Source: a virus
Taxonomy: Duplodnaviria > Caudoviricetes
Length of the DNA: 64,000 bases
IMG/VR virus record: IMGVR_UViG_3300028833_000073
Coordinates: 32,001-96,000 of that record
Reading direction: 5' to 3' (one strand)
Shown here: positions 1-64,000 of the stretch, piece by piece
Position numbering within the stretch: position 1 is the stretch's first letter
Layout: the number at the start of each line of letters is the position of its first letter
The notes under the pieces: generated by a model
The model's input: the letters and a program-made list of their open reading frames with translations, nothing else
Told to the model about the DNA's origin: nothing
Database searches by the model: none
Position numbers and translations under genes: made by a program

Positions 1-358
1 AATTGGAGTATAACCAATTAAACTTCTTAGAACTTTTTTTCAGATCATCTAACATTTGATATACTGCCGCATCAGCTCCATATTGTTCTCCATCTGGAGA
101 GGTATATGCAGCTTCATATTGATCCCACACAATACGAGCAACAAACTGATTGTTTGCCTTTAAAAATGATGGAACCTTAACTCGATAAAAATCCTTTTCT
201 AGTTCACCAACTTTGCCTAATTTCCATTTATTAAAAAACTTTGTTAGCTCATTGTATGCTTCTTTTCTTTCCTTGTCTCCAAAATTCTTATCATTCATTA
301 ATCCTATTTTTCGTCCTAATCGTTCAAAATAACTAGCCCTATCAATTTTTTCAGGCAT
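1..358 (-). CDS. hypothetical protein, truncated by window edge
   Basis: My translation: ATG at 358 after AAGGACGGTGA; MPEKIDRASYFERLGRKIG... stays open to position 1. Confidence 0.7.
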   Translation of the reverse strand, partial: MPEKIDRASYFERLGRKIGLMNDKNFGDKERKEAYNELTKFFNKWKLGKVGELEKDFYRVKVPSFLKANNQFVARIVWDQYEAAYTSPDGEQYGADAAVYQMLDDLKKSSKKFNWLYSN

Positions 359-497
359 AGTTATCATCACCGTCCTTATTTGAATAAATACAAGAGAATC
401 TCAAATTCTATAAGCACTAATCCAGCAGATACACTCTCTACTGGAATAATTGCTTTTAGAAATAAGATACAGTCATTTTTAGAGAACTTCATAAATC

Positions 498-1679
498 TTA
501 GTCCTCTCTAACACCAGTCTTGATATTACCAAGAATTCTATATAGAGCCTTATATAGAATGGTCTTATCCTGGTTAAATCTATCTTTATATGCATCAAGT
601 CTAGCGCTGAAAGCAATAGTATGAATAGAAGCAACTTCATTGATCTCATTAGATCTTGCCTTCATATAGTACTCATACTTTCTTGCAGCAGAATCTGACC
701 CTACATCATATTCTTTATCTTTAACCTTAAACTTACCTTCTTTATCAAGGTTTACAATCTTAGATACTTCCTTAGCAATATCATCATATGCCTTCTCGGC
801 TTCTTTCTTTCTCTTCTCTAGATCCTTCTTAATACTGTCATAAGTATTGAAACGGGTATAAGCTTCTGTAATATCAGTAGCTTCAAACTCATAGTCTTCT
901 TTACTAGATTGACCATCTCTGAAAACTTCAAAGAGATCCTTAGAATAATCAGAAGCATCAACTCTAGTATTATCAGTTCTTCCTAGCATATATCCTCTTA
1001 TCTTATCATAGTAATCATCACTTTCTAATGCATTCATATAGTCTTGATATGCTTTATCAATATCAAATCCACTTTCTCCATGCTTCTTAAAGCCTTCATC
1101 AGTATTACCAGTAGCAGGTTTAGTTGTAAATGCAGTATTAAGCTTATTATCCATGATATTAGATAAACCAGTACTTGCACTGATACTAAGCCTACCTGTA
1201 TTACTTGCCACACTATAAATAGCATTCATTGGAGGTACATTTGCACCAGCACCATCATCTATAGTAAACTTAAATACGTTCATATGGAACTTATGGTTCT
1301 CATTAAACTTATTGAAATCCTTCTTATGATCTTTAAGATACTTCTCTCTCTTGATTAGCATATTAATACCTACTAAGAACTTATTCAAAAGAGCTTTAAG
1401 AAAGTCCACTACTTTCTTAATAATCTTCTTAAAGGTATCCATCCAGTCAGAGAAAGATTCAGTAATGAGCATATCATTACCTTCACTCTCACATAAAGCA
1501 CCATAGAAAACTCTATTAGCTTCTAGCATCTCATTGTCTAGATTAGTAAGAAACTCTAGAGCTTCATTCACATATGAGTGATCATGTCTATCTGAGTTAA
1601 TGAAAGACTCATTCAAAGAAATAGCACCTTCTGTTACTACATTGGATGTAGAAGGTGCTAACCTATTAAGATCAAACAT
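498..1679 (-). CDS. putative internal head/virion protein, paralog family member 5
   Basis: Acidic N-terminal leader, then ITE|SFSDWMDTFKKIIKKVVDFLKALLNKF amphipathic helix; shares F..FR.G..SKE motif with the upstream paralogs. Confidence 0.65.
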   Translation of the reverse strand: MFDLNRLAPSTSNVVTEGAISLNESFINSDRHDHSYVNEALEFLTNLDNEMLEANRVFYGALCESEGNDMLITESFSDWMDTFKKIIKKVVDFLKALLNKFLVGINMLIKREKYLKDHKKDFNKFNENHKFHMNVFKFTIDDGAGANVPPMNAIYSVASNTGRLSISASTGLSNIMDNKLNTAFTTKPATGNTDEGFKKHGESGFDIDKAYQDYMNALESDDYYDKIRGYMLGRTDNTRVDASDYSKDLFEVFRDGQSSKEDYEFEATDITEAYTRFNTYDSIKKDLEKRKKEAEKAYDDIAKEVSKIVNLDKEGKFKVKDKEYDVGSDSAARKYEYYMKARSNEINEVASIHTIAFSARLDAYKDRFNQDKTILYKALYRILGNIKTGVRED

Positions 1680-1695
1680 ATCTTAATCCCTCCAT

Positions 1696-2790
1696 TTATT
1701 TCGGTTCATATTTGTAGTTAGCAATCTTAGCTATGAGAGCTTTATTCTGCTTAGACCTTTCTCTAAGAGCACCTAAAGCTGCACCATTGATTGCTAAGAG
1801 TAATGATTTAGATCTATGTGTCCAAGTAAGAAGGTAATTAACCGTAGACATACGATGACTATGTGCATCCTTACCTTTCTTATCTTTACTTCCAACTTTC
1901 AAAGAGTCTTTATCAATATCTTCTCTTGTCTTATTGTAAAGACTCTTCTGATTATATTCAAGCTGCTTAGAGGCATCATCAATGATTCTCTTAGCAGCTC
2001 TATACATCTCTTGTACTTTCTTTCTAGTGTCTCTAGATGTTTGCATCTCGGTACCAATAGTACCTACATTGATCTTACTATTATCCAATGTAGTTTTATC
2101 TTCTTCTCCATTTCTAAAAGCCTTATATAGATCTTTAATGAAATCTGATTGTGATAATTTAGATGCTTGTACCTTAGGGTTGATAGTATGGACTATGTTT
2201 CCTCTAAGGGTTTCAATAGTTGTTTCCATATCAACCTGAGCTTTACTAGGATCTTGGGTATTCTTGATATGAGTTTCAACCTTACTATCATCAAGATTAT
2301 CCATATCCTTATTACTTCCACCAGGCATATTATTACATAACTGCATAGCAGTTTCAATATTCTTAGTTTCTATAGTAAAGACAAATCCATCAAACTCAAA
2401 GTCCGTTAGATTCTTACCAAATACTTCCTTCTTATACTTCTCTAAGAAGGCTCTATCACTCTTAGTCTGTTTATCAATAAACATCATAAACGACTTAAAT
2501 AGAGAGGATAACTTCTCCCAGATTCTATATAAGAACTTCTTAACGGCAAGAATGAATCCTTGTACACTAGCTTCATTATACACTATATCTTCTTTATATT
2601 CTTCCAAATGAGATAATTCATTAACGTATATCTCTTTTTGTATCATATTGTAGTTCTCTGTCATATCAATGACAGCATCAAGTGCTCCCTCTAGATAATC
2701 TTCTCCTAGATACCAAGGAGATCTATCATATACTAAAGACTCTAATGTTAATTCACCTGTTAGAGTCTGATCGTTTTTGAAGATACCCAT
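1696..2790 (-). CDS. putative internal head/virion protein, paralog family member 4
   Basis: MGIF start; YNE|ASVQGFILAVKKFLYRIWEKL; KSDRAFLEKYKKE; AFRNGEEDK; late promoter at 2839-2850. Confidence 0.7.
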   Translation of the reverse strand: MGIFKNDQTLTGELTLESLVYDRSPWYLGEDYLEGALDAVIDMTENYNMIQKEIYVNELSHLEEYKEDIVYNEASVQGFILAVKKFLYRIWEKLSSLFKSFMMFIDKQTKSDRAFLEKYKKEVFGKNLTDFEFDGFVFTIETKNIETAMQLCNNMPGGSNKDMDNLDDSKVETHIKNTQDPSKAQVDMETTIETLRGNIVHTINPKVQASKLSQSDFIKDLYKAFRNGEEDKTTLDNSKINVGTIGTEMQTSRDTRKKVQEMYRAAKRIIDDASKQLEYNQKSLYNKTREDIDKDSLKVGSKDKKGKDAHSHRMSTVNYLLTWTHRSKSLLLAINGAALGALRERSKQNKALIAKIANYKYEPK

Positions 2791-2838
2791 ATAGGGAATC
2801 CTCCTTTCTTAAGACCCTTAATAAGCCTTTATAGTCAT

Positions 2839-2850
2839 TATCTCTATGTT
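2839..2850 (-). promoter_or_regulatory. late promoter AACA-N6-TA
   Basis: AACAtagagaTA on the minus strand upstream of the 2790 gene; motif recurs upstream of structural genes. Confidence 0.7.
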
Positions 2851-2909
2851 TGAGGTACACAAAATATACCCCCTAGGTTTCCCTAGGGGTTTATATATGA
2901 ATGATTGTA

Positions 2910-3176
2910 TTAGGCTTTAACTACCCAGTCATTAGCAAGCATATCTGCCTGAGATGCCAACCAACCAAGCTGTACACCAGAAGTTCCTACGAAAGCAACT
3001 GCCTGGTTACCAATAGCATCATGATTGGCATTGACCACTTCACCTTTAGCATTCTTGTAGCTGATATTGGTAGCAAGCTCAATATACTGATTCTTGCCAT
3101 TCCAACCTTCTCGTGCTACTTGTTTTCCTTCCTTCATAGCGATGATAGCTTCACCAAAATTCATTCTTTCTTGCAT
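2910..3176 (-). CDS. tad2: DUF2829 / Thoeris anti-defence 2 (Tad2)-family nucleotide-signal sponge
   Basis: MNFGEAIIAMKEGKQVAREGWNGKNQYI...GWLASQADMLANDW matches the DUF2829 signature; start moved to ATG 3176 after GGAGG (88 aa). Confidence 0.85.
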   Translation of the reverse strand: MQERMNFGEAIIAMKEGKQVAREGWNGKNQYIELATNISYKNAKGEVVNANHDAIGNQAVAFVGTSGVQLGWLASQADMLANDWVVKA

Positions 3177-3290
3177 TTGTAATTCCTCCATTCTATTATT
3201 AAGAAACAATACATTTATATGTATATAGACAAATTAAAAATAAATTCTCCCTAGGTCGCCCTAGGGAGAAATATATTAGATATGAAAGGA

Positions 3291-4487
3291 TTAATAGTCA
3301 GCTTCCCATACAGCAAGCTCAGCCATTGCCTCTTCCATAATCGCAGACTCTTCCTTACGCTTATAAGCAACTGCCTTAGCAAAAATACTACGATTCTGCT
3401 TATTGTTGAAGTCATAGATCTTAAGAGAAACTTGAGTTGCCTTAAGAACTGCAGACTGCACAATATTAGCAGTACGAGAAAGCATACCTAAAGCTCTCTG
3501 ATGTTTACTAATATTTTCAGAACGAGCATTTTTAGATTTATTATCAGTTCCAGCGGCACCCCATGAAGTACTAGCTGTTGAATATACTTTTGCTTTACCT
3601 TTTTCACTCATATCTGTATCATAGGCTACAGCAGTATGAGATCCTTCATCATTATCATTATCTTTAACTGGAGAATTCTTAAAATTATTATTAGAAGCTT
3701 TTTCAAGATCCTTAATAATCTGATTCATGTCTTTGTTAAGATTATCATATTGCTTCTTAATAGCTTTACGAGTATCCTTAAAGCCCATCATTTCAGTCAT
3801 AATATCATTTATATTTACGCTATCAGTGGTTTCATCTTCAAAAGCCTTATCAAAAGCTTCTTTTTCAAACTCTTTTTCACTTACACTAGATTCACCAATG
3901 AAAGAACCAAGAAGCTTTTCTTTTACATCTTCACCGTCAAACTTTTCATCTTCTTTGCTAATATCTTTATTGTTAATAATATCATAAGTAGAAATATGGC
4001 CGCCTGCCTTTTGGACTTTTACAGAAAGATTATCAAAACTGATAACTTCAAGAGTCTTCTTCTTACGATGAGAAGGCTCAAAATCAGTTAGATCCTTACC
4101 AATGATATCTTTCTTGTACTTATTAATGAATTCCTTGTTATTCTTACCAAACTTAGCTTCAAGACGAGCCATAAAGCCATTGAAAATAGCCTTAATCTTA
4201 GCCCAAAGCTTCTTGAAGAACTCTTTGATCTTATTGAACATATCTCCAATAGCACTCTCAGAGAAGTTCATAACTTCATTCTCATTAACACCTTCATTAA
4301 CCATTAAGCAAGCCTGCATATCTGTCTTAACTCCAGCTTCTACTAGAGCCATTTCATTCTGTAGGCCTACAATCTGTGCAATCTGGGCAGAGTATACACC
4401 ATCATCATAGCCTTCGGCCTCTTGAATATTAAGAGGGGCACTATACCCATTCATAGTATCCATAATCTGATTGGAAAAGATACCCAT
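3291..4487 (-). CDS. putative internal head/virion protein, paralog family member 3
   Basis: MGIFS start; FSE|SAIGDMFNKIKEFFKKLWAKIK; C-terminal KEES motif; late promoter at 4553-4564. Confidence 0.7.
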   Translation of the reverse strand: MGIFSNQIMDTMNGYSAPLNIQEAEGYDDGVYSAQIAQIVGLQNEMALVEAGVKTDMQACLMVNEGVNENEVMNFSESAIGDMFNKIKEFFKKLWAKIKAIFNGFMARLEAKFGKNNKEFINKYKKDIIGKDLTDFEPSHRKKKTLEVISFDNLSVKVQKAGGHISTYDIINNKDISKEDEKFDGEDVKEKLLGSFIGESSVSEKEFEKEAFDKAFEDETTDSVNINDIMTEMMGFKDTRKAIKKQYDNLNKDMNQIIKDLEKASNNNFKNSPVKDNDNDEGSHTAVAYDTDMSEKGKAKVYSTASTSWGAAGTDNKSKNARSENISKHQRALGMLSRTANIVQSAVLKATQVSLKIYDFNNKQNRSIFAKAVAYKRKEESAIMEEAMAELAVWEADY

Positions 4488-4552
4488 TATTTTTCACTCC
4501 ATTCATGATATTTTATCAACCCTAATAACAGGTTTATAGTTAGTGACATCAT

Positions 4553-4564
4553 TATCTTGATGTT
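4553..4564 (-). promoter_or_regulatory. late promoter AACA-N6-TA
   Basis: AACAtcaagaTA on the minus strand. Confidence 0.7.
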
Positions 4565-4613
4565 TAGAGATGTAAAGAACGATGAGTAGTAAATACTCCT
4601 TAATGACGATAAA

Positions 4614-4643
4614 AGAGACTATCCCATATTAGGGATAGTCTCT
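4614..4643. terminator. hairpin/terminator
   Basis: agagactatccc-atatta-gggatagtctct perfect stem just downstream of the 4650-5849 gene. Confidence 0.7.
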
Positions 4644-4649
4644 GATATA

Positions 4650-5849
4650 TCACTTAAGAGCAAGATCTGCTAAGAATCCAGAACCACCAGTTGGTGTATA
4701 AGACTCTTCATATGCACTTTCACTCTTAGACTTATGAGCTACTGCTGCTACGATACAAGCTTTATACTGACGAGAACGATCATTAATCGCCCTAAGTCCT
4801 TCTGCATTAACAGCGGTTAGTAATTCTGCACTAAGATGGGTCCATTTCAAATAATAGTTAGCTCCTGTAACCCTAGCTTCATAATGTTTGCTTTTTTCTT
4901 TATCATTATCTTTAGCCTGCTGTGTATCTCCAGAAGGTTTAACAGGAAGCTCATGATGACCTCCCTTAATAATAGAATTTAATACTTTTTCGGTATCTTT
5001 AATCGTCCTATCAGATGCCTTATATGCATCATTTAGTTCTTTCTTGGTTTGCTTTGAAGTCATAAGTTCTGTAGCATAATCAGAAAGATTAATCTTATCA
5101 AGTTCTTCTTTTTCACTTTCGCCATTACGGAAAGCTTCAAATAAAGCCTTTCTAAATTCAGTAGCATCCATTGATCCACCAGATTTTGCACCTGCAGCTA
5201 CAGCTACTTCACCACGTTCCTTCTCTGCCTCATCAGTAAATTTTTCATTATCTTTCTTAAAATTATCATTATTAGCATCATAAAACTGGCCTGCTTTAGA
5301 ATCACCTGCATTTTTTTCGATACCTTCAAAAGTCTTAAAATTAGATTCACTAATACCACATTTTTTAATAGCATTAGTAAGGTTGTCAAGTGTAAACTTA
5401 TATCCCTTGAAAGTGAAATCACTTAGATCCTTACCACTATAAATCTCTTTCTTATACTTTTGAACGAACTCCTTATCGTTCTTCATATAAGAATCAATCT
5501 TCATAATGAAACGCTTAAAGAGAGCCTTAATCTTCTCCCATACCTTCTTAAGGAAATTCTTAATACTCTCAATGAAGCCTTCAACTACTACTTCAGTATA
5601 TTCATACTCCTTACCAGTCTGCTCCATATAGACTAGCTCGTTACCCATTAAAGCCTTCTCAATCATATTGTAATTCTCATTGATATCAATGACTGCCTGA
5701 AGACCACACTCAGTGAGATCCATACTCTCTGAGAATACAGTATCTAGACTATCATCATTTAGCACTGCTTCCTCAAAACTCTTATTTTCAGTGATCTCAC
5801 TATCATAACCTTCATAGCTATTCTTAACTGTCTGGCTAAAAATACCCAT
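4650..5849 (-). CDS. putative internal head/virion protein, paralog family member 2
   Basis: MGIFS; VVE|GFIESIKNFLKKVWEKIKALFKRF; DKEFVQKYKKEIYSGK nearly identical to the 5996-7207 product. Confidence 0.7.
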   Translation of the reverse strand: MGIFSQTVKNSYEGYDSEITENKSFEEAVLNDDSLDTVFSESMDLTECGLQAVIDINENYNMIEKALMGNELVYMEQTGKEYEYTEVVVEGFIESIKNFLKKVWEKIKALFKRFIMKIDSYMKNDKEFVQKYKKEIYSGKDLSDFTFKGYKFTLDNLTNAIKKCGISESNFKTFEGIEKNAGDSKAGQFYDANNDNFKKDNEKFTDEAEKERGEVAVAAGAKSGGSMDATEFRKALFEAFRNGESEKEELDKINLSDYATELMTSKQTKKELNDAYKASDRTIKDTEKVLNSIIKGGHHELPVKPSGDTQQAKDNDKEKSKHYEARVTGANYYLKWTHLSAELLTAVNAEGLRAINDRSRQYKACIVAAVAHKSKSESAYEESYTPTGGSGFLADLALK

Positions 5850-5937
5850 TTTATTTTCATTCCTTTCATCGTATATTTCAAAGCATTATTAACTTACTTG
5901 AATGTAATCCCTATTCAAGAAGTCTGGTTAAAGACTT

Positions 5938-5949
5938 TATCTCTATGTT
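5938..5949 (-). promoter_or_regulatory. late promoter AACA-N6-TA
   Basis: AACAtagagaTA, identical to the copy at 2839-2850. Confidence 0.7.
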
Positions 5950-5995
5950 TAAATGATCAATTTAAAGAGGATACCATTAGGTATCCTCTTATATC

Positions 5996-7207
5996 TTACT
6001 TCATAACCACACTAGAGAAAGGAGTATAACCAAGACTAGCAGATTCTGCTAACTGTGCTACACTCTCATTCTTAGGCTTATGAGCCACATAGGCAATGAT
6101 AATTGCCTTATTCTGTCTAGACCTTTCTTTAAGAGCATTAAGACATGCTCCTTCAATAGTTAGTACACATGTTTTAGTATCTTTAATTGCTCGCATATTA
6201 AGGCTTAATGTTTTTGCAGCTCTATCACTTTGTTCCTTTCCAGTTGCATTAATAATAGATTTTTGTGCATTTCCATCTTTATCATAACGAGTAATGGTAG
6301 CAGATGATGATTTTGCATCTTTATCATCTAATGGCTGAGTTTTAAAAAAATCTTTTTGTCTTCTATCTACTTCTTTATCATCTTCATCTATAGATTTCTT
6401 TGCAGCTTTTAACATATCTGTCATTGTTTTCTTTGTTTCTTTTGATGTCATAAGTTCAGTAGCAATACCACTAATACCACCAGGAAAATCTTTTTCATCC
6501 AATTCTTCTTTAGATTCTTCTCCGCTATGATAAGCATTACGAAGTTCTTTAGTAAATTCAGATTGGGTTAAGGAGCTAGATGATTTTCCTGTTAAAGTTG
6601 TTATTACTTTTCCTCTAAACGCATCTGCAAGATCTTCGTATTTATCTTCAGTTTTCTTAAGATCATCTAGTGGTTTGGCAGTAGATCCTGCTAATTCTCT
6701 ATAGTCCATAGATTTAGCAACACAATCTTGAACAGCCTTACTAGTATTATCAAATGCAGACTTACTAAATTTCCATCCTTTAAAGGTGAAGTCAGTTAGA
6801 CTCTTACCACTATAAATTTCTTTCTTATACTTCTGAACAAATTCCTTATCAGTCTTTGTCCAGCTATCAATCTGCATCATAAATCTCTTAAAGAGAACCT
6901 TAATCTTCTCCCAGATCTTCTTAAGAAAGTTCTTGATGGCATTTACCATGTCACCAAGCATTCCTTCATTGTATACCAGGAGTTCACCGGTTCTCTCAAG
7001 ATATGAAGACTCAGCTAAAGCAGTCTGAGTCATAAACATATTGTAGTTCTCTTGCATAGTAATGCAGCAATCAAGAGCGCCTTCCATTAAGTCGTCTCCT
7101 TCATAAGGCTCTACATTACTATCAGTCATAATGGAATCAAGAGTGTCCTCATTAAAAGGTTGTTCTCCATGATATCCATAATGGGCTTCATTAGAAAAGA
7201 TTCCCAT
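5996..7207 (-). CDS. putative internal head/virion protein, paralog family member 1
   Basis: MGIFS; YNE|GMLGDMVNAIKNFLKKIWEKIK; C-terminal KPKNES. Confidence 0.7.
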   Translation of the reverse strand: MGIFSNEAHYGYHGEQPFNEDTLDSIMTDSNVEPYEGDDLMEGALDCCITMQENYNMFMTQTALAESSYLERTGELLVYNEGMLGDMVNAIKNFLKKIWEKIKVLFKRFMMQIDSWTKTDKEFVQKYKKEIYSGKSLTDFTFKGWKFSKSAFDNTSKAVQDCVAKSMDYRELAGSTAKPLDDLKKTEDKYEDLADAFRGKVITTLTGKSSSSLTQSEFTKELRNAYHSGEESKEELDEKDFPGGISGIATELMTSKETKKTMTDMLKAAKKSIDEDDKEVDRRQKDFFKTQPLDDKDAKSSSATITRYDKDGNAQKSIINATGKEQSDRAAKTLSLNMRAIKDTKTCVLTIEGACLNALKERSRQNKAIIIAYVAHKPKNESVAQLAESASLGYTPFSSVVMK

Positions 7208-7231
7208 AGTTATATCACCTCATGAAAGATT

Positions 7232-7510
7232 TTATTTGAAATTGAAGTTGAAGAATGCTGATTCATTCTTGCTATCGCTGTCATCCTTATCATCATTGTC
7301 TTCTGTATCAACATCATCGTCGGTATCTGGTTCCATGTCATCATTGAGCTTCTTACTCTTCTTAGATGACTTCTTATCTGTATCCTTCTTTTTCTTCTTC
7401 TTAGACTTTCCAGCCTCATCAAGAAGAATTTCAGGATCATAAGAACCATCATCGTTAATTAAAGACTCATGAATGTAAACTCCACGCTTTGAATCATATG
7501 CATATCCCAT
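7232..7510 (-). CDS. small Lys/Asp-rich putative head protein (paralog of 7526-8002)
   Basis: N-terminus MGYAYDSKRGVYIHESL shared with the neighbour; C-terminal KNES; AGGAG RBS. Confidence 0.65.
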   Translation of the reverse strand: MGYAYDSKRGVYIHESLINDDGSYDPEILLDEAGKSKKKKKKDTDKKSSKKSKKLNDDMEPDTDDDVDTEDNDDKDDSDSKNESAFFNFNFK

Positions 7511-7525
7511 GATATAACAACTCCT

Positions 7526-8002
7526 TTATTTCAACTCAAGACCAGAGAAGAACTCTGTTGAGTAATCATAAGATTCATTCTTAGATTTATATCTTGCTAG
7601 CATTTCTTGCCTTTTTTCAATTTTATCATCATGCTTTTTACCTGCCTTGTCTAAAGAACGAGCAGAAACTCCTTTAGCCTTAGCAGCGGTTATTCTTTCA
7701 CTAGTTCTCTGAGGATGTCTAGCCCATGAATCTTTGGCCCATGTTGCATTATCCTCTTTAGATGTCGATCCTTTATACTTTTCTTTAGATGCTGCAAATT
7801 TTGTATCTGCAGCAGAAATTTCAGAATCTCTATGATATCTTCCTACTCCACCAGCCTTTTTATTAAACTTCTTTCCGGCTGCATTATTATTTATTACTGC
7901 ATGAATATTTTCATTCAATATATCAGCATCATAATGTCCGTTCTCATCTACTAAAGACTCATGAATATATACTCCTCTATCAGAGTCAAATAGATATCCC
8001 AT
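7526..8002 (-). CDS. basic putative head protein (paralog of 7232-7510)
   Basis: MGYLFDSDRGVYIHESL...ILNE| followed by a basic core and KSKNES. Confidence 0.65.
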   Translation of the reverse strand: MGYLFDSDRGVYIHESLVDENGHYDADILNENIHAVINNNAAGKKFNKKAGGVGRYHRDSEISAADTKFAASKEKYKGSTSKEDNATWAKDSWARHPQRTSERITAAKAKGVSARSLDKAGKKHDDKIEKRQEMLARYKSKNESYDYSTEFFSGLELK

Positions 8003-8021
8003 TTATTTTCACCATCCTTGT

Positions 8022-10631
8022 CTAATTCATTACCTGAATAGTAATATCAGGTAGGTCTTTACTAGTAATGTTCACGCATATCAATTCAGGTACTTTTGTG
8101 ATGTCTGTTTCAAAGGGTTCCCTTGTAAGATGCTGTATAGAAGTATCATAATGATTGAAGTTAACAAAGTCAAAGAATTCAATTTGAGTCTTAAACTCTT
8201 CATATACAGCGGACTGAAGATTAGCAAAGTGAAGATCTCCAAGATTATTGAAGTTCTCTATATATTCCTTGATGTAGTTGGTAATATCAGTAAGATATTC
8301 CTCAGTAGCAGCAGGAGTAGGTTTAGTTCTGAATACAGGAGATATAGATGTGTTATCTAATTGAGTATCATTCTCTACTTTAAAGAATCTAGCAGGACCA
8401 TATGTGTTGAATAGCTTTATATCTACACCAAATCCATCTTCTATAGTTACTAGCTTGAAGTCTATGTAGTGTCTTACAATCTCTAGATACTCTACGATGT
8501 TTCTTATTCTCTCTTCGGTGATTACATAGTCATATTTGATACAAGGTACCTTCTTAATACTGTATCTAAGACTATTATCAGTACCCTGGGAGATATTGAT
8601 AAATGTGGATATGACTTTGCTATAGTTGTAATACATCGGTACTCCATTCATAATCGAGTACATGTTACAACAAGTCCATCCTTCTAGACCATTAACATAA
8701 GTGGATATAGCTCCTCTACCAGTATAGTCTTCAGATAGTTTAGCAAGTATATAGATATCAACATCTGTAGTTTCTGGGAAATATCCATCAATAGTGTAAG
8801 TTTGGTGAATATCATATAGATTCAATAGTTTAAGATTCATATCTTTATCCATAGTATTATCTGTGGTAAATCTGAAGTCATATCTGAATGATTGATCTTC
8901 ATCATTATAACTAACAAAGTCTGCATAAGCATATCTAGAAGGAGTACCATCTTTATTCTTAAGGATAGCTATGACCTTTAACTTAGCGTCAACTACAACC
9001 TCTTTATTATTTTCGTCTCTAGTAGTGATAAGAATATCATAGTTATCAGTATTGATGTTCTGTAGCATATTGAGAGACAAAATATAAGTGTTTCTATCAG
9101 TGAAGTACTCTCTTCTCCATCTGATATCATTCACTATGAATTGCAATGGAGAGTTCTGATTAATATAAGCGAAGGTTACATCTCTTACACAATCTATGAT
9201 GTTAATAAGATAGCTGACATAGAAAGGACTCTTATTGATTACCATTAAGAATGGATTGAAATATAAGAACCCACTGTCTCTATACTGCTTCATAGCTTCT
9301 TCATCATTAAGATAAGATGTCACTACTTGTCCATTGATATTTCTTCTATAGTAGATACAGTTACCAGGATATAGTAGATAGTTAGAGTTACTGATACCAT
9401 CGAACTGGTCTCTAGTAATGTCTATATCAATGGTATTTGTAGGAATGACATTGTTATCTTGCTTAATAGCTACATAGCTATAGTACAATCTCTCTAATGA
9501 ATCTAGTTTCTTAATAAAGTAAATCCTTCTATCATCTGTATTGATACTATTAAAGAAGCTTCCTAAATCACTAGTATTAGTTACACTACCTCTAGCTAGC
9601 ATCTCAGTAGGAATCAACTTCTTAAGATCCTCAGTAGAGTTACCATCTTCTCCTGTTTGAGAGTCTGTTAATGGTTTAGATATCATCCAGATATTGTTGT
9701 ATTTAAATCTGTCTGACTTCAGGTCAGACATGATAGTTTTTGTATAAGTAAAGTTACCTTCTTCTCCCTTAGTAGTATAGATATTGATAGTAATTCTCGC
9801 ATTTATTCTAGGCTGATATGATTCCTTCTTAAAAGTACATCTTATAGTCTTCTCGTCTAAGAATAGATAGGTTAGATACTTAGATCCAGTATTATCTATC
9901 AACCCATCATATACTGCATTAAGATGATAAGTATTATCTCCCTCTTTAACATCAATATTGAATCCAGCTAGCTGATCATCAAAAGAGAACTGAAATGTCT
10001 TATTCTGCAATGGGTTAGATGTAATAAGAGTAAGCTCTTGCCTATCTATAGCTACCTGTCTTATCTGAGTCTGTATAGCAATGATTCTAGTATTATTTAC
10101 AGTGAATCTTCCTACTGACTGTATATAAGGACTAGTAAGATCTGATAATGGATTAGATCTAGACATGTCATATAGAGCCGTATATACTGTGTCCTTATTA
10201 GGAAGAGTGACTCTTCTAATGATGATATCATAGTCTAGATGAAACTCAAAATCACCAACCATGATTTTGTAGTTAGAATCTAATGTAAATCTACCAGTAT
10301 AGTCTAGATTCTTCTCTAGTCTATCTTCTGGTAGATATACTACTACTTTCATTATCGCTGGTGTTGCCTCAGCAGATAATCCTAAAGAGTAAGCATGAGT
10401 CAATACATTTCTACCAAACTGAGCTTTAGTAGGTAATGCTTCTAATGAGTTCTCAGAAGCAGTCTGAGCTGAGTTTTGTAGAATATTAGCTTGTACTTCT
10501 CCAAAGTATCCAAAGATACCCATCTGTAATGGTTCATCATCCATATCTATATGCTTCTTCTTAATCTCATCTATGAAGGAATTACATTCATAGATGTCTG
10601 TGAAATCTACAGCCACATTTAATCCCTCCAC
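8022..10631 (-). CDS. baseplate wedge protein (T4 gp6-like)
   Basis: 869 aa; beta-rich middle; ITINIYTTKGEEGNF and GEDGNSTEDLKK...RGSVTNTSDL resemble gp6/baseplate-J motifs; structural context. Confidence 0.65.
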   Translation of the reverse strand: MEGLNVAVDFTDIYECNSFIDEIKKKHIDMDDEPLQMGIFGYFGEVQANILQNSAQTASENSLEALPTKAQFGRNVLTHAYSLGLSAEATPAIMKVVVYLPEDRLEKNLDYTGRFTLDSNYKIMVGDFEFHLDYDIIIRRVTLPNKDTVYTALYDMSRSNPLSDLTSPYIQSVGRFTVNNTRIIAIQTQIRQVAIDRQELTLITSNPLQNKTFQFSFDDQLAGFNIDVKEGDNTYHLNAVYDGLIDNTGSKYLTYLFLDEKTIRCTFKKESYQPRINARITINIYTTKGEEGNFTYTKTIMSDLKSDRFKYNNIWMISKPLTDSQTGEDGNSTEDLKKLIPTEMLARGSVTNTSDLGSFFNSINTDDRRIYFIKKLDSLERLYYSYVAIKQDNNVIPTNTIDIDITRDQFDGISNSNYLLYPGNCIYYRRNINGQVVTSYLNDEEAMKQYRDSGFLYFNPFLMVINKSPFYVSYLINIIDCVRDVTFAYINQNSPLQFIVNDIRWRREYFTDRNTYILSLNMLQNINTDNYDILITTRDENNKEVVVDAKLKVIAILKNKDGTPSRYAYADFVSYNDEDQSFRYDFRFTTDNTMDKDMNLKLLNLYDIHQTYTIDGYFPETTDVDIYILAKLSEDYTGRGAISTYVNGLEGWTCCNMYSIMNGVPMYYNYSKVISTFINISQGTDNSLRYSIKKVPCIKYDYVITEERIRNIVEYLEIVRHYIDFKLVTIEDGFGVDIKLFNTYGPARFFKVENDTQLDNTSISPVFRTKPTPAATEEYLTDITNYIKEYIENFNNLGDLHFANLQSAVYEEFKTQIEFFDFVNFNHYDTSIQHLTREPFETDITKVPELICVNITSKDLPDITIQVMN

Positions 10632-11572
10632 TCAAAGACATATTTGATTGTATTTCTATACTTATCCTGTTCAGTGCCAATCATAGGAGGATTACCAAAT
10701 ACATTATTTACATATCCTAGGTCTTTATCATATAGCTTAGCGTTAGATCCGCTGTATTGTTTACTAAGCTCATTGAAGTCTTCTATAATCATAGGATCCA
10801 TATCTTCTACCATATTAGCTTTGAAGTTAACAGTGAACTTGAAATTACCATCTTCTGGCATATCACTGAATGCACTACGAGGAACATTCTTAGGATATAC
10901 TCCATATAACTTAGCCCAATATATAACCTCTCTAGCATCCTCTGCTAGGATGAATTTGAATACAGCCATTTGGTCATGTATCTTTCTCTCTGTTATATAC
11001 TTACCACCACGATACTGCATAATATTTATACCACCATAAGACTTCTTTATCTCATACTCATCATAGAGCTTGAAGAATGTATATACATCTCTATACTTGT
11101 TATCTAAAAACTCCATAGAGAAGTCAAAGTCATCATTACTTGGAGCTGAAGACCTACGATAATAGATCTTTTGTCCCCACAAATTCTCTGCTGTTTCCAT
11201 ATCTTGTGAGTCTAGATCAGGAAGATCTAGATTACTTGCTCTATGATTATATAGAATAGCAGAAAAGGGTAAGCCATTCTCACTAAGAGATAGATCTGTT
11301 ATAGCAGGATGTCTTTCGTTTATGAATTTATTAAAGATAGGAGTTCCTACACCCCTTACATATAGATCTGGTTTAGTAAAGAACACATACTCGAATGTAT
11401 TACCTACACGATTATATGGATCTAAGTAATTGAATCTAATGAACTTATCTGTATCTCTTATATCTTCTCTATCAAATAAGCCATTACCCATTCTAGACTT
11501 CTTTAAGCTAGAATCTTCATCTCCTCTGCTCTCAAATGATTGAGCAGTTACGTTATCACCTGAATTAGGCAT
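10619..11572 (-). CDS. baseplate/tail-tube-initiator-like virion protein
   Basis: YVFFTKPDL and YWAKLYGVYPKNVP...FTVNFKA resemble tail-tube-fold proteins; overlaps the wedge gene start. Confidence 0.55.
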   Translation of the reverse strand: MPNSGDNVTAQSFESRGDEDSSLKKSRMGNGLFDREDIRDTDKFIRFNYLDPYNRVGNTFEYVFFTKPDLYVRGVGTPIFNKFINERHPAITDLSLSENGLPFSAILYNHRASNLDLPDLDSQDMETAENLWGQKIYYRRSSAPSNDDFDFSMEFLDNKYRDVYTFFKLYDEYEIKKSYGGINIMQYRGGKYITERKIHDQMAVFKFILAEDAREVIYWAKLYGVYPKNVPRSAFSDMPEDGNFKFTVNFKANMVEDMDPMIIEDFNELSKQYSGSNAKLYDKDLGYVNNVFGNPPMIGTEQDKYRNTIKYVFEWRD

Positions 11573-11641
11573 ATCAATTCACCTCTTTAAGAAGTATTAC
11601 TTTAAGGTCTTAAAAATCATATAATAAACCAAATCTTAGAC

Positions 11642-11657
11642 ACATATTATAATTGTG
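11642..11657 (+). promoter_or_regulatory. early promoter A(C/T)ATATTAT-N6-G
   Basis: ACATATTATaattgtG followed by the shared leader ccgtatag and a GAAAGGA RBS. Confidence 0.7.
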
Positions 11658-11694
11658 CCGTATAGTTAATAATGTTTTAGAAAGGATGATTCTT

Positions 11695-12141
11695 ATGAAG
11701 GTAACAAACAATGACAATGTTATCACGGTTGTATTTGAGGAGAGTGATATTGTAAAGATCTCAGCATGGATTGGTTATCATAAACGTGCTAGGAACTATG
11801 GTAGTCCAGAGGCTAAGAAAATATATGAAGCAAAGAGAGATCTTATTCTCGGTAAGGGCGAAGGAGATAATGCATTCAATATTATCTTTGATGAATTACT
11901 CTATAAGAATGGAGAGAACAAAGGATTGTTTAAAATGAAAGTAATACTCATTACTGCTAAAGGAGAGGATGCAGACGCTGCTCTTAAGAGTAGCTTTAAT
12001 GTTGATACTGTCACCAAGGAAGATAGGAAAGGAGTTATTCATGATTTGATTAAGAAATCAATAGAAGTATCTGAAACTAATGACAAGGCTTTCTATGATA
12101 AAGTAAAAGCAAGAGGATATGAACTGAAGTTTGAGATCTGA
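11695..12141 (+). CDS. early hypothetical protein
   Basis: ORF track entry; start moved to ATG 11695 after the RBS. Confidence 0.75.
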   Translation: MKVTNNDNVITVVFEESDIVKISAWIGYHKRARNYGSPEAKKIYEAKRDLILGKGEGDNAFNIIFDELLYKNGENKGLFKMKVILITAKGEDADAALKSSFNVDTVTKEDRKGVIHDLIKKSIEVSETNDKAFYDKVKARGYELKFEI

Positions 12142-12163
12142 TCACTAATCGGTAAGTAGGATT

Positions 12164-12189
12164 TAGAGTACCCATCTAGGGTACTCTAT
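12164..12189 (+). terminator. GAGTACC/GGTACTC-stem terminator
   Basis: tagagtaccc-atctag-gggtactcta followed by a T-rich tract. Confidence 0.7.
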
Positions 12190-12225
12190 TTCTTCCTATC
12201 TATAGTAGAAATGAGGTAATATTCA

Positions 12226-12861
12226 ATGAGAGATACAAATACTATAAAAAGATTCAAAGACTATGATTTGTTTGTTGAAGAATGTAATGAGCTTAAAGAT
12301 TTTGTTATTGATTACATGGGAAGAGATAAATATGGATCAGTAAATATAAAGATGATTAAAGCATTTTCTTCTTTTGAAAAATCTACACTATTTGGTAGAT
12401 ACTATCGACCAACTGATACGATTGCTATATATCTGTATAATATACGCAACCGTACAGAAATGCATCAACATGCTAAGTTATTAGCAATAACAGTGATAAT
12501 ACATGAACTAGTTCATTCTAATAGATGTGCAGATACTAAGAATGATATTATCTTTAATGCACACAAAAACTATAAGAATGCAATGGAATTAGATTGCAGA
12601 CTACAAACCATGAGAATATTTACTGGGATGAAAGACATACTTATCAAAAGGCCATATTTATTTACTGAAAAAGCAATCAATCAGCAGATAATCAATATTA
12701 AGATTGATATTTTAAAGTATTACTGGAATATGATACCAGATGATGAATCCATTGGTATAAAGACCAATGATAAGATACGTGAGAAACTAAATGAGATATC
12801 TGATCTACTAGAACAAGAAGATATCTTTAAAGATGTTCCTGAATTTGGATGGATAAGATAA
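12226..12861 (+). CDS. putative zincin-like (HExxH) metalloprotein
   Basis: FGRYY...IAIYL...TVIIHELVH and a downstream E, typical of SprT/IrrE-like zincins. Confidence 0.5.
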   Translation: MRDTNTIKRFKDYDLFVEECNELKDFVIDYMGRDKYGSVNIKMIKAFSSFEKSTLFGRYYRPTDTIAIYLYNIRNRTEMHQHAKLLAITVIIHELVHSNRCADTKNDIIFNAHKNYKNAMELDCRLQTMRIFTGMKDILIKRPYLFTEKAINQQIINIKIDILKYYWNMIPDDESIGIKTNDKIREKLNEISDLLEQEDIFKDVPEFGWIR

Positions 12862-12920
12862 TAAATTTAGAGTACCCTAAATGGGTACTCTATTTCTTCT
12901 GACCAAATTCAAAAATAGGC

Positions 12921-12936
12921 ATATATTATATATGTG
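12921..12936 (+). promoter_or_regulatory. early promoter
   Basis: ATATATTATatatgtG preceded by ACCAAATTCAAAAATAGGC. Confidence 0.7.
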
Positions 12937-13074
12937 AGCTTAGAGCAATAAGTTTTAAGAAAAGGAGTTGATTTTATAAACAAAGGTAATAGAGATGTTG
13001 ATCAGGTTGTCACTGGTGGACAATACCTTTGTGTAGATTTTTATGACTAATATGACTATAGAATATAAGTATTT

Positions 13075-13360
13075 CATTCACCTGAAGCGAAGTTCCGAGA
13101 GTCGATCCTGGCGCAAGACATTGTGGGGGCGCCTAGTCTTAGAGCATGGTTAGCTCTATGCGCGTAGATAGTAGTGGAAGGAAAGTTTCTGCCGCGCACG
13201 AATAAGGACGTAATAAATCCCTGGAACGCTGAATCGTATTGGTGATCGGAGGTGGATTAATAATTGAAGATAGTATCAGATTCTCCGCCGAATATGGATC
13301 TATTTGGTCCAGGCGTAAAATTAGAATTGTAGCGAAAGTTACTTACGCCAAATATCCTGA
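13075..13360 (+). ncRNA. candidate structured ncRNA of unknown family
   Basis: GC-rich and lacks a long plus-strand ORF; lies between an early promoter and a terminator; several stems with G-U pairs, a GAAA tetraloop and a possible pseudoknot. Confidence 0.5.
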
Positions 13361-13379
13361 AGAAATACTTGAATTGATT

Positions 13380-13410
13380 AGAGTACCTTTTGGGTACTCT
13401 TTTCTTTTTT
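13380..13410 (+). terminator. GAGTACC/GGTACTC-stem terminator
   Basis: agagtacc-ttttg-ggtactct plus T-tract. Confidence 0.75.
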
Positions 13411-13433
13411 CCTGAGTAAACAAAATCTTGGAG

Positions 13434-13449
13434 ATATATTATATATGGG
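13434..13449 (+). promoter_or_regulatory. early promoter
   Basis: ATATATTATatatggG. Confidence 0.6.
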
Positions 13450-13542
13450 AAGGAAGAGAGAGATATGTTTTGAATCATTTAACCTCCAACTAATAGATTT
13501 AGCTAAGACTAAATAACAAATAGAAAGGAAAGATGATTCAAG

Positions 13543-13914
13543 ATGTCTAGAAGAAAGAATTACTCTATTCCTGATTGTCCTAAAATTGGAAGGTATGATG
13601 GTCTTGGAATGGCCGCTGTGCCATTAGCAATAGCAGATAAGGAGAGAGAGTTAGGTATTAGTCATAGTAGTTCTTCTTCATATGACTATGGCTATGATGA
13701 TTATAGTTATGAAGAGGACGAAAAAGAGCTTGAAAAAGAATATGATGATATATATAATCGGGGAAAGAAACGTGGGTTTGAAGAAGGCTATCTTAAAGGA
13801 AGATTAGAAGTCTTGGTTGATTTTCTTGATAAAGATATTGATTATATACAAGATAAGATCAATGAAGATATATATATACTTGCATTCGGTAAAGATGCCA
13901 TAAACCATATTTAA
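13543..13914 (+). CDS. early hypothetical protein
   Basis: GAAAGGA RBS; acidic middle; GxxxG-periodic helix. Confidence 0.7.
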   Translation: MSRRKNYSIPDCPKIGRYDGLGMAAVPLAIADKERELGISHSSSSSYDYGYDDYSYEEDEKELEKEYDDIYNRGKKRGFEEGYLKGRLEVLVDFLDKDIDYIQDKINEDIYILAFGKDAINHI

Positions 13915-13952
13915 AGTTTCTTTCCCATCTCTCTCTTCTTTTTTGTCACTAG

Positions 13953-13964
13953 AACTCTTAATTA
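13953..13964 (+). promoter_or_regulatory. late promoter variant AACT-N6-TA
   Basis: AACTcttaatTA upstream of the three-gene plus-strand operon. Confidence 0.55.
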
Positions 13965-13977
13965 AATTAAATAAGGG

Positions 13978-15684
13978 GTGATTAATGATATGAATAGTCT
14001 TAGACAAGACCCCAAAGCTATACATGAGACTGTAGTTCGAGATATAGTCGAAATAATAGCTGATGGTATTAAGCAACATAACGACTATGATGACTTTGTT
14101 ACCTTTGGTAAGTCTACTAGAAATAGAAGCTTTAGGTCAATTACTAAAGCATCATCTAATTTAATACTTACATTCCCTGTATTGATTAGTGATCAGGCTG
14201 ATTTAGAATCAGCAACTATGATTATGAAGTCCCATGAGAGAAAATGTGCTGCAATGATGCAGATGCTTTTTTCTGCTCTATCTGTGTCTACTGATAGTGA
14301 GAACGTCTATGAGTATCTACAGAAGTTTCATAAGAATCTAGACTTTGATTCTAATGATATGAATGTAGATAATTTCGTAGACTCTATGGATACTATTGCT
14401 GATAGAGTAGATGAAGCTGCTATTGAAGAGAATAGATTCTTTAAAGAGTGGGCTTATAAGCTCATTCAAGAAGATATGAAGAATCTAGGATATGAGCTTA
14501 AGAATAAGAAGTTAGAGTCTGTTGGAATCAATGAGTATAAAGTCTTTAGTAAGAGTGGTCCTGGTGGTACTGTTAAGATAATGAGACCTATTAATGAAGA
14601 TGCTTATGGGGATAGTAGATATTATGGAAATCTTCCTCCTAGTGATCAATTGAAATGGGATGCAATATATTCTAGTTATAAAGATGAGTATGGTGAAGCT
14701 ACTGCAAGAAGAGTTGCTGATACTGCTGCAGCAACAGGATTTTCTCAAGGAGCAATGGAAGATCTTGGTAGAGAGTTAGAAGATAAAGGTCATATGAAAG
14801 TAAGGACAAGAGATCTTATTGATAAATACAAGCAAAGAGGAGAAGAAATAGATAAGTTAAATAGAAGAGTTGATATAAAATCAAAAATTGCTAAACGTAA
14901 TCTTAGCGATGCTAGAAAATTTAGAAAAGGTCTTGGAGGAAAAGCTGGTGCACCAGAAAGACATTGGGCACAACAGTATTCCGATAGGATGCAAGGTATG
15001 GAGAAAGCACATTCAATGGCTGCTAATCCATTTGTGAAGACTGATGTACCTAAGGCTAATGAATTACTTCCTACTATGATGGTAATTCACTTCCATTCTT
15101 ATGCTTCTAATGAACCTGTAACTGCTGTTATAGGAATTAAAGCTAAGTTATATCCTATTCCTTCTCAAGAGATTGTAAATCGTCTTGTTATAAGGAATAA
15201 GGATAACCATGGATTCCATAATTTCCTTAGAGCAGCAACAAGAGAAATCTCTTTCTTAAAGGATTTTGTTTTTGCTGTAGATAAGGCTAAGATAGATGCT
15301 TTGTCTTCTTCTAAGAGAGGATCAGATAGTAAGATCTGGAAGCTATTAGAGAAGAGAGCTATTAAGAGTCGTATACGTAGGTCTATGGGTATGACTAATG
15401 ATGCTACTGCTATAACATCTTTAGTGGTTACTTCAGATGAAGTAGAGATACTTAAGAAGGAGTATAATGTAGATATCGAGAGGATACCTGTTATTAGACC
15501 TATCATGGATGCATATAACCTTATGGGTATTGCTATCATTAATCAGAACTTAGAATCAGTGAAGTTCTTATATGATGATGGTAGTAATAATTATGAAACT
15601 TATTCTTATAGATCTCTAGAACGTGAAACTGGAGATCAAAACTATAAGAAGATCGTTAATCTTATGACTAAAATGGTGAGGTGA
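13978..15684 (+). CDS. putative virion structural protein
   Basis: 568 aa; late promoter; coupled to the next gene (GTGA overlap); probable start at ATG 13990. Confidence 0.6.
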   Translation: MINDMNSLRQDPKAIHETVVRDIVEIIADGIKQHNDYDDFVTFGKSTRNRSFRSITKASSNLILTFPVLISDQADLESATMIMKSHERKCAAMMQMLFSALSVSTDSENVYEYLQKFHKNLDFDSNDMNVDNFVDSMDTIADRVDEAAIEENRFFKEWAYKLIQEDMKNLGYELKNKKLESVGINEYKVFSKSGPGGTVKIMRPINEDAYGDSRYYGNLPPSDQLKWDAIYSSYKDEYGEATARRVADTAAATGFSQGAMEDLGRELEDKGHMKVRTRDLIDKYKQRGEEIDKLNRRVDIKSKIAKRNLSDARKFRKGLGGKAGAPERHWAQQYSDRMQGMEKAHSMAANPFVKTDVPKANELLPTMMVIHFHSYASNEPVTAVIGIKAKLYPIPSQEIVNRLVIRNKDNHGFHNFLRAATREISFLKDFVFAVDKAKIDALSSSKRGSDSKIWKLLEKRAIKSRIRRSMGMTNDATAITSLVVTSDEVEILKKEYNVDIERIPVIRPIMDAYNLMGIAIINQNLESVKFLYDDGSNNYETYSYRSLERETGDQNYKKIVNLMTKMVR

Positions 15685-17438
15685 ATAGTACAATGGGAAT
15701 TTATAACCCTTCAATAGATAGTGAAGGTCTAAAGAGTGCTATTGAGAATGAGTTTGGAGTAACTGCTAGTAATCCTTTGTCTCCAGAGGCTAAAGCAGTT
15801 GCTAAGTGTTCTAAGTCATTCACTACTGGTAAGGCTATCCGTACTCTTAAGGAGAATGGATGGACTGATGCTATGATCAATAGCTTACTACTAGAAACTG
15901 CTAAGAAGAGTAAGAAAAAGAAAGATGATGAGAAAGATGAAGATACTTCTACTGATGATATTGATTCTATTGATCTCGATGACAGTGATTCTGATTCATC
16001 TGATTCTAAGTCTAAGTCTAAAGGATCCGATGATAGTGACAGTGATAAAGATTCTAGCAATTCTGATTCTGATGATGATGATAAGGATTTACATAAAGAT
16101 GTAGATGATGATAAGAAGTCTAAGAAGAGTAAGAAGAAAGACGACGATGATAAAGATGATGAAAAGGACGATGACGATAAGGATGAGGATGACAAGAAGT
16201 CGAAGAAAAAGAAAGGAAAGAAGAACTCTAAGAAGAAGGAAGATGATCTTGAAGAGCATGGTTCTATTTCTTCTAATTCTCCTCATACTTTTGATCCAAT
16301 CAAAGCCATAGAAGAAGAGTTTGATGCATACTTCAAAGTAGGAGTTAAGTCAGTACCTATTCCTAAACCTAGGGGATTCTTAGAGGCTACTAGACTTAGG
16401 GTAGATCCCTCATATGAGAGACCATTTAAGACTCCTGAGTTTAATAGAGCTGTAATGGAAAACCTAGATATGTCTGATCATAATACTAGAGTTATTATGA
16501 CTACAGTGGATGAAGATGATCAATCTATTGTGCTTCAGTCTTTGACTAATAAGCTATATGATATGATCGTTGATAAGTCTACTGATATTGACTATGGTGA
16601 AATTCCTAATACTAAGGGAGATATTGATGCTCTTTCTAACATTGCTAAGATTGAAGAGTGCTTAGATACTATCTCTAGTATCTGCACTCAGTATAAACAA
16701 CCTACTGATCAGGTAGATATTGTTAAGAGGGCTATTGATAATACAAGGGAAAGAAAAGAGCTATTTATGACTGGCTATCAGAGAGGTGCTGGATTCACTG
16801 TATTCACATATCAAACAGTGGTTCTTGCTATCGTAGCTAGTACATCTCTATTGATTTCTTCTTGTATTGAATTCATTAAGAATCCTGGAAGTGAGTCATT
16901 CTCTATTTCCTTTGACAAGGCTGGTATGAGTAAGTCTAAGAACAGCTTACTTTTCAACAATCTTAGGGAATATAATAAGATCTGTGATGATAAGAGTATT
17001 GATAAGGCTCTCACTACTACGAATGCTACGGAAGAGAGACATTTCTTAGGTACATCCACTATGGCTACACTAGCTCTTGCTGGTGCTGTGGCTGTTATCC
17101 TATTTAATATTCTTCCGATTCTAAGAGAGCTTACATACTTCTTCTACTATACTCGTACAAGGATTTCTGATTACTTCAATCTACAGGCAGATCTCTTAGA
17201 GATCAATGCTGAACGTCTTAAGCAAGATGAACCAGAAACTGTAGGTAATAGAAATATGGTTATTAAGAGACAGAAGGCTATTGCTGAGAGATTCAGAAAG
17301 CTAGCTGACTTCTTTATGATAGATAGTAGACAGACTGAGGGTAGGGTAGTAAGAGAGATATCTCAGACTAAGAAGACCCTCAAAGCAGATGATATCATGG
17401 ATAATGTTCCTGATAGTACAGCATCTGCTCTATTCTAA
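15681..17438 (+). CDS. putative virion/head protein with Asp/Lys/Ser low-complexity segment and hydrophobic helices
   Basis: LLE|TAKKSKKKKDD resembles 7232-7510; two hydrophobic stretches (VVLAIVASTSLLISS; LALAGAVAVILFNILP). Confidence 0.6.
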   Translation: MNSTMGIYNPSIDSEGLKSAIENEFGVTASNPLSPEAKAVAKCSKSFTTGKAIRTLKENGWTDAMINSLLLETAKKSKKKKDDEKDEDTSTDDIDSIDLDDSDSDSSDSKSKSKGSDDSDSDKDSSNSDSDDDDKDLHKDVDDDKKSKKSKKKDDDDKDDEKDDDDKDEDDKKSKKKKGKKNSKKKEDDLEEHGSISSNSPHTFDPIKAIEEEFDAYFKVGVKSVPIPKPRGFLEATRLRVDPSYERPFKTPEFNRAVMENLDMSDHNTRVIMTTVDEDDQSIVLQSLTNKLYDMIVDKSTDIDYGEIPNTKGDIDALSNIAKIEECLDTISSICTQYKQPTDQVDIVKRAIDNTRERKELFMTGYQRGAGFTVFTYQTVVLAIVASTSLLISSCIEFIKNPGSESFSISFDKAGMSKSKNSLLFNNLREYNKICDDKSIDKALTTTNATEERHFLGTSTMATLALAGAVAVILFNILPILRELTYFFYYTRTRISDYFNLQADLLEINAERLKQDEPETVGNRNMVIKRQKAIAERFRKLADFFMIDSRQTEGRVVREISQTKKTLKADDIMDNVPDSTASALF

Positions 17439-17456
17439 TTAGGAGGTATATATCTT

Positions 17457-18656
17457 ATGCCTAGATTATTAACCGATAAAGAATTCACACAGAAGCTATT
17501 GAAACAACAAGCTCTACGTGAAGAGAATGAAAGAATCCAAGCTAAGCTTGATAAGAAGAATAAACAGAGAGCTTTAAGAGAATCTTATGATGCTTCTAAA
17601 GAATTTAACCGTAAAGGAATTATTCAGGAGCAGAATAGTAAAGCTTATAGTAACTTCAAGAGAAGTATTAAAGAAGCTTTACTTACAGAAGCAATCATGT
17701 TCTCTTATAGTCAAAGTATTCCTCCAATGATGGTTGAGGAAACCTATAAGAGAGGTATTGATCCTCAGAATCTTCAAAGAGGATTTGTACAGGATTTCAT
17801 TAAAGAGAATGGTGGAGTCTCTAAGCTACTCACTAGGTTTAGCTATAAGAATGATGTTCTTTCTGAGTATGCTAGACTTATTAACGAGACAGCTAAGGAT
17901 ATTGCTGAGAATAATGATAAGAATGATCCTTCTTCATTCGGTATTCCTACTAACGCTAAGGAAACATTCTATTCTGGTTTAGCTCAGGCTACTCCTGAAG
18001 AAGTTATTGATACTATCAAGAGCAGAGTAGCTGATAGTATTAGTGGTTTCTTAGATGAGAACCGTAATATGAAAAATGCTATCACTGATATCATTAGTAA
18101 TAACCAGGCTAAGGCTGAAGTAGATAATGATCAGCTTAAAGAACAATACCATGGTAAGACTGATGAAGAGATTGAAGCTATTAAAGAACAGCGTCTTCAG
18201 AAGATCAATGTAAAGACTAATAAACTGATTAGAGAAGCTAGAGAGAAGTATAGTAGGTCTGTACTAGGAGAGATGGTAAAGACTCTTGGTAAGAGTGTAA
18301 TGAAGGATCAAGTCATTAGAGAGTCATTCTTCACTGAAGGTACTCTTAATGTAGATGCTCTTGTAGAGACAGCAGTAATGATGTATGGTCTACTAGAGAC
18401 AGTCAATGCTCTACAGATTGTCAATGTAGATGAAGCATATATTCAAAAGGTACTAGAAGATATGAGTCAACCTAGTACTCCTGCATCTAAGAGTGAACAA
18501 TATAAGAGTGAAACTCCTAAGGAAACATCTGATCCTACTAAGACATCTCCTTCAAGTAGTTCATCATCTAGTTCATCTCCTTCAAGTACTACTCCATCTT
18601 CTAGTTCATCTTCATCTAGCTCTAGTAGTTCTACTGGTATGTGTTCTAAGAAGTAA
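17457..18656 (+). CDS. putative virion protein with Ser-rich tail
   Basis: AGGAGG RBS; helical 399 aa; last gene of the late operon. Confidence 0.6.
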   Translation: MPRLLTDKEFTQKLLKQQALREENERIQAKLDKKNKQRALRESYDASKEFNRKGIIQEQNSKAYSNFKRSIKEALLTEAIMFSYSQSIPPMMVEETYKRGIDPQNLQRGFVQDFIKENGGVSKLLTRFSYKNDVLSEYARLINETAKDIAENNDKNDPSSFGIPTNAKETFYSGLAQATPEEVIDTIKSRVADSISGFLDENRNMKNAITDIISNNQAKAEVDNDQLKEQYHGKTDEEIEAIKEQRLQKINVKTNKLIREAREKYSRSVLGEMVKTLGKSVMKDQVIRESFFTEGTLNVDALVETAVMMYGLLETVNALQIVNVDEAYIQKVLEDMSQPSTPASKSEQYKSETPKETSDPTKTSPSSSSSSSSSPSSTTPSSSSSSSSSSSSTGMCSKK

Positions 18657-18664
18657 TAAAGATA

Positions 18665-18696
18665 GAGGTACCTTATGGTACCTCTTTTTCTTTTTT
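18665..18696. terminator. probable bidirectional terminator
   Basis: gaggtacc-ttat-ggtacctc plus T-tract between convergent genes. Confidence 0.7.
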
Positions 18697-19082
18697 CATA
18701 GATTGATAATTGCCATATCATCTATCTGACCTATACTAAGATATAGATGAGATGGGTTTTCAAAGATGTCATTCTTAAAATCCCATATACTGTTTGGCAA
18801 GTTATTAGTATTGATGATCTTAGCAATCTCTTCTTCTATAGAGTATTGTCCAGATACTATATTTATCAGAGCATTTTCAAAAGCCCTGTATAGATTCAAG
18901 AGATTACTATTCTTTTCACATCTTACGATTATAGCAAGTGGTTGTTCTTGAAAGAATGGATCTCTATATCCAATACATTCATTTATACAATGTAGAATAT
19001 AATCTCGATGATTCTTATCATTATATATATTGTCATACAACCATGTTCTAAGATAATGAATATATGGTGTATATACTGTCAT
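18696..19082 (-). CDS. hypothetical protein
   Basis: Overlaps the rusA stop (ATGA coupling). Confidence 0.65.
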   Translation of the reverse strand: MTVYTPYIHYLRTWLYDNIYNDKNHRDYILHCINECIGYRDPFFQEQPLAIIVRCEKNSNLLNLYRAFENALINIVSGQYSIEEEIAKIINTNNLPNSIWDFKNDIFENPSHLYLSIGQIDDMAIINL

Positions 19083-19819
19083 ACATTTACATCTCCTTGA
19101 ATCACATTTCCTTTGTTGTCATAGTAAGCAATAGGTTTATCTAGTCGCTTACTCATCTTCATGTACTGATTCCTATGATATAGTGCATTAAGGAATTTAA
19201 GAGTTATCTCCACTCTAGGTAGTATAGAGTAATACTTTCCTACTCTTCCTTCTATAACACACTCATCATCAATCCATACATTTCCGTTATACATATCACT
19301 ATACTTCTTACCTATGTTATCCCAATCAGGTTTTGCTATAGGTCTAATAAGACCTATCTCTGCTAAGAACTTATCTGTCGTATTAAAGTAAGATGGTGTC
19401 TTAAGGAATGCATAGTAGTCTACATCACATGCTGTATAGATAATAGATTCTAACTGATACAGTTCTTCTGTTGATACTAGTCTCTTCATATAGTTTCTAT
19501 CTTGAGCACCAGTAATAGAATATACGTGAACAAAGAAGCTATTGCTTACTGCTTCTTGTAATAAACTATGTCTATTTACTAATCTGAATCTAGGTCTAGG
19601 AGATCCTTCTGGTTCTTCGTATAGAATTATTCTATAGATAGAGTAGTACATATTAGATATCATATTGTCTTTCTTGCTTAGTATTTCTTTATATTTGGAT
19701 TCCTTTATAATGAATCTATCACACATCCAATTTAGTCTCTCATAGAAGTCTCTAGGAATATCTGAGTACTTAGCTTCATATTCTTCTGCTTTCTTTTTTC
19801 TGTTTTTCATCATTATCAC
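19079..19819 (-). CDS. rusA: RusA-family Holliday junction resolvase
   Basis: PRPRF; KPDWDNIGKKYSD...WIDDECV...KYYS..PRVEI matches RusA catalytic motifs. Confidence 0.85.
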   Translation of the reverse strand: MIMMKNRKKKAEEYEAKYSDIPRDFYERLNWMCDRFIIKESKYKEILSKKDNMISNMYYSIYRIILYEEPEGSPRPRFRLVNRHSLLQEAVSNSFFVHVYSITGAQDRNYMKRLVSTEELYQLESIIYTACDVDYYAFLKTPSYFNTTDKFLAEIGLIRPIAKPDWDNIGKKYSDMYNGNVWIDDECVIEGRVGKYYSILPRVEITLKFLNALYHRNQYMKMSKRLDKPIAYYDNKGNVIQGDVNV

Positions 19820-19864
19820 TCATTATCTATTATTTTATATAAGTGTGGCTATATATGTAAAATT

Positions 19865-21952
19865 CTAATGTCGCCACATTCCAGTTAAGACATTGGTTGC
19901 CCACTGGTCTATAGTATTCAAAGTCTGATTAATTACATTACTAGCCATATTAGTCTTAATATAGTACCAGGTAGTTATCATACGTCCTAAATCTGGTTCA
20001 TTTATATTAACGCCACACATGTTAGCTACATAGTCTAAGAGTCCTATATTAGACAAGATCTCAAATTCATTAGCACCTTCCTGAGTGACAGATAGAATCG
20101 AGTATAGATCCTTTATATCTAAGGAAATATCTACTGAACAGGCTAAACCATCTAGTGTCCAGTCACCTGCACCAGCACCTCTGGTTATATTAATACCAGT
20201 AACTAGTCCCATCTGACAATTAAAGAATCCTTTATAAAAAGCTCTTACTAAGAATGGAGCTATATATCCATTAGGACCAGATTGTTTAGGTAATACATAT
20301 GGAAGTAGATGTGCTATAGGAACCCATATAGTCCAAAACCAAGATAATGGATCTGGGTTAGGGCACCTAAGTTTTATATTGATTTGATATGATTTAGAGA
20401 AGAGTGAATCAGACCATATCTCTGGGAAGATAAGCTTACCACCTTGTACTACAGTAGCTAAGTTACCAGCTATCTTACTTAAGAAACTTCCTGATCCTAG
20501 TGCATCTTCTACCCATTTTTGGGCATTTTCTGCATTCATTTGAGCATTTTGTGGTATATTAGATAACGTATTGGTCGTTTTAGATCCAGTCATAGCTCCA
20601 GCAGAACCTAATAAGAACTGTATCTCTTTAGCAATATCCGACATACCATTTACTTTATCAGCTATAGAAGACCTCATAGTTTGATTAGACATATTGTCTG
20701 TTACCTGAGTATCGCTATTAATATAGAATGCAGCAGAATGTCTATAATTAAACTTCTTAGCTATTTCATCATTACCAAATTTCTCATATCTACCTTGAGC
20801 TAAAGTAGTATCATCAGTACCAGGAAAAAGATCTCCACCTATACCGAGGAATATAGCTGCATGACGACATAATGGATTTAGATACTTAGCATACTCATCC
20901 CATCTCTCTTCAAAGACATAGTATCTACCATTCTTTGTTAATACTTGATCTAGACTTCCACCGCCACCCATAGAAGATATAAAATTTTGCCAGAAATCTT
21001 TAACATCTTCTTCCTTCCATCCTGCTAAGAACTTAGGTTCTCCAGGACACATTATCATTAATGGCATTCTAGATACTACCCTATCAGCAAATATTCTTCC
21101 TAGTTTACTATCACCTTTCACCGGTCTATCTACAATATCCATAAACTGATATGGCATACCATGAATACCAAAAGTATCCTTAATTTGTAGATTAAGATTA
21201 GATGTGGAAGGTGAGTGACCTATAGCGTTTCCTTCAGCTCCATAGTAATTACCTACAGCCTCTTGAGCTTGATTCTCATCCATTGGTTTAGCTGCTTGAC
21301 CATGTTCATCTAACCTAGATGTAGATATCACCTTTCCATTACCATCAGTCTTAACAACCTTCTTTATCTTTTCACCATTTGCCATAACTTCTTTAGATTC
21401 TGTAATAGTCATATCTGGACTTTTCTCTGTTATAACTTTATTACCATTATCATCGTACTTCTCTGTCTTCTGATACTTTATTGAACCAGATGTATCATAA
21501 CGATACTGCTCAGTTATATCTCTATTCTTGCTATCTTGATAAGAGATCATCTTATTATATTCACCATTGCCTTTATTCTGGGTAGTAACATGCTTACGAG
21601 TACCATTAGCATCTGTATATGAGTAGCTATTCTCTTGACCTTCTTCAGGATAATCTTGTGAGTAGTCCTCTGAAGTTCTTTCTTCTTCTCCTTCATATGC
21701 TATGAATCTATCTACTACACTCATATCTTCTCTACTATGTCTTCTAGCTATTACATTAGCATCATTAGTAAACATCATCTTGCCGTCACTATCAAGAGTA
21801 TATACATATCCCTTAGATAGTTCCATCCAATTATCCTTTATATTCTTGCAAGAAACATAGTCTCCTTCCTTAACTATATTGATATTCTTTCCATGAACAC
21901 TAGGTTCATCTTTAACCCATATCGGATAACGTCCGATGTAATAATACATCAT
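19865..21952 (-). CDS. baseplate hub/tail-tube-cap-like virion protein with N-terminal SH3-like domain
   Basis: C-terminal FPEIWSDS..SKSY.I.IKL...PFLVRAF...WTLDGL...VDIS.DIKDL seen in jumbo-phage baseplate proteins; N-terminus resembles SH3b; start moved to ATG 21952; late promoter at 21968-21979. Confidence 0.55.
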   Translation of the reverse strand: MMYYYIGRYPIWVKDEPSVHGKNINIVKEGDYVSCKNIKDNWMELSKGYVYTLDSDGKMMFTNDANVIARRHSREDMSVVDRFIAYEGEEERTSEDYSQDYPEEGQENSYSYTDANGTRKHVTTQNKGNGEYNKMISYQDSKNRDITEQYRYDTSGSIKYQKTEKYDDNGNKVITEKSPDMTITESKEVMANGEKIKKVVKTDGNGKVISTSRLDEHGQAAKPMDENQAQEAVGNYYGAEGNAIGHSPSTSNLNLQIKDTFGIHGMPYQFMDIVDRPVKGDSKLGRIFADRVVSRMPLMIMCPGEPKFLAGWKEEDVKDFWQNFISSMGGGGSLDQVLTKNGRYYVFEERWDEYAKYLNPLCRHAAIFLGIGGDLFPGTDDTTLAQGRYEKFGNDEIAKKFNYRHSAAFYINSDTQVTDNMSNQTMRSSIADKVNGMSDIAKEIQFLLGSAGAMTGSKTTNTLSNIPQNAQMNAENAQKWVEDALGSGSFLSKIAGNLATVVQGGKLIFPEIWSDSLFSKSYQINIKLRCPNPDPLSWFWTIWVPIAHLLPYVLPKQSGPNGYIAPFLVRAFYKGFFNCQMGLVTGINITRGAGAGDWTLDGLACSVDISLDIKDLYSILSVTQEGANEFEILSNIGLLDYVANMCGVNINEPDLGRMITTWYYIKTNMASNVINQTLNTIDQWATNVLTGMWRH

Positions 21953-22011
21953 ATTTAACACCTGCCTTATCAAAAAGTTTAGGGAGTGCAAAATTGCACT
22001 CCCCATTGACT

Positions 22012-25000
22012 TTATCTAGATGCGACATTAAACAACGCAGCGGCCATCGCTTGTAAAGCATCAATATTAGCAGTCTCGTCTCCTCTATCTCTAGCACTTT
22101 TATTATTCGTTATCATGCTTATATTATTTCCTCCACGTACATTCACAGTATTATTGACAGTATTGTTCAAGTTACCACCAGTAAGAGCATTAGCTATAAT
22201 CTTCAAGTAATTTACACCTTCACGTAAGAGGCTTACTGCTTCTTCTTGACTTACAGCACCAGTAGGAGGAGAATCAATATTATCCTTAGCATTCTTTAAC
22301 TGAGTCTGATTAACAGTATCCATCTGAGTGATAGTTTCTTCAGTTTGCTTCTTGATATCTTCTAAAGTATCTTCCTTTTCAATATCTTTTACCTTAGCTC
22401 TATCTTCTTCTTGTTGTCTAATAATTGTAGGAATATTATCTTTCTTTTCAGGTTGTTCCTTCTTAAGATTCTCTAGCTGTTCTAGCTGATTAACTTGTTT
22501 ATTCTTCTTAAGATCACCACTAAATCCACCACCGACAGTATAGTCTGGTAGCTTATTCGTATCTATAGTAGGCTTAGATTCCTTCTTATTCTCTTCAATC
22601 CATTTCTTCTGAGTCTCTAGTTTCTTTTTCTTAACCTCATCATTATCATCCTTAGTAATTAGAGCTTCTTTAGGACCTTTGTATGCTTTAATATTACCTA
22701 GCTCATCTAGTTCATTCTCATTCTTTACTATTCCACTCTCTACACCAAAGTTCTTGAATAGATTATTTACCTCATCTTGTATCTTCTTAAGCAGAGCGTT
22801 GAATGCATCAATAGGATTCTTATTCTTCTTATCTTCCTTCTTACAATACTTATCCATCTTAGACAATGTAGCTATTGCTGATTCTCTTGTCTCTCCCTTA
22901 TCCATAAGAGCTAGTATTTCTTTCTCTTCATAGTGCTTTCCATTAGGAGCTACCTCAGGTGCTAAACCTTTTTCCTTCAACTTAACTGCATCTTCTACTT
23001 CTCCTTCAATCTTGTTGTTAGGTTGCTTCACATTCTCTTTAGTCTTATCTTCTTCAAAGGGATCTACACCACCAGTTGTCCAACGATCAACCGGTAACAT
23101 ACCGCCCTTCTTCCATAGCTCTGCATCTACTACAAAGTGTGCCCATGTTCTATTTAATCCAAATTCTCTATATCCAAGTGCTTGTTGTGTAGCCTGATTA
23201 AGTACAGTATCATCTGTAGGAATACCATTAAACCCAACTGCTTTAGCAACTTCATCAAGAGTAGCTGCTCCCTTAATATAAAGCCTTGCTGTAGGACTAG
23301 CTTTACTAGCATCATTGAAGTATTCTCCACCTTTAAAGGTATCTATCTTAGCTTGAGTAATATCTCCAACTTTAGTATCTCTCTTCATACTATCTTCGAT
23401 AAATGCATTAGCCTTCCAATCAACCTTCTTAGTCTCTTCCTTAAATGGATTCGTTCTTATCTTCTCATCTCTAGTAGGTACATGAATCTCTTCTTTCTTT
23501 GTAGACTCTTCTACTTTACTCTTAGCAGGTTCTGGCTTAGGAATAGGTTTCTCTGGAATATCTTGTGCCTTCTCAATAGGCTTCTTAAGTTCTTCAAATG
23601 GATCTACACCACCAGTTAACCAACGATCAACTGGTAACATACCACCTTTCTTCCATAGCTCTGCATCCACTACAAAATGTGCCCATGTTCTAACAGGACT
23701 ATATTCTCTATATCCAAGTGCTTGCTGTACAGACTGATTAAGCTTAGTACTATCTGAAGGAATACCACTAAATCCAACTGCTTTAGCAACTTCATCAAGA
23801 GTAGCTGCTCCCTTAATATACAATCTTGATGTAGAACTAACTTTACTAGCATCATTATAATACTCTCCGCCTTTAAACTTTTCTGCCTTAGCCTGAGTAA
23901 TTCCTAATAGTGAAGTATCTCTAGAAGCATTGTCCTTAATAAATGCATTAGCTTTCCAATCAACTTTATTAGATTCTTCCTTAAATGGATTAGTTCTTAT
24001 CTTCTCATCTCTTGTAGGTACATGAACATCTTTAAAGGTATCATGAGCTGTTTCTATCATTTTCGGCTTTGGTTCTTCTATCTTCTTCTTTTCCTCTTCT
24101 ACTACCTTAACTCTTTCTTGTACTTGTTTACCTCTCTTTTGCATTAGTCTTTCTTGTAGTGATCTTCTATCTTCTTCTTTAGGTTTCTCAATAGATGGAG
24201 TCTCTGGTTTAGGAATAGGTTTCTCTTGAATATCTTGTGGTTTCTCAATAGGTTTCTTATCTTCTTTTATCTTAGCTCTTTCTTGTACTTGTTTAGCTCT
24301 CTCTTGTAACATCTCTTGTTGTGGGCTAGGTTTACCCTGTTGTGGTTTAGCTTCAGGAGTAATAGGCTTATCACCCATATTAGGATTAAATCCACTCTTA
24401 TTTCTATACCATTCATCAAAAGATTCTTGAGACTTAGGTAATGCCATGAATTTATCATAAGGAACACTATATGTCATAGTACCATCAGAACTACGAATAC
24501 TTACTTTCTCTATATCAGCATTAGCACCAACTGAAGCTATAATTTGATTAATCTGATCAATATAAGCACTAGGATCATTAGTCTCAGGATAAGCTACAAA
24601 CATTCTTCCTTCTTTGTGTCCAGTTCTTGACTGTCTTATAGCTTTCATTCCAGCTTTAGTAATATCTGCACTTATCTTTCCAATACCACTTGCTGACCAA
24701 TCTGACAAGTTATGAATATTAACATTTACACCCTTAGAACCTTTACCATATTTAGTCTTACCACTACCTTCTCCTTGAAGAGCTTGTGCTTCTTCTAGAG
24801 CTTGCTGAGGAGTTATTTCTCCTGAAGCAATTCTGTCATTGAGAGCTTTTGCTCTTTCAAAAGGAAGTTGTGCTAGTGATATAATATCGAAATATCCAGC
24901 AAAATCTAAAATATTAGCCAATGCAGGGAAGTTTTCAGTAATATAATTTGAAGCTTTCTCATATGCTTCATTTCCAAGAACTGTTTTTCCTAACCATTTA

Positions 25001-28000
25001 AGACCATCTTTTTTAATCCCTTTACCATATTTAATCTTACCACTACCAATACCCATGTATTGCATATTAGCCATAGGATTACCATCAGGATTCTCATATG
25101 CGTATTTAGCGCAAGCTTCTAATATAAACACAAAAGGATTACTAATCAAATCTGCTACATCCATAGCACCTGCGCAGAAACTAGCAAAGTCTTCACTAAA
25201 TCCAAGATCAACTAGAATATCATATAAATTCCATCCTGCATATTTCTCTGCACCTTTTCCACCTAACTTAGTAGCTACATATTTCGCAATAGTAGTAACT
25301 GCACCCATACCATATCTAGAACCTAGTCCCAAATTAGGTATAAATACTTTTCTTCTCATTTCATTCAATTGATCAGGAGTAAATATAGCTTTAGGCTTAT
25401 TCTCTGGGAATGTTCCAGGAGTTCTAGGAATTCTATCAATATCAATCTTAGGAACAGCAGGTTTAGGCTTATTCTCTGGGAATGTTCCAGGAGTTCTAGG
25501 AATTCTATCAACATCAATCTTAGGAACATCAGGTTTAGGCATTTCAACAGGTTTAACAACTTCAGTAGGAATATTAGGTTTAGGCATTTCAACAGGTTTA
25601 GTAACTTCAATAGGAGTATTAGGCATCTTAGGAGCTATATCATCTTTCTTAGGAACAACTACATCTGGTTTATCTATCTTAGTTTCTGCAAATGGATCTA
25701 CACCACCAGTCATCCAACGATCAACTGGTAACATACCTCCACGCTTCCACATATAAGAATCTACTAAGAAGTGTTGCCATGTTCTAACAGGACTATATTC
25801 TCTATATCCAAGTGCTTGTTGTGCTGCCTGATTCAAAGGCATACTAGGATCAGGTTCTCTATTAAATCCAACTGCTTTAGCTACATCTTCTAATGTACCT
25901 ACACCTTTAATATACTCTCTGACTACATTTGATGCTTTACTAGAATCATTATAGTATTCTCCACCTTGGAATGTATCTATCTTAGCTTGAGTAATACCAA
26001 GTAATGAAGTATCTCTACTACGGATATCTTTAATGAAGTCATTCTCTTTCCACTCATCATATTCTACTTTATCTGCTATTGGCTCCATTAGCTTCTGTGG
26101 AGTTGTTTGTTTAAATGGATATGCGATAGCATCTCTTACTTTAATCCAGAAATCATCTAACCATCCAAAGATTCCACTTCTTCTCTTCTTCCATCTACGT
26201 TGTTTCTCTAGCTTCTGTAGTATTATCTCATCTGAATCTGTAGGTTTACATCTATACTTATCGGGTCCATTGTATCCTTTAATATCTCCATTAGGATCAA
26301 ACTGTACATTCTTCCATGGATCACTAGCCATTCCATATTTAGTCTTACCACTACCTGTACCAGATAATGAGTATTCCCAAGGATTCATTCCAGATTTTTT
26401 AGTACAACCAGCATCAGGATGAATACCGTAATGTAAATGATCTCCAAATGAATGACCTGTATTGTCTGCCGTAGCAACTTGATCTCCAGCTTTTACTGTT
26501 TGACCAGGCTTTACTGTAGGAGCTGCATTGTGGGCAAACATATGATAGTTCCCTTTAGCATCCTTGATTATAACAAAGTGTCCATAACCTGCACCATAGC
26601 CTTCAGTACATGTATCATCAACAACACCGTTTACAGGTGTATATATAGGATCTCCGCTTCCATAAGCTAAGTCAACACCACCATGGAAATCTTCTGCACC
26701 ATTTAATGTTCTAGGTCCATAATCTGACGTTATTCCTTCATCCTTAGTAAAGTTATGATATTTCAACAATGCATCTACTGGGTTATCTCCTACTGGAGCT
26801 CCAGCATTAGGTCCTTGCGCTGCTTCTGCGCCTGCACTTGCTGCTGTCTGAGAACCATTAGAATTAGTATTTCCTGCATTAGGCTTAGGTACCGTTAGTA
26901 ATCCGAGTGCTTTTGCTTTAATCAATAGATCTTTAGCATATGGGTCAGTAGTCCAGAACTTAGCCAATGTTTGACCAATTAATCCACCACCAAATAGGCT
27001 ACCCATATCTCCTAAATCAGCACTAATAGATGTAGCATCGCCAGAACCAATAGCTACTGCTGCTCCAGGTCCTGCGCTATCTACAATCTTAGTAGGTGTC
27101 TTATCTCCTGTAGAATATTTACTATAGTACTCTTCAGCTTTAGGTATTCTTCTTGTATATAGATGATTAACCTCTGGATTCTCATTAGGTCTTTCTACTC
27201 TCTTCATAAATACTTCTGTAGCTGATTTTACATCAGGTCCATCTAACTGATCTAGCAATGCTTGTACTGAAGATTTGCCTAGAGTTATATCTTTTTCATG
27301 ATGTAAGAATTCATTACCAAGATAATCTATTTGTGTTTGATAACTACCTGTAGAACCTCCAACTTGTCCTGCATATTCTTTCAATCTGTCACGTCTTGAA
27401 TCACCTGCTCCAGCAGACCATTGATGCAGCCCATATCCTTTATCTTTTCCACCAGGGAATCCTGCTTCTTCTACTGCTTCTAGAGTATCATAGTGCTTCT
27501 CATTGCCTTCCCATGCACCAGGATCTAAGGAAGATTCAGCATCAAAGTTACCCATAAGAGCTGCCGTAGCATTCTCTGACCAACCTTTACTTCTGATATA
27601 TTTCCAAAGTTCTCCTGGATCCATTGAAGTTATAGCATCACCACTACCCTTACCATATTTAGACTTAGCTTTCTCTAAAACTTCATCAAATCTATGCTTT
27701 CTATCAAATAGCTCTCTCACATTAACTGGCATCTTCTGTAGCTGTTCATCATCTACTTCTGTCTTAACTCCTCTAGATTGTTGTAGCAATCTATCTTTTA
27801 CTGTAGCAATTTCTTTGATATTTATATGCCTTGCTATCTCTTTATCAGCCATAGATCTCTTTTCAGGTTTAATACTAGCTAGTGTAGTTCCAATATCAGT
27901 CTGAATAGAATTCATAGTTTTATATTCTTTAGGCTGTTGCTCATACCATTTCTTTTGTGCTTCAATTTTAGCTTTCTGTGCAGTTATAGTATCTTTAGTG

Positions 28001-31000
28001 GGATCCAATCTATTGTAATCAGGACCATTATAAGACCCAAGATCTTGCATAGTATTTCCAGTCTGATTTTGATTTTTAATCCATTTAAGCTGTGATTGTC
28101 TCTTAGCTTCTTTTACTGCTGGTGAATCATTATCCTCATCAATCTTATTGTAATCAGGACCATTATAACCTTCAATATTAGAACCTTTACCAAATTTACT
28201 CTTTCCACTACCTTTACCCTTCATAGACATTGGATCTTTAGTACCTGGCTGCTTCATAGACATTGGATCTTTAGTACCAGGCACATTATCCTTTAATCCA
28301 GCACTAGGAGTACATGCTTTAGCTTTATTCACAATATCATCTATCTGGTTGAATATTCCAGGTCCAGGACAATCTGTGTTATTATATTCTTTATGACCTT
28401 TTACTGTCTTCCTACTTACATCAAATCCATACTTAGTAGCTACATCCTTAATGAGCTGATACAAAGACTTAAGCTGTTCTGCTGTAGGTTTAACATCCTC
28501 TACGAAAGTACCTGATAAGTGAATACCAATACTATCACTATTATGACCTTGACAATGAGATCCTACTGTATCAATAGGTCTTCCTTCTTCTATTGTACCA
28601 TTCTTTCTGATTACAAAGTGATATCCGATACCTGCCCATCCATTACCTAGATGCCATTTATGTATCTCATCTGCTCCAACATCTCTATCATCTTTAGCAC
28701 TATTACCTGCTCCAGTATGATGTAGAATAATCTGTTTAGTCTCTTTTCTATTCTCTAATCCACTAGCCCACTTATATTCTTTATGAACTACATTTGCTAA
28801 TCCACTTCCTCCACCAGGCTTTACATCTCCAGCAGGTGTAACAGGTTTGGCATCTGAGGGGTTTCCTCCACCAATATTACCACCAAAGAGATTAGCATGG
28901 ATAATGGCAAGTGGTCCAAATGCACTAGCTAACATCTTTCCTACTACGCCACCGCCAAACTGATCCATGATACCTCCACCGCCACTACTAGTGGAAGTAG
29001 AAGTCTTATCAGAACCAGTTTTAACGTCAGCAATATCAGTAGATTGTTTAGTACCAGGTTTATACCCTTTTAACTTAGGTAGATCATCTTTATAGTCTCT
29101 TAAATGTGCACTCAATCCAGAAGCATAATTTGCTTGATCTCCAGCATAATATCCATTCTCTTTAAGTATTCTAGCAAAGTCTTCAGGATTATCAGCATTA
29201 GCAATATCAGATTGATACCGTTTATATACATTATTGAAAGCTCTTTGAGCATATTCTTCATCAGAATTAAATCTAGCATAATATCCACCTTCAGGACGAG
29301 GAACACCTTTATGGTCTTCACCCATTCCTTCATACCAAGTGAATCCACCATAGTTATGATCATCAGCACCAATCTTAGGAATAACAATACTCTCCATATC
29401 ACTTAGATACTTATTAGGACCACCAGTTTCATGCATCAATTGTGCCCAGAATAATTCAGGATGCTCACTTCCTACTAGCTTAGTAATATCTACTGCAATC
29501 TGTGCAAATGGAGGATCGCTATCTGTTGCAGGAGTACCCATACCATATTTAACTTTACTAGAACCTTTGCCTAGGAATGCAGCTCTTCTCATCTCAGTAA
29601 GTCTTCTAGATCTCTCTGCATTAGTCTCTATCTGTTGCTTTCCTTCAGATGTAATATTGAATCCTACACTACTCTTATTAAGAACTTGGTTAGCATTATA
29701 TAGAACATTACTTCTTCTCTCTTCAGGATCTTGGACTACTATGTCTCCACTCTTAGTAACTCCAGTAGCAGTTACATAGTGTGGGTTAGGTCCAAATGGA
29801 GTAGATTGACTTGTTCTATCATCAGTACCCATTAGAATAGTAGGTTTACCATGCTTAAGATTATCAAGTATATCACTCTTATTACTCGTCTGATCTGCAC
29901 TCAATCCAGCATCAGATGCCATTCTCTTAAAGTAATTAAACTTAGTACCACCATCAGTCTCTAACTCTTCATCCTTAACACTCTTTACCATAGATAATGG
30001 ATCTACTCTCTGTCCAGTTGCACCGGTGATAGCAGATGCCATAGCCATAGGACCACAAGCACGTTCTCCAATAGTCATCTTCTCTGTGTCAGAATCTTTA
30101 TTGAACTGAATATCTTTAATAGATGGATCTAACTGAGAGTAGTTAGCACCAATATTAGCAGCCATATATCTATTCTGTACTTCTTTCTTAGCATTGATTA
30201 CTGTTAAGCTATCATTCTCTTCATCAATCTTATTGAACTCAGGACCATTATAACCCTCTAAATCAGAACCTTTACCATACTTAGCTCTAATGAATCTATC
30301 AGTTTCTGGTCTACCATTCTCAAACGTATAAGTTCTATTAGGATCTACTCTATAAGAATTCCTTATCTTAGGATCTTTCTCTTTTCCTGAACCAGTACCA
30401 TCTTCTGGTACATAATCTGTGAGTTGCTCATTCTGTGCAACATCTTTAAGCTCTACATTTATTTCTCCTCTAATAATCTGATTAACTTTCTGACTTAGTA
30501 TCTTACCACTATTGACTCTATTAATCAAATATGCCTTATCATAATCACTCAGATTCTCAGATTCTTTAATCTCTTTGATAGCGTTTTGCTTAACTTCTTC
30601 TTTAGAAGCATTGATTTTCGCCAAGTCTTCATCTGTTCTATAAGTACTGTCAACTTGCTTTCTAAACTTTTGCTGTTCATCTGGAGGTAATTCATTATAT
30701 AATTTATCTAGTTCTCTCTTCTTCTTATCTCTTTCAGCTTGAGCTGCATTGGCTGCTTTAAGAGCTTCTAATTGTTCATGAGCTTTCTTAGCTTCTGCTA
30801 TTCTTTCTTCTGGAGTCTTCTTATAATCTTCTATCTTCTTCTTTACGTCACCAGCATCAGTACTTTCTATTTTAGACTTTTGATCTGTTTCATCCCACCA
30901 CTTAAAGAAGTTACTTACCTTATTCTTCAATCCACCTAAAGTATCTAGAATACTACTATTACCATCAAATACTTTACTAGCAATATATCCAAAAATCTTT

Positions 31001-34000
31001 CCAGGAAGTTTGAAATACTTATACATCAAATCTGCAAAAGCACCGAATACAGTCATTGGTTTAGATGCATCAAACACAATCTCTCTATGATCTAAATAGG
31101 TATTATCCCAGACTTCTTTAAACTCATATTCTTCATAGAATTTAGGATCGAATTTATTACCACCAATATTACCCATCCATTCAATAGCTGAGAATCCAGC
31201 TTTAGCTATAGCATTAAAAGTAGCTCTTACAAAGTTTACTCCCTTATAGATACTAAATCCAATACCAGCTACCCTACCACCAAATGAATCATCTTCATCA
31301 AATGGATTAGCAACACCAATCAAATCTATTGGATGACCTTCTTGAGCTAACTGAGAAATTTCTGCAAAACCATCTTCAGGATTAATTCTATTAACACTTT
31401 CTAGTACCTCATTCACAGCATCGAAAGCAGATCTACCTACCCATACTAATGCAGCAGGAGAAACTGCAAAACCACTCATCAATGTACCAACTAATGATCC
31501 AATAGCACCACCAAAACCTTGATATCCACCTGCATTATAAGCATCATATCCAGCAGTAATAACTCCTAAAGGATCACCTGCTATTACTCTATCTTTAACT
31601 CTAGTGAATGTTCCTGCTAGGTTACCAAATGCATCTCCAATTCCACCAAATACACTTCTAGTGACATCTAGTACTTTACTTACAACAAATCCACCCGTAG
31701 ACATTAAGAAGAAATGATTAGTAGCAAAGTCTTTCATCATCATCTTAATACCGGCAAATCTTTCATTAGGATCTATCTGAATCTGTTGATTCCATCTAGC
31801 AATCTCTTCTGGTCCAGCATCATTAAACGCTATTGCTTGTGCTCTATTATACAAAGTATCCCAATAATTCTTAACTCCCTTAATATCTTCTGCTATATTG
31901 AATGCTCCTTCAGCTAGATTTCTAATATTATCAAGAATAATATCGGGTAATTGCTTTATAAAATCTACTGCCTTTCCGGCAACAAACTTACCAGCATTCA
32001 TTACATTATCCATTACAGTTTTCTTATTTAGCTGACCATTAAGATCCATAAATTCTTTTTGAGTAAGATTAGTACCATGCTCCATATTAAAACGATCTAA
32101 TTCAATTTTAGCTGCATCTCTCTTCTCTTTTAATCCTGCTCCAGTATATCCGATAACAGGACCAATAGTGTCCATAACAAGATCTATTACATCTCTACCA
32201 TCTAGAATACCAAGAGTACATGTCTTAACAATTGCATTTGTAATAGCTGCCAATACAGTTTCTGTTTCCGTTATAGTAGATTGATCATTAATACCTAATA
32301 CCAATCCTGGATTAGTCATACCATCATAAAATGCTTCTGCAAAGTCGTAAGCCATCAATGCTTGCCCTACATATGGGATAAGTTTACGTCCAATTGAGGC
32401 AAATAGTCTTGCTCCACCTTTTTTCTCTATTGCTTTCGCCAATCCTTCAGCTAGTTTCTGGAATCCACTATTTAAAGAACTTGTCTTAAGCCCAGGAATA
32501 TGACCTAGTACTTCTGCTGCCAAACTAGCAATCTTCTGTAATGGGGTCATAATGAAGTTAAAGATCTTATTAAATGCTCCTTCTGTACCTTGAGCTACTT
32601 TAAATCCAGCTTTCTTATAAATAGATGCTCCTTCTTCTAGTACTTTACCCTGTACAAAACTTCCTTTAGAACCTGCGTCTAGCGCCATATCACCAAGCTT
32701 GGCCATATTACCACTAATTCCACCTCTAATTAATTCAGCCGTATTACCGAATCCTCTAAGAGCTTCTAGTGGCATCTGCGCCATAGTCTTAGGAACAAAT
32801 GATGCTACTTTATAACCTTTACCAAACTTAGTTGCTAAATCATCATCTACTGTATTCAATAATTGTTTACCAAATGCAGCCGCTTCTCCGACTTTAGAAA
32901 CACCTTGTAATGCATAATCACCGACGTTTAATAATGCTCTTGTAGGAGCTGTATAGAAATTAACAACCTTTCCTGCTGCATTTCCTACTCCTTTAGCTAC
33001 ACCACCTACTGTTTCTCCAGCACTTCTAGCCATATTACTTGCTGCTTTAACCGCATCACTCTCTACTATTCTAGTACCAAAGTTCTTAGCACGCTGATAA
33101 TCTTGTGTTAAGGTATCTCTCATAATACCTAAGCTAGTACGTGACCTTTCTAATGATAACTTTCTTACTTCTTCCATTGCTTCTTTCTGAGTATATCCAT
33201 CTTGCATTAATCTTAGTACTTGATTATTCATTTCTTGTGGTGATAATCCATAAGTGTGTCCACCAAATAGGAAATTCTTAGTACTTGTTTTAGCTGCACT
33301 TGCTGCATCTGATAATTTACTACTAATTTTACCTCTAATGCCCATATCTTGATAACGTAGCTTCTTTAAGGTTTGCTCAATTTCTGCTTCACTATATTTT
33401 CCTGATTCTCTTAATACTCTTGCTCTTTCAGCTAGTTCTGCTTCAGATAAAGCAGTTCTCTCTGTTTTACCAAATATAGTATTTAATAACTTAGAATCAT
33501 CTCTATATTGATGCAATCCAGATTGTACCATTCCTTTTGCAGTAGCCGCTTGAGTTTTAATAGCTTCAGTAGCTTTACCTACACCTTCACTTACTTTTAT
33601 AGCTCCTCTACCAATAATACTTCTAGAATATGCCCTTTCAGCTTGTATAAATCTTCCTTCTAACATAGGATACTTATTGATTAGCTCTGCTTTTATAGCA
33701 GCATTCTTCGCTATTTCAGTTTGATTAGCTCCTAAAGCACCATGGTTTTGTTCCATTACATCTAAGATTTGTCTCATAGCTTTTTCATCTTTAGCTACGT
33801 TTCTAAGAGTTCCAAGTTTTTGTTCTTCTTGTAGTATACTCAACTGAGGACCAAGTCTTTGTTCAAGTATTTCTGTTAGTTTAGAATTTGCAGTAGCTTT
33901 ATTACCTTCGGCAAGCATAGTAGCTTTAATATTACCTTCAGCAGTAAGAGCATCAAATCCTTTATCCATTCTAGTAGAACCAGTTAATATTTCATATTGT

Positions 34001-37000
34001 CTAGCTAGTACATCCTGCGTAGATACTCCAAGCTTTTGTGCAATCTCTTTAACTTCAGCAGGATTTAAACCTTGTACTGTATCTTTGATCTTATATTTAT
34101 CTAAACCTTTCATAAAGCTTCGTTCATCTTCACTCATTATAGATGCTAATCTTTTATTTAAACTTCCATCTGTTCTCTCTATTCCGTTAGCATTAATAGC
34201 CCTATTCATTCTCCATCCAGCTAGTTTACTATCTACCCATTCTCCTGCTCTAACAATCTTATCTTGTCCTTGTTTAGTAGATCCATATGCTAATGCTGCA
34301 CGAGACCCTGCTTTAGCTGTTGCAGCGGCTCCTTCGGCTACTCTAGCACCTTTACCTCTAAATCCATCCCAGAAATCTCTTATTGCTTTAGTAATACCAG
34401 CACCAACTTTAGATATTTTATCATATAGCTTAGTAAAGAATGGTCCAATTATAGGAATCCTAGGAAATAGTCTAGCTAATTGGCTAGCAAAGTTCTTAAG
34501 CATATTAGGTATCTTTGGAATTTTAGGAATAACCTTCTTAAGGAGTGCAAGTAATCCACCCTTCATAAACCATGCGGCTAATCCTCCTAAGAGGCCCATT
34601 AGTTTATCAAACCAATCGTTCTTTTTCTTTTGTTCAGGTCCAGCTTTCTTAACATCTAATCTATTCTTCAATAGTTTATAAATCTCTTCAGAGTAGTATC
34701 CAGTATTGACGATAGAATCATGTTTCTCTTCTACTTTACCTTCAATTCGTTTAGTCTCTTTATTAGCAGGAATATTAGTACCACCTTGACCAGGTACATA
34801 CTTACCAATACCATACTCACTCATTACTTCTTTAAACTTATCTTTACCTTTATTAAGCATTCCTCTAATCTTATCTTTGTTATCTTTAATACTATCTAGC
34901 ATCTTAGCAATATAGGTTCTCTGCTCTGCTAGCTGCTCATTGATCTTTGTTCTATCACTATCTTTTTCATTCTTCTTCTTTTGACTATCCCTATCTTTAC
35001 CTTCTTGAGATGTAGTCTGTGCTGCTTTATTTCCGCCTTCAATTCCTCTAAGTTTAGTACCAGTAGAAGTAGTTCTTGTACCTGGTTCATTAACATTATT
35101 TGCAGGTGGAGCAACTTCTGGCTCTGGTTGTAGTGCTAGATTACCAACAGTACCTTCAGCGTATCTAGGCATATTCTTAAGATAATCATTTATATTTACT
35201 ACTTTCTCTCCCTTAGACAATACAGCTAAGTGATCTTTATTGATTACTCCAGTACCATAAGCATGAGTTGGAATCTCTCCTTCATTCTTAGCCTTCTCCA
35301 TTTCTTCTAGCTTATTGTATGCTGTCTCTACTTCTTCTTCAGATAGTTCTCCATTACGATATCTATCCATCCAATCATGACCAAGTTTATCTAGCTTATC
35401 GAGAATATCTCCACTTATATACCTTCTCTGTTCAGGTCTTCCTACTCTAGGATCAGGAACATTTCTACGTATCCATTTAACTCCAGTTCTACCAATATCA
35501 TTCAATCCTTCTCCGGTAGTAGCCATTCTATTCATAATGAAATTATAAGTGTGATCCATACGACGAGTCTTTATCTTACCATCTAGCTCTCCGCCACCTT
35601 CTCTATTCTTCTCCATTGTTTCTTGTCTAGCTATTTCTGATTCTAGTTTATTAGGATCTATTCTGAAATACTCTGGATTCATTAGCATTTGACCATAAGT
35701 ACCATCATCTATTAATCTCTGCATATGCTTAGCATCTAAGTACTTTTCATTTAATCCACTTATATCCATTATCTTCTTCATAGCTTCTGCATCTTTTAGC
35801 TTTACATTCTTAAATTCATTTAGATCTGTTAGCTTCAATCCTTGACTTGCTGCATTTACTAGATTCTGAACTTGATCAGCAGATAACTGGCCAAGACCTT
35901 TAAGATCTTTAGTCTGATATCCTGCTTCAGTAAAGAGCTTATATTGCTTAGAGAATAGATTCTTATCATCTTTCTTAAGAGCTTCATTAGATGCCCAAAG
36001 AACAAGATCGTTGAGATTATCTACCTTGAATCCTTTAGAACCCATCTGTAGAATCTTCTCTAGATCATTCATTCCTTGTTTTGTATCTAGATGCTGTAAT
36101 GACTCTTCAGAAATATCTAAGTTATCACCAAATACTGACTCTAATCTTCCTAGAATACTAGCTGAATTAGTCTTATGCTGTCTATCAATCTTATCCATCT
36201 CATCTTTGAATATCATTCTTCTCTTATATAGATCTGCTAATTGCTCTGGGGTTCTTCCACCACCTACAGTAATCTCTAATGTAGTCTTAATTTCATTCAA
36301 TGCTTCTACTAAGGTATTAGTCTGGTCTACAATGCTTCCTCTGATAGCATCTTCACCTTCACTAATCTTACCTTCTTTTCTCTCTTCTTCTACTTTTTCT
36401 CTTACACTAATCTCTTTCTCTACATTCTTTATCATCTTATTGAGGTTATCGCCTTCAGTAATATCATATCCAGTCATCTCTTTGATGGTTTCTACCATCT
36501 TACCTTTCTCATTAGCAAAATTGTTTCTAATATCTTCTGATTTAGCTAAGTCTAGAGCAACATCCTGGAATGTCTTAATAATCTCTTTACGCTTATCTGT
36601 AGAAACTTGTTGTCCTGCTGCTTGTGCATTATCTAGAACCTTATTAACCATTGCTATAGCTTCTTTATCTTTTCTTTCTCTAAAGAGTCTAGCAATCTTA
36701 TCTCTATCAAATTCTCCTGTAAGTCCCTTAGTACCAAACCAATGCCAATCTCCTGATTTAATTCTATCATCTACAGTTGCCCATAGATTTCTCATTGCTT
36801 GTCCTTGATCTCTCTTTAGTCCTTCATCACCATCTCTATAGAGTGTAAGTATCTTCTTAATATCATTAAGATTACCCTTGTTAGCAGTAGCTAGATTCTG
36901 ATCTAATTGTAGATATTGATTGTCTTCTATATTCATTCCTTTATCTTGTGCAAACTGTACTCTTTCTGCGGCAGACATGTAATCCGCATTACCCATCATT

Positions 37001-40000
37001 ATCTGTCTTCTTCTTAGAGCATCACCAACAGCACCTATCATCTTACTAGGAGCAGATAGTATAAACTTAGCTGGCTTAAGAGCTGTACTTATTAGCTTCT
37101 GTGAAATAGCAGTAAATGGCTTAAACAAATAGTCTTGTAGTGTCTTAGCTAATGGCTTACCAGTGATAACTTCAAACAATCTTCCAATAGCTTTACCTAC
37201 TCCAGAGAACATTCCTACTACACCTAGCTGTATTTGCTTAGCTATAGGAGTGAATGCTCCTTTGAGTGGTCCAAATACATCCTTCTTAACCCATTCAAAT
37301 AGATCATCTTTAACCTTCTTACCAAATTCTAACCATGGTTCTACTATACCTTCTCTTAAAGCACCTACGATACCACCATGTCTCTTACCATCTTTACCCA
37401 TAGGACCAAACATATGTGTCTGGAAAGCTTCTGTAGAGCCTAGCATACCTACAGCTCCACCCATCATAACATTACCTACTAAGCCAAAAGGTCCTAAGAA
37501 CATTCCAGCTATAGCAGATGCTGCCATATTAGGAGCTGCTTTCTTAAAGAAATCTCTAGTATCTTTATCTATAATGCCACCTATACGTTGTCCATCTTTA
37601 TTCTTCTCTCCATATAGCATAGTCTGGAAGTCTTCATTCTTCCTTAAGAATCCTAAACCAGAGCCAATCATTAAACCACCGAGAGGACCAAACGGAGTTA
37701 CTAAACCAGCAATAGTACCAATTAATCCCATAGTCTTCATAGAAGGTCCATAATGCTCTATAGCTTCTATAGTCTGCTTATCAAAGAATCCACCTTGTCT
37801 TTCTCCTTCTGCATTCTTTTCACCAAATAGCTCTTTCATGAAGAATTCATTGTTCTTAATAATACCAATAGATGCTCCAGCTATAGCACCGAGTAATGGT
37901 CCACCTAAGAGAGTACCTCCTACAAGACCTACAACACTATGAGCAGCAACATCTGGAGTAGCATCTATTATAGTCTTCTTAGTCTCATCTATATACTTAT
38001 TGACTTCCTTGTTAGTGCCATCGCCAAACAATATTGTGGAAAATGCATCTATAAAACCACTCTTAATATTATTAACACCATCCAATGTAGTTCTAGTAAT
38101 TGTATTATCAGTAAAGAATTCTTTAGTAGCCTTTCCTCTAATCTTACTACCTAACTTATGTAAGTCATCTATAATTGGATCAAAGCCTTTTCTATTAGCA
38201 CTAATACTTCTATCTCCTACTTCAACACCAGCTTCAGTATTAGCTTCTATAGTATTATCTCTTATATCTTTAATGAAGTCTTTGATGAATACTACCTTAG
38301 ATTCCATAGTATCCTTCTTAGGCTTCTTACCAGTAACACTCTCTACTTGAGCCGCTAGTTCATCTACACTCTTATTAGTCTCTTCACTAAGTTTATCATT
38401 AGCCATAGTAGGTAATATTCTAATTACATTACCCATTACTTCTACTTCTTTATCTCCTATTCTTCTCTTCTTAGCATCTCCATAAACACCAGTACCTTTA
38501 GCATATCCTTTAATATTCTTAGGATTAATTGAATTAGCAATAGAGTTAGAAATCCTATCAATGAATGCTTGTTCTCCCTTAGCATCTTTAGCTTGTTCTT
38601 TAGGATCAAATGATCTAGGAATAACTATCTCACCCTTAGACAGAGCATAGATACCAGTCTTAGGTACTGTACCACCTTCTGCCATTCCAAATCCAGTAAT
38701 ACCTTCAGTCTCTATATTAATACCTTTAATAGCATCTATAACATCATCTAGCTTTTTAGATAAAGTATCTCTTAAATCAACAAAGAATCCTTTCTGCTGT
38801 TCAGTAGCAGTCCCAATAATATTCTCAAATGGAGGTCCTTCTACTTCATGAATGCCAAAAGATCTATTAAATTCAAGAGGTGTAATACCATCCTTAAACT
38901 TCTCATCATATAGCTTCTCTTGATTATAACCTTGGAGAATACTTTGACCAACTTGTACATTGTCTATGATAGCTTCTTTCTTCTTACTTTCCTCTGGAGT
39001 AAACTTGCCTTGCTCAAACTCTCTAGTTATCTTCTTTCTATGACGATTAATAGCATATCTAAGATTTTTAACGCTTGAAAGGTCTTCCAAAGTTGCCCTA
39101 TCATTAGATATAAACCTATCTCTTACATCTTTAATTATATCATCTCTAGTATTCTTATCCTCTATCTTAACTAGATCCTTTAGGAATTTATCAATGTGAG
39201 GCCTATAGCTATCGAATATGATATCCTTGTTCTCATATACAAACTCTGCTAATCCTTGATCTATATTAAATGAGAAATTACCCTTCTCAAAATTATTGGT
39301 TATTCTTTCCCAGGTATGTAGCTTACCAAGCATTTTATTCTGAGCTTGTTCTCCAATATAACGACTTTTTACTTTCTCTTCTGTCTTAGTTCCTTTACCT
39401 TTTTCTTTTTCTTCCTTGTCAACTCTTGCTTTTTCAGCAATAAGATCATATAAACCTTTCTTAAAGTCATTATATATTCCTTCTGGTAGAGCTTTATTAA
39501 GAGCATTAGTATAAATTTGTACCTTTGTTTTCATTGTGGCTAGTGCAGTATCTATAGCAGTTCTTTGTTCATCTGAAGTAGCAGATAGTCTTTCTTTTTC
39601 TAACTTATCTATTTCTCCTCGTAAGAATGTAATTTGATCAGAAAGTTTCTTCCTATCCTTATCAGATAATACAGGACCAGTAGCAAGAATCCTCTGATAC
39701 ATTTGTTCTCTATCTTCAATGCTTCCATATGAATCAATATTCTTCTTAAGCTCAGAGAACATCTTTCTATTTTCTTCATCAAGATTTCCATATCCTCTTG
39801 AAGTAAAATCTACTAAAGTATCAATCTCAATACCAGTAATATTGTATGCTTTACCTCGTTCAATAGACTCTCTTGTTAATCTAGAGCTTTCATTAATCTT
39901 ATCTCTTAACTCAGAAATTCTTTGTCCACCTTTTCCTTTATATTCTGGATTATATTTGAGATTAGTATATCCTTGCACATATCTACCCTTTGAATCTACT

Positions 40001-43000
40001 ATTGTTTTCTCATTAGCATACATTGTTTCTAATTGATTTATATAGTCACCATATCCAGATCTCTTAGATTGATCAGATAATACTAATTGACCTTTCTTCA
40101 TCTGCTCATATTTAGCTTTACGATTTTTCAGTTCTTGAGCACCTAGCATATCACCTTTAGCTTCAGCATCTTTAATTCTTTGATCCATTGATGCTAGCTG
40201 AGCAGTAATCTTTTCTTGTTCTGTCTTAGGTTTAGTCTCAGTTGTAGTAGTAGTTCCTTCAGGATGATATTCTCCTTCATGTGTAGCTTCATTAACTTTT
40301 CTACGTTCTTCTGCTAATGCTTCTTTAGCATCTTTAAAGAAATCTATACCCATCTCTTTTAGTCTATCTTTAATAGGACCAAAGAATTCCTTAGTACTAT
40401 CCTTGAAATTATCTATTATACCATCAATATCAATACCAATGTAGTTAAGTCCTTTCTTAATAGCATCCCAAGGACCTTCAACACCTAATTTATCTTTAAG
40501 GGGCTGGAAGAGATATTCATTAAGACCTTCATTGATCCTCTTAAATACATCATCCATCTCCCATTTCAGTCTACCGAAGAACCCTTCTACAGGTTTACCA
40601 TTCTTATCGACACGCTCTTCTTCTAAGAAGAAGAAGTCATATAATTTTTCATCTGCTTGCTCTAGTACTTTAGTGAGCATAGAAGTAGGTTTATCTGCCA
40701 ACTGTTCTAGACCAGTTTTAATAACACCAAACTTCTCACTTACAGTACCAGCTTTGATAAGAGTATCTAGGAAGCCATTCTTCTGAATATCTTCCCAAGT
40801 CTTTTCATTTCTCTTAATGAAGTCTTTCTTTTGTTCATCCCACCATTTACTGACTCCGGTCTTATCTTCTTCGTATCCTTGTTCAGCTTTCCTTTGTTCT
40901 TTTTGCCATTTCTCTAAATATATCTCGGCTGCTTTCTTGCGGTATTCTTCTTCATTCTCTGCGATTCTCATCAATTCATTAGAATCTGCAGATCCTCCAT
41001 ATCTCTCAAAGAGATATTTATGACGAATTTTACCTTTGCCTTCTTTAAAGGCTTTCTGTTCTTCTTCTATTTGCTTTTGATACCGCTCATTTCTCTTTCT
41101 TTCTTCTTCTTCAAATAATTTCTTAGGGTCTTCTTTTCTCTTGGACACAACCTCGCCAATTTGTTTTTCAATACCAGGAAGGCTACTAGCTGGGTCGCCA
41201 GGAGATGGTCCAGATGTTCCAACACCTCTAGAAATCCTACGCATTCGTTTACGTTTATCCATTATAGCTTGTTCTTCTCTAGATTTACCAAGTCCTACAC
41301 CATAGGTTCTAATAGCAATAATCTCTGCTAGAATCTCACTTAGATAATGGAAGGTATTATATCCCTTAGAGTCATAGATGTTAGAGATATCTAACTTATT
41401 CAGCATGCTCTCTGTGTTAGTAGTAACAGTACCATACTTCTTATGAATTCTCTCTATATAAGATCCATCAAATAGATTCATAAATGGAGTCATACCACGT
41501 TCTTGTAAATTCTGTATCTCTTGATCTAATTTAGTCTTATTAGAAAATACCTCGCCAGCAAGTCCCATTATTCTGCCTTTATTCTTACCAGGACCTTGTC
41601 CTGCTTGATATATAGCTTCTAGTATATCTTGTAAATCTCTACTACCATTATATCCACCAAAGCCCATATTCATAGCAGCTTCATCTATTATCTCTTGTGC
41701 TCTCTCTTTATCTCCTTGCTTAGGATTAACTGATGCTAACTTAGACATAGCAGATACTAAGTCTTGGAATTGACCTGGTTGTGCGAATACACCTTTACGG
41801 AATCTATCATAGTTTTCCCATCTCTCAAGCTCTTCTTCTCTATTGCCACGTTTAAACTCACTCATGTATTTAGTAACTATAGAATCTATATCTCTAAATG
41901 ATTGATCTACATATCTATCATATCTAGCATTCCATTGATCCTGTAAATCTTTAGTATTTACAAACTGACCTCTCTCATAGTCATAAGTACGATGGCTTCT
42001 ACCAGTCAAAGCATTCTCAATAGCAGCTAAGTACTCAGGAATAACCTTGACTAAAGCTTGTTTTGCCTCACCATCCCATGGGATGGCGCCTTTTTCATAT
42101 GCTGACGAATCTAAGCTGGATTTTACAGTATCTCTTACTCCTAACAACTTTCCTATCATGCCCATAGGAGACATTTCATCCTGACTGGCATACATATTCA
42201 TCTTTGCTAGGAAGGTACCAAAAACCCCACTCATTGTATTATCAAAGTTCTTAGCAGTCTCTTGAAGCTTAGGACCAATCATGGTACTCACTAGCATTGT
42301 CATAATTCCGCCTAGTGGATTCTGAGCAAACATCATGAGTGGGTTATCCATGCCCATAGCTTCACCCATGGAATTGATCATTCCTAATCCAAGATCATCT
42401 AGTACAGTCTTAAAGTTATTAGCGATATTCTGTCCATATTCTTCAAATCTAATCATACCTTCAGAAGTAGCTATATCTCCAAAGCGTAGTTTCTTCTTCT
42501 TATCCTTCTCTTCTTCTTCCTTATGATGTAGCTTATATTCATTACGATACATCTCTAATAGTTCTTTAAGCATAGCATTACGTTCAGAACCTAGCTTATC
42601 TTGTGATTCAAAGAATTTCTTAGCATTCTCAAAGTGAGTATTAACAGCTTCAGTACTAAACTTAAGCTGATTAGCCATAGTCTCATTAAGAGTAGAGAAA
42701 CCAGACTGAGTTACACTCATCAGTCTCTCACCCTGAGCATAAAGTAAATTAGCAGATATTCTATTGCTCTTCATTATAGCATCAGCAGAACCAATGATAG
42801 CATTACCAGTGGCTGCTGTTGATGCTTTGGATGATTCTTTAATGCTCTTAGATATAAGAGCATCACCTTCAGAGATACCAAAGTCTTCTTCACCATTCTC
42901 ATCAAGACCTAGCATCTTATCAATATCATCAGTAGATCCAGAGGATTCATCTCCTCCTAGATCAAATCCAAAGTCATCTCCTCCACCCATGTTATCCATG

Positions 43001-43314
43001 ATGGCATCTTCAGATGACTTGATTCTATTATGGTTATAGAATGTACCATGAGCTAAGTCATACTTAGCGTTAGATAAAGCAGCTTCTCCTGCTTGATATA
43101 TATTAGATTTAGTAATAGCATTCTTGATTCTATTTATAGTAGCTCTATAGTCTCTTACAGCAACATAAGCACTTTTAAATACTTCCTTGTTATCATCTAC
43201 AAATGAATGATATCCTGGCATCAAGTCTCCTGCAACATCATTAGATGCATAGACAGCAGACTTCATTAAATTCTTAGTATAGTTCTTTACTAGCGGCAAC
43301 GGGTTTACTCCCAT
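22012..43314 (-). CDS. giant (~7,100 aa) tape-measure-like tail protein with C39-like peptidase, glucosaminidase, Amidase_2, phage-tail lysozyme and M23 peptidase domains
   Basis: Long helical region with Gly-rich hydrophobic segments and AxGG/AxGT motifs; C39-like QLDP..ACGP..PHYV..QDP (~30145-29660); glucosaminidase AQLMHETG..NYGG (~29515-29100); amidase IILHHT..GYHF..GH..CPG (~28740-28350); lysozyme MGNFDAES..GYGLHQW (~27610-27120); M23 HGGVD..HLH (~26735-26370); start moved to ATG 43314. Confidence 0.85.
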   Translation of the reverse strand: MGVNPLPLVKNYTKNLMKSAVYASNDVAGDLMPGYHSFVDDNKEVFKSAYVAVRDYRATINRIKNAITKSNIYQAGEAALSNAKYDLAHGTFYNHNRIKSSEDAIMDNMGGGDDFGFDLGGDESSGSTDDIDKMLGLDENGEEDFGISEGDALISKSIKESSKASTAATGNAIIGSADAIMKSNRISANLLYAQGERLMSVTQSGFSTLNETMANQLKFSTEAVNTHFENAKKFFESQDKLGSERNAMLKELLEMYRNEYKLHHKEEEEKDKKKKLRFGDIATSEGMIRFEEYGQNIANNFKTVLDDLGLGMINSMGEAMGMDNPLMMFAQNPLGGIMTMLVSTMIGPKLQETAKNFDNTMSGVFGTFLAKMNMYASQDEMSPMGMIGKLLGVRDTVKSSLDSSAYEKGAIPWDGEAKQALVKVIPEYLAAIENALTGRSHRTYDYERGQFVNTKDLQDQWNARYDRYVDQSFRDIDSIVTKYMSEFKRGNREEELERWENYDRFRKGVFAQPGQFQDLVSAMSKLASVNPKQGDKERAQEIIDEAAMNMGFGGYNGSRDLQDILEAIYQAGQGPGKNKGRIMGLAGEVFSNKTKLDQEIQNLQERGMTPFMNLFDGSYIERIHKKYGTVTTNTESMLNKLDISNIYDSKGYNTFHYLSEILAEIIAIRTYGVGLGKSREEQAIMDKRKRMRRISRGVGTSGPSPGDPASSLPGIEKQIGEVVSKRKEDPKKLFEEEERKRNERYQKQIEEEQKAFKEGKGKIRHKYLFERYGGSADSNELMRIAENEEEYRKKAAEIYLEKWQKEQRKAEQGYEEDKTGVSKWWDEQKKDFIKRNEKTWEDIQKNGFLDTLIKAGTVSEKFGVIKTGLEQLADKPTSMLTKVLEQADEKLYDFFFLEEERVDKNGKPVEGFFGRLKWEMDDVFKRINEGLNEYLFQPLKDKLGVEGPWDAIKKGLNYIGIDIDGIIDNFKDSTKEFFGPIKDRLKEMGIDFFKDAKEALAEERRKVNEATHEGEYHPEGTTTTTETKPKTEQEKITAQLASMDQRIKDAEAKGDMLGAQELKNRKAKYEQMKKGQLVLSDQSKRSGYGDYINQLETMYANEKTIVDSKGRYVQGYTNLKYNPEYKGKGGQRISELRDKINESSRLTRESIERGKAYNITGIEIDTLVDFTSRGYGNLDEENRKMFSELKKNIDSYGSIEDREQMYQRILATGPVLSDKDRKKLSDQITFLRGEIDKLEKERLSATSDEQRTAIDTALATMKTKVQIYTNALNKALPEGIYNDFKKGLYDLIAEKARVDKEEKEKGKGTKTEEKVKSRYIGEQAQNKMLGKLHTWERITNNFEKGNFSFNIDQGLAEFVYENKDIIFDSYRPHIDKFLKDLVKIEDKNTRDDIIKDVRDRFISNDRATLEDLSSVKNLRYAINRHRKKITREFEQGKFTPEESKKKEAIIDNVQVGQSILQGYNQEKLYDEKFKDGITPLEFNRSFGIHEVEGPPFENIIGTATEQQKGFFVDLRDTLSKKLDDVIDAIKGINIETEGITGFGMAEGGTVPKTGIYALSKGEIVIPRSFDPKEQAKDAKGEQAFIDRISNSIANSINPKNIKGYAKGTGVYGDAKKRRIGDKEVEVMGNVIRILPTMANDKLSEETNKSVDELAAQVESVTGKKPKKDTMESKVVFIKDFIKDIRDNTIEANTEAGVEVGDRSISANRKGFDPIIDDLHKLGSKIRGKATKEFFTDNTITRTTLDGVNNIKSGFIDAFSTILFGDGTNKEVNKYIDETKKTIIDATPDVAAHSVVGLVGGTLLGGPLLGAIAGASIGIIKNNEFFMKELFGEKNAEGERQGGFFDKQTIEAIEHYGPSMKTMGLIGTIAGLVTPFGPLGGLMIGSGLGFLRKNEDFQTMLYGEKNKDGQRIGGIIDKDTRDFFKKAAPNMAASAIAGMFLGPFGLVGNVMMGGAVGMLGSTEAFQTHMFGPMGKDGKRHGGIVGALREGIVEPWLEFGKKVKDDLFEWVKKDVFGPLKGAFTPIAKQIQLGVVGMFSGVGKAIGRLFEVITGKPLAKTLQDYLFKPFTAISQKLISTALKPAKFILSAPSKMIGAVGDALRRRQIMMGNADYMSAAERVQFAQDKGMNIEDNQYLQLDQNLATANKGNLNDIKKILTLYRDGDEGLKRDQGQAMRNLWATVDDRIKSGDWHWFGTKGLTGEFDRDKIARLFRERKDKEAIAMVNKVLDNAQAAGQQVSTDKRKEIIKTFQDVALDLAKSEDIRNNFANEKGKMVETIKEMTGYDITEGDNLNKMIKNVEKEISVREKVEEERKEGKISEGEDAIRGSIVDQTNTLVEALNEIKTTLEITVGGGRTPEQLADLYKRRMIFKDEMDKIDRQHKTNSASILGRLESVFGDNLDISEESLQHLDTKQGMNDLEKILQMGSKGFKVDNLNDLVLWASNEALKKDDKNLFSKQYKLFTEAGYQTKDLKGLGQLSADQVQNLVNAASQGLKLTDLNEFKNVKLKDAEAMKKIMDISGLNEKYLDAKHMQRLIDDGTYGQMLMNPEYFRIDPNKLESEIARQETMEKNREGGGELDGKIKTRRMDHTYNFIMNRMATTGEGLNDIGRTGVKWIRRNVPDPRVGRPEQRRYISGDILDKLDKLGHDWMDRYRNGELSEEEVETAYNKLEEMEKAKNEGEIPTHAYGTGVINKDHLAVLSKGEKVVNINDYLKNMPRYAEGTVGNLALQPEPEVAPPANNVNEPGTRTTSTGTKLRGIEGGNKAAQTTSQEGKDRDSQKKKNEKDSDRTKINEQLAEQRTYIAKMLDSIKDNKDKIRGMLNKGKDKFKEVMSEYGIGKYVPGQGGTNIPANKETKRIEGKVEEKHDSIVNTGYYSEEIYKLLKNRLDVKKAGPEQKKKNDWFDKLMGLLGGLAAWFMKGGLLALLKKVIPKIPKIPNMLKNFASQLARLFPRIPIIGPFFTKLYDKISKVGAGITKAIRDFWDGFRGKGARVAEGAAATAKAGSRAALAYGSTKQGQDKIVRAGEWVDSKLAGWRMNRAINANGIERTDGSLNKRLASIMSEDERSFMKGLDKYKIKDTVQGLNPAEVKEIAQKLGVSTQDVLARQYEILTGSTRMDKGFDALTAEGNIKATMLAEGNKATANSKLTEILEQRLGPQLSILQEEQKLGTLRNVAKDEKAMRQILDVMEQNHGALGANQTEIAKNAAIKAELINKYPMLEGRFIQAERAYSRSIIGRGAIKVSEGVGKATEAIKTQAATAKGMVQSGLHQYRDDSKLLNTIFGKTERTALSEAELAERARVLRESGKYSEAEIEQTLKKLRYQDMGIRGKISSKLSDAASAAKTSTKNFLFGGHTYGLSPQEMNNQVLRLMQDGYTQKEAMEEVRKLSLERSRTSLGIMRDTLTQDYQRAKNFGTRIVESDAVKAASNMARSAGETVGGVAKGVGNAAGKVVNFYTAPTRALLNVGDYALQGVSKVGEAAAFGKQLLNTVDDDLATKFGKGYKVASFVPKTMAQMPLEALRGFGNTAELIRGGISGNMAKLGDMALDAGSKGSFVQGKVLEEGASIYKKAGFKVAQGTEGAFNKIFNFIMTPLQKIASLAAEVLGHIPGLKTSSLNSGFQKLAEGLAKAIEKKGGARLFASIGRKLIPYVGQALMAYDFAEAFYDGMTNPGLVLGINDQSTITETETVLAAITNAIVKTCTLGILDGRDVIDLVMDTIGPVIGYTGAGLKEKRDAAKIELDRFNMEHGTNLTQKEFMDLNGQLNKKTVMDNVMNAGKFVAGKAVDFIKQLPDIILDNIRNLAEGAFNIAEDIKGVKNYWDTLYNRAQAIAFNDAGPEEIARWNQQIQIDPNERFAGIKMMMKDFATNHFFLMSTGGFVVSKVLDVTRSVFGGIGDAFGNLAGTFTRVKDRVIAGDPLGVITAGYDAYNAGGYQGFGGAIGSLVGTLMSGFAVSPAALVWVGRSAFDAVNEVLESVNRINPEDGFAEISQLAQEGHPIDLIGVANPFDEDDSFGGRVAGIGFSIYKGVNFVRATFNAIAKAGFSAIEWMGNIGGNKFDPKFYEEYEFKEVWDNTYLDHREIVFDASKPMTVFGAFADLMYKYFKLPGKIFGYIASKVFDGNSSILDTLGGLKNKVSNFFKWWDETDQKSKIESTDAGDVKKKIEDYKKTPEERIAEAKKAHEQLEALKAANAAQAERDKKKRELDKLYNELPPDEQQKFRKQVDSTYRTDEDLAKINASKEEVKQNAIKEIKESENLSDYDKAYLINRVNSGKILSQKVNQIIRGEINVELKDVAQNEQLTDYVPEDGTGSGKEKDPKIRNSYRVDPNRTYTFENGRPETDRFIRAKYGKGSDLEGYNGPEFNKIDEENDSLTVINAKKEVQNRYMAANIGANYSQLDPSIKDIQFNKDSDTEKMTIGERACGPMAMASAITGATGQRVDPLSMVKSVKDEELETDGGTKFNYFKRMASDAGLSADQTSNKSDILDNLKHGKPTILMGTDDRTSQSTPFGPNPHYVTATGVTKSGDIVVQDPEERRSNVLYNANQVLNKSSVGFNITSEGKQQIETNAERSRRLTEMRRAAFLGKGSSKVKYGMGTPATDSDPPFAQIAVDITKLVGSEHPELFWAQLMHETGGPNKYLSDMESIVIPKIGADDHNYGGFTWYEGMGEDHKGVPRPEGGYYARFNSDEEYAQRAFNNVYKRYQSDIANADNPEDFARILKENGYYAGDQANYASGLSAHLRDYKDDLPKLKGYKPGTKQSTDIADVKTGSDKTSTSTSSGGGGIMDQFGGGVVGKMLASAFGPLAIIHANLFGGNIGGGNPSDAKPVTPAGDVKPGGGSGLANVVHKEYKWASGLENRKETKQIILHHTGAGNSAKDDRDVGADEIHKWHLGNGWAGIGYHFVIRKNGTIEEGRPIDTVGSHCQGHNSDSIGIHLSGTFVEDVKPTAEQLKSLYQLIKDVATKYGFDVSRKTVKGHKEYNNTDCPGPGIFNQIDDIVNKAKACTPSAGLKDNVPGTKDPMSMKQPGTKDPMSMKGKGSGKSKFGKGSNIEGYNGPDYNKIDEDNDSPAVKEAKRQSQLKWIKNQNQTGNTMQDLGSYNGPDYNRLDPTKDTITAQKAKIEAQKKWYEQQPKEYKTMNSIQTDIGTTLASIKPEKRSMADKEIARHINIKEIATVKDRLLQQSRGVKTEVDDEQLQKMPVNVRELFDRKHRFDEVLEKAKSKYGKGSGDAITSMDPGELWKYIRSKGWSENATAALMGNFDAESSLDPGAWEGNEKHYDTLEAVEEAGFPGGKDKGYGLHQWSAGAGDSRRDRLKEYAGQVGGSTGSYQTQIDYLGNEFLHHEKDITLGKSSVQALLDQLDGPDVKSATEVFMKRVERPNENPEVNHLYTRRIPKAEEYYSKYSTGDKTPTKIVDSAGPGAAVAIGSGDATSISADLGDMGSLFGGGLIGQTLAKFWTTDPYAKDLLIKAKALGLLTVPKPNAGNTNSNGSQTAASAGAEAAQGPNAGAPVGDNPVDALLKYHNFTKDEGITSDYGPRTLNGAEDFHGGVDLAYGSGDPIYTPVNGVVDDTCTEGYGAGYGHFVIIKDAKGNYHMFAHNAAPTVKPGQTVKAGDQVATADNTGHSFGDHLHYGIHPDAGCTKKSGMNPWEYSLSGTGSGKTKYGMASDPWKNVQFDPNGDIKGYNGPDKYRCKPTDSDEIILQKLEKQRRWKKRRSGIFGWLDDFWIKVRDAIAYPFKQTTPQKLMEPIADKVEYDEWKENDFIKDIRSRDTSLLGITQAKIDTFQGGEYYNDSSKASNVVREYIKGVGTLEDVAKAVGFNREPDPSMPLNQAAQQALGYREYSPVRTWQHFLVDSYMWKRGGMLPVDRWMTGGVDPFAETKIDKPDVVVPKKDDIAPKMPNTPIEVTKPVEMPKPNIPTEVVKPVEMPKPDVPKIDVDRIPRTPGTFPENKPKPAVPKIDIDRIPRTPGTFPENKPKAIFTPDQLNEMRRKVFIPNLGLGSRYGMGAVTTIAKYVATKLGGKGAEKYAGWNLYDILVDLGFSEDFASFCAGAMDVADLISNPFVFILEACAKYAYENPDGNPMANMQYMGIGSGKIKYGKGIKKDGLKWLGKTVLGNEAYEKASNYITENFPALANILDFAGYFDIISLAQLPFERAKALNDRIASGEITPQQALEEAQALQGEGSGKTKYGKGSKGVNVNIHNLSDWSASGIGKISADITKAGMKAIRQSRTGHKEGRMFVAYPETNDPSAYIDQINQIIASVGANADIEKVSIRSSDGTMTYSVPYDKFMALPKSQESFDEWYRNKSGFNPNMGDKPITPEAKPQQGKPSPQQEMLQERAKQVQERAKIKEDKKPIEKPQDIQEKPIPKPETPSIEKPKEEDRRSLQERLMQKRGKQVQERVKVVEEEKKKIEEPKPKMIETAHDTFKDVHVPTRDEKIRTNPFKEESNKVDWKANAFIKDNASRDTSLLGITQAKAEKFKGGEYYNDASKVSSTSRLYIKGAATLDEVAKAVGFSGIPSDSTKLNQSVQQALGYREYSPVRTWAHFVVDAELWKKGGMLPVDRWLTGGVDPFEELKKPIEKAQDIPEKPIPKPEPAKSKVEESTKKEEIHVPTRDEKIRTNPFKEETKKVDWKANAFIEDSMKRDTKVGDITQAKIDTFKGGEYFNDASKASPTARLYIKGAATLDEVAKAVGFNGIPTDDTVLNQATQQALGYREFGLNRTWAHFVVDAELWKKGGMLPVDRWTTGGVDPFEEDKTKENVKQPNNKIEGEVEDAVKLKEKGLAPEVAPNGKHYEEKEILALMDKGETRESAIATLSKMDKYCKKEDKKNKNPIDAFNALLKKIQDEVNNLFKNFGVESGIVKNENELDELGNIKAYKGPKEALITKDDNDEVKKKKLETQKKWIEENKKESKPTIDTNKLPDYTVGGGFSGDLKKNKQVNQLEQLENLKKEQPEKKDNIPTIIRQQEEDRAKVKDIEKEDTLEDIKKQTEETITQMDTVNQTQLKNAKDNIDSPPTGAVSQEEAVSLLREGVNYLKIIANALTGGNLNNTVNNTVNVRGGNNISMITNNKSARDRGDETANIDALQAMAAALFNVASR
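23052..26055 (-). repeat. three copies of a ~120-aa repeat inside the giant protein
   Basis: WKxNxFI..D...RDT...ITQAK...GGEY...QQALGYRE...GGMLPVDRW.TGGVDPF at about 26055-25690, 23960-23595 and 23420-23052. Confidence 0.9.
25390..25530. repeat. 72-bp tandem duplication (PKID.DRIPRTPGTFPENKPK x2)
   Basis: Near-identical tttaggcttattctctgggaatgttccaggagttctaggaattctatcaa twice. Confidence 0.9.
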
Positions 43315-43341
43315 GGTGTATTCACCTCTTTCTATTTGCCT

Positions 43342-43353
43342 TAATAAGGAGTT
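43342..43353 (-). promoter_or_regulatory. late promoter variant AACT-N6-TA for the giant tail gene
   Basis: AACTccttatTA on the minus strand, 28 nt upstream of ATG 43314. Confidence 0.6.
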
Positions 43354-43395
43354 TGAGAGGATAAATTGGATGTGGTTTCCCACATCCTTCTAGTA

Positions 43396-43920
43396 TTAGT
43401 TATTATTAGTCCAAGCTAAGATTGCATTTTTATCTTCAAGAGCTTCCTCAAAAGTTTTAATGATATCTGTCTTATCTACTTCATATTTCTCTGCTAGTAG
43501 ATCAAAGCTACTACCAATAATTTCTTCTCTAGATACATTTCTAAATGTAATCCAAGAAGACTGTAATGCATGAGCTAAATAATCTTTAAAATGATCACTA
43601 TTGATTTCATATAACCCATTTATACTATCTATATCCATATGCTTACCAGTAATAGTAGGAATTAACTGAGATGAATTACTTCTTATCTTCTCATTAGTAG
43701 CTATATATGGTCTCATAAAATCATTGATTTGTTCTAGAGTGGTACCTCCCCCGATATCAATAATATCATCGCTCCAATCAGACCTAATACTATCAAAGTC
43801 TTTAGCATTAATAATAAAAGCAGATGATCTGTGTATGCTATCAATTCTCTTAATAATGCAAATATATTTGGGGGCATTCTTTAAAACCTCTTTTACTTTG
43901 ATTTCTAGTTCATTGTTCAT
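43396..43920 (-). CDS. hypothetical protein
   Basis: AGGAGG RBS; 174 aa. Confidence 0.7.
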   Translation of the reverse strand: MNNELEIKVKEVLKNAPKYICIIKRIDSIHRSSAFIINAKDFDSIRSDWSDDIIDIGGGTTLEQINDFMRPYIATNEKIRSNSSQLIPTITGKHMDIDSINGLYEINSDHFKDYLAHALQSSWITFRNVSREEIIGSSFDLLAEKYEVDKTDIIKTFEEALEDKNAILAWTNNN

Positions 43921-43992
43921 TTCTTATACCTCCTTATAGAGGGGTTAAAAGAGAGAGCCGAAGCTCTCTCTTTGGCTTCTTTACTAAGGAGT

Positions 43993-44529
43993 TTACCTCT
44001 TCTTGGGAATCCAAGGAGGACAAGGAGAGGAGGCTTTGATACCAGAGTATCCATCAACCCATACTTCTCCAGCTCCCATAATATTACTACCATCGTCATT
44101 TTGACCAATCTTAGTCGGATAACGACGCATACCAGGCTCATAGTCCTTACGGATGAAGGAGACATTTGCATCTTCACGACCACCAAGACGGAACTTACGT
44201 CCAGTGGAAGTATATGCATACAAGAACTCCTTAGTCATATCGACCATAGTAGCTGCATGAGCTTTCTTGAACTCATACTTATCTACTAGAGCCTCTGCCT
44301 CTTCAGCATTCATCTTCGTAGTACCAGCTACGACATCAGATACCATACCACGGAATTCACGGCCAGGTGCAAAAGTACCAGTGATTCCATTACGGCTATA
44401 GATATCTACCTCATAGTCACGATCATTCATCATAGCTTGCATTACAGCTACTTCATCACGAACAGATGCAGAGTGCTGCTTCACATTTGCCTTGATGTCA
44501 TTGATTGTGTCTTTCAAATTCTGACTCAT
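43993..44529 (-). CDS. putative HU/IHF-like DNA-binding protein with N-terminal extension
   Basis: KKAHAATMVDMTKEFLYAYTSTGRKFRLGG...SF..K..EPGMRRYP aligns by eye with HU helix2/beta arm; codon bias suggests high expression. Confidence 0.45.
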   Translation of the reverse strand: MSQNLKDTINDIKANVKQHSASVRDEVAVMQAMMNDRDYEVDIYSRNGITGTFAPGREFRGMVSDVVAGTTKMNAEEAEALVDKYEFKKAHAATMVDMTKEFLYAYTSTGRKFRLGGREDANVSFIRKDYEPGMRRYPTKIGQNDDGSNIMGAGEVWVDGYSGIKASSPCPPWIPKKR

Positions 44530-44568
44530 TCTGATCATCCTTTCAAAATAGTTAAATCATGACGATTT

Positions 44569-44739
44569 TTATATAGATATTGGATTACGTATAGAATCTG
44601 ATCTAAGGTAATCCATATCAATATACCATGGGACATTATAACACTTAGGTTCCTTCTTCTTACCATGAACCTTTATGTATTCATTAAGTTCATCATGTGT
44701 CATTTCTGATAACTTCTTAATGAAATCTTCTCTATCCAT
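44569..44739 (-). CDS. small hypothetical protein (56 aa), not in the ORF track
   Basis: GAAAGGA RBS; MDREDFIKKLSEMTHDELNEYIKVHGKKKEPK... Confidence 0.65.
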   Translation of the reverse strand: MDREDFIKKLSEMTHDELNEYIKVHGKKKEPKCYNVPWYIDMDYLRSDSIRNPISI

Positions 44740-44826
44740 ATCAAATCAATCCTTTCAGAAGGATCTATTTCTAATCTTATGTATATGGCTGTATAAAAAT
44801 ATATCTAACCAAACCAAAAAATAGGC

Positions 44827-44842
44827 ATATATTATAGTTGTG
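44827..44842 (+). promoter_or_regulatory. early promoter
   Basis: ATATATTATagttgtG followed by ccgtatag leader. Confidence 0.7.
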
Positions 44843-44883
44843 CCGTATAGATAGTAATGTGTTTTAAGAAAGGAAGATTTATA

Positions 44884-45150
44884 ATGGATGCAGAAGAATT
44901 GAAAAGGAATATTGATAAGGCTGTTGTTGATGTAGGTATTGTTGCTATGATACAAGTCGGAATCAAAGAAGCCAATACCTATATTGATGGTGTTCTTAAT
45001 GTTATTAACTCCGCTGGTGCTGATTCTAATATTGACGTTATTAATGATCACTATCGTGACCTTCTTGAAATCTCTAATAAGCTCAAGATTATTAATAGGG
45101 AAATCACTTTGAAGTACGACATAAAGCTTGGAGAGGATGAGAAAGAATGA
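44884..45150 (+). CDS. early hypothetical protein
   Basis: Start moved to ATG 44884 after GAAAGGA. Confidence 0.7.
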   Translation: MDAEELKRNIDKAVVDVGIVAMIQVGIKEANTYIDGVLNVINSAGADSNIDVINDHYRDLLEISNKLKIINREITLKYDIKLGEDEKE

Positions 45151-45605
45151 CACCATATCATATCACTCAGGTTGAAGCTAGGTTCGATAAAGAAACAGAA
45201 CAGTTCTATATCAAGAATATAAAGAATTTAGGTGATATAGACTTAGATGGTGAAAGTATGAAAGATTTCGCTATCTATCTTGATAAGCACAAAGACGAGA
45301 TGATCGAATTAATACCAGAGATTTATGAAAAGAAGTTCTATGAAGTAAATCCAATATTCGATGATTATGGTTCGACTACTAACTTCGTATCAGTTTTGTT
45401 GGAGTCATATACACATAATGAAACAACCAGTAAGATGAACATTGTGTTTGGACGGATTATTATTGTCTCTAAGGATTTTCCTAATCTTGACAATAATACT
45501 ATCATTCAATACTTGTCTCTTAGATCACTTAATTCAGTATATATTACTCTTAATAACAAAATAAAGCTTTTCAATGAGATGGAATATGATTTAGGCATGT
45601 ATTGA
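45147..45605 (+). CDS. early hypothetical protein
   Basis: ATGA overlap with the previous gene. Confidence 0.7.
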   Translation: MTPYHITQVEARFDKETEQFYIKNIKNLGDIDLDGESMKDFAIYLDKHKDEMIELIPEIYEKKFYEVNPIFDDYGSTTNFVSVLLESYTHNETTSKMNIVFGRIIIVSKDFPNLDNNTIIQYLSLRSLNSVYITLNNKIKLFNEMEYDLGMY

Positions 45606-45628
45606 TTACTATGGAAGGATGAGCAATA

Positions 45629-45886
45629 ATGGCTAAATTAACAGATGAGGGTGCAGACAAATTAGCCAATGCAATCTATATGTTGTGTGATAAGATAGAT
45701 GACTTAACAGATGATACCCTTATTAATCTTGCTGATTCGCTTGATACTTTTTCAAGAGTACTTGAACACCACAATACTATACTCTCTGAAGGAGAATATA
45801 ATAATGAGTCTTTTTGTAAGACACTTAGTGACTTAAGTTCAAACATTGCCAATCTTACTTCTGAATTAAAAGGGATACCAAGATAA
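45629..45886 (+). CDS. early acidic hypothetical protein
   Basis: RBS present; followed by terminator at 45907-45929. Confidence 0.7.
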   Translation: MAKLTDEGADKLANAIYMLCDKIDDLTDDTLINLADSLDTFSRVLEHHNTILSEGEYNNESFCKTLSDLSSNIANLTSELKGIPR

Positions 45887-45959
45887 CTAAACTGGGCTAT
45901 ATATGATAGAGTACTTTTATGGTACTCTACTCTTTTATCTAAAGAAAGGATGAGTAATA

Positions 45960-46475
45960 ATGAATGAGTTTACGTATAATGTAATTAACTTTAATATCAA
46001 CAGTAGGCCAAGTTGTTATAACATTGGTTGCAATATTATTGGTTGTAACAAAGTTACTGATGACTATATTGTACACAATATCATTAATTATCCACGTATT
46101 GATTGTGAAAGTGATATTGTTTCCATTCTTAATAGGTTTAAGAACACAATCACAAGTACTTTGCAAGAACATATTCATTGGAGGTATAATGAAGAAGCTG
46201 AAAAAGTATACGATAAAACAGAAATAAAGGTTATTGAACTTAATGAAATAACTGGAAAGAGTGTGTTTATCTACTTGCCTCCGACTGAAGATGATGAAAA
46301 CAAAGTGGCGCTTATGATAAAGATAACTAGCACTGGCACTATCTATAGCATGGAAGAACTCAGCCTTGTTCTGCATATGTTAGATACAAAGCTTGTTAGG
46401 TATACACCGATTAGATTTAAATCAGATGGTACTATCTACTTCGATGGAATGATCGAAAATGAGAATGATAACTAA
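45960..46475 (+). CDS. hypothetical protein
   Basis: GAAAGGA RBS; followed by GAGTACC terminator. Confidence 0.7.
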   Translation: MNEFTYNVINFNINSRPSCYNIGCNIIGCNKVTDDYIVHNIINYPRIDCESDIVSILNRFKNTITSTLQEHIHWRYNEEAEKVYDKTEIKVIELNEITGKSVFIYLPPTEDDENKVALMIKITSTGTIYSMEELSLVLHMLDTKLVRYTPIRFKSDGTIYFDGMIENENDN

Positions 46476-46594
46476 ATAATATCCATGTGACGGAGGCTAA
46501 CGATACTGGGCTATATAAGAGAGAGTACCTATATGGTACTCTTTTCTTTTTCTATGGTACTAAATGAAAAGTGTAAATTGTTAAAATCTCAAAG

Positions 46595-46610
46595 ATATAT
46601 TATAATTGTG
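46595..46610 (+). promoter_or_regulatory. early promoter
   Basis: ATATATTATaattgtG followed by ccgtatag leader. Confidence 0.7.
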
Positions 46611-46647
46611 CCGTATAGATAAGTGTCTGAGAAAGGATGTATTTGCT

Positions 46648-46839
46648 ATGAAGGATGCAAGAACAGAAACTTTAAAATTGGTTCTCGGAGAAACCGAAAG
46701 GATATTAAAAAGAGAACTGAATTGGAGAAGAAAGATCTTCCAGGAACTGGTAAAAAGCAACGAAAGAATAAATTCGGCAATTCATGATATCGAGTATTTG
46801 AAGTCTGTAGTTACTCGCATCGAAAACGATGAGGAGTAA
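46648..46839 (+). CDS. early small coiled-coil protein
   Basis: Start moved to ATG 46648 after GAAAGGA. Confidence 0.65.
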   Translation: MKDARTETLKLVLGETERILKRELNWRRKIFQELVKSNERINSAIHDIEYLKSVVTRIENDEE

Positions 46840-46918
46840 TTAATATCCATGTCGGAGATAAAAAGAATGAGGGTACCTATATGGTACTCTTTTCTTTTTT
46901 GTAAATTTAGGTACCTTG

Positions 46919-46930
46919 AACTCCTATATA
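46919..46930 (+). promoter_or_regulatory. late promoter variant AACT-N6-TA for the RNAP gene
   Basis: AACTcctataTA followed by AAGGAGG and ATG 46956. Confidence 0.6.
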
Positions 46931-46955
46931 AATGCCTAATAAGGAGGTTTGAATA

Positions 46956-49900
46956 ATGTCAGCTATAGTAGATGATCTGAAAAACTATATGCTATACAAT
47001 AAAAAGATATATCTTCCAATTAATGATGATGACCGTAAAAATGGAAGTGCTATCTACTTACTTACTCCAAACTTGAATTCTTCTAAAGATATCTTAGGAG
47101 ATGTATATAATCATACTAAGTATGATGGTGCTATTAACTGGGCTAGCTACTATATGGAAAAGGATATGTCCTTCTATTTCCATACTGAATCTCATAAGAT
47201 GTCTAGACTAAGATCTAATCTTATTCTAGAGGATAGTGAATATACACTTGAGACAAATGTTAAAGGGACATTAAGTGAGTTCAAACGAGTGGAAATAAGT
47301 GAAGAGTTAATAGATCAATATAGTGGAGATTGTGATGATGTAAATGGATTGATTGGTTACTTTCCATGGACTGGTTATCTATATATGAATGAGAATGATC
47401 AGATAGTTGCTGGGTTAAATGTGAATGTAGATGATAGAGATATTCATAAGATCTTTGTGGTCGATGAAGAGAAGTATGGTTATCTATATAAGGATCTAAT
47501 TGCAGAAGCTAGAAAGATGAAAGCTAACTACTGTACCATTAGCAAGAATAATACAAGTGCTATCAAAGCACTTGAAGAATTTGGTTTTACTAAGACTGAA
47601 GACTTAGTAGACAATATAAAGATGCAGTTTAAGATTCCTATCACTGAATCTACTAGAGAGTCTGAAGTTATTGACTTCTTAGAACACTCTACTATGTTTA
47701 GACATATTAAGAACAATATCCAGTTTACTGAGCAGTATAAAGCTTTTAAGAAGCTAGTTATCTACTACTGTGAGTTCTTCAATATTAAGAAAGAGATAGG
47801 TATTCTAGGTGCTATCATTGTCTGTAGTAATAACCTAATCAATCCAGAAGAGTTGAGAGGGAATCTAAAGATTCTTAACTACATGAGTCAAGAAGAGATT
47901 GCTATTGCTTATAAGGCTGCTATGGGAGCATATGAACATAAGTTCATCGGAGAGAATATATATGATAGAATTCTATTTGATGGTTATAGACTCATACACT
48001 TCACAGATATTAATGTCATTATTAGAGATGAAGTCTTAGCTTACTATGATGAGCATAGTATTAATGGAAGATGGGATAATAACTTCCTATACATGAATGA
48101 AGTAGAAGAGATAGTGGAGAATATTAAGAGGAAGCATAGTACTAGTTCACCTAATCATATGATTCTTAATCTCTCTTATAGCTACTATAGGAAAGCTCAT
48201 AAGAAAGTACAATCTGCTATAAATAAGGGATTAACTAATAAAATTATCATTGACTATAGGGTCACTGTAAAAGAATCTGCTGAAGATGATATAGCTGCTA
48301 ATATACTCAATGAAAGTCATATCTCTTTTGGGTATGAGGATGAGAAGTTTACTAACTATGATCCTGATTGGAGATTCAAGTTATTTCCTAACCACAGAGG
48401 ACCTGGATTTGGATTTACTACTAAGACTGACTCTAAGAATCTAAGAGGAATCATTATAAGTTCTGGTACTGAGGTTAAAGGTGTTATAGGTGTAGATGAG
48501 TATAATAATATCATTGAGATGTACTGGACTGATATCAATCCTACTTTCTTACTAATGATTGCAGAACGTAAGTTCTATGCCAATAAAGTAGCTGTACCAA
48601 GGGGATATAAAGTAGCTATAGAAGCTCTTCAAGAATGTTCTAGCTGGTGTGAAGTAGAAAGAGATGAGCATGAAATTCACTTTGATTGTTACTCTCAAGA
48701 GAGGATTCCATATAAAGATATTGGGATTACTAAGAATGTAGCAAATATCTTTAATAGACTATCTTCTACTGACAAGGAGTATCTAGGTAATCAGTATCTT
48801 AACCCAGTATGTATCTCAAGTACTATCTGGAGTAAGGTATTAGAGGATACAGCTCTTGTAGATGTCTATGTACAACCTACTATGCCAAAGATCGGATGGA
48901 TTGATATTGCTGTGGTAGAATCTCAGAGAGGTAAAGGTTATGCTCTACGATTGATAAGAGAAACTCAAGAAGAGATAAAGACTAAGTTCAAAGATATAGA
49001 TGCTCTAGGATGGGTATGTCATAAAGACAATACTGCTTCATATAATCTTGCCACTAAAGCTGGTTTCTATCCATATAAAGAAGTAGAAGACCACAAGTAT
49101 CTTCTATGGACTATCCACAATACAGATATGATTCCTAATACATTCATAGAAGAAACAGAAGAGACTGAATGGACTGTAAAAGGTATAGAAGAATCATCTA
49201 CTATCAATGGTGATGGAGTAATGATGTTCATAGATGAAGATGTATCTAAGGTAATGGATGATGCTAAGTTTGGATCTAAGCTAAAGAAGATTATGTGGGA
49301 AGATAGAATTAGGAATAATAAGCAGGTACTACAGATATATGACTCTGTTAAGAAGGATACTAATGGTGGTATCAAGTACACCTATCTAGATCTTAATCTC
49401 TATAAGGGAAGGAATCTATTTGTTGACTTGTCATTCTATAACATTAGCTTCTTTAACAACTATACTAAGGCTGCTCCGAATGAAAGAGGACTAAATGAGA
49501 TGTACTTTGAGCTAGTATCTAGATTGATCAATGATAAAAGAATCAAGGATAAATATAAGAAAATCAATGTAATCATTCCTATAGAAGATTGGTGTAAAGA
49601 AGATATAAAGAAATATAAGGCTGAAGCTGTTAGAAAGGCAGACTACTGGGAGAATCTTAGTCCAATAGGTTGCTTCTTATTCTATGCAGAGAAGAATCCT
49701 TTAAGACTTCGTCAAGAGTTTAAGAATATTAACTTCATCTTCATTAGTGAGAGTGGTAGTTTCTTTAAGACTAACTTCACTGACTATGATAAGTCTAAAG
49801 ATTTTGTTAAGTTTAGAACTGCTGTACATAGCTTACTTAAGAGAGTCCATATTCCTAAGGATGAGACTTATGATAAGAAAGCTATAGTTCATAGTGTACT

Positions 49901-52900
49901 AGATAAAATGGAGTCTAATGGAGAAAACAAAGTAGTCATCAATAGCATTATAGCTAAACCTGAAGAACCTGGTAGTATTGATATACATGATCCAGCAGAT
50001 ATGAATGAAGAACAAAAGAAGAAAGCAGTTGTAACTAAGATTACTAATGCTGCTGAGAAAAGTAAGAGTCCTGAAGATGTAGTTGACACTATGTCTAAAG
50101 ACAATGAGTATGCCAAGGAATATACTGAAAAACTACTTAAGGATCTAGCTGATAATGAAACAGGGAATGTTAAGCTATCTGCTGCTAGAAGTAAGAGATT
50201 AGATAGTTTGAGTGAGAAGTTCTTATCTCAGAAGGTAGTAGATAATAAAGCTAAGTTTAATGGTACTATGGAGGAGTATATCAACTATAATTCTAATGCG
50301 GAAGAGTTACCTGAGACTGCATTACCTATAGAGAGTATCAATGAAGGATGGAAGCATCTTAAGTTTACTAACTTTGATGCTAGATATAGTGTAAGATCAG
50401 ATATCTATGCTATTCTATACTCATTTGAGAATAAGACTAGTAGGTTATCTATAAGGGATAAGATTGATATTGTAGATACTAGTACTACAGAAGACTGGAA
50501 GGAAACATGGACTGTTCCTTTTGAAGCTGATACAGGTAAGAGATTCAAGTTGAAGTTTGATGTTCCTTTGTTGAAAGATAATAGAAATATGGTATTAGGT
50601 GGTAATGACAAGACTATGAATGGTCAGCTAGTACTACTACCAATATCTAAGACAGATGAAGATACAGCACAGATAGTATCTCTTTACAATAAGATCTTTA
50701 TTAGAAGATATAGTATGGGCAACTGTAAGGCTAATAGGGAAACCGATAGGTTAAATAAAGCAATAGAGATTTTTACTAAAGAGCATCCAAATATTATGAA
50801 AATAACATATGGAGATAGCTCTAAGAGTAATGTGAAGTATGCTCTTCCTTTCGACTATACTGAGCTAGCTAGTATGTACTATAGCATAGAGCTGTATAAG
50901 AATAATAAACTAGAGCTTAAGATACTATTCAATCAAGACCAAGCAAGAAAAGAAGCAGGTCTTAAAGATGATGATACAAGAATGCCATATGGATACACTG
51001 TAAGAAATGGTAAGAAGGAAACTCTATTCTGGTATACTGATGATAGGATGGTATTTGCTAGTCAGGTTGTAGGTGTTATAAGTGGAAGATCAATTGAGTT
51101 TTATGATGTATATAAGAAGATAAAGCCAGGTGCTAAGCATTGCTATAGTAAGGCAAGCATTTTAGGTACTGAGATTCCAGTGATAATCATTATGGCTTAT
51201 TGTGAAGGATTGATAGAAGCTCTTAGAAAAGCTCATATCAACTATATTATCTCTGATAAGAGGGTCAATAGTTATAATGATACTCATGATATGATCAAAT
51301 TCAGTGATGCTTATCTATACTATGAAGATACTTATATTGGATCTATGCTTATGAATGGTATTAAAGATGTAGATACTAAAAGTCACTCTATACAAGAAGT
51401 AGATTCTAAGTCAATGTGGACTGAATTCTTAGATGAATATGGTGGTAGAGCTAAGTCCGATGGTCTTGATAACTTCTATGATCTTATGATGGATCCTATC
51501 ACTATCGAGGTATGTAATGTATATAAGCTTCCTACTGACTTCTGTGAGATGTTAGCTTATGCAAATCTCTTACTATCGACGAATGAGTATATAAAGCATA
51601 CTGATCTTAGTTCTAATAGATATAGAACCAATGAGATGATTGCTGTTCATGCTTATAAATGCTTAGCAAAAGCTTATGCTAATTATAGACTACAGCTTAA
51701 GAAGGAAAGATCTAATGTAGCTATGACTATGAAGCAGTCAGCTATCATTGACTCTATCATGGAAGAATCCATTATGTCAGATCTATCCATAATGAATCCT
51801 AACCTAGAAGCAGAAGCTATCAACTCTGTAGGATTCAAAGGACTTACTGGTATGAACAATGATAGATCTTACTCATTAGACAAGAGAACTTATGACAAGA
51901 GTATGACTAATAAGATTGCTATGTCTACTGGATTTGCTGGTAACGTAGGTGTTAATAGACAGACTACTATAGATATGCAGATATATGGTACTAGAGGATA
52001 TATAAAGAACTCGGATATGAAAGATGCATCTGTTACTAATACTCTTAGCATCACAGAAGCATTAACTCCATTTGGATCTACTAGAGATGACCCATTTAGA
52101 ACTGCTATGACTAATATCCAGACAAGTAAGCATAACATGAGAATCAAAGAGTCCATGCCTATGCTAGTGACATGTGGTGCTGATCAAGCATTACCATATC
52201 TTACAGGAGATACATTCTCGTTTAAAGCTAAGGGTAATGGTAAGGTTATTAAGAAAAATGATGATTATATGGTCGTAGAGTATGATAATAAGACTAGAGA
52301 GATGATAGATCTAAGAGAGAATGTTAAGAAGAACTCTGATGGTGGTTTCTATATCACTGTGAAGCTAGATACTAATCTTAAGAAGGGATCTAGATTCAAA
52401 GAGAAGGATATATTAGCATATGACAAGGTAGTATATAATGACTCAGTAGGTGACGGTAAGAATATAGCTTACTGTGTTGGTGCTTTAGCTAATGTAGCTT
52501 ATCTTAATACTGATGAAGGATTTGAAGATTCTGCTATTATCTCCAATAGATTAGCAGAAGCTTTATCATCTGAAGTAGTAGTAGAAGTTGCTAAGAACTT
52601 ACCTTGCAACACTAACATATTTGATATCGTTAAGAAGGGTACTAAAGTACAAGAAGGTGACACTCTACTCTTATTCCAGTCTCCATTTGAAGAAGAGGAT
52701 GCTAATAGAATCGTCAAGAATCTTGCTATGGATAAGAAAGAAGTATCTGAGCTAGGAAGAATACCATTAAGATCTAAAGTAACTGGTGTAGTACAAGATG
52801 TAAAGCTCTATAGAACAGTAGAACTATCTGAGATGTCTCCTAGTCTTAGGAAGTTGTTCAAGGAATATGAGTCTAAGATAGAAGTAATGAGAAAGGACTC

Positions 52901-53294
52901 TGAAGGAATGCTCAATAAGGTTCCTCTAGAAGCCAACTATAAACTTCCTGCTGTCTCTAAGATGAAGAATCTAGAAGGTAAGGTAAGAATTGAGTTCTAT
53001 ATAAAGTATAATGACAAGATGGGTATCGGAGATAAACTAGTATTCTACTCAGCAGTAAAAGGTGAGACTAAAAATATATTCCCCAGGGGGTTAGAACCCT
53101 ATACAGATGATCGTGGTAGTTCTGAAATTATTGATTCACTTTGTCCATTACCTAGTCTCTTACATCGTATGGTAGCATCAGTTACGATTGTTACTGGTCT
53201 CTATAAGGGTGTAGTAGAATTGACTAGATATATGAAGGAAGCCGTAGGATTAAAATATATTCCATATAATCCAAGAGAAGAAATTAAAAAATAA
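46956..53294 (+). CDS. phage multisubunit RNA polymerase beta-like subunit (probably virion RNAP) with N-terminal GNAT-like domains
   Basis: C-terminal ~950 aa has beta motifs: GNVGVNR, DDPFRTAMTNIQTSKH, GFEDSAIIS, GDKL....KG, RM; GNAT motif A IAVVESQRGKGYA and HKDNTASYNLATKAGF near 48900-49070. Confidence 0.88.
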   Translation: MSAIVDDLKNYMLYNKKIYLPINDDDRKNGSAIYLLTPNLNSSKDILGDVYNHTKYDGAINWASYYMEKDMSFYFHTESHKMSRLRSNLILEDSEYTLETNVKGTLSEFKRVEISEELIDQYSGDCDDVNGLIGYFPWTGYLYMNENDQIVAGLNVNVDDRDIHKIFVVDEEKYGYLYKDLIAEARKMKANYCTISKNNTSAIKALEEFGFTKTEDLVDNIKMQFKIPITESTRESEVIDFLEHSTMFRHIKNNIQFTEQYKAFKKLVIYYCEFFNIKKEIGILGAIIVCSNNLINPEELRGNLKILNYMSQEEIAIAYKAAMGAYEHKFIGENIYDRILFDGYRLIHFTDINVIIRDEVLAYYDEHSINGRWDNNFLYMNEVEEIVENIKRKHSTSSPNHMILNLSYSYYRKAHKKVQSAINKGLTNKIIIDYRVTVKESAEDDIAANILNESHISFGYEDEKFTNYDPDWRFKLFPNHRGPGFGFTTKTDSKNLRGIIISSGTEVKGVIGVDEYNNIIEMYWTDINPTFLLMIAERKFYANKVAVPRGYKVAIEALQECSSWCEVERDEHEIHFDCYSQERIPYKDIGITKNVANIFNRLSSTDKEYLGNQYLNPVCISSTIWSKVLEDTALVDVYVQPTMPKIGWIDIAVVESQRGKGYALRLIRETQEEIKTKFKDIDALGWVCHKDNTASYNLATKAGFYPYKEVEDHKYLLWTIHNTDMIPNTFIEETEETEWTVKGIEESSTINGDGVMMFIDEDVSKVMDDAKFGSKLKKIMWEDRIRNNKQVLQIYDSVKKDTNGGIKYTYLDLNLYKGRNLFVDLSFYNISFFNNYTKAAPNERGLNEMYFELVSRLINDKRIKDKYKKINVIIPIEDWCKEDIKKYKAEAVRKADYWENLSPIGCFLFYAEKNPLRLRQEFKNINFIFISESGSFFKTNFTDYDKSKDFVKFRTAVHSLLKRVHIPKDETYDKKAIVHSVLDKMESNGENKVVINSIIAKPEEPGSIDIHDPADMNEEQKKKAVVTKITNAAEKSKSPEDVVDTMSKDNEYAKEYTEKLLKDLADNETGNVKLSAARSKRLDSLSEKFLSQKVVDNKAKFNGTMEEYINYNSNAEELPETALPIESINEGWKHLKFTNFDARYSVRSDIYAILYSFENKTSRLSIRDKIDIVDTSTTEDWKETWTVPFEADTGKRFKLKFDVPLLKDNRNMVLGGNDKTMNGQLVLLPISKTDEDTAQIVSLYNKIFIRRYSMGNCKANRETDRLNKAIEIFTKEHPNIMKITYGDSSKSNVKYALPFDYTELASMYYSIELYKNNKLELKILFNQDQARKEAGLKDDDTRMPYGYTVRNGKKETLFWYTDDRMVFASQVVGVISGRSIEFYDVYKKIKPGAKHCYSKASILGTEIPVIIIMAYCEGLIEALRKAHINYIISDKRVNSYNDTHDMIKFSDAYLYYEDTYIGSMLMNGIKDVDTKSHSIQEVDSKSMWTEFLDEYGGRAKSDGLDNFYDLMMDPITIEVCNVYKLPTDFCEMLAYANLLLSTNEYIKHTDLSSNRYRTNEMIAVHAYKCLAKAYANYRLQLKKERSNVAMTMKQSAIIDSIMEESIMSDLSIMNPNLEAEAINSVGFKGLTGMNNDRSYSLDKRTYDKSMTNKIAMSTGFAGNVGVNRQTTIDMQIYGTRGYIKNSDMKDASVTNTLSITEALTPFGSTRDDPFRTAMTNIQTSKHNMRIKESMPMLVTCGADQALPYLTGDTFSFKAKGNGKVIKKNDDYMVVEYDNKTREMIDLRENVKKNSDGGFYITVKLDTNLKKGSRFKEKDILAYDKVVYNDSVGDGKNIAYCVGALANVAYLNTDEGFEDSAIISNRLAEALSSEVVVEVAKNLPCNTNIFDIVKKGTKVQEGDTLLLFQSPFEEEDANRIVKNLAMDKKEVSELGRIPLRSKVTGVVQDVKLYRTVELSEMSPSLRKLFKEYESKIEVMRKDSEGMLNKVPLEANYKLPAVSKMKNLEGKVRIEFYIKYNDKMGIGDKLVFYSAVKGETKNIFPRGLEPYTDDRGSSEIIDSLCPLPSLLHRMVASVTIVTGLYKGVVELTRYMKEAVGLKYIPYNPREEIKK

Positions 53295-53313
53295 ATGAGT
53301 ATAACATATTAGT

Positions 53314-53540
53314 ATGGTGGAACCAAGTGCCGTAGTGATTGTACACTTTCGCTGGGATACTTTACTTGGAAGGCCATCATACAGATGAGGGAGACAAGAG
53401 GCCGCTTTATAGAGTCGTGAAGCTTGCAAGTGGGAAGACGTGGTACCATCTTTCTTAGGCCTGTAAGGCGGTCTAGTTTCCCGTTTATATCAATTTCTTA
53501 AAACCACGTCAAAATATATCCACTACCAATGGTAGTGGAA
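53314..53540 (+). ncRNA. candidate structured ncRNA A
   Basis: Own late promoter (53303-53314) and terminal hairpin (53520-53538); long G-U-containing stems; 8-bp long-range pairing. Confidence 0.6.
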
Positions 53541-53566
53541 TTCTATTTTCTTCAATACATTATAGT

Positions 53567-53705
53567 ATGACCATGTTCTTTGCTGGTTGCATTCATTGAG
53601 GGAAGGTGCGGATCCCTTAATGGCTTTTTGCTCATTTGAAAACGCTCTTCTTTTTGTTACACGATATTTATTCCTCTCTTAACGGAGAGGGATAAATATT
53701 TTATT
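53567..53705 (+). ncRNA. candidate small ncRNA B
   Basis: TACA-N6-TA promoter at 53556-53567; stem cattgaggga/tcccttaatg; long terminator hairpin; no RBS or meaningful ORF. Confidence 0.45.
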
Positions 53706-53730
53706 TTTTATATAGATACAACATAAAAAT

Positions 53731-53910
53731 ACCAGAAGTCATGACACTCTTTGAGTGTACACGTTTGCTCATGACAGTATGGTTGGTATTTAGGTTATCC
53801 GGACCTAATACTATGCCTGTGAAAGAAAGTTTGTAGATCCTTTCTTTCCTGGAACGCTTCGTTACAACAGAGAAGACTGGAGGGCGTAACCGCCCTCCCT
53901 CTTCGCTGTC
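53731..53910 (+). ncRNA. candidate structured ncRNA C
   Basis: AACA-N6-TA promoter at 53720-53731; chain of hairpins ending in ggagggcg-taac-cgccctcc. Confidence 0.55.
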
Positions 53911-53920
53911 AAAAATGTGA

Positions 53921-53954
53921 ATATCTCTGAATTCAGAGATATATTATATATGTA
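53921..53954 (+). promoter_or_regulatory. early promoter overlapped by a 22-bp perfect palindrome
   Basis: atatctctgaattcagagatat (53921-53942) overlaps ATATATTAT (53939-53947). Confidence 0.6.
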
Positions 53955-53993
53955 GTAATAGGGTACCTTGTTTAACAACAAGGAGGAATTACC

Positions 53994-54101
53994 ATGAGAT
54001 TCTTTATATATCGTCTAGCAGAAACCACCTGCAAAAACGAATGGATCTTTGACGTAATTAATCATGTAATGTTTGATTTACTTATCACTTGTTTGCGATA
54101 A
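53994..54101 (+). CDS. small 35-aa ORF in a highly folded mRNA
   Basis: AGGAGG at 53981; MRFFIYRLAETTCKNEWIFDVINHVMFDLLITCLR. Confidence 0.55.
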   Translation: MRFFIYRLAETTCKNEWIFDVINHVMFDLLITCLR

Positions 54102-54201
54102 GCGACATTACCTCTGATCCTCGTTGTTGTGACTTGCAATCGCTTACGGTGGTATGAATATCACTCGCAATGTCAAACTCAAGGTACCCTATTACTTTTT
54201 G

Positions 54202-54831
54202 TCAAATAGTCTTATCTTTATATTCATTCTCATACTTTCTAGATAGAGTAACACAATACTTATTCATCTCTTCATCTTCTTCACCATTGAGAGTATATAG
54301 AATCATTGTATGGAAGTTAGCATCAAAGGTTACTGCTAGTCTACTTAGGATGTAGTATGAACTAATCATCCACCAACCAGCATCTTGCTTATCATTGAAG
54401 AGAATATCAAAGACTTCTCTATCAATACCAGTTCTATAAGCAAGAATATTAGTGTTTCTTTTTTCTATGTTTTGTTCTCTACAATACTTGAGAACTAGTT
54501 CCTTCATCCATTGGAATTCCGTATAAGGATCTCCCTTGATAGGAATAAACTCTAATGGTTCATCTATCAATCCATACAGATAGTCACAATTGACATTAAG
54601 CTCTCTTGCTATCTCGTATACAAAAGAATCTGGGAACTCGTCTCTTACATAGAAACTATGTAAGATCTCATTAAGTCTTTTATCTGTATGATGGCTATGC
54701 ATTATAAATTTATCTTTAAGACTCTCTACTTCTATTTTTTTCTCTTCACATAACCTTCTAACTCTCATGCAATTTATTGAAATCATTATTTCACTCCTTC
54801 TTTCTACAAGGGTCATAATCTGGCACTTCAA
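54202..54831 (-). CDS. putative XRE/HTH transcriptional regulator
   Basis: EIARELNVNCDYLYGLID is typical of XRE HTH C-terminal helices; a second degenerate copy follows; true start probably internal (ATG ~54786). Confidence 0.5.
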   Translation of the reverse strand: MKCQIMTLVERRSEIMISINCMRVRRLCEEKKIEVESLKDKFIMHSHHTDKRLNEILHSFYVRDEFPDSFVYEIARELNVNCDYLYGLIDEPLEFIPIKGDPYTEFQWMKELVLKYCREQNIEKRNTNILAYRTGIDREVFDILFNDKQDAGWWMISSYYILSRLAVTFDANFHTMILYTLNGEEDEEMNKYCVTLSRKYENEYKDKTI

Positions 54832-55168
54832 AGACTCCAGATTTAACAGATTGCTCTTCTAAGTAATCTTCTAGGGTAGTTACCTTGACGACCACTTGAT
54901 TTTGCTTTTTAGAAAAATAGGCATCTTCAAGTGCCCTGTATTTTGTACATTTAGAAAAATCTATAGGTTCCTTAATAAGAGGATCCACTATAGCGAATAC
55001 ATTGCCTCGTTTTATATTAGCCATCCTTCCTCGCTTATATTGTTCATTACCATAAGCATCATCAGGTTGTCTAATATAAATCTTTCTAAGTAATCTATTG
55101 CTTCTATCATAATCATCAACTTCTAAAAACTCTTTAGGAATAACTGTAGATTCATCCATTCTTATCAC
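54791..55168 (-). CDS. hypothetical protein
   Basis: GAGGTGA RBS; late-type promoter at 55178-55189. Confidence 0.65.
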   Translation of the reverse strand: MIRMDESTVIPKEFLEVDDYDRSNRLLRKIYIRQPDDAYGNEQYKRGRMANIKRGNVFAIVDPLIKEPIDFSKCTKYRALEDAYFSKKQNQVVVKVTTLEDYLEEQSVKSGVFEVPDYDPCRKKE

Positions 55169-55227
55169 CTCATTAATTATTAAGAAGTTTAAGCTCCTAC
55201 CAATTATGGTAGGAGCTATAATATCCT

Positions 55228-55304
55228 TGGCGGCCCGTATTGAATTCGAATCAATGACCTAGGCTTTAGAAGAGCCTTGCTCTATCCAACTGAGCTAACG
55301 GGCC
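55228..55304 (-). tRNA. tRNA-Arg (anticodon UCU) with encoded CCA
   Basis: ggcccgttagctcagttggatagagc-aaggct-cTTCTAA-agcct-aggtcattgattcgaattcaatacgggccgCCA folds as a cloverleaf; late-type promoter at 55315-55326. Confidence 0.93.
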
Positions 55305-55400
55305 AAGATTTTCATACTACTATGTATGTATCTATATAATTTTTAATATACAATAGATACTAAAGTAAATAATATATGTTGTAAAGGAGTGTAATTACAT

Positions 55401-55994
55401 ATGATTAGAAGATCTATTAACATGTCCATAGACAATGACTTGATAGAAAGTCTTAATAATCTTTCAATCAAAAGAAACACATCAAGATCAGATTTGATTA
55501 ATACAATACTTAGAGACAATATTGATAATTACAAAACTAAGAATGTTAGTCTCACTACATCTAACGATACTATACTTACAGCTACTATATCTAAGAATAC
55601 TATGAGTAAACTCAATGAATTACATACTAAGTATAATAGTGATAGATGTAGATATTCTTCTATAGGTAATTACTTAACTTATCTAATCAATGAAACTTAT
55701 AAAGATCATAGTGATAAACTTAAGTCTCTTAGAGATAGTATCAATAATATATACAATAAGAATAATAGAATAGGTACAAATACTAAGAGATATATAGATA
55801 GTAAATGTAGTATACTTAAACAGAATATTAAATGGTTCCAGAATGTAATAGATAATCTTAATAATTCTATTGAATTCAAGAATACTAGGAATAAAGATAT
55901 ACTACAGCATTATATCAATAGAGTAGAAGAATCTCTTAAGAGATTCAATACTTCCATAGATAACTTCAATAATAGTGATATTCCTAAGAAGTAG
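55401..55994 (+). CDS. ribbon-helix-helix (CopG-like) DNA-binding protein
   Basis: RRSINMSIDNDLIESLNNLSIKRNTSRSDLINTILR; a second RHH-like segment follows. Confidence 0.65.
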   Translation: MIRRSINMSIDNDLIESLNNLSIKRNTSRSDLINTILRDNIDNYKTKNVSLTTSNDTILTATISKNTMSKLNELHTKYNSDRCRYSSIGNYLTYLINETYKDHSDKLKSLRDSINNIYNKNNRIGTNTKRYIDSKCSILKQNIKWFQNVIDNLNNSIEFKNTRNKDILQHYINRVEESLKRFNTSIDNFNNSDIPKK

Positions 55995-56065
55995 TATAAC
56001 AATCACAACAGAAATAGGTAGTCTAATAGACTACCTATATTTTTTGACCAAATTCAAGAATAGGC

Positions 56066-56081
56066 ACATATTATAACTGTG
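56066..56081 (+). promoter_or_regulatory. early promoter
   Basis: ACATATTATaactgtG with the shared upstream element ACCAAATTCAAGAATAGGC. Confidence 0.7.
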
Positions 56082-56120
56082 GCATATAGACAATGATATG
56101 TTTAGAAAGGAGGTATTACA

Positions 56121-56231
56121 ATGACTGTATTGGAAGTAGTATACTTAGACATGAATTCTAGAATCACAGTGTATGATTTTAAAATTTTACACACCACTAA
56201 CACAAGAGTAATCAAAACCAGTTTCGTATAA
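56121..56231 (+). CDS. small early ORF (36 aa)
   Basis: GAAAGGAGG RBS; MTVLEVVYLDMNSRITVYDFKILHTTNTRVIKTSFV. Confidence 0.5.
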   Translation: MTVLEVVYLDMNSRITVYDFKILHTTNTRVIKTSFV

Positions 56232-56531
56232 ATATAATATAATATAAATCTTGGGAGCCCAGAGCTAGGAACCAGGAGAACGGAGCTAGGAACCTACCCT
56301 TAGGATGGACTTGGAGGCTAAGAAACTCAGCAGAGGAAAAGACTAACAAAGGACAAACTAGGAGAAGGAAGGATCGAGACGGTAACACCCCAATGGAAAG
56401 AGAAGATATAGAGCCTAGGATGGTAAGGAGCGGCAGCTCCTTACATATATAGGAGTGTTGAGGATAAATGAATATAATACTACTATAAGTAGAATAAGAA
56501 TAATAATCTCAATAGAAAGGATAATACTACT

Positions 56532-56843
56532 ATGAGTAGAATAAATGCATATGTACTCTATAACAAGACTAATGATGATATAGGAGTATTCAATAATCTT
56601 ACATCATGTAGAGTAGCAAGAGATACTTATAGAAAGAAGGGTAGATTATACAAGTACTCTGTAGGAACAGAGAAAGAAGCTATTAATATAGCTAGTAAGA
56701 TAATACATAGTATATTTAATCCAGAATTACCAAAAAGATACTATACATTAGTAAAACCTGTAAAGACTAATGAGATGTGTTCAATAAGAGATCTTATCAG
56801 TGAAGTACCAAGATACTATATCAAAGATGATGATATTGTATGA
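56532..56843 (+). CDS. hypothetical protein, possible RNase H1 N-terminal (hybrid-binding)-like domain
   Basis: YVLY......GVFNNLTSC..........YK....EKEA pattern; weak similarity only. Confidence 0.4.
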   Translation: MSRINAYVLYNKTNDDIGVFNNLTSCRVARDTYRKKGRLYKYSVGTEKEAINIASKIIHSIFNPELPKRYYTLVKPVKTNEMCSIRDLISEVPRYYIKDDDIV

Positions 56844-56858
56844 AAGGAAGATACTACT

Positions 56859-57416
56859 ATGAGTAATAAGTTTAAAGTACGTACAAGCAGTAGTAATGAC
56901 TACTTAATCTACATGGTAACTAATAAGTTCAATAGTAAAGGATACATAGGATATACAACTAAGAAGAGAATAGAAGATGCAATAATACAAAAAATACACT
57001 TAGCAATAAACAAGACTAATCCATACTCTATGTTTGACTTAGATGTACTAAGTACTCTTAAGAAGATAGACTATAACTATGACTTCATCTATAAAGCTTA
57101 CTCTCAATTCTTACTAGATACTTTTCCATGTACTACACCAATAGATGATATCAATGATATAAAGATAGCATATATCTATAAATATCATACTTTTACTAGT
57201 GGTCTTAATGATACACTCAATGGAATCAGATATGATGAATTACTAATCTTAGTACAAGAGATTGTTGACATGTATCTTCATGGAATGCCAATAGAGAAGA
57301 TAAGTAATACAATATTCAAACCTGAAAGGATGATAGAGATAATACTGAAAGCTAACAACATAGACATCAGTAATCAACCTAAGTTAATAGATCCTCCATT
57401 CAAGATTGTAATCTGA
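56859..57416 (+). CDS. GIY-YIG nuclease-domain protein
   Basis: LIYMVTNKFNSKGYIGYT; C-terminal HTH-like segment. Confidence 0.65.
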   Translation: MSNKFKVRTSSSNDYLIYMVTNKFNSKGYIGYTTKKRIEDAIIQKIHLAINKTNPYSMFDLDVLSTLKKIDYNYDFIYKAYSQFLLDTFPCTTPIDDINDIKIAYIYKYHTFTSGLNDTLNGIRYDELLILVQEIVDMYLHGMPIEKISNTIFKPERMIEIILKANNIDISNQPKLIDPPFKIVI

Positions 57417-57523
57417 TAATACTCATACTATAATAAAATACTACCATCGTTAAGATGGTAGTATTTTATTTTTTATAAATTGATATACATCATCATAAGA
57501 TATAAAAGGAGGTAAGATACCTT

Positions 57524-58882
57524 ATGATAATCACATTTGAAGGTCCTGATTGTTCAGGTAAAACTACACAAGCAAAATCATTAGTGGAGTACATTAATAA
57601 GTACTATCCTAAGTTACATGCAATATATAAGCACTTTCCTAATCATGATAGGAAAGATATACAATTGATTCTACATGATAAGGATGCTAATATTAGTAAT
57701 CCTTATTACATTGCTAGTAGTTATATGAATGAATTCTTCTATGAATTCAATAGTAATGAAAAGTATACTACAGCAGATAACAAAGTAACACTAACATTCA
57801 AAGAAGCAGCTAGAAGAAAGGATGTAGTATTAGTATTAGATAGATACTACTATTCTTCTCTTATCATGTGTCCTCATTGGCCTAACAAGTATGACAATAT
57901 CAAGGATATGACTAGTGAACAAAAAACACAGAAGAATGAATATATTAAGAATCTCTTTGGAGTAACTGGATTACTACTACAGAAGTTTGAATTACCTAGA
58001 CCTGATCTTACTATTGTACTAATTCCTGATAAAGATGAGATGATTAAAAGGATCAGTGAGAAGACAACTATAAAAGAATCAGATAAGTTTGAGACTATAA
58101 AGAAAGCAGAAGAGTTCTATTATGATTACTTAGATTCTATTCTTGATGGTGATGCTTCTATCTATCATATGAATGGAGAGTGGTTTAATCCAGTAGTAAT
58201 CAACAATAGAAAGACTGCATATATTCCTACATCAAAGAAGACTAGTAAGATGGATTCAATTCTACAAGACTATTGTTCAGATATCCTAGATAATACAAAG
58301 GATATCAAAGAAACTAAACTGATGGTAGAAGGAGTATTTGAATCATATCTAAAGACTATCTGTAGAATTACTAATGATAATGAAGAGAAGTCAATCTATA
58401 TCTTCAAAGTAAGTAAGAAAGATCTTGATATATATGAATCTTGTTATAATGATCCTAAAGATAGTGAAGAGACTAAGGAAGAAGAACATGCTACTGGATT
58501 ACTCAATCCAGTAAAAGAATATGACCTTAGTAAGAAAGAAGAGGTTGCATTCTGTAAGATTGGACATCCTACTCCTTACAATGTAATCAATTCTCCTGAT
58601 AAGTATATCTTATCTAAACAATATCCTACTAATGAAAGAGTAATGGTACTTAATATCTTACTTAAGATTCTTAGAGCTGACTATACTAAAGATCAGTTCC
58701 CATCTGCTAAGATTGATGAAGTTACTAGATATATCTATAGGAAGATTGAACAGTTACATGCAGGTTCTGTAGTAAGTACGGAAGGTGGTAAGGTTGAATA
58801 TACTAGAGAAGATAAAGAAGACAACTCAGGAGATCAACCCATTGAAGGAACAAAAGCAGAAGGAAACAAAAAAGAAGAATAG
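57524..58882 (+). CDS. tmk: thymidylate-kinase-family dNMP kinase with C-terminal extension
   Basis: MIITFEGPDCSGKTT P-loop; VLDRYYYSS; LPRPDLTIVL; late-type promoter at 57486-57497. Confidence 0.85.
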   Translation: MIITFEGPDCSGKTTQAKSLVEYINKYYPKLHAIYKHFPNHDRKDIQLILHDKDANISNPYYIASSYMNEFFYEFNSNEKYTTADNKVTLTFKEAARRKDVVLVLDRYYYSSLIMCPHWPNKYDNIKDMTSEQKTQKNEYIKNLFGVTGLLLQKFELPRPDLTIVLIPDKDEMIKRISEKTTIKESDKFETIKKAEEFYYDYLDSILDGDASIYHMNGEWFNPVVINNRKTAYIPTSKKTSKMDSILQDYCSDILDNTKDIKETKLMVEGVFESYLKTICRITNDNEEKSIYIFKVSKKDLDIYESCYNDPKDSEETKEEEHATGLLNPVKEYDLSKKEEVAFCKIGHPTPYNVINSPDKYILSKQYPTNERVMVLNILLKILRADYTKDQFPSAKIDEVTRYIYRKIEQLHAGSVVSTEGGKVEYTREDKEDNSGDQPIEGTKAEGNKKEE

Positions 58883-59771
58883 TAGTTTAAAGACATTGTT
58901 CTTATGGGATAATGAACCTCTACTCTATAGAGATAATAGAGGTTCTTTTATATGGGCTATACAGATGATAAATCCTGATGAGAGTATGCTAGAGGATTTG
59001 GTTACCTTCTTAGAGGTAACACCTAAGCATGTTACTCATAGATCAGGATCTATTCTATCCATACTTATCTCACTGAACGTATACGATATAATGAACATCC
59101 TAAGAGATAATAGATTCCCATATTCTAGATTGTATAATGAATTTGTTAAGGATGTAGAGTTAGAAGTTCCTGGTAAATATATTCATAGCTATATAACAAA
59201 TAATTTACATTTAGAATTTGCTAGAGAAGAGATAAAACCACAGACTGATGATTACTTCAATGAGAATGATAAAGAATCACTAGCACTGAAGGATAAGTAT
59301 GATATCAAGTATGTATCAGAGAATGTAAAGGTTGTAGGATTAGATATACCTAAGAATATCTATGAGAAGGTAACTAACTTCATTGGTCTTTTAAATCCTA
59401 ATGGTATAAGCTATAATACTTGCTTACAGCTATGCAGGATAACTTTTGATATCACTAACATAGAAGATAGAGACTATGGGAGGTCATTCTCATATAACTT
59501 CCATGATCTATATACTATGATGAAGGATGAACTACTTAATGATGACCCTGGTCCTTATATTGACCTTAAGTATTTACTAGAATCTGAGGGAGAAATAACT
59601 ATTGACTTAGATAATGATCTTGATATATCCAAGATCAATCCTTGGTCAGATAGTGATGAAGATGTTGATGATATTCTTAGTACTGAAGAAGAGATTATAG
59701 ACTCATCTAAAGTACCCGATTCAAACTACATTGGTAAAGAAGGAGAGAATAATAATGGCAATGAGAAATGA
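58785..59771 (+). CDS. hypothetical protein
   Basis: 328-aa ORF overlapping the tmk end. Confidence 0.65.
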   Translation: MVRLNILEKIKKTTQEINPLKEQKQKETKKKNSSLKTLFLWDNEPLLYRDNRGSFIWAIQMINPDESMLEDLVTFLEVTPKHVTHRSGSILSILISLNVYDIMNILRDNRFPYSRLYNEFVKDVELEVPGKYIHSYITNNLHLEFAREEIKPQTDDYFNENDKESLALKDKYDIKYVSENVKVVGLDIPKNIYEKVTNFIGLLNPNGISYNTCLQLCRITFDITNIEDRDYGRSFSYNFHDLYTMMKDELLNDDPGPYIDLKYLLESEGEITIDLDNDLDISKINPWSDSDEDVDDILSTEEEIIDSSKVPDSNYIGKEGENNNGNEK

Positions 59772-60483
59772 TTATGAGCCTACTAGTGACACTTATGTAA
59801 AGAAGTTTGATAAGCTTAGTGATGGTTTTAAGGAGTTACAGAAGGTAACCAATGATCCCAATATTGAAGGTATTACATTTGATGGATGTGAATCTTTCTT
59901 AGATGAATACAAGGCTATTGCAAAGCATTGCTCTAATATTGTTCTTGATGATAATAACTTCCCTAACTTTATGGGAGAAGACTTCCCTGATGTATATGGA
60001 GTAAGTATCTTTGGTAATCGTTTCTATTTCCGTACCAATGATATCTATAGCTTCTCATTCAATATCAATACAAGAGATATTGATACAGTAGATGCTGAGC
60101 TTTTATCCATGTATATCAGTATCAAGAAGCCACATAATCCTGTTGCAGTAGTCAACTACAATAAAATTGTAAAAGAGCTAAATGATCTAGGCTGGTCAGT
60201 ACATGAAAGTCGCCGTCGTCGTAATTCATTTGGTTATCGTCGTGGTGCTGATAGCTATTTAGTTAATCATATGGTTGACAATAGACTTCAGGCCACTACT
60301 AAGAAGAACACTATTGGACATGACGTTGTAACTACTTCTTCTGAAGAAGAAGGAGACGTATATGTAGCAACTTCTATTCCTATTGACAGTGGTAAGATCA
60401 CTAATGCTATGAATAAGCTTAATGATCTTAACTCTGCTGAGAAGGAAGCATTGTCTAAAGCTCTTGGTAGTGATAATTCCTGA
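59755..60483 (+). CDS. hypothetical protein
   Basis: Start moved to ATG 59755 after AAGGAG. Confidence 0.7.
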   Translation: MAMRNDYEPTSDTYVKKFDKLSDGFKELQKVTNDPNIEGITFDGCESFLDEYKAIAKHCSNIVLDDNNFPNFMGEDFPDVYGVSIFGNRFYFRTNDIYSFSFNINTRDIDTVDAELLSMYISIKKPHNPVAVVNYNKIVKELNDLGWSVHESRRRRNSFGYRRGADSYLVNHMVDNRLQATTKKNTIGHDVVTTSSEEEGDVYVATSIPIDSGKITNAMNKLNDLNSAEKEALSKALGSDNS

Positions 60484-60562
60484 ACAGCCTAGTAACATAG
60501 AAAATAAGAATGTAGAGCCTTCTATGGCTCTACATTTCTTTTGACCAAATCTAAAAATGGGC

Positions 60563-60578
60563 ATATATTATAGATGTA
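60563..60578 (+). promoter_or_regulatory. early promoter
   Basis: ATATATTATagatgtA with upstream ACCAAATCTAAAAATGGGC. Confidence 0.7.
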
Positions 60579-60604
60579 GCCAAAAGAAGAAAGGATGTGA
60601 TAAA

Positions 60605-61300
60605 GTGGGCATTATAAGAACAGATAGGCCTAAGCCTAGTGAGTACTTCAAAATGCAAAGGGAGTTGAAGAACAATAAGTTTCTGAAAAGATCAGAAAGG
60701 AAGAAAATCATTCGTAAGCTTAATGAGAGGAGGAAGTATTTATCATCCATAGCGGTATGCCAAGTATGGATGTGTGAGCAGGAAGATGATGAAGAAGTAT
60801 ATAAGATTGAGTCTAAAGGAATTACCGAGAAGACTCGTCCTATGCTAGTGTCTATGTGTCATGGAGACAATATTACTGTGTATCCATTGACCACTAGTGA
60901 GAATGCTACTGAGAGGTGTAAGATATACCATAGAATGTGGGATGGATCTGGTATCTGTCTTACAGAACAGCTTAAAGCATTTACAAGAGTTAAGTTCTGG
61001 TTCTATATGAATACAATAGACTTCAGAGAACTAGAAGAGATCAATAATCAATACGCAAAGGAGTTGCTAAAATCAAGAGTACCTACCCTAACGAAGGAAA
61101 CCACCATTCCTTCATATGAGATCAATATGGATAGGAAGCTAGTTACCACTACGGACAAAAGAACTTATTCTCCAGATATCGTTAAATATATCGTAGATAA
61201 CTGGAGTCTATTACCTATGAACAATATCTTGTCGGCATGTAAGGGTTTAAACAGACACGATGTATACAATATTGCTAATGCTAACTTTAGTACAATATAA
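60605..61300 (+). CDS. PemK/MazF-like endoribonuclease-domain protein
   Basis: QVWM...EKTRPMLV...ITVYPLTTS...SGICLTEQLKAF...ELEEIN follows the PemK/MazF pattern; start moved to GTG 60605. Confidence 0.65.
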   Translation: MGIIRTDRPKPSEYFKMQRELKNNKFLKRSERKKIIRKLNERRKYLSSIAVCQVWMCEQEDDEEVYKIESKGITEKTRPMLVSMCHGDNITVYPLTTSENATERCKIYHRMWDGSGICLTEQLKAFTRVKFWFYMNTIDFRELEEINNQYAKELLKSRVPTLTKETTIPSYEINMDRKLVTTTDKRTYSPDIVKYIVDNWSLLPMNNILSACKGLNRHDVYNIANANFSTI

Positions 61301-61314
61301 GGGAGAGATTTATA

Positions 61315-62127
61315 ATGGCATTGAATGAAGATCAAGTGAAATTGATGAATTACTATCAGATGGAAGAGTTTAAGCAGAAGCTGATAGAGGATAATAGGCC
61401 AAAAGATGAGAAGGATATGGTTGATGCATATCTTAGTGACTTCTTGAAGTATGCTAAGAAGTTGGGAGAGAATGTTAAAGAACATCCATATGCAGTAGCA
61501 TACATGTTCTTTAGCAAAGGTTATGATGCTGCTCCTCCAGCCACTAGGGGAATCTGTGATCTTTCCAGGATGACAATGTCTAATATGATTCCATTGGATG
61601 CCCTTCTCACAAGGATTCTCTATGATATGGGAGTCAAGATGGGACTGTACTTTGATATGCTGGAGAGGTATAAGATTGATGAAGAGCTTGATGTTATTAA
61701 GGAGGAAGATGACAAGGATAAGCTCTATGATCTGATCATCGCGTTCTTTAAGAATCATATTGATAAGAACGTGGATTATGAGAAAGAGTTCTGTATGTTG
61801 TTGAATGAGGATTCCATTAATACGCTCAAGAATGCGATTGAGAAGTTTGAGCAGATTATGGGAATCTTTAGGAATAACAACATCGAAAGAGATAGGTTGC
61901 TCTTCAATACGGTGATTGCCAAGACTTATAACTTCGATATGGAATATATGACTTCTGTACAGGCAACAAACCATGCATCCTTTATTGATAGCCTCTATAG
62001 AAATCCAAAGAAGTATATGAAAGATTTGGATACTATTGAGGTAGTCAAGCAGGATGAGCATCACCATAGCCATATTGAGAAGGTGCCTGTATATAGGAAG
62101 GAAAAGGTGAATAACGATGAAGGTTAA
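61315..62127 (+). CDS. early hypothetical protein
   Basis: RBS; helical 270 aa. Confidence 0.7.
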   Translation: MALNEDQVKLMNYYQMEEFKQKLIEDNRPKDEKDMVDAYLSDFLKYAKKLGENVKEHPYAVAYMFFSKGYDAAPPATRGICDLSRMTMSNMIPLDALLTRILYDMGVKMGLYFDMLERYKIDEELDVIKEEDDKDKLYDLIIAFFKNHIDKNVDYEKEFCMLLNEDSINTLKNAIEKFEQIMGIFRNNNIERDRLLFNTVIAKTYNFDMEYMTSVQATNHASFIDSLYRNPKKYMKDLDTIEVVKQDEHHHSHIEKVPVYRKEKVNNDEG

Positions 62128-62302
62128 AGAGGTTGCTGATTCACTCCGTGGTGCATATCTGTATATTGATGAAGACCTGTATCGTACTGTGGATGTTCCT
62201 GAAGATATTGGAAACAAAGAAGTAGACTTTATGTACATTATAACTGACGGGATAATGACTCTTCATGAAGATAGATACCTTGCAGTAATAACCAAGAAGT
62301 AA
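62117..62302 (+). CDS. small hypothetical protein
   Basis: Overlaps the upstream stop; followed by GGGTACC terminator. Confidence 0.6.
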   Translation: MKVKEVADSLRGAYLYIDEDLYRTVDVPEDIGNKEVDFMYIITDGIMTLHEDRYLAVITKK

Positions 62303-62369
62303 AATTTTGGGTACCTTAATGGTACCCTTTTTCTTTTTCTTAAAATAGCCTAGTCAGAACATACTGGTA

Positions 62370-63185
62370 ATGATTAAGAAGGGAGCGATACATATGTCGA
62401 GAGATGTCTTGACAATGAATCATGTCGACCCGATAGATTTCAATGTAATAAGAATTCCATCGCTTCCTGTGTATGATAGAGAAGACTACGACTTCTATGA
62501 TGATAAAGACATAGATAAGTATATAAAGGATGTAGAAAGAGTAGCGAGGAATTCATTTGAGTATCATCGGTTCATTAAGTTCTTACGTACTCGTCTAGAT
62601 ATGAATAAGTGTTCATTCTACGAGAATGTATCTAATAGATTTGGTGATACAGATTGTTTTAAGATAAAGATACATATTCATCATGATCCTTTCACTCTAT
62701 ATGAGATTGCTAAGATAGTATATCTCAAGAGAGCAAAGAGACATGAGAATCTAGATGAACAGTTGACTGCATGTGAAGTGATGCTACTACATTATAACCT
62801 TTTAGTAGGACTCATTCCACTAGCAGAGACTGTACATGAGCTAGTACATAATCAATATCTTTTTGTTCCAACTACTTCAGTTTTTGGCTTCTATAGAGAC
62901 TTCATGGAAATGTATGATGAGTACATAGATCAAGAACTGAAAGATAAGATTGAAAGATTAGAAGAGTTTAGTGCTTTATATGAGGGTGAAGATAAATTCA
63001 TCTTAGATAAGCATTTCCTTTATACTGATCTTTCAGGAACTTATAAACTTCCTAAGTATGAAGATGTTAAAGCTTTTCTTAATGAGCGTATATCTGAGAT
63101 TGATAATGGATTACCATCTCCACACGTGGAACCTAAACCAGTAAAGAAGTTAGTAGATCCACCGTGGAAGATAGTGATAGATTAA
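62370..63185 (+). CDS. late hypothetical protein with HNH-like His motifs
   Basis: KCSF...IHIHH.PFTL...LIPL..TVHELVH; late promoter at 62358-62369; probable start ATG 62394. Confidence 0.5.
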   Translation: MIKKGAIHMSRDVLTMNHVDPIDFNVIRIPSLPVYDREDYDFYDDKDIDKYIKDVERVARNSFEYHRFIKFLRTRLDMNKCSFYENVSNRFGDTDCFKIKIHIHHDPFTLYEIAKIVYLKRAKRHENLDEQLTACEVMLLHYNLLVGLIPLAETVHELVHNQYLFVPTTSVFGFYRDFMEMYDEYIDQELKDKIERLEEFSALYEGEDKFILDKHFLYTDLSGTYKLPKYEDVKAFLNERISEIDNGLPSPHVEPKPVKKLVDPPWKIVID

Positions 63186-63221
63186 GATTAAAATGACATA
63201 AATAGATAGGAGGAAGTAATC

Positions 63222-63584
63222 ATGCAGATTTGTTCTGTTCTTAAGCAGAAGTATGTTGACGGCACTCCAGCCGGTAAGAATTATCTAGTTGCATATTTCC
63301 CTCGTACTAAGGACGAGGTTATTGCAATGATCATGAGGGATAACAAGACTTCTGTATCTAATGTCGTTGCTGTTGATGACGGTAAGGTATGGACGGCTGA
63401 TATGACTAAGGAGTCTGGTGAGAAGTGGAAGCTTACCTTTATTTATCATGAACTCAAGGAGCTTGAAGCCTTCTCCGAGATCAAGAAGCAGATCAAGGGT
63501 CAGATTATCAAGCAGGCTCAGTTCATTGTCAAAACTCCAGTTGAATTCGATGAGATCAATTGGGTAACCAAGTGCTATTTTTGA
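63222..63584 (+). CDS. hypothetical protein
   Basis: AGGAGG RBS; followed by hairpin at 63600-63622. Confidence 0.7.
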   Translation: MQICSVLKQKYVDGTPAGKNYLVAYFPRTKDEVIAMIMRDNKTSVSNVVAVDDGKVWTADMTKESGEKWKLTFIYHELKELEAFSEIKKQIKGQIIKQAQFIVKTPVEFDEINWVTKCYF

Positions 63585-63634
63585 TACATGGTGATACGAG
63601 GGACTACCTTAGGGTAGTCCCTTTTAAATAAGGA

Positions 63635-63973
63635 GTGATAATGATGCTTAATGTTAGAATTAGTTCTACATTGAATATATTAATCAGACATTTTGATCAA
63701 TGTATTAATACTTTGCTATGTAATGTGAATGAAAAGGATAGGAAAACTATCAGAGAGAGTATTGAATTATCTCCATTCTATTCTGTTATGACTGAATTAG
63801 AGAAAGATGGTACTGCTACTGGTATGCTATATGAGTTCAATAATGACATTAAGAAGAAGTATACTAAAGAGATTGAGTTATTTAAGAAGCAGCTTACTAT
63901 GTATCCTAACTATTGGGATAAGATCTATGCTTTAGAAGCAGATGATGATTCTTTGCTTATATCTCTTGTCTAA
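63635..63973 (+). CDS. hypothetical protein
   Basis: AAGGAG RBS. Confidence 0.65.
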   Translation: MIMMLNVRISSTLNILIRHFDQCINTLLCNVNEKDRKTIRESIELSPFYSVMTELEKDGTATGMLYEFNNDIKKKYTKEIELFKKQLTMYPNYWDKIYALEADDDSLLISLV

Positions 63974-64000
63974 TTACTATAAACGGGGGTACCTAATGGT

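Follow-up and report, generated by a model that had tools for sequence, protein, structure and literature searches.

A probable lineage-restricted structured small RNA, with predicted late expression, behind the RNA polymerase beta gene of an uncultured giant phage

Directly behind the RNA polymerase (RNAP) beta gene of an uncultured giant phage lies ncRNA A, a predicted plus-strand RNA of ~235 nt (53314 to ~53550) that is probably a real, lineage-restricted, structured small RNA (sRNA) with predicted late expression. Taking the evidence together, we put at about even the chances of a joint reading in which ncRNA A is a late-transcribed noncoding RNA gene with a selected two-domain fold, acts in trans as a protein-binding scaffold or decoy, and represents lineage-specific cargo at its locus. 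Positions refer to the window, the 64,000-nt stretch analysed here, which covers bases 32001-96000 of a 158,305-bp IMG/VR virus record (64% complete by estimate) from a phage genome with a G+C content of ~34%.

The gene upstream of ncRNA A is an ORF at 46956-53294 (plus strand, stop codon 53292-94) encoding a 2112-aa RNAP beta protein with a GNAT insert. Its C-terminal 1000 aa showed 29-32% identity to RNAP beta subunits of the jumbo phages Staphylococcus SA1, S6 and Madawaska, Listeria LPJP1, Bacillus subtilis vB_BsuM-Goe21 and Yersinia phiR1-37, suggesting a distant kinship with the enzymes of AR9/PBS1-like and Staphylococcus jumbo phages; the source phage itself appears to be AR9-like. Downstream of RNAP beta, a stretch of 699 nt contains no credible genes up to a 35-aa ORF at 53994, and ncRNA A occupies the first third of it. 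We refer to this ORF-poor stretch, which sits between convergent genes, as the RNA island (Table 1). Elsewhere in the window, a single ORF of 7123 aa was found on the minus strand (22012-43383), and related phages have proteins of 5200-6900 aa with lysozyme and peptidase M23 domains at the syntenic position.

Table 1 Predicted features of ncRNA A and of the neighbouring units in the RNA island.
Feature	Position	Strand	Description
Predicted late promoter AACATATTAGTA	53303-53314	+	Fits the AR9 late consensus (AACA-N6-TA); +1 at A53314
Domain 1	53314-53380	+	P1 53314-20/53374-80; P2 53323-28/53364-69; P2b 53330-31/53355-56; in MFE and centroid structures
P3 hairpin	53333-53354	+	Stem 53333-38/53349-54; invariant 10-nt loop UUGUACACUU 53339-48
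Domain 2	53389-53482	+	P4 53389-95/53476-82; P5 53399-412/53461-74, extended by 53414-16/53458-60
Domain 2 P6	53432-38/53449-55	+	Loop 53439-48
Pseudoknot arm 1 GACGUGGU	53437-53444	+	P6 loop and two closing stem bases; perfect complement of 53503-10
Tail	53483-53518	+	A/U-rich, single-stranded (unpaired in MFE); carries pseudoknot arm 2
Pseudoknot arm 2 ACCACGUC	53503-53510	+	In tail
Intrinsic terminator	53519-53552	+	9-bp hairpin 53519-39, then AUUCUAUUUUCUU
ncRNA B	53556-53710	+	ORF-free; promoter-like TACATTATAGTA, +1 near 53567; 17-bp terminator 53663-53700
ncRNA C	53720-53910	+	Third unit; promoter-like motif AACATAAAAATA

Base-by-base reading placed the helices of the original prediction where it had put them. 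In domain 1, tatggtgg (53313-20) pairs with ccatcata (53374-81) and ccaagt (53323-28) with acttgg (53364-69); in domain 2, the outer helix joins gggagac and gtttccc, and a 14-bp helix joins aggccgctttatag and ctgtaaggcggtct, with G-U pairs at 53401/72, 53406/67 and 53410/63. RNAfold recovered the same helices unprompted. The plus strand had a minimum free energy (MFE) of -80.1 kcal/mol, which none of 200 dinucleotide shuffles equalled in stability (z -4.31), and the two domains fold independently of each other (z -2.96 for domain 1 alone and -3.59 for domain 2 alone). It should be noted that 42 randomly drawn 241-nt segments of the genome averaged a z of -1.0 (sd 1.3), with one at -4.7, so that ncRNA A belongs to roughly the most stable 2-3% of this genome and is not unique. 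The reverse complement reached a z of only -0.99, an asymmetry that arises because 10 of the 52 modelled pairs are G-U, and this supports the earlier reading of the element as a structured RNA of the plus strand.

Late promoters of phage AR9, used by its non-virion RNAP, follow the consensus A(-11)ACA-N6-T-A/G(+1) on the non-template strand (PMC5449584). The promoter candidate AACATATTAGTA begins nine bases past the RNAP beta stop codon, and its match to this consensus sets the predicted +1 at the second base of the first helix; T53313 of that helix falls outside the transcript if this start is correct. Late transcription by the phage non-virion RNAP, beginning directly behind the RNAP beta stop codon, can thus be inferred from the promoter match. 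In the 100 nt preceding ORFs, the sense strand had 13 copies of the core motif AACA-N6-T[AG] where 7 would be expected, a modest enrichment that carries little information. An extended motif, [AT]ACAT-N3-AGTATG, had five copies in the genome against ~0.4 expected by a rough composition estimate, and three of the five precede ncRNA A, ncRNA B (53556) and the tRNA-Arg gene (minus strand, 55326).

At the other end, a terminator scan picked the hairpin at 53519-39 followed by AUUCUAUUUU as an intrinsic terminator; its 9 bp include five G-C pairs and lead into the U-tract ATTCTATTTT. This terminator (53519-52) is the first after the RNAP beta stop codon, none being found between 53294 and 53519, and the RNAP mRNA must therefore also end there or read through. 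ncRNA A may accordingly have a dual origin, being made as a transcript of its own and also forming the 3' end of the RNAP mRNA, with one terminator closing both. The main rival explanation, which we consider unlikely but worth serious weight, builds on the same arrangement: ncRNA A would serve the RNAP beta mRNA as a 3' UTR, acting in cis to block 3' exonucleases or to insulate the convergent junction, with no function in trans. The RNAP mRNA has to cross ncRNA A, as there is no earlier terminator, and the position of the island between convergent genes also fits a 3' UTR. What speaks for a separate transcription unit, however, is the promoter-like motif at the precise 5' boundary of the first helix, which is conserved and also precedes the tRNA gene.

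Selection on ncRNA A was assessed against a sister lineage from the window's own 90% cluster, represented by three ENA contigs from ruminant-gut metagenomes (L012, L013 and L016) that carry one variant of the whole RNA island. The RNAP protein of this lineage was 96% identical in amino acids to that of the window, and fourfold degenerate sites in this adjacent gene differed by 10.1%. ncRNA A was 90.4% identical, with the differences very unevenly distributed. The promoter AACATATTAGTA (compared with L012) and the first 15 nt of ncRNA A were invariant. The inner part of domain 1 (53329-65) differed at 13 of 37 nt (35%; P = 4e-5 for an excess over the 10.1% fourfold rate), and the P3 loop inside this divergent patch had no change in its 10 nt. 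Domain 2 differed at only 3 of 94 nt (3.2% vs 10.1% at fourfold sites; P = 0.012 for a deficit). The tail differed at 3 of 36 positions, approximately the neutral rate, with none of the changes inside pseudoknot arm 2.

When both sequences were re-aligned to a covariance model of domains 1 and 2 (R1), all 52 modelled pairs stayed standard in both and none was broken. Three pairs had changed on both sides (53330/53356, C-G to G-C; 53334/53353, A-U to G-C; 53337/53350, G-C to A-U), and three more had compatible one-sided changes (53336/51, 53338/49 and 53328/53364, the last from U-A to U-G). In a slid control with the 3' partners moved by 1-3 columns, pairing dropped to 36-54% with no compensatory pairs, and a column-shuffle control gave 60 of 500, where the floor with two sequences is 1 in 8. 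The covariation comes from two lineages and lies in one helix, with P1, P2 and P4-P6 never varying on both sides. The sister sequence alone folded in the same way (z -3.42). These comparisons point to structure-level selection on P3, whose stem would have been rebuilt by compensatory changes around a fixed loop, and are consistent with it for the remaining helices; domain 2 appears to be under sequence-level constraint, that is, purifying selection. The fold of ncRNA A as a whole looks selected. The patch 53329-53365, which stays paired despite 35% divergence, could stem from faster compensatory evolution or from recombination of a short stretch.

The conservation pattern bears on two of the alternatives. 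For the 3'-UTR explanation, the sequence conservation of domain 2 exceeds what a generic stabiliser would need, and in P3 the stem turns over around an unchanged loop. A second alternative, which we regard as very unlikely, is that ncRNA A has no function and is a decaying insertion or a chance structure in fast-evolving spacer DNA. Its confinement to one species-level clade, its absence from an 80% relative (L003) and the negative genome-wide z background would suit such an origin, but three compensatory pairs with none broken, a domain 2 that evolves threefold below the synonymous rate and the strand specificity of the fold all speak for function.

The apical loops of ncRNA A are invariant and each contains a 6-nt palindrome (UGUACA, GGUACC). 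We considered these palindromes as evidence for dimerisation and rejected them, as GGTACC is over-represented genome-wide (40 observed vs 15 expected) and TGTACA is not enriched. The GGTACC copies are often paired 9-12 nt apart (window 18667/18677, 62310/62321 and 63988/63998), resembling a hairpin stem made from a self-complementary hexamer. A kinship of the P3 loop with the ACACUUGUUUGCG small-RNA family of this genome was also dismissed, the likeness being partial.

The original prediction further held that a segment inside domain 2 pairs with one outside it, forming a pseudoknot or a switch. The perfect complementarity of gacgtggt (53437-44) and accacgtc (53503-10) was borne out; the switch reading was not, since no pairing in competition with the terminator was seen, which leaves a switch without a basis. 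The 8-bp duplex was calculated at -12.2 kcal/mol, and freeing both arms would cost 0.6 kcal/mol. Two of the eight bases of arm 1 lie in the P6 stem, and a 6-bp loop-tail helix (-7.6 kcal/mol) needs no unfolding. In shuffled tails, an 8-nt complement arose by chance in 4.1% of cases against the whole body and in 1.0% against accessible positions. The sister lineage had changes at three nearby tail positions but none in either arm, and given this invariance across two lineages nothing covaries in the long-range helix. The evidence is suggestive of an 8-bp loop-tail pseudoknot that is plausible and energetically feasible in these models, and the A/U-rich tail that follows the two seemingly autonomous domains may thus dock into the apical loop of domain 2.

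A tail of this kind also raises the question of base-pairing. Chaperone-dependent sRNAs typically have a structured 5' body, an A/U-rich single strand and an intrinsic terminator with a U-tail, and ncRNA A resembles them in its structured 5' body, its ~35-nt A/U-rich single strand and its terminator. On this analogy, ncRNA A could be a regulatory sRNA that targets host or phage mRNAs through a seed in its tail or loops, with the loop-tail pairing masking that seed, and the invariance of the tail arm would fit such a role. We judge this improbable: an antisense search of the 158-kb record gave nothing longer than one 14-nt match, which falls on the non-coding strand of a gene encoded on the minus strand and of which 0.4 would be expected by chance, and outside the arm the tail evolves at the neutral rate. 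Because there is no convincing antisense target in the phage and the constraint lies in the structured parts and not in the tail, we favour protein binding over base-pairing. ncRNA A might then act in trans as a scaffold or decoy that binds a protein of the phage or of its host, a proposal we make with low confidence.

Coding potential offers little as an explanation. The plus-strand ORFs in ncRNA A are 24 aa and 39 aa long, and the predicted transcript starts with AUG, which would open a leaderless ORF of 24 aa. We rejected a small protein gene, as this ORF has 24 aa here and 31 aa in L012, indels alter its C-terminus, and the changes in the shared part are mostly non-synonymous. The predicted tRNA precursor and ncRNA B also begin with AUG, and we therefore read the triplet as part of a promoter or initial-transcribed consensus and not as a start codon.

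No known RNA family accounts for ncRNA A either. At gathering thresholds, the only Rfam 15 match in the window was the tRNA at 55231-55304, and searches at E <= 10 with lax filters (53200-54100, and 53305-53555 alone) returned nothing credible, the best hit inside the element having 9 bits and an E of 9. No Rfam 15 model of pRNA, 6S, Y RNA/YrlA, tmRNA, ROOL, GOLLD, HEARO, self-cleaving ribozymes or riboswitches matched, and a tRNA or tRNA-like element was dismissed because ARAGORN and Rfam detected only tRNA-Arg(TCT) at 55228-55304 and the 7-bp terminal stem of domain 1 bears just one arm. The ribozyme role about which the original prediction had speculated found no support, as self-cleaving families were without a match even at E <= 10. 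A catalytic or ligand-sensing RNA, either a self-cleaving ribozyme or a riboswitch, would agree with the compact multi-helix fold and the possible pseudoknot, yet it is extremely unlikely in our view: neither ribozyme nor riboswitch families matched at this relaxed threshold, a riboswitch would have no downstream ORF to regulate before two more terminators, and a competing terminator/antiterminator pairing was looked for and not found.

Homologues of ncRNA A were sought at several depths. With the 699-nt gap as query, a distant blastn search of 50,697 phage records found none, nor did exact-pattern scans of IMG/VR and GTDB genome contigs; scans of JGI metagenomes yielded only three chance 19-mers on the wrong strand. 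The RNAP C-terminus, searched as a single protein in IMG/VR, returned nothing, and a search of 5.8 billion proteins recovered a large clade of metagenomic giant phages. Among relatives whose RNAP is 68-80% identical, the spacers 3' of the RNAP gene ranged from about 60 to 960 nt, and neither blastn nor nhmmer detected similarity between their flanks and the gap. Model R1 matched only itself in its own genome, revealing no paralogue, and had no match in the flanks of the RNAP relatives or in 16 whole related IMG/VR records, nine of which are at least 90% complete. As no homologue was found outside the species-level clade, the depth of conservation is shallow.

The 80% relative L003 clarifies what is shared at the locus. 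It keeps the stop-proximal promoter (AACATGAAAATATG), with AACA and TATG at the same position after the stop codon and a different spacer. A terminator hairpin like that of ncRNA A and the following promoter are retained too. The two-domain body is absent; between promoter and terminator lies a ~95-nt RNA with three hairpins (z -5.9). A second unit of L003 (9561-9805), behind its own AACATATAAGTA motif, would encode a ~240-nt RNA (z -2.85) with a terminator at its end; its G+C content is far above that of its surroundings, it has no Rfam match, and it is unrelated to ncRNA A or B. Since L003 retains the modules and not the body, we interpret ncRNA A as lineage-specific cargo in a variable RNA island, held between conserved promoter and terminator modules. 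That relatives bear different structured sequences at this place is also what the 3'-UTR explanation would predict if any stable fold suffices, but many relatives have gaps of just 17-120 nt after the RNAP beta gene. The idea that more distant relatives regularly carry such an island after RNAP was considered and rejected, as their gaps vary from 17 to 663 nt and have no common feature. A 907-nt gap was seen at the RNAP-beta locus of a 297-kb contig of P0122 (sample ERZ27257202). Furthermore, IS605-type TnpB/OrfB genes lie within 1-2 kb downstream of RNAP beta in two relatives (L005, 10300-11406; L011, 10147-10941), which fits an insertion hot spot at this locus.

Two further units follow ncRNA A in the island. 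ncRNA B diverged from the sister lineage by 14% overall, which is about neutral; a hairpin at ~53597-53621 stays paired through one-sided changes in an alignment read by eye, and a 10-codon leaderless ORF is retained with an altered stop codon. In ncRNA C, the final G+C-rich hairpin (53879-53898) had a G-C to A-U compensatory change and an inserted pair in the sister lineage. The approximately neutral evolution of both units fits weakly constrained or fast-turnover elements. An 8-nt palindrome in ncRNA C, GUGUACAC, resembles the loop of P3 in ncRNA A, which is invariant. Just past ncRNA C, homology to the sister lineage ends abruptly (window 53911-53993 vs L012 9955-10014, 73% differences), and the 35-aa ORF at 53994-54101, which has a strong RBS, is missing there, indicating a replacement boundary after ncRNA C.

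Similar signals were observed elsewhere in the genome. The tRNA-Arg(TCT) gene is preceded by TACATAGTAGTATG (window 55304-55326, minus strand), from which a leader of ~10 nt would result, and tatatagataca upstream of this gene is also present in the promoter region of ncRNA C. Beyond the window end, the 13-mer ACACTTGTTTGCG has five exact copies (genome 99392, 106518, 106646 and 106771 on the minus strand, 154005 on the plus strand), which sit in short hairpin-plus-terminator units behind AACA-N6-T[AG] and constitute a separate small-RNA family.

Giant phages with their own RNA polymerases make small RNAs, almost none of which has an assigned function. ncRNA A offers a clean test case: a predicted self-contained unit with a defined two-domain fold, in which one domain is constrained and the other has a fast-turnover stem around a fixed loop. 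The spot behind RNAP beta seems to be a swap site, where the structured RNA differs between close relatives and the promoter and terminator modules around it are conserved, and if such sites are general, they would describe how phages acquire and exchange noncoding genes. A bolder extension would make ncRNA A the founding member of a new functional class of phage RNAs, either an RNAP regulator or decoy or an RNA that self-assembles through its palindromic loops, carried in an exchangeable promoter-terminator cassette that is filled with unrelated RNAs; we regard this as a long shot. As an orphan with shallow conservation whose expression is only predicted, ncRNA A is of moderate interest.

Several known RNAs resemble ncRNA A in part. 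Like ROOL and GOLLD, the island comes from rumen and phage sources, lies near a tRNA gene and forms a structured ORF-free region of ~600 nt; unlike them, it has no model match, and two internal terminators together with three promoter-like motifs split it into separate units. The phi29 pRNA, which is represented in Rfam, is a two-domain phage RNA of 120-174 nt with functional apical loops, and ncRNA A likewise has two domains and invariant apical loops; however, it has no Rfam match, the source phage is unrelated to phi29-like phages, and the loop palindrome may mean nothing given the over-representation of GGTACC in the genome. The stable RNAs C and D of T4 (species 1 and 2) are structured RNAs of unknown function in a tRNA gene cluster, co-transcribed and processed with the tRNAs. 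ncRNA A is similarly a phage-encoded structured RNA grouped near a tRNA gene, whereas every unit here comes with a promoter-like motif and a terminator of its own, and the tRNA gene is found 1.7 kb away on the opposite strand. Internal promoters and a terminator shared with the mRNA are typical of 3'-UTR sRNAs of the DapZ/MicL type, which are Hfq-dependent enterobacterial antisense regulators with conserved seeds. The predicted promoter of ncRNA A is likewise at the end of a coding gene, and one terminator would serve both mRNA and sRNA, but no seed or target is evident.

The closest parallel is found in giant phages. In 201phi2-1, ONT-cappable-seq mapped sRNAs in intergenic regions, each with a start and a termination site of its own and of unknown function, and an sRNA was likewise reported for phiKZ (PMC11512511). 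ncRNA A matches these sRNAs as an ORF-free unit of <250 nt with its own predicted start and termination in a phage with multisubunit RNAPs. It differs in that it shares no sequence or structural homology with them, that theirs are Pseudomonas phiKZ-like phages with other promoters, that its expression is predicted, and that it is confined to one species-level clade. ncRNA A, which falls in no described RNA family, would thus be an unrelated addition to the intergenic sRNAs of giant phages, in an AR9-like lineage.

What the first reader, a model, noticed from the sequence alone, without database searches (positions are those of the whole stretch)
53954..54200. Small ORF locked inside a 5'-3' paired mRNA with a distant anti-SD: type I toxin-like architecture
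Seen: the predicted transcript 5' end agtaatagggtaccttg (53954-70) is perfectly complementary to caaggtaccctattact (54180-96), followed by a T-run. The RBS region acaacaaggagga (53975-87) is complementary, with one mismatch, to tcctcgttgttgt (54118-30) in the 3' UTR. Further stems include taagcga/tcgctta and gacatt/aatgtc. Known: hok and aapA type I toxin mRNAs are silenced by 5'-3' long-range pairing and SD sequestration. Inference: a tightly controlled 35-aa effector, or an RNA that is itself the product. The peptide is only moderately hydrophobic and I see no antisense RNA.
Basis: partly seen in the sequence, partly recalled or inferred. Interest (0 to 1): 0.7.

Follow-up and report, generated by a model that had tools for sequence, protein, structure and literature searches.

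The report
End-paired early phage RNA with mini-ORF
An uncultured giant phage from sheep and goat guts carries an optional 248-base gene whose RNA pairs its first 17 bases with its last 17, and it looks more like one of the phage's own small regulatory RNAs than a toxin message.

Summary
The 17/17 inverted repeat (53954-70 / 54180-96) is the only long-range perfect repeat of that length in the 158-kb phage contig. The 13-nt SD/anti-SD pairing occurs in 1.3% of shuffles. The RNA folds at -77.9 kcal/mol (z -6.5).

New facts change the reading:
- A phage early-type promoter places +1 exactly on the first base of the stem.
- The ORF's last codons and stop lie inside a hairpin with the loop ACTTGTTTGC. 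Five other, ORF-less, late-promoter small-RNA genes in this genome share that loop, and their stems covary.
- The ORF's codon usage looks non-coding. The peptide has no relatives and no membrane helix.
- The predicted SD masking is no stronger than in about one ordinary gene in six, and it does not depend on the 5'-3' stem.
- Kin about 97% identical lack 53913-54156 but keep the 3' arm.

Best reading (0.45): a strain-variable early unit whose main product is a stable, end-closed RNA of the phage's private "handle" family, with its anti-SD box masked in cis. A real auto-inhibited mini-protein mRNA remains possible (0.3). Type I toxin membership is not supported.

This scan noted the same stretch again in an overlapping window, and the handle family in the same genome. 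It found nothing on other DNA. No transcript has been seen.

The parts
53910..53953 (+). Phage early-type promoter of a second class: CAAAAA-TGTGAA (TGTGAA 53916-21), 12 nt, CAGAGATATATTAT (53934-47), 6 nt, then +1 at 53954
   Evidence: Five copies of TGTGAA-N12-CA(G/A)AGATATATTAT occur in the genome. The AR9 early consensus AAATATATATTAT-(6N)-G+1 (PMC5312081) puts +1 at 53954. Here +1 is A rather than G.
53921..53942 (.). Perfect 22-nt palindrome ATATCTCTGAATTCAGAGATAT overlapping the promoter. Its right half is the conserved promoter box. On the minus strand it is followed by a T-rich run, which makes it terminator-like.
   Evidence: (I9). The other class-II promoters lack the left half.
53954..53970 (+). 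5' arm of the 17-bp closing helix; begins at the predicted +1
   Evidence: P(unpaired) is 0.02.
53966..53983 (+). Local hairpin CCTTGTT-TAAC-AACAAGG that forms in the nascent RNA and covers the first bases of the SD
   Evidence: folds of growing transcripts. It masks the SD only in part: AGGAGG is 0.45 unpaired at transcript lengths of 107-164 nt.
53980..53987 (+). Shine-Dalgarno-like AAGGAGGA, 6 nt before the ATG at 53994
   Evidence: Read from the sequence. In the full-length RNA it pairs with 54118-54122.
53994..54101 (+). 35-codon ORF (MRFF...ITCLR); coding status doubtful
   Evidence: Codon score is -0.16 bit/codon, against +0.42 for real genes. No homologue was found and no TM segment.
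54081..54102 (+). 'Handle' hairpin: stem CTTATC/GATAAG, invariant loop ACTTGTTTGC. It contains the last codons and the TAA stop of the ORF.
   Evidence: There are six exact loop copies in the genome with five different stems. Compensatory changes occur in 5 of 7 pairs, and 0 of 500 shuffles reach the observed score.
54110..54130 (+). CU-rich boxes: ACCTCT (half open) and TCCTCGTTGTTGT (the anti-SD, paired in cis with 53975-87)
   Evidence: Similar CU-rich boxes follow the handle in other members of the family.
54131..54175 (+). 3' domain hairpin (GACTTGC...GCAATGTC, tip GGTGGTA/TATCACT)
   Evidence: MFE and centroid structures.
54180..54200 (+). 3' arm of the closing helix (54180-96) and the T-run (54196-54200); ends 1 nt before the stop codon of the convergent gene 54202-54786(-)
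   Evidence: Kin that lack the rest of the unit still hold this stretch.
53913..54156 (.). 244-nt segment absent from close kin: promoter, 5' arm, ORF, handle and anti-SD. It is flanked by TGAATATCTCT (53918-28) and TGAATATCACT (54155-65).
   Evidence: A contig of run X4 joins 53912 directly to 54157. A contig of run X5 starts at 54157 behind letters that match 53891-53912. The direct repeat comes (D8) and is of marginal significance, 27 of 500 shuffles.

Best explanation
The stretch is a complete, optional transcription unit of an uncultured AR9-like giant phage from the sheep and goat gut.

**The transcript.** A phage early-type promoter starts the RNA at 53954. The RNA runs about 245 nt to the T-run at 54196-54200. 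Its first 17 bases pair with the 17 bases just before that T-run.

**Inferred roles of the closing helix.**
- It serves as the terminator hairpin, because there is no local one.
- It seals both ends of the RNA against end-dependent nucleases, which would give a long-lived RNA.

**What the RNA carries.** Inside it is the 'handle' hairpin with loop ACUUGUUUGC. This hairpin marks a private family of small RNA genes in this phage. CU-rich anti-Shine-Dalgarno boxes follow it, as in other members of the family.

**Most likely function (inferred).** The RNA itself is probably the main product. It would be an early-made, atypical member of the handle family. Its anti-SD box is held in a 13-nt helix by an SD-like stretch of the same molecule, so it is either kept inactive until opened or acts only in cis. 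The 35-codon ORF behind that SD is either not translated or translated weakly during transcription, before the anti-SD is made. Its peptide is probably not the point of the unit.

**Shown here:**
- the helices and their statistics;
- the promoter match;
- membership of the hairpin family through covariation;
- the non-coding-like codon usage;
- the absence of the cassette in close kin.

**Inferred:** transcription itself, termination at the helix, stability, and any regulatory action.
For: **Promoter and ends**
- The promoter belongs to a five-member class, and the AR9 spacing rule puts +1 on the first base of the stem.
- The helix ends exactly at +1 and at the T-run.
- It is unique in the genome.
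- A second early unit has the same design. At window 13453-64 / 13927-38, 12 perfect pairs sit right before T6, with no local terminator hairpin, around a 123-aa ORF. End-pairing is therefore a recurring design in this phage and not a toxin-specific lock.

**Handle hairpin**
- Six exact copies of the 10-nt loop occur with five different stems. Five of seven pairs carry compensatory changes, and 0 of 500 shuffles match.
- The other five copies sit in ORF-less units behind late promoters AACA-N6-T[AG], 53-62 nt upstream.
- CU-rich boxes follow the handle in this unit, in unit 122007 and in unit 67390.

**ORF**
- The codon score is at the 1st percentile of 35-codon windows of real genes and at the median of open off-frame windows.
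- Among small SD-bearing intergenic ORFs it groups with the doubtful ones.
- The last seven codons are dictated by the RNA hairpin.
- No homologue was found, and the protein atlas recognises nothing.

**Structure**
- The inner 209 nt are still structured, z -3.26.
- The 13-nt SD/anti-SD helix occurs in 1.3% of shuffles.
Against: - No transcript has been seen. The one RNA run laid on the stretch covers the neighbouring gene, not this unit, and it consists of contigs only.
- A canonical AAGGAGGA, an ATG at ideal spacing and 35 open codons together have a chance of roughly 1% even if the SD-like box is granted (my estimate from base composition). This argues for a real ORF.
- All other handle units have late promoters and no SD, so this one is atypical of the family it is assigned to.
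- Only four unpaired U follow the helix.
- The family is private to this phage lineage. It is absent from five relatives at 41-50% RNAP identity, so there is no deep conservation to lean on.
- The helix is perfect, with no wobble pair. That would also fit a recent DNA-level inverted duplication.
Confidence: 0.45

Rival explanations
1. It is a real small-protein gene. The unit would be an early ORFan cassette for a 35-aa peptide. Its mRNA is stabilised by end-pairing, and its translation is limited to a short co-transcriptional window before the anti-SD closes the ribosome-binding site. The handle hairpin would then be a regulatory or processing site on an mRNA. The RNA could also act as a regulator, making it a dual-function RNA.
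For: - The SD AAGGAGGA, 6 nt of spacing, ATG and 35 open codons are unlikely to arise by chance (my estimate is about 1%).
- The AGGAGG is about 45% unpaired in nascent RNA of 107-164 nt, and falls to 17% only after the anti-SD is transcribed.
- The layout is a stem-loop overlapping an early promoter, followed by an SD and a small orphan ORF, and it is present or absent between close kin. This is the layout of PeSL cassettes in T4-type phages (PMC2839356).
- The second end-paired unit in this phage encloses a normal-looking 123-aa gene.
Against: - Codon usage is non-coding-like.
- No relatives were found in two very large protein sets.
- The C-terminus is fixed by an RNA motif that is non-coding in its five other copies.
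- The peptide has no recognisable feature.
Confidence: 0.3
2. It is a type I toxin-antitoxin-like module. In that reading a toxic peptide mRNA is locked by 5'-3' pairing and SD sequestration, is activated by 3' processing, and is counteracted by an antisense RNA, possibly read-through from the convergent gene.
For: - The 5'-3' pairing and the SD/anti-SD helix are real.
- A nascent 5' hairpin covers part of the SD. This recalls the metastable hairpins of aapA1 (PMC6733600, PMC5416894).
- The convergent operon has no terminator before the unit. Its first terminator-like site on the minus strand is the palindrome at 53942-53921, so an antisense 3' UTR could cover the whole unit.
Against: - No hydrophobic or membrane segment is predicted. 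The best window is 1.29, and two Asp, one Asn and one His lie in the C-terminal stretch.
- No consensus early or late promoter is found on the minus strand.
- SD masking is ordinary in degree and independent of the closing stem, and in-silico 3' trimming does not open it.
- No Rfam family matches.
- The unit is lost in close kin that keep the neighbouring gene. That is not what would be expected of an addiction module, although it is not decisive.
Confidence: 0.05
3. It is a by-product at the DNA level with no function of its own. A recent local inverted duplication or template switch would have made the perfect 17-nt repeat, in a hypervariable spacer between convergent genes. The cassette would be a decaying or neutral insertion.
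For: - The helix is perfect, with no G-U pair, whereas other helices of the unit have wobbles and a mismatch.
- The segment is dispensable in kin.
- The region behind the RNAP gene is variable among relatives.
Against: - The repeat starts exactly at the predicted +1 and ends exactly at a T-run.
- The inner part is structured on its own.
- It carries an intact copy of a covarying hairpin and a full promoter.
- A goat-gut run from another study holds 54001-54116 with no difference.
Confidence: 0.12
4. It is a mobile element bounded by terminal inverted repeats (MITE-like), or a retron-type msr-msd RNA flanked by a1/a2 repeats.
For: A 17-nt perfect inverted repeat flanks about 209 nt.
Against: - The indel in kin (53913-54156) does not coincide with the repeat. 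It removes the left arm and keeps the right one.
- There is only one copy in the genome.
- There is no target-site duplication at the arms.
- No reverse transcriptase or transposase lies among the neighbours.
- No Rfam hit was found.
Confidence: 0.02

Closest known systems
The phage's own 'handle-hairpin' small-RNA genes (five other copies in the same contig, at genome 99390-, 106516-, 106644-, 106769- and 154007+)
   Same: They share an identical 10-nt loop ACTTGTTTGC closed by C-G, on a 5-8-bp stem that covaries. CU-rich anti-SD-like boxes lie downstream. Each is a self-contained unit with its own promoter and end.
   Different: This copy has an early-type rather than a late promoter. The hairpin lies 133 nt from +1 rather than about 45 nt. 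It has an SD and a 35-codon ORF upstream, an anti-SD paired in cis, and a long-range rather than local terminal helix.
hok/sok and aapA1/IsoA1 type I toxin mRNAs (PMC5416894, PMC6733600)
   Same: The RNA is small and carries a roughly 30-50-codon ORF. The full-length RNA pairs its 5' and 3' ends. The SD is paired with an anti-SD, and local hairpins form during synthesis.
   Different: Here the peptide is not hydrophobic, no antisense RNA gene is seen, the SD lock does not depend on the end-pairing, 3' trimming is not predicted to activate translation, and the host is a phage, not a chromosome or plasmid. There is no sequence or Rfam relation.
PeSL (promoter-early stem-loop) cassettes of T4-type phages (PMC2839356)
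   Same: A stem-loop overlaps an early promoter and is followed by an SD and a small orphan ORF. The unit lies in a variable spacer and is present or absent between very close phages. Short repeats lie at the junctions.
   Different: Here the promoter is of the AR9 virion-RNAP type, not sigma-70. Only two early promoters of this genome carry such a hairpin. No mini-circles or repeated exchange have been shown.
Early transcription units of Bacillus phage AR9 (PMC5312081)
   Same: The promoter core is ATATATTAT with the start 6 nt further on, and the units are short and end at hairpin plus U-tract terminators.
   Different: This phage has two upstream-box classes (TGACCAAA-type and TGTGAA-type). 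Here +1 is A, and the terminator helix is formed with the RNA's own 5' end.
Dual-function small RNAs that also encode a peptide (SgrS/SgrT, RNAIII/hld, SR1/SR1P; recalled from memory, not checked here)
   Same: A structured regulatory RNA of 200-500 nt carries a short ORF with its own SD.
   Different: No target, no translation and no peptide function is known here. The ORF overlaps the conserved RNA motif instead of lying apart from it.
Intergenic small RNAs of giant phages mapped by ONT-cappable-seq (201phi2-1, phiKZ; PMC11512511)
   Same: These are short units in giant phages in which a terminator closely follows a start site, and they are proposed as sRNAs of unknown function.
   Different: Those were seen as transcripts and one is conserved across genera. 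This one is predicted only and is confined to one lineage.

Membership tests
Type I toxin-antitoxin (hok/sok, aapA1/IsoA1 type) | Small hydrophobic, membrane-active toxin peptide | tested here: not met
   The best 19-residue Kyte-Doolittle window is 1.29, GRAVY is 0.5 and the net charge is 0. The only hydrophobic stretch contains D, N, H and D.
Type I toxin-antitoxin (hok/sok, aapA1/IsoA1 type) | Antisense RNA antitoxin with its own promoter | tested here: not met
   No consensus early or late phage promoter lies on the minus strand of 53700-54900. Only two AACA motifs with the wrong spacing were found. Antisense read-through from the convergent operon remains possible.
Type I toxin-antitoxin (hok/sok, aapA1/IsoA1 type) | 5'-3' long-distance pairing in the full-length mRNA | tested here: met
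   A 17/17 helix joins the predicted +1 and the bases before the T-run.
Type I toxin-antitoxin (hok/sok, aapA1/IsoA1 type) | Translation unlocked by 3'-end trimming and refolding | tested here: not met
   In silico only. P(unpaired) of AGGAGG stays at 0.17 for transcript ends at 54135-54201, and rises only when the RNA ends before 54123. Not tested at the bench.
Type I toxin-antitoxin (hok/sok, aapA1/IsoA1 type) | Toxicity of the peptide | not testable with these tools
   Needs expression in a host.
Handle-hairpin small RNAs of this phage (private family) | Hairpin with invariant loop ACTTGTTTGC closed by C-G on a covarying stem | tested here: met
   85.7% of cells are paired, 5 of 7 pairs carry double changes, and 0 of 500 shuffles match.
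Handle-hairpin small RNAs of this phage (private family) | Late promoter AACA-N6-T[AG] about 55 nt upstream of the loop | tested here: not met
   None lies within 260 nt upstream. An early-type promoter lies 133 nt upstream instead.
Handle-hairpin small RNAs of this phage (private family) | No SD-led ORF | tested here: not met
   This copy alone has AAGGAGGA plus ATG plus 35 codons.
Handle-hairpin small RNAs of this phage (private family) | CU-rich (anti-SD-like) box downstream of the hairpin | tested here: met
   ACCTCT and TCCTC lie at 54110-54122. ATTACCTC is also found after the handle in units 122007 and 67390. This is a qualitative comparison only.
PeSL-type mobile regulatory cassettes | Stem-loop overlapping an early promoter, followed by the SD and start of a small orphan ORF | tested here: met
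   The palindrome 53921-42 lies inside the promoter 53910-53953, and the SD and ATG follow (definition from PMC2839356).
PeSL-type mobile regulatory cassettes | Presence/absence between closely related phages | tested here: met
   Contigs of X4 and X5 (about 97% identical in the flanks) join 53912 to 54157.
PeSL-type mobile regulatory cassettes | Sigma-70-type promoter of a T4-type phage; many copies that recombine with each other | tested here: not met
   The promoter is of the AR9 type. Only two promoter-plus-hairpin sites occur in the contig.
AR9-type early (virion RNAP) promoter | AAATATATATTAT-(6N)-G+1 | tested here: inconclusive
   GAGATATATTAT-(6N)-A: the core and the spacing fit, but +1 is A and the upstream bases differ. 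The motif recurs about 20 times in this genome. Activity has not been measured.
MITE / TIR-bounded element | Indel boundaries coincide with the terminal inverted repeats; several copies; target duplication | tested here: not met
   The indel is 53913-54156, whereas the repeat is 53954-54196. Only a single copy exists.
Retron msr-msd RNA | Adjacent reverse transcriptase gene | tested here: not met
   The neighbouring proteins have no RT domain.

The most novel reading that the evidence does not exclude
The unit is a new kind of phage riboregulator made early in infection. It would be an RNA whose own 5' end supplies the terminator stem. That would leave it blunt-closed and long-lived. It would combine, in one molecule, the family's protein- or RNA-binding 'handle', an anti-SD seed and a decoy SD with a short translated ORF. 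Translation of the mini-ORF would run through the handle and up to 17 nt from the anti-SD. Opening of the RNA by the handle's partner is the other possibility. Either event would decide whether the seed is released to silence other messages. With the second end-paired early unit (window 13449-13944), this would make 5'-3' closure a general expression device of this phage lineage.
Probability: 0.15. Interest if true: 0.75.

Novelty: new variant of a known kind. Interest (0 to 1): 0.45.

Why it matters
Small RNAs of giant phages are almost unexplored. Here a single 248-nt unit combines four testable features:
- a terminator built from the transcript's own 5' end;
- a hairpin shared by a private RNA family;
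- a self-masked anti-ribosome-site box;
- a mini-ORF.

If it is expressed, it offers a compact model for how a phage that brings its own RNA polymerases controls translation and RNA stability over time. Natural kin that lack the cassette provide a ready-made knockout.

It also serves as a caution. End-pairing plus SD masking is not enough to call a type I toxin.

Tried and rejected
**Searches for relatives and known families**
- Rfam, at gathering thresholds on the whole window and at E up to 10 on 53200-54400, gave only a tRNA-Arg and sub-threshold noise.
- blastn of 53295-54210 against 50,697 phage records found no match.
- The exact 17-mer has no match in IMG/VR. In prokaryote genomes it has 7 isolated matches with nothing else alike, which I read as chance.
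- A 16-mer of the handle array gave 23 single matches in small, unrelated viral contigs, also read as chance.
- The neighbouring 194-aa protein has no relative in IMG/VR. In JGI metagenomes it has two relatives at about 50% identity in a different gene order, so they are of no use.
- Five relatives found through RNAP beta (41-50% aa identity) have no DNA similarity to the spacer and no handle hairpin.

The 84%-identical kin proteins P0001 and P0002 could therefore not be traced to DNA, and no substitution-pattern test (synonymous versus compensatory changes) was possible.
- The peptide is too short for the search for homologous proteins.

**Peptide searches**
- The representative search gave one spurious hit in a 765-aa repeat protein.
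- The protein atlas gave nothing above 0.77.

**RNA evidence**
- The metatranscriptome run X6 has no contig over the unit. It is contigs only, so this says nothing either way.
- Run X3 has no cover of 53905-54000. This also proves nothing.

**Trans-target screen**
- The anti-SD region was screened against the whole genome. The best non-self duplex (-31.6 kcal/mol, a 12-nt perfect match) lies inside a long ORF, far from any start, and is about what chance gives.

**Ideas dropped**
- SD 'locked at every stage of synthesis': my first calculation was off by two bases. With the right coordinates the SD is about half open in nascent RNA.
- ATTACCTC as a family motif: it is not enriched in the genome.
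- Direct repeat at the indel as proof of deletion: it is only marginally non-random (27 of 500 shuffles), and the junction is 7 nt off a clean repeat-mediated deletion. Insertion versus deletion stays open.

Full report
**Context.** The window is bases 32001-96000 of a 158-kb IMG/VR virus contig, estimated 64% complete. It encodes a 2112-aa RNA polymerase beta-like protein (46956-53294; PHROG RNAP beta, E 1e-128). Its nearest cultured relatives are Listeria, Staphylococcus and Yersinia giant phages at about 30-33% identity. It also encodes a 7123-aa ORF and one tRNA-Arg. Public runs that hold the DNA are sheep and goat gut metagenomes. The finding lies at the end of a 900-nt gene-free spacer between the RNAP gene and a convergent 194-aa gene (54202-54786, minus strand).

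**The observation.**
- The 17/17 inverted repeat 53954-70 / 54180-96 is the only perfect long-range repeat of that length in the contig. Twenty shuffled genomes never reached 17.
- The SD/anti-SD repeat (53975-87 / 54118-30, 12 of 13) occurs in 4 of 300 shuffles of the inner sequence.
- The whole RNA folds at -77.9 kcal/mol, z -6.5. The inner 209 nt alone give z -3.3.
- No Rfam family matches.

**Promoter and ends.** The motif TATATTATATATGTRG recurs about 17 times in the genome. It fits the early, virion-RNAP promoter of phage AR9, AAATATATATTAT-(6N)-G+1 (PMC5312081).
- Most copies have an upstream box cTGACCAAA.
- This unit instead belongs to a second class of five promoters: TGTGAA, 12 nt, CA(G/A)AGATATATTAT.
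- That class also drives protein genes and a roughly 50-nt RNA noted earlier in this scan.
- The AR9 spacing rule places +1 at 53954, the first base of the 17-nt arm. The other arm ends at the T-run.

The helix therefore spans exactly from the first transcribed base to the U-tract. There is no local hairpin before the U-tract. I infer that the long-range helix is itself the terminator stem and that it leaves an RNA closed at both ends. From general knowledge, 5'-terminal helices protect bacterial RNAs from 5'-end-dependent decay; this point is recalled and was not tested here.

A second early unit has the same design. Its bases +6 to +17 (13453-64) pair perfectly with the 12 bases just before T6 (13927-38), around a normal-looking 123-aa gene. 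End-pairing is thus a recurring device of this phage and not a mark of a toxin message.

**The handle hairpin.** A lead from earlier notes of this scan was tested here.
- The 10-mer ACTTGTTTGC occurs six times in the contig. Each copy is closed by C-G and flanked by a stem of 5-8 pairs, with five different stem sequences.
- On an alignment of the six copies, 5 of 7 pairs show changes on both sides, 85.7% of cells pair, and no shuffle or slid register comes near.
- The copy in this unit (54081-54102) contains the last codons and the TAA of the ORF.
- The other five copies sit 53-62 nt behind late promoters AACA-N6-T[AG]. None has an SD-led ORF.
- Several are followed by CU-rich boxes, as here (ACCTCT, TCCTC).
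- The hairpin is absent from five relatives at 41-50% RNAP identity, so the family is private to this lineage.

**Is the ORF a gene?**

*For:*
- A canonical AAGGAGGA, 6 nt of spacing, ATG and 35 open codons are together unlikely by chance, by my estimate about 1% even if the SD-like box is granted.

*Against:*
- The codon score of -0.16 bit per codon lies at the first percentile of 35-codon windows of the phage's long genes and at the median of open off-frame windows.
- Among small intergenic ORFs with strong SDs it groups with the doubtful ones, apart from the clearly protein-like acidic ones.
- There is no relative among 1.84 billion representatives and nothing in the protein atlas.
- There is no membrane-type segment.
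- The C-terminus is dictated by an RNA motif.

I put the chance that it is translated to any useful degree at a little under one half.

**SD masking.** In the full-length RNA, AGGAGG is 17% unpaired. In equal windows, 14-19% of SD-bearing genes of this phage are masked as much. In nascent RNA of 107-164 nt it is about 45% unpaired, and it closes only when the anti-SD is made. The closing stem makes no difference to the SD, and removing the 3' arm does not open it. This departs from hok and aapA1, where 3' trimming triggers refolding and translation (PMC5416894).

**Variation in kin.** Contigs of four runs were laid on 53000-55000.
- In a sheep run from another study (X4), a 622-nt contig about 97% identical in the flanks joins 53912 directly to 54157.
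- A second sample of that study (X5) has a contig that starts at 54157 behind letters matching 53891-53912.
- These kin therefore lack 244 nt: the promoter, 5' arm, ORF, handle and anti-SD. They keep the last 45 nt, including the 3' arm and the T-run.
- A goat run from a third study (X3) holds 54001-54116 with no difference.
- The indel is flanked by TGAATATCTCT and TGAATATCACT. That repeat is only marginally significant, and the junction is 7 nt off a clean repeat-mediated deletion, so the direction of the event is open.
- Deletion is the simpler account, because a 17-nt perfect match between an incoming cassette and resident DNA would otherwise need explaining.
- The boundaries rule out a TIR-bounded mobile element.
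- A stem-loop overlapping an early promoter, followed by an SD and a small orphan ORF, and variable between close phages, is the layout of PeSL cassettes in T4-type phages (PMC2839356).

**Verdict.** The stretch is a genuine, statistically well-supported RNA architecture in an optional early-type unit.
- It most likely makes a stable, end-closed RNA that is an atypical member of the phage's own handle family, with a cis-masked anti-SD (0.45).
- A real auto-inhibited mini-protein mRNA, possibly dual-function, is the main rival (0.3).
- Type I toxin membership fails on the peptide, the antisense RNA and the unlocking mechanism (0.05).

Nothing here has been seen as RNA.

Noticed in passing
window 13435-13944: A second early unit has the same end-pairing. 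GAAGAGAGAGAT (13453-64, from +6 of the predicted transcript) is perfectly complementary to ATCTCTCTCTTC (13927-38), and T6 follows at once. It encloses a 123-aa ORF (13543-13914) and has no local terminator hairpin.
   Followed up: partly
genome 10880+, 78572+ (window 46572), 85916+ (window 53916), 96013+ (window 64013, just past the end), 123043-: A second class of early-type promoter was found: (AAAAAG)TGTGAA-N12-CA(G/A)AGATATATTAT. It is distinct from the commoner class with the upstream box cTGACCAAA. It drives both protein genes and small RNA units.
   Followed up: partly
all six handle hairpins (window 54087; genome 99390-, 106516-, 106644-, 106769-, 154007+): In every copy the frame ACT TGT TTG CGN meets a stop codon one or two codons later (TAA, TAG or TGA inside or just after the 3' stem arm). 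Only the copy at 54087 has a start and an SD upstream. The naive chance is about 1e-3 to 1e-4, and I have no explanation.
   Followed up: partly
window 54149-54156: GGTGGTAT, in the 3' domain of the unit, equals the first eight bases of the leader GGTGGTATTGGG that follows about eight class-I early promoters. It could be a site for the anti-leader RNA noted earlier at window 64037, or it could be chance (about 3%).
   Followed up: no
window 53585-54230: Run X4 also has a contig that joins 53585 to 54230, skipping 644 nt. That would remove two of the upstream ncRNA units, this unit and the stop codon of the convergent gene. Only 29 nt lie on one side of the joint, so the evidence is weak.
   Followed up: no
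window 3242-3290: A second promoter-like TATATTAG motif is directly preceded by a hairpin (TCTCCCTAGG-TCGC-CCTAGGGAGA). It points antisense to the gene at 3291-4487(-).
   Followed up: no
window 55156-55310 (minus strand): tRNA-Arg(TCT) is followed by a hairpin (AGCTCCTACC...GGTAGGAGCT) and then by the 125-aa and 194-aa genes. No consensus phage promoter was found for this convergent operon. Only a weak TATATTAT lies at 55376(-).
   Followed up: partly
window 22012-43383 (minus strand): A single open reading frame of 7123 codons.
   Followed up: no
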